Source: Thermodesulfovibrionales bacterium (GTDB lineage Bacteria > Nitrospirota > Thermodesulfovibrionia > Thermodesulfovibrionales > SM23-35). From it: a stretch of DNA of 10,631 nucleotides. How positions within the stretch are numbered: the first letter of the stretch is position 1; the number at the start of each line of letters is the position of its first letter. Below are positions 1 to 10,631 of this stretch, in pieces. The DNA lies in NCBI GenBank assembly GCA_963715195.1, contig CAVQRT010000011.1, positions 1 to 10,631 on the forward strand. The letters run 5' to 3'. The notes under the pieces were generated by a model. That model made no database searches and was not told the DNA's origin. It was given only the letters and a program-made list of their open reading frames with translations. A program made the position numbers and the translations under genes.

Positions 1-32
1 CTGTCAGATGAGCAAATCTGATAATTTCCATT

Positions 33-58
33 TGAGCTTGCCCCGAAAAAGTGGACAC
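33..58. repeat. IS3 right terminal inverted repeat (IRR)
   Basis: TGAGCTTGCCCCGAAAAAGTGGACAC; inverted partner at 1257-1282. Confidence 0.92.
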
Positions 59-62
59 GTAG

Positions 63-920
63 TTAAGTTTCATTAAGGAGTTTTTCATACTGCTCTGGAC
101 TCCTGTACCCTAAGGCAGAATGCCTCCTCTGACGATTATAGAACACTTCTACATACTCAAAAATACTAAGCCTCGCTTCCAGCCTTGAACGGTAACGCTC
201 ACCATGGACCAATTCCGTCTTGAGAGTCCCAAAGAACGACTCCATATAAGCGTTATCGTAGCAATTGCCACTTCTGCTCATGCTCGGGGTAATGCCGTAT
301 TCTCCGAGAAGCTCCTGATAAGCATAGCTTGCATACTGCCTACCTCGATCAGAATGGTGAATTAATCCTTCAGAAGGGCTTTGTCTGCCAACTGCATCCT
401 TGAGTGCTGCAGAAGCCAAATCCTGTGAGAGTTTATCGCTCATGGTCAATCCAATGATCTTTCTGCTTTGCACATTCATCACTGCTGCCACGTAAAGCCA
501 TCCTTCTGATGTCTGGACATATGTCATATCGGAGGCCCATACCCCCTCTGTCCGTCGATGGTCAATCAGCAAGTTTGCAGCCAAGGCATAGTTATGCCGT
601 GAATCGGTGGTCCGCCTGAATCGCCTTTTCTTTACATCTGCCCTTATGGAATGGTCCTTCATGATCCTGGCCACACGGTTTTTCCCACATCTGACACCAT
701 CGTCATTCAGTTCCGCCGCGATCCGCGGACTTCCATAAAGCCTTCTATTTTGACAGTGAACTTTCCGTATGCGTTGCAACAACTCCTCATTGGCTTTCTG
801 TCGTATGCTCGGCCGACGAGTACTCCACGCATAATAACCACTTCTGGATACCTTCAGTACTTCGCACATGCTTCTTACCTTATAGGTCTCTCTGTGTTCT
901 TCCATAAACTCATACTTCAT
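63..920 (-). CDS. IS3-family transposase OrfB (DDE/rve integrase core)
   Basis: Motifs VSRSGYY, YGSPRI, WASDMTY (D), HHSDRGRQY (D), DNAYMESFFGTLKTE (E), YNRQRRHSALGY. Confidence 0.95.
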   Translation of the reverse strand: MKYEFMEEHRETYKVRSMCEVLKVSRSGYYAWSTRRPSIRQKANEELLQRIRKVHCQNRRLYGSPRIAAELNDDGVRCGKNRVARIMKDHSIRADVKKRRFRRTTDSRHNYALAANLLIDHRRTEGVWASDMTYVQTSEGWLYVAAVMNVQSRKIIGLTMSDKLSQDLASAALKDAVGRQSPSEGLIHHSDRGRQYASYAYQELLGEYGITPSMSRSGNCYDNAYMESFFGTLKTELVHGERYRSRLEARLSIFEYVEVFYNRQRRHSALGYRSPEQYEKLLNET

Positions 921-1219
921 CTGTTTTGTTTGGAGAATACGGCCAAGGCTTTTTTTAAAATATCCCTCTCTTCCCTCGCCCGTTCTAATTCCTTCCGAAG
1001 CTTCCTGATTTCTGCGTTCTCCGGCTTAACACATCCCTTACCTGTAAAGGCCTTCTCACCATCTTTCAGAAATTCCCTCCTCCACAAATGAAGCAGATTC
1101 GGATGGATATCAAGATCCCGAGCTACCTTGCCTACTGGCATTCCCTTTTCCGTGACTAGCTGTACCGCGTCTCTCTTGAACTCACGAGCAAAATGGCGGC
1201 GCTTATCCTCTTTCCCCAT
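917..1219 (-). CDS. IS3-family transposase OrfA (HTH_Tnp_1)
   Basis: RRHFAREFKRDAV...VARDLDIHPNLLHLWRR HTH, then coiled coil ending ERDILKKA. Strong RBS GAGGAGG upstream. ATGA overlap with orfB. Confidence 0.95.
   Translation of the reverse strand: MGKEDKRRHFAREFKRDAVQLVTEKGMPVGKVARDLDIHPNLLHLWRREFLKDGEKAFTGKGCVKPENAEIRKLRKELERAREERDILKKALAVFSKQNR
949..956 (-). other. Programmed -1 ribosomal frameshift site (A AAA AAA G)
   Basis: Minus strand reads TTA AAA AAA GCC. The -1 frame (KKSLGRILQTKQ) is open straight into the orfB ATG, giving an OrfAB fusion. Confidence 0.8.
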
Positions 1220-1256
1220 TCACACACCTCCTCTGTCATCTTACAAATCTTTAGGT

Positions 1257-1282
1257 GTGTCCATCAATTCGGGGTAAGGTCA
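1257..1282. repeat. IS3 left terminal inverted repeat (IRL)
   Basis: Reverse complement TGACCTTACCCCGAATTGATGGACAC, 20/26 identical to 33-58. Confidence 0.92.
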
Positions 1283-1320
1283 ACTTGTACTGTTCTGCAT
1301 ATTCGAAAAGGCGGCTGAAA

Positions 1321-1358
1321 AACTCCTTCATCAATTCTTCATACTTGGGAATTATCAT
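1321..1358 (+). promoter_or_regulatory. OmpR/CopR-type direct-repeat operator plus candidate -10 upstream of the multicopper oxidase
   Basis: CTTCAT-N5-CTTCAT (1326-1342, 11-bp period). TATCAT lies 10 nt downstream (1353-1358), and a second -10 candidate TATAAT is at 1370-1375. Confidence 0.55.
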
Positions 1359-1412
1359 CAAATCAAGAGTATAATTGAAAATAAACACTTTGAAGAAAGG
1401 CATACCATCAAG

Positions 1413-2849
1413 ATGAAAGTCCTAAATAGAAGAGATTTTCTCAAATTTGCTGGTGTAGGCGGGGCACTTTTAGTCACAGAGCTAAGTCCTTTGAATCTTA
1501 TTAACTCTGTCTATGCTCAGAAGTCCAAGGAAGTCGAGCTTACTGGAAGTTTAACTGCAGTGGATTTAGGAAGCGGAAAACCATTTATGGCCTGGACATA
1601 TAATGGAAAAATCCCTGGCCCGGAGATTCGTGTTAAAGAGGGGGAGAGATTACGGGTTCTTCTCAAAAATAAACTCCCGGAAGATACAACAATTCACTGG
1701 CATGGGTTGCCTGTGCCGAATAGAATGGATGGAGTTCCCTTCGTTACGCAAAAACCGGTTCAGCCCGGGGAAACTTTCATTTATGACTTTGAAGCCTCAC
1801 CCCCTGGTACTTACATATACCATTCGCATGCACATTACCAGCTTGACCGAGGTCTGTACGGCGCATTGATTGTTGAACCCAAGCGGGAAGAAAGGGGTTA
1901 CGACCGTGAGTATGTTCTACTCTTGGAAGATTGGGCCACGATCGACGGTGGTGGTCCGGAAGCCTCTAAAAAAGGAAGGATACAACTCATCATGGGAATG
2001 ATGGGTATGATGAGAAGAGGTGCCGGTGGCCCACTCCAAGAACCACTTTATGATGCATATACCATCAATGGTAAAGTCTTTGGAGCTTCTTTACCATTCA
2101 AGGTTAAGAAAGGAGATAAAGTAAAACTGAGAATTGCCAATCCTTCTTCTTCAACTATCTACACATTGAGGATAGCGGGGCATCCGATGACAATAACTCA
2201 TACTGATGGAAGACCGGTCCTTCCTATCGCTGTCGACGTTTTGCGCATAGGGATGGGGGAAAGATATGACGTTGAATTGAATGCAAACAATCCAGGGAGA
2301 TGGCTTATCTATAACGTAAATGATGGAAGTCCTGCCGGTGGCTGGAGGCTCGGAACAATCCTTTATGACGGCGTAACATCGAAATCTTATAACGATGATA
2401 ATTTGGCGAGATACCGCATAAGTGATTACAGCACTTTGGAAGGGATAGACGAGAGGTACGTGAAACCAGTTTCCTCCGTCGACAAAGTGTTCAGGATGAA
2501 TCTTTCAGGCGGGATGATGTCACCATACTGGACAATTAACGGAAGGGTATATCCCGATTCGGATGACATGTCTATCAAACAGGGTGATAGGGTAAGACTT
2601 GAATATTTCAATATGAGTATGATGGCGCACCCGATGCATCTCCACGGCCACTTTTTTGAGGTTGTCGGTACAGGTAGAGTGACCGGAGTCAGAATCAAGA
2701 AAGATACGATCATAATTCCTTCACACATGGGAAGAGGTGCAATAGAGTTCATCGCTGATAATCCTGGAGTGTGGTTCCATCACTGTCACAATCTCTATCA
2801 TATGGAAGCCGGGATGGCAAACTTGATCAAAAACTCTCCTGAAAAATAA
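1413..2849 (+). CDS. Tat-exported multicopper oxidase (CueO/CopA-like cuprous oxidase)
   Basis: Twin-arginine signal NRRDFLK. All four copper motifs present: HWHG, YHSH, HPMHLHGH, HCHNLYHMEAGM. Met-rich loop MGMMGMM. Confidence 0.95.
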   Translation: MKVLNRRDFLKFAGVGGALLVTELSPLNLINSVYAQKSKEVELTGSLTAVDLGSGKPFMAWTYNGKIPGPEIRVKEGERLRVLLKNKLPEDTTIHWHGLPVPNRMDGVPFVTQKPVQPGETFIYDFEASPPGTYIYHSHAHYQLDRGLYGALIVEPKREERGYDREYVLLLEDWATIDGGGPEASKKGRIQLIMGMMGMMRRGAGGPLQEPLYDAYTINGKVFGASLPFKVKKGDKVKLRIANPSSSTIYTLRIAGHPMTITHTDGRPVLPIAVDVLRIGMGERYDVELNANNPGRWLIYNVNDGSPAGGWRLGTILYDGVTSKSYNDDNLARYRISDYSTLEGIDERYVKPVSSVDKVFRMNLSGGMMSPYWTINGRVYPDSDDMSIKQGDRVRLEYFNMSMMAHPMHLHGHFFEVVGTGRVTGVRIKKDTIIIPSHMGRGAIEFIADNPGVWFHHCHNLYHMEAGMANLIKNSPEK

Positions 2850-2877
2850 GAGATTGAAGAAAGAGAAAGGAGCAATT

Positions 2878-3192
2878 ATGAGTTCATTTCCATTTATTAA
2901 TGGGATCGTGCTTCAGTGGGGAGGATACGATCGGTATGGTGGTGGAGGAATGGGGCCGGGTATGATGGGCTATGGAGTTGGTTGGGTTATGGGGATCATC
3001 AATATCATATTCTGGGTTGTGGTCATCATAGGTGTTATTTATCTCATAAAATGGCTTTCTTCAACTTCAAAACAAGGTGGGAAGGAAACAAAAGGGGAAA
3101 ATACCGCATTTGATATTCTAAGGGAAAGGTATGCCAAAGGAGAAATAAACAGGGAAGAATTTGAAGAGAAGAAGAAAGTCCTCAAAGAATAG
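2878..3192 (+). CDS. Gly/Met-rich single-TM membrane protein with C-terminal SHOCT domain
   Basis: ATG at 2878 follows AGGAG and is preferred over the TTG at 2854. GMGPGMMG motif, TM segment IINIIFWVVVIIGVIYLI, SHOCT signature AFDILRERYAKGEINREEFEEKK. Confidence 0.88.
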   Translation: MSSFPFINGIVLQWGGYDRYGGGGMGPGMMGYGVGWVMGIINIIFWVVVIIGVIYLIKWLSSTSKQGGKETKGENTAFDILRERYAKGEINREEFEEKKKVLKE

Positions 3193-3266
3193 TAATGAAC
3201 ATTTCGACGAGATTTCTCTGAGGACGTTTTATAAATTCAAATCATTTGCCTGCCAACTGAAGCGCA

Positions 3267-4385
3267 TCAGGGATTGCTAGCAAGAGGGATCGTGAAACAG
3301 AATCTACTTCCCTCTCCATATTGGCTCGTTACCCAAAGTTCGCCCTTGTGCACTTCAATCAAAAGCTTCGCAATATAAAGACCAAGCCCGGTGCCTTCAT
3401 ATTCACGGTTAACCGAAGAATCCACTTGCATGAACTTATCAAATATCTTATTGAGATTTTCCTCTTTGATCCCAATGCCGGTATCTTCGATGCAAATTTC
3501 CGCATATTTAGGCGAGCTGCCCTGTTCACGTCTCCGCTGAGAAAGATTGGCCGTTACCGTAATGGTGCCCTTACGGGTAAATTTGATTGCATTTCCCAGC
3601 AGATGTATAAGAATTTGATATAGCCTATCCTCATCGGCATAAACTGGGGGGATATTTTCATTGACGTCAATGGTCAATGTCAGCGCTTTTCGTTCTATCT
3701 GGGATTGAAAGATAGCAGTGACAGACTGAATAATTGATTGAAGATTAACCTCCTGCAATTCTAACTTTGGCATTTCCCCTGATTCTATCTTCGCCACATC
3801 AAGCATGTCATTTATCAAATGCGTGAGATTTTTTGACTGTAGAGAAATCTTCTTGAGACTTTTTTCCTGCTCTTCGTTTAAGGGGCCCTCGACCCTATCT
3901 AATAACAAATCCGTGTAACCAGTTACGGCGGTCATTGGCGTGCGGAGTTCATGTGATACATTGGCCAAAAAGGAAGACTTCAGTTTGTCCAATTTCTGTA
4001 ATTCTATCTTATCTCGTTCCAGTTGTTGTTGATATTTCTTTAACCGGTCGATGAGAAATCCGGCAACAACGGCGAATACCCCTGTAAATAAGAGATGAAG
4101 CAATTTGTCTATCAAGAAGAGAGAAGTTGTTAACCAGTTCACAAAAACAAATGGGATATAGAGGGCTGAAACAAAGAGATACGTCACAACCGCAGCCTTG
4201 AGCCCCATGAAAGCCGCAAGGAGTATTGGAATATAGTAAAGTTCAGCATATATGCCGTGGAGCGCATGTTCTTCGACTCCAGTGGAGTAATGAAGGTAGG
4301 TTATGAGGAGAGTGCTAAGAAAAATAACGATTATGAAATACCTTTTCTGATTAGGCGATTTCATAAATAATGTCTTTATCGACAA
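3267..4385 (-). CDS. Membrane sensor histidine kinase (HisKA + HATPase_c)
   Basis: About four N-terminal TM segments, H-box FLANVSHELRTP, N-box LLGNAIKFT, G1 DTGIGI, F-box IFDKF, G2 GTGLGL. The start may instead be the ATG at 4364. Confidence 0.93.
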   Translation of the reverse strand: MSIKTLFMKSPNQKRYFIIVIFLSTLLITYLHYSTGVEEHALHGIYAELYYIPILLAAFMGLKAAVVTYLFVSALYIPFVFVNWLTTSLFLIDKLLHLLFTGVFAVVAGFLIDRLKKYQQQLERDKIELQKLDKLKSSFLANVSHELRTPMTAVTGYTDLLLDRVEGPLNEEQEKSLKKISLQSKNLTHLINDMLDVAKIESGEMPKLELQEVNLQSIIQSVTAIFQSQIERKALTLTIDVNENIPPVYADEDRLYQILIHLLGNAIKFTRKGTITVTANLSQRRREQGSSPKYAEICIEDTGIGIKEENLNKIFDKFMQVDSSVNREYEGTGLGLYIAKLLIEVHKGELWVTSQYGEGSRFCFTIPLASNP

Positions 4386-4569
4386 CTCTCCTGATGTACA
4401 TCAACGAGGTTTTTGCAATAGATGCAGTTTCCAAAATAGTGGTGAAAAAAAGGATGCAGATGCATCAGCAATGTACTGTCGGTTCTGAATATTGGATGAT
4501 TCCATGTGAATCAAGAATAACAGAAATGAACGAAGAAGGAATAAAATAAGATGAAATGCTACACGTCAG

Positions 4570-4603
4570 AAAAAAGTGGCAGCCAGCAAAATCACTGGCT
4601 GCC
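4570..4603 (-). terminator. Intrinsic terminator after the ZraP-like gene
   Basis: Minus strand GGCAGCCAG-N8-CTGGCTGCC (perfect 9-bp stem), then AC and T6, about 20 nt after the stop codon. Confidence 0.75.
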
Positions 4604-4624
4604 CTCTCATGCTCATAAGGATTC

Positions 4625-5011
4625 TTATCGGCCCCAGCAAGCCTGGGGAGCCTTCGCATATATTTTTTCCTGTAGGTCGCGGATTTCATTTTCCAGTTTT
4701 GCTAAGGATTCACGGGTAGTCTTTGGGTTCCGTGCAGCTTCAAAATAATCAAATCTCTTGCTGTTCAATTCCTTTCTCAAACCCGCATTTTGGTCAAAGA
4801 ATTCTTGGCATTCTTCATTTTTCCCGTAATAGCCAGGTCCCATCATGCCTGGTCCCATTCCATAACCGCCTTGTCCAAGATCCTGGCCGCAATAAGGACA
4901 GTAATTCCAGCCTTGTTGTCCGCCCCACATCATTCCCGGGCCCTGTGCAGAGACACCAACTGAGATCGCACAAACCGATAAGATCATTACGCAGATAAGT
5001 AACTTTTTCAT
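4625..5011 (-). CDS. Periplasmic heavy-metal-binding protein, ZraP/Spy/CpxP-like
   Basis: ATG at 5011 follows RBS GGAGGT. Signal peptide MKKLL...VSA, then GPGMM, CPYC and GMGPGMMGPG motifs and an amphipathic helical hairpin (LRKELNSKR...LAKLENEIRDLQEK). Confidence 0.75.
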   Translation of the reverse strand: MKKLLICVMILSVCAISVGVSAQGPGMMWGGQQGWNYCPYCGQDLGQGGYGMGPGMMGPGYYGKNEECQEFFDQNAGLRKELNSKRFDYFEAARNPKTTRESLAKLENEIRDLQEKIYAKAPQACWGR

Positions 5012-5480
5012 AGTCCACCTCCTTCCTGGATTTTCTGAAGATACTGCTATCGCATTCATAATAGACTTCACGAGAGGAAAATACTATCAGAATAAATCTG
5101 ATTTTTTGTGAGAAAAGTTGCCTTAATGTGTAAGAATATGTCCTACTCAAGCGCTGTTTATGTCGATGGGAAATGAATAATATCAAAAAGTTAGAAGGGT
5201 ATCAACTTCTATGTGTATCCCTGACTATCAATGACCACGCCGGTGGTGTTGAGTATAGGGAGGCATCTTCCCTGAGTCTTTCCAAAGGTACTCTTGATCA
5301 GCCAAAAAAGCAATCAGGTATGCTTCTTTGAAATGGAAATGATAATTTGCAAAAGCTGGAGGGGTAATCACGCCTATGTGCACTCTTGCCCTCTATCGGA
5401 ATCTTGCGAGGTTTTTGTAACAGGGAGAATTGTAACCTGAGAAGAACAATAAAAGGAGTTCCGACAGACAGCATAATTAT

Positions 5481-6209
5481 CTAAAGTCCTCCCACTGAAG
5501 AATCAGATTCCAAGTTCTGAAGTAACTGAATAGTCTCTTCCAATCTTTTAATGTTATCCTCTGAAATACTTTCAAATGCTATCCCAATATCGTAGGTTTC
5601 TGGTTTTTCTCCTGCTATAACATTGCAGGATGCTACCCTTCCTGTAATATAGATATGTTCATCTCCGAGAAGAAACAGTTCCATCTGAATACTTTTTCCC
5701 ACTTCTAATGCACGTTGGCTTTCAATAAGCATACCGCCTAAACTTAAATTTTTTGTCCTATATTTCTCATGGAAAAATACTGTAGCTTCCTTTTCCTGAA
5801 TGCTGCTGAATCTGACATATAATCTTGTTCCGGTCTTTTTGTAGGCCTCAACTTTTTCCTCTTCCTCTTCACAATTAGTTTCAATAAAAGCAGATATCTC
5901 TTTTATCTTTCCATCTGTGAGATCCATAAATTGCATGCCTGCAGTATATATCGGAATAACATTTCCAAGATTGTCTTTCTCAGTTCTCGTTAGAAAAGAC
6001 CACATTATTTTGCCTTTTACCGTAAAAGACTTGTTTTGACCATTTATTGTCAATAGAGATTGACTACCCACAGACAATTGTTTATCAGTTTTTAATGCTA
6101 ACCCACCAAGGCTGATGTTGAGTATCCTCACATGTTTGGCCAGCACCATTTTGCCAGTAATTTTGAGAGCATCAACTTTATACCGCTTATGTCGTCTTTC
6201 AGCATGCAT
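5481..6209 (-). CDS. Tandem (two-domain) PilZ protein, putative c-di-GMP receptor
   Basis: Domain 1: RRHKR (RxxxR), NISLGG, YTAGMQF. Domain 2: RLYVR, NLSLGG, YDIGIAF. Confidence 0.88.
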   Translation of the reverse strand: MHAERRHKRYKVDALKITGKMVLAKHVRILNISLGGLALKTDKQLSVGSQSLLTINGQNKSFTVKGKIMWSFLTRTEKDNLGNVIPIYTAGMQFMDLTDGKIKEISAFIETNCEEEEEKVEAYKKTGTRLYVRFSSIQEKEATVFFHEKYRTKNLSLGGMLIESQRALEVGKSIQMELFLLGDEHIYITGRVASCNVIAGEKPETYDIGIAFESISEDNIKRLEETIQLLQNLESDSSVGGL

Positions 6210-6280
6210 AGATGTTCTAAGAAATGGAGATTATAATATCTTATCTTATAACATAGCTAAATGTGAGACTACTTATAAAC

Positions 6281-6317
6281 AAAAAAAATAGGGGCGAGAT
6301 TTCGATCTCGTCCCTTT
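6281..6317 (-). terminator. Intrinsic terminator after the NHL/TSP3 gene (possibly bidirectional)
   Basis: Hairpin GGGGCGAGAT-TTCG-ATCTCGTCCC on +. The A-run at 6280-6288 gives a long U tail on the minus strand, and TTT follows on +. Confidence 0.7.
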
Positions 6318-6426
6318 ATTACTCCGTTTTTTGGAAAGCATTGACTAATTCAGATATACCAAGGTTCATCAAAAAATCATTCGCATCATCAATTCTGCCT
6401 GATCAATATAATATAGTTCTCCGCAC

Positions 6427-7929
6427 CTATTTCCTCTTGTCATGTGGCACAACTACCGTAGCACTGAGTTTATGTGGTCCTGAACAATCTTCAACTGTGA
6501 CATTGATGATGTAACTTCTCCCTTGAGAGTTACCTGCTCTTTTGCTCCGAAGATTCACGCTTAGCGCATCCGTGATCTGATAGTCTGGCTCAAGAATATT
6601 TTCTTCATATATATCCCGGCCTTTCTTATCCATCTCGATTACATTCACAGAGTCTATCTGCATTATCGCAAACGGGCTTGATGAAACGATATTCGAAACA
6701 TCGATTGTAACGGGAATCATGCGATTATCAGGCGGCCACAGTATTGCTTTCGAGGGCAATATGCTCCCGGTTATGCCTTTACTATTACATTCATCGCAAA
6801 CGTCTCCAATACCATCATTATCCATATCTGCCTGATCCTTGTTTGGGTATTCTGGACAGTTATCTTCATTGCCACACACTCCATCTTTATCAAGATCGTT
6901 GGATGGATCATCTGGGCAGGTATCGCAGACGTTACCGATATTGTCCTCATCGGTGTCCTCCTGTGACGGATTAAAAACATCGACGCAATTGTCCTCTGAG
7001 TCTGCGATGTCGTCACCGTCAGCGTCTTCGAGAGCTGATTTAAATATCTGGATGCGACTATTGCCCGTGTCCGAGACGAGTGTTTCCCCCAAAGGTCCCG
7101 TGTTAACGCGGACAGGATAGTCGAATGCGCCTTCCTCGGTGCCTGGTTTTCCCCATTCTGTGAGGAGGTCACCTTCAGGAGTGAATTTCATGATGGTGCT
7201 TGTCTGTGGAAAAATGGCGTAGACATTATCTGAAGAGTCTGTTGCGAGGCTGTATACCGTCCCCGTGGGCCATGCCGCGAGGGGAATTCCGTCTCCGTCG
7301 AATTTCTGGATGCGAAGATTCAATGTGTCGGCCACATAGACGTTTCCTTTGCCATCAACCGCCACGTCAAAGGGTGATCTGAACTGCCCCCGATCCGAAC
7401 CTGTACCGCCCCATTCCGTGACGGGGGCCCCCTCTGAAGTTAATTTTTGAACGGTGTTATCCACAGAATTGGTGACATACACATATGTGATAACGCTTCC
7501 GTCGGAATCGATATCCGAGTGTGTCGCGATTCCAATTGGGATGAACGGAGAACTGCTGTTGCCAAACTGCAAGAGGAGATTCCCATCCTGATCGAACTTT
7601 GTTACCCCTGCCGCGTCTGCCACATACACATTATTTGAAGAGTCAGTCGCGATATCCCATGCAGTGGGGCACGCTGATGAGTCCTCTGCCCCGCAGCTCG
7701 TCCATTCGTCGAGAAACGAACCATTTTTGTTGAATTTTCTTATTTGCATAGAGTAGCCGTCAACCACGTATATGTTTCCGAGTGTATCCTGTGCAACTCC
7801 CCAAGGAAAGGGGGTTGACCACTGCCTGTCAAAAACAGGCGGATCTTCAATGGCATAAGCTACGCTTGCCACTGTTAAAACCATGCATACAAACACTGCG
7901 TTATATACGATGCTCTTTGCCTGGTACAT
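6427..7929 (-). CDS. Secreted protein: NHL-repeat beta-propeller + thrombospondin type 3 Ca2+-binding repeats + C-terminal LWPP-type Ig-like domain
   Basis: RBS GGGAGG and signal peptide ending AYA. NHL repeats (PWGVAQDTLGNIYVVD, PFDVAVDGKGNVYVADTLNLRIQKF), DxDxDGIGDxCD repeats, and C-terminal LWPPDNRM...GRSY...VVVPHD. Confidence 0.9.
   Translation of the reverse strand: MYQAKSIVYNAVFVCMVLTVASVAYAIEDPPVFDRQWSTPFPWGVAQDTLGNIYVVDGYSMQIRKFNKNGSFLDEWTSCGAEDSSACPTAWDIATDSSNNVYVADAAGVTKFDQDGNLLLQFGNSSSPFIPIGIATHSDIDSDGSVITYVYVTNSVDNTVQKLTSEGAPVTEWGGTGSDRGQFRSPFDVAVDGKGNVYVADTLNLRIQKFDGDGIPLAAWPTGTVYSLATDSSDNVYAIFPQTSTIMKFTPEGDLLTEWGKPGTEEGAFDYPVRVNTGPLGETLVSDTGNSRIQIFKSALEDADGDDIADSEDNCVDVFNPSQEDTDEDNIGNVCDTCPDDPSNDLDKDGVCGNEDNCPEYPNKDQADMDNDGIGDVCDECNSKGITGSILPSKAILWPPDNRMIPVTIDVSNIVSSSPFAIMQIDSVNVIEMDKKGRDIYEENILEPDYQITDALSVNLRSKRAGNSQGRSYIINVTVEDCSGPHKLSATVVVPHDKRK
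6787..7026 (-). repeat. Thrombospondin type 3 repeat tract within CDS
   Basis: DADGDDIADSEDNC...NPSQEDTDEDNIGNVCD and DLDKDGVCGNEDNCP...NKDQADMDNDGIGDVCD. Confidence 0.85.
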
Positions 7930-8019
7930 CTTTTCCTCCCTTTAGGTAGATATGTCTCGTTGACATACCTTCGTGACAAAATGACCGGACTAATACTCAG
8001 TTCCGATCCCCCTTTAAAT

Positions 8020-8052
8020 AAAAAAAGCCTACCCCGAAAGGTAGACTTTTTT
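8020..8052 (-). terminator. Riboswitch expression-platform terminator
   Basis: Minus strand AAAAAAGTCTACC-TTTCGG-GGTAGGC-TTTTTTT, located between the aptamer and the NHL gene start. Confidence 0.85.
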
Positions 8053-8055
8053 ACC

Positions 8056-8145
8056 GCCACTTCGATAACCCCTCTTTCCCTTTTTCAACCCCAGGAAAGG
8101 TGGCTTTGTGTCGCTTGATCGCTCAAGCTTTACCTTTTCGGTGGC
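8056..8145 (-). ncRNA. c-di-GMP-I (GEMM-I) riboswitch aptamer, variant with U at the C92-equivalent position
   Basis: Minus strand GCCAC-CG-AAAA-GGUAAA-GCUUGA-GCGA-UCAAGC-GACAC-AAA-GCCAC-C-U-UUCC...GGAA-AG-A-GGGGUU-A-U-CG-AA-GUGGC. P1, P2 with GNRA loop and P3 are all present, with compensatory pairs relative to Vc2 (U22-A45, U56-A84). Confidence 0.9.
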
Positions 8146-8152
8146 ATTAGCT

Positions 8153-8182
8153 AGTATGTCATGTATCTTAAATCATCTTAAA
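8153..8182 (-). promoter_or_regulatory. Promoter of the riboswitch leader: extended -10 plus upstream direct repeat
   Basis: TG-A-CATACT (8161-8153) predicts a start near 8146, immediately before aptamer P1. TTTAAGAT repeats with a 10-bp period (8182-8175, 8172-8165). Confidence 0.55.
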
Positions 8183-8616
8183 AACCGCTCCAGCATAAAA
8201 TAAGTTCTTTGGTCCTTAATGATATTAATACCACACCGTTATCAAGTAATCGGTGTTTTGAATCACATCGAGTAAAAGAATTGTCGTGATAACTATTTGC
8301 TAATTCCTGTATAAATAACGGGACCTGATTGAATATAAGTTCCAGGAAGTTTTTTTACCTGTGTGGTTCTTAATAATAGCGTTGACTGCTCATGGCGGCT
8401 GTCTATGTTTTCTTGGGAAATAGGTAAACCTCGAAAATGTCAGATTTGCGTATTCCTATGTGCAGGTGAGAAAAAAGGTATGCACAGTATGGGACGAATG
8501 TAACAAAACAATGATTGAGAACCTAAGAGGCAAAATAACTTCCTGTAATGTTGTATAAATAGAACCTAGTTAATCAACAACAGTCCTTTTGAAAATCAAT
8601 ATGCTCACATTTGTTG

Positions 8617-8625
8617 TGATATGCT
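8617..8625 (+). promoter_or_regulatory. Candidate extended -10 promoter for the methyltransferase
   Basis: TG-A-TATGCT about 40 nt upstream of ATG 8667. Confidence 0.35.
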
Positions 8626-8666
8626 AAGCTGGTCTAATAACCGCGGCAGCATTTTAAAGGGGCGCA

Positions 8667-9320
8667 ATGAAATCAAGAATTTCAAAACTTGCATCTGCTT
8701 GGGATAATGAATACCTTAGCAATGAACTGGGACTGATCTATGAACCATTATGGAGAACTGTTTCGGATTGTTTATTATCTGTATCCACTGGGCAAATCAT
8801 TGATTTCGGATGTGGTGACGGAAGATACTCATTTCTTTTAAACGACATGGGATTCGATGTGATCGGAATTGACCTTTCATCCAAGGCTATAAAATTAGCT
8901 GAGAAAATACAAAACGAGCGAAGCATTGAGGGAATACAGTTCACTGTGAATGACGGTATCTCTAATCAAATTCTGGACAATTCCATTAATGCGGTAATGC
9001 TCAATACTTATCACTGTCTGACATCTTCCTTACGCAAAATTGTCATGAATTCTGTTAGCCGAGTATTGACTCAGCAAGGTTTATTGATATTGAGCGCCCT
9101 GACACTTGAAGATGAATCTTACCCCCGCAATAAATGGATTGAAATAGCATCGAACACTTATAACGATAGGACAGGAAAGCTCTTCCATTTTTTCTCCAAA
9201 GATGAACTTGTCTCAGAGCTTCATTCATTTAAAATCACTAGTATTGAAAAGCTTGAGAATATTGTTCCCTCCGTGGGGAAAAAGAGTTCACTTTATGTTG
9301 TATTTGCCATGAAAAAGTAA
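8667..9320 (+). CDS. Class I SAM-dependent methyltransferase
   Basis: Motif I IIDFGCGDGR, motif II VIGIDLSSKAI, and VSRVLTQQGLLI. RBS AAAGGGG. Confidence 0.9.
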   Translation: MKSRISKLASAWDNEYLSNELGLIYEPLWRTVSDCLLSVSTGQIIDFGCGDGRYSFLLNDMGFDVIGIDLSSKAIKLAEKIQNERSIEGIQFTVNDGISNQILDNSINAVMLNTYHCLTSSLRKIVMNSVSRVLTQQGLLILSALTLEDESYPRNKWIEIASNTYNDRTGKLFHFFSKDELVSELHSFKITSIEKLENIVPSVGKKSSLYVVFAMKK

Positions 9321-9368
9321 TGCAAATGAAAGGCATTCTTCTTTCTGAACTCTTTACTATTAGATGTT

Positions 9369-9377
9369 TGCTATAAT
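9369..9377 (+). promoter_or_regulatory. Extended -10 promoter
   Basis: Consensus TG-C-TATAAT about 40 nt upstream of ATG 9419. Confidence 0.5.
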
Positions 9378-9418
9378 TATCAAAATTTCAGTTTTAATCA
9401 ACATCCCCGGCAAAGTGC

Positions 9419-9805
9419 ATGGTTATCAAACGTCACATAAAAAATCCACTTCAAAAGAAGGCCAAGAAAGGATTTCGCGGTTACCCCGTAGCGACCATTG
9501 CCTATTATGGTTCAAATAACGAAACAGCTTCAAAAGTAGCGGTCGGCATTATATTTGAGGAAGGTGCTGAGCCCACATACATGGAGAGGTGGGTTTCGGA
9601 GCACACAGATGTTCGAACTGATCTTACGATCAACAAAGAAATTCTGCAATTTATCGAAAAACATCCTGTGCGAAGCGTTGTAATTACAGATAGGATTATC
9701 GGTTGTCCTCACGAAGAAGGCGTTGATTATCCAGAAGGTGATGTCTGTCCAAAATGTCCTTATTGGGCTCACCGCGATCGCTGGACTGGTAGTACTATTC
9801 ATTGA
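9419..9805 (+). CDS. Hypothetical protein with C-terminal CPH...CxxC putative metal (Zn) site
   Basis: 128-aa ORF with protein-like composition: GFRGYPVATIAYYG and IIGCPHEEGVDYPEGDVCPKCPYW. Own upstream -10. Confidence 0.8.
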   Translation: MVIKRHIKNPLQKKAKKGFRGYPVATIAYYGSNNETASKVAVGIIFEEGAEPTYMERWVSEHTDVRTDLTINKEILQFIEKHPVRSVVITDRIIGCPHEEGVDYPEGDVCPKCPYWAHRDRWTGSTIH

Positions 9806-10102
9806 TGTTCAATTGTTCTTCCTGAAGCAAAGATTTTATTAATGAGCCTCGCGATAGCGGATTGCTCCTGAAAATCATGAGATTTAAGTCTTGTACCTCA
9901 AAAATATTTTCAAAAAGCAATATTGCCAAGAAAAAAAGCAATAATCTTATAGACAAGTATCACATAAAGGGGTAAGCTATTTTATATATTCCAAAATCGT
10001 TAATCCTTCTATTTGATGTATGCTCAAAAGATATCTATCAAATATTTTTTGATATGATGGAATGCATTTCGTATTAACCATACAACTGAAAGGAGATTGG
10101 TG

Positions 10103-10631
10103 GTGAGAGGAGATAAAAGCAAGAAATTACTCAACTGTTGTCTGACGTTATTCATTGTAATGATAGTGCTGATATGTACCAATGGAAACGTTACGGCGGG
10201 TGGCCTTGTTGATACCAGTGTCAGCCGTTTCCAAGCAGCGGATTTTTCCGACTCTGCGAATATTGATAATCCGTGGTGGACCCTGCCTGCGGGGGCTAAT
10301 TTTCTCTATTTTGCAGAAGATGGTGATGATTGTGTCTGGAACCTGACCGAAGTTCTGAACTCGACGACAAGCAACTTCGAGGGAATTTATGCTGGCACCA
10401 ATGCCAGGATCGTCCTCGACCGCGGATGGGTGGATGAAGATTGTGAATACGGGACAGACCCAGCAGCTTTTTCCGATGTCTGGAACAATATCGAGCCTGA
10501 AGAAATAACATACGACTGGTACGCCCAGGACAGCGAAATGAATATCTGGTACATGGGAGAAGACACATTTGACGGCATAGATAACTCTGGTTCCTTTGTC
10601 GCTGGATGTGATGGTGCAGAAGCAGGAATTG
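10103..10631 (+). CDS. Secreted acidic hypothetical protein, 3'-truncated by the window edge (not in ORF track)
   Basis: AGGAG (10091-10095) then GTG (10100 or 10103), open for 176 codons to the window end. Signal peptide MRGDKSKKLLNCCLTLFIVMIVLICTNGNVTA, then IDNPWWTLPAG...TYDWYAQDSEMNIWYMGED...GSFVAGCDGAEAGI. Confidence 0.85.
   Translation, partial: MRGDKSKKLLNCCLTLFIVMIVLICTNGNVTAGGLVDTSVSRFQAADFSDSANIDNPWWTLPAGANFLYFAEDGDDCVWNLTEVLNSTTSNFEGIYAGTNARIVLDRGWVDEDCEYGTDPAAFSDVWNNIEPEEITYDWYAQDSEMNIWYMGEDTFDGIDNSGSFVAGCDGAEAGI

Follow-up and report, generated by a model that had tools for sequence, protein, structure and literature searches.

A GEMM-I aptamer with a natural G20/U92 ligand pocket, a candidate dual c-di-GMP/3',3'-cGAMP OFF switch in Thermodesulfovibrionales

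The reverse strand of a 10,631-nucleotide stretch of DNA from a Thermodesulfovibrionales bacterium (the window, meaning the whole stretch that was analysed) carries a riboswitch aptamer that belongs to the RF01051 structural family and has a G20/A47/U92 ligand pocket. This pocket lacks the C92 of canonical GEMM-I, the A20 of GEMM-Ib and the U20 of the UAU class. Our best explanation, to which we give a probability of about 0.45, is that the aptamer is part of a transcriptional OFF switch that would respond to both c-di-GMP and 3',3'-cGAMP, a reading drawn from sequence comparison.

A cmscan run gave a single Rfam match above cut-off in the window, to c-di-GMP-I (RF01051), on the minus strand at 8061-8144. 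It covers the whole model (positions 1-87) with a score of 54.6 bits, the cut-off being 35 (E-value 1.1e-8). Position numbers are those of the Vc2 aptamer, taken from the Rfam alignment and published papers. The features of the switch and its controlled gene are as follows.

8056-8145, minus strand: c-di-GMP-I (GEMM-I) aptamer including P1, a three-way junction of P1, P2 and P3 (RF01051 match and pairing).
8145-8141 with 8056-8060 and 8140-8139 with 8063-8064, minus strand: P1 (pairing).
8134, minus strand: G20 equivalent (RF01051 alignment; the base preceding the G21-C46 pair).
8107, minus strand: A47 equivalent (RF01051 alignment).
8065, minus strand: U92, where the model has C (RF01051 alignment, five runs and three aligned homologues).
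8108-8133, minus strand: P2, with U22-A45, a 6-bp stem and a GNRA-type loop at 8119-8122 (alignment, pairing and homologues).
8067-8105, minus strand: P3, with bulged G83 (8074) opposite C44 (8110) (alignment, pairing and homologues).
8020-8052, minus strand: intrinsic terminator with a 14-bp stem, a 4-nt loop at 8035-8038 and seven U at 8020-8026, -16.2 kcal/mol (folding; conserved in homologues).
8030-8146, minus strand: predicted antiterminator, 8131-8141 pairing with 8034-8043, extendable to 8146/8030 (folding; complementarity in the subfamily).
6427-7929, minus strand: controlled gene of 500 aa, with NHL beta-propeller repeats and thrombospondin type 3-like repeats.

The alignment reads the 3' strand of the aptamer as A91 (8066), U92 (8065), C93 (8064) and G94 (8063) and places the A48 equivalent at 8106; G20, A47 and A48 of the canonical c-di-GMP pocket are thus all present and C92 is not. 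Every model pair of P1, P2 and P3 is a standard pair, including G14-C93 (8139-8064) and the seven pairs of P3, the last of which is A49-U90 (8105-8067), and U22-A45 in P2 is compensatory to the C-G of the model. Among four close homologues, 97% of 104 cells were paired and six pairs had changed on both sides. A47 stacks between the ligand bases in the described structures, in which C44/G83 and A95 form tertiary contacts (PMC3764141). In the window, C44/G83 (8110/8074), A95 (8062), G14-C93 and the GNRA loop are present as bases, the contacts themselves being presumed. The internal loop that forms the tetraloop receptor of P3 in the model aligned with low posterior, and P3 of the window aptamer, like that of the whole subfamily, is a plain helix.

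J1/2 is 4 nt long, one shorter than in the model. The same length was found in 30 of the 79 script-parsed G20/C92 aptamers of relatives, so that a register shift is unnecessary. A shifted register, with 8064 as C92 and 8140 as position 14, was rejected, as the short J1/2 accompanies R-C-C-G in those 30 relatives and P3 fixes U90 at 8067. Membership of the c-di-GMP-I-UAU class (RF03168) was also rejected: the score was 55.3 bits against a cut-off of 65.9, and the model has U20 where the window has G20.

The base at 8065 was the same in contigs of five public runs (X1, X9, X11, X12 and X19); this support comes from contigs rather than raw reads, X8 had no coverage of 8065, and X1 may itself be the source of the window or belong to the same campaign. 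Together with U92 in homologues, these contigs exclude a sequencing error. A contig of a related strain in X11, ~94% identical to the window, had 32 differences over 553 bases, none of which lay within 7999-8146, the aptamer and terminator (p ~5e-5), suggesting that both are under purifying selection. The differences between another X11 contig and the window were confined to position 19 and the loops. In a genome of another genus of the same family (G022), a U92 aptamer with the same terminator precedes the ortholog of the controlled gene (52% identity over 481 aa). The genome of the window has an identical second copy of the aptamer on contig C12; it lies within a 4.9-kb, 99.4%-identical duplicate and therefore was set aside as independent support for U92. 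A preliminary description of this DNA had placed G20 at 8134 and U92 at 8065, with A47 kept, on a maintained fold, and had pointed to read support at 8065 and to other U92 copies as checks. The cmscan register and the pair changes among homologues agree with this placement, the base recurs in the five runs and in homologues, and further copies were found: the C12 duplicate, and a third RF01051 match on contig C22, which is G20/C92.

The riboswitch region as a whole (window 5166-10056) is duplicated at C12 6908-11800 (99.4%) and partly at C23 24430-25821 (97%), which may reflect strain redundancy in the bin (6.6% contamination) or a transposon-linked duplication. An IS3-family-like element with overlapping transposase ORFs (917-1219 and 63-920) occupies window 33-1283 and has near-identical copies on C12, C16 and C23. 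Window 1413-3192 (plus strand) encodes a multicopper oxidase with Tat export and, after it, a membrane protein with a SHOCT domain, likely a copper-handling pair. The sediment run X11 also contains, at a loose end before window 8094, an aptamer paralogue whose P3 differs and which ends in U92-C93-G94.

Could the element be decayed and blind to ligand? ViennaRNA paired A8138 with U8065 at a probability of 0.74. Such a pair, which is a folding prediction, would extend P1 and could close the pocket or lower affinity for any ligand, so that a fixed attenuator would remain; a J1/2 one base short of the model also fits decay. The stretch had no match in the sole RNA run (X22), which we read as no evidence either way. 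Decay is at odds with the unchanged aptamer and terminator in the 94%-identical strain, with the retention of U92 before the G022 ortholog, with the compensatory pairs and the conserved antiterminator complementarity described below, and with the frequency of a short J1/2 among C92 aptamers. We therefore consider it very improbable.

The terminator does not overlap P1 and so can coexist with the folded aptamer; a simple terminator scan had listed the 8020-8052 hairpin on the plus strand only. In the predicted antiterminator, the 5' strand of P1, J1/2, G20 and G21 (8131-8141) pair with the 5' arm and loop of the terminator (8034-8043), a fold that would preclude both P1 and the ligand pocket. 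For transcripts with 3' ends from 8034 to 8030, it is more stable than the aptamer fold by 2.4 to 8 kcal/mol. The complementarity was better than in shuffles, which preserved single-base but not dinucleotide composition, in 21 of 23 subfamily members (p <= 0.04); of the other two, one gave p 0.10 and one had no terminator in range. Pairing of each 5' strand with its own terminator was stronger than cross pairing (on average -15.1 compared with -13.8 kcal/mol; p 1e-4 by permutation, with kin that are not independent). As ligand binding is predicted to block the antiterminator, we infer an OFF switch, and by this modelling U92 would mark a subfamily of OFF switches in which the antiterminator covaries, which is new here. 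Cd1 of C. difficile follows such a terminator-antiterminator OFF logic (PMC9262584). The preliminary description was silent on the expression platform.

No minus-strand sigma-70 site in the window passed the promoter scan. The controlled gene has a purine-rich ribosome site at 7935-7940, and its product is likely secreted, judging from a hydrophobic N-terminus that by eye resembles a signal peptide. Directly downstream on the same strand (5481-6209), a gene encodes a protein in which two PilZ domains are present, adding another cyclic-dinucleotide receptor to the locus.

For a dual-ligand OFF switch we propose the following mechanism. Without ligand, 8131-8141 would capture the emerging 5' arm and loop of the terminator, and the NHL-repeat gene would be transcribed. 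Ligand binding would lock G20, J1/2 and P1, allowing the terminator to form and transcription to stop. C92 of Vc2 pairs in Watson-Crick fashion with the beta guanine of the ligand. At the alpha base, it is the Hoogsteen edge that G20 of Vc2 reads (PMC6140456). In the aptamer of the window, G20 would keep reading guanine at the alpha site, and U92 would form a Watson-Crick pair with the adenine of cGAMP or a wobble pair with a guanine of c-di-GMP, so that strict selectivity for c-di-GMP would be lost. G20/U92 would then mirror the solution represented by A20/C92, and a change of both bases would be avoided; when engineered into Vc2, G20A/C92U yields a c-di-AMP binder (PMC7288161; PMC9049102).

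The single change has been engineered as well. A class I aptamer with C92U binds 3',3'-cGAMP (review PMC12032345, citing Shanahan 2011), and C92U has been crystallised with c-di-GMP (PDB 3MUR; PMC9049102). Vc2 C92U is reported to keep a partial c-di-GMP response in vivo, with recovery at raised c-di-GMP and little effect on the on-rate, and pocket mutations to affect the off-rate far more than the on-rate (bioRxiv 10.1101/617340). This distinction matters for a switch that acts co-transcriptionally. The affinities of Vc2 C92U for c-di-GMP and cGAMP are reportedly similar and low-nanomolar, and a C92U-Spinach sensor is said to have responded poorly. No test of a natural G20/U92 aptamer was found in the literature searched, and key primary papers or supplements may contain one.

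These precedents bear on two other readings of the switch. In the first, c-di-GMP is the sole ligand of the OFF switch, the U92 wobble raises its threshold, and the link with cGAMP is an accident of the spread of one subfamily in two lineages that bear Hypr-type GGDEF proteins. The partial recovery of C92U and the preference of G20 for guanine at the alpha site fit this reading, and the binding of cGAMP by engineered C92U counts against it; we take it seriously as a possibility, if tentatively. In the second, the switch is selective for cGAMP, which is bound flipped (G at the alpha site, A at the beta site), and discriminates against c-di-GMP, making it a second natural cGAMP class beside GEMM-Ib. 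Scaffold and P1 are reported to sway the selectivity of GEMM-Ib (PMC6140456), which lends this reading some plausibility, but engineered C92U remains responsive to c-di-GMP and the 3MUR structure is a c-di-GMP complex. We regard selectivity for cGAMP as quite unlikely.

In the order of the window, RF01051 gave 126 matches in 36 of 61 genomes. By script with hand correction, 81 were G20/C92, 26 A20/C92, 13 G20/U92 and 6 ambiguous, with no A20/U92; the 13 include both copies of the window's genome and one with U93. U92 was found in eight of the nine genomes that have the aptamer subfamily of the window. A strict G20/U92 pattern occurred at no fewer than (at least) 119 GTDB loci, with ~210 estimated. 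Among the 119 matches listed, 86 parse as G-A-U and 26 as G-A-C with a chance match downstream, and sources include Geobacterales, Nitrospirota, Planctomycetota, Acidimicrobiia, Bacillota and Neptuniibacter. The variant is thus recurrent rather than a one-off, and neither rare nor new as a sequence.

U92 was unevenly distributed in a comparison that used one pattern, with a pyrimidine at position 92, and even samples, each including its U92 centre genome. In Geobacterales (the order of a Geobacteraceae genome; 101 genomes), 36 of 60 readable G20 aptamers had U92, compared with 3/130 in Bacillota (301 genomes, G20 only), 2/38 in Desulfobacteria (301 genomes) and 1/16 in Planctomycetota (251 genomes). 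With the centre genomes left out, the proportions were 34/58 for Geobacterales, 2/129 for Bacillota and 1/37 for Desulfobacteria. Were c-di-GMP the sole ligand, U92 would be expected to be common in the last two. By hand count, the 78 Geobacterales rows comprised 36 G20/U92, 24 G20/C92, 13 A20/C92, 5 with C92 and no position 20, and no A20/U92. A20/U92 was therefore absent from all 49 U92 aptamers (36 in Geobacterales and 13 in the window's order), the two lineages in which U92 is concentrated and which also use A20 aptamers (Fisher p 7e-5 for the Geobacterales set, in which kin are not independent).

Enrichment of U92 together with exclusion of A20/U92 is what one would predict were G20/U92 and A20/C92 two alternative readings of one A and one G, and both observations suit a dual or a cGAMP-selective switch; the exclusion is equally expected with c-di-GMP as the sole ligand. 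In both enriched lineages, most of the U92 rows come from a single subfamily. It follows that the Fisher values overstate the association, and a founder effect is possible, which weighs against the dual reading. The Hypr lineages carry U92 on three or more aptamer backgrounds, which counts against c-di-GMP alone. The same subfamily has G20/C92 and A20/C92 members with the same platform, and within it scaffold and platform are common to A20/C92 and G20/U92 members (e.g. G050), an arrangement that favours selectivity for cGAMP. Four aptamers of the genus Geobacter (L301, L302 and L303 of G179; L314 of G218) have G20/A47/G92 on a short-J1/2 scaffold.

The genome of the window has 17 GGDEF loci from 20 matches. 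The Hypr signature is defined by Ser at the specificity position and by the spacing to GGDEF (PMC6456294). One GAF-GGDEF protein (contig C7, 147666-148139) has Ser at the specificity position and the GGDEF motif 23 residues on, and by this signature is a candidate cGAMP synthase. The 16 other loci were translated and have Asp at this position in most cases; of two further genes (C27 3302-3767 and C15 4478-4942), one carries a frameshift and the other is degenerate and has Asn there. The Hypr-type gene (L277 211-2793, contig C7) adjoins a gene for a small GTPase that we take, from its appearance, to be MglA-like. The genome also has one diadenylate cyclase, and the SMODS CD-NTase domain (PF18144) was not found in it (97.8% complete). 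Among the 61 order relatives, 49 have the Hypr motif, including all 36 with an RF01051 match, and none of the 12 that lack the motif has a match. On this sequence evidence the order looks like an undescribed cGAMP-signalling lineage, and the 36-of-36 co-occurrence would also fit a cGAMP-selective switch.

From the 119 loci, 79 U92 genomes were drawn by script and eye, with same-genome repeats and doubtful rows dropped. Among these matches listed, the Hypr motif was not matched in 45 of the 79 (35 were matched, one of them not GGDEF); the pattern has a fixed spacing, and many of the genomes are incomplete MAGs and several are isolates. Those lacking the motif include Bacillota isolates as well as complete genomes of Neptuniibacter and Marinobacterium, and GGDEF genes follow two aptamers of such genomes. 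The lineage test, which covered 80 of 178 riboswitch-bearing genomes, found the motif in 14/14 Geobacterales (one seemingly spurious), 0/26 Bacillota, 1/12 Planctomycetota (spurious) and 12/28 Desulfobacteria (11 plausible). In Desulfobacteria, U92 occurred in none of the 11 motif-bearing genomes and both U92 genomes lacked the motif (p 0.5), giving no association. Among the matches listed, the motif was present in 34/79 U92 genomes and in 2/26 C92 or doubtful genomes; the second set is mostly Solirubrobacterales, and this difference was therefore not counted as support. Genes behind U92 aptamers (34 scanned, plus others) encode surface and signalling proteins, as behind any GEMM-I, including GGDEF, EAL, PilZ, HDOD, Fn3 and other surface proteins.

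The 45 genomes, the lack of association in Desulfobacteria, this usual c-di-GMP gene set and the tandem-PilZ gene next to the window's switch are what c-di-GMP as sole ligand would predict, and U92 carriers without the motif, among the matches listed, speak against selectivity for cGAMP. For the dual reading, the first two points are likewise adverse; in its favour are the engineered C92U precedent and the presence, in one genome, of a Hypr-type GGDEF beside many canonical GGDEF domains. The preliminary description had proposed that U92 could give a cGAMP or dual-ligand sensor by a different route, with Hypr-type GGDEF or CD-NTase enzymes as possible synthases. The lineage enrichment, the exclusion of A20 and the engineered precedent lend weight to this proposal, and the many U92 carriers with no detectable Hypr protein detract from it. 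U92 is widespread, and the cGAMP chemistry was known from C92U; on the synthase side a Hypr-type motif was present and the CD-NTase was not found.

Because the ligand of a riboswitch is assigned by family, U92 aptamers carry the annotation of c-di-GMP sensors. Should U92 accept cGAMP, this annotation would be wrong for over half of the G20 aptamers sampled in Geobacterales and for about one in ten aptamers of the window's order; the outputs of cGAMP would then include OFF besides ON, and cGAMP signalling would gain Nitrospirota as a new group. Nature would also have reached one asymmetric ligand by two different single-base changes, and the aptamer would offer a new scaffold for biosensors. 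A broader proposal, that the G20/A47/U92 aptamers of Geobacterales and Thermodesulfovibrionia form an overlooked second natural cGAMP class with flipped ligand, mostly OFF, governing a repressed surface-protein regulon of the Hypr-cGAMP pathway and extending it to Nitrospirota, seems to us rather unlikely. If the effect of U92 is confined to tuning c-di-GMP affinity, the aptamer is a natural and modest variation on a mutant that has been studied since 2009-2011.

Among known systems, Vc2 and Cd1 (c-di-GMP-I, RF01051) share with the window aptamer the fold, G20, A47-A49, G14-C93, A95, C44-G83 and the GNRA loop, and the OFF logic of Cd1 is that predicted for the window aptamer. The window aptamer differs in U92, in a J1/2 one base shorter and in an antiterminator drawn from the 5' strand of the aptamer. 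The GEMM-Ib (c-AMP-GMP) riboswitches of Geobacter (Gs1761, pilM), defined by A20 with C92 (PMC6140456), have the same fold and the same kind of Hypr-bearing host, and A20/C92 aptamers occur in relatives, some on the scaffold of the window aptamer. In contrast to these, the window aptamer has G20/U92, would bind cGAMP flipped and is predicted to switch OFF; the characterised Geobacter switches are ON, their output declining without cGAMP (PMC6456294). The omcS switch, reported to sense both ligands (PMC6456294), was rejected as a natural U92 aptamer that has already been tested: in G179 the gene that matches OmcS is preceded by an A20/C92 aptamer, which is thus no precedent, and U92 was found in none of the 16 aptamers read among the 17 RF01051 matches of that genome. 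The consensus of the c-di-GMP-I-UAU model (RF03168) shares U92 and A47 and differs in U20. The engineered Vc2 C92U (PDB 3MUR, 3UD3 and 3UD4; Shanahan 2011) has the same G20/A47/U92 pocket; the window aptamer, by comparison, is natural and conserved, and has another scaffold, its own platform and a Hypr-type synthase motif in the genome. By analogy, the switch of the window would work most like the engineered C92U aptamer placed on a Cd1-like OFF platform.
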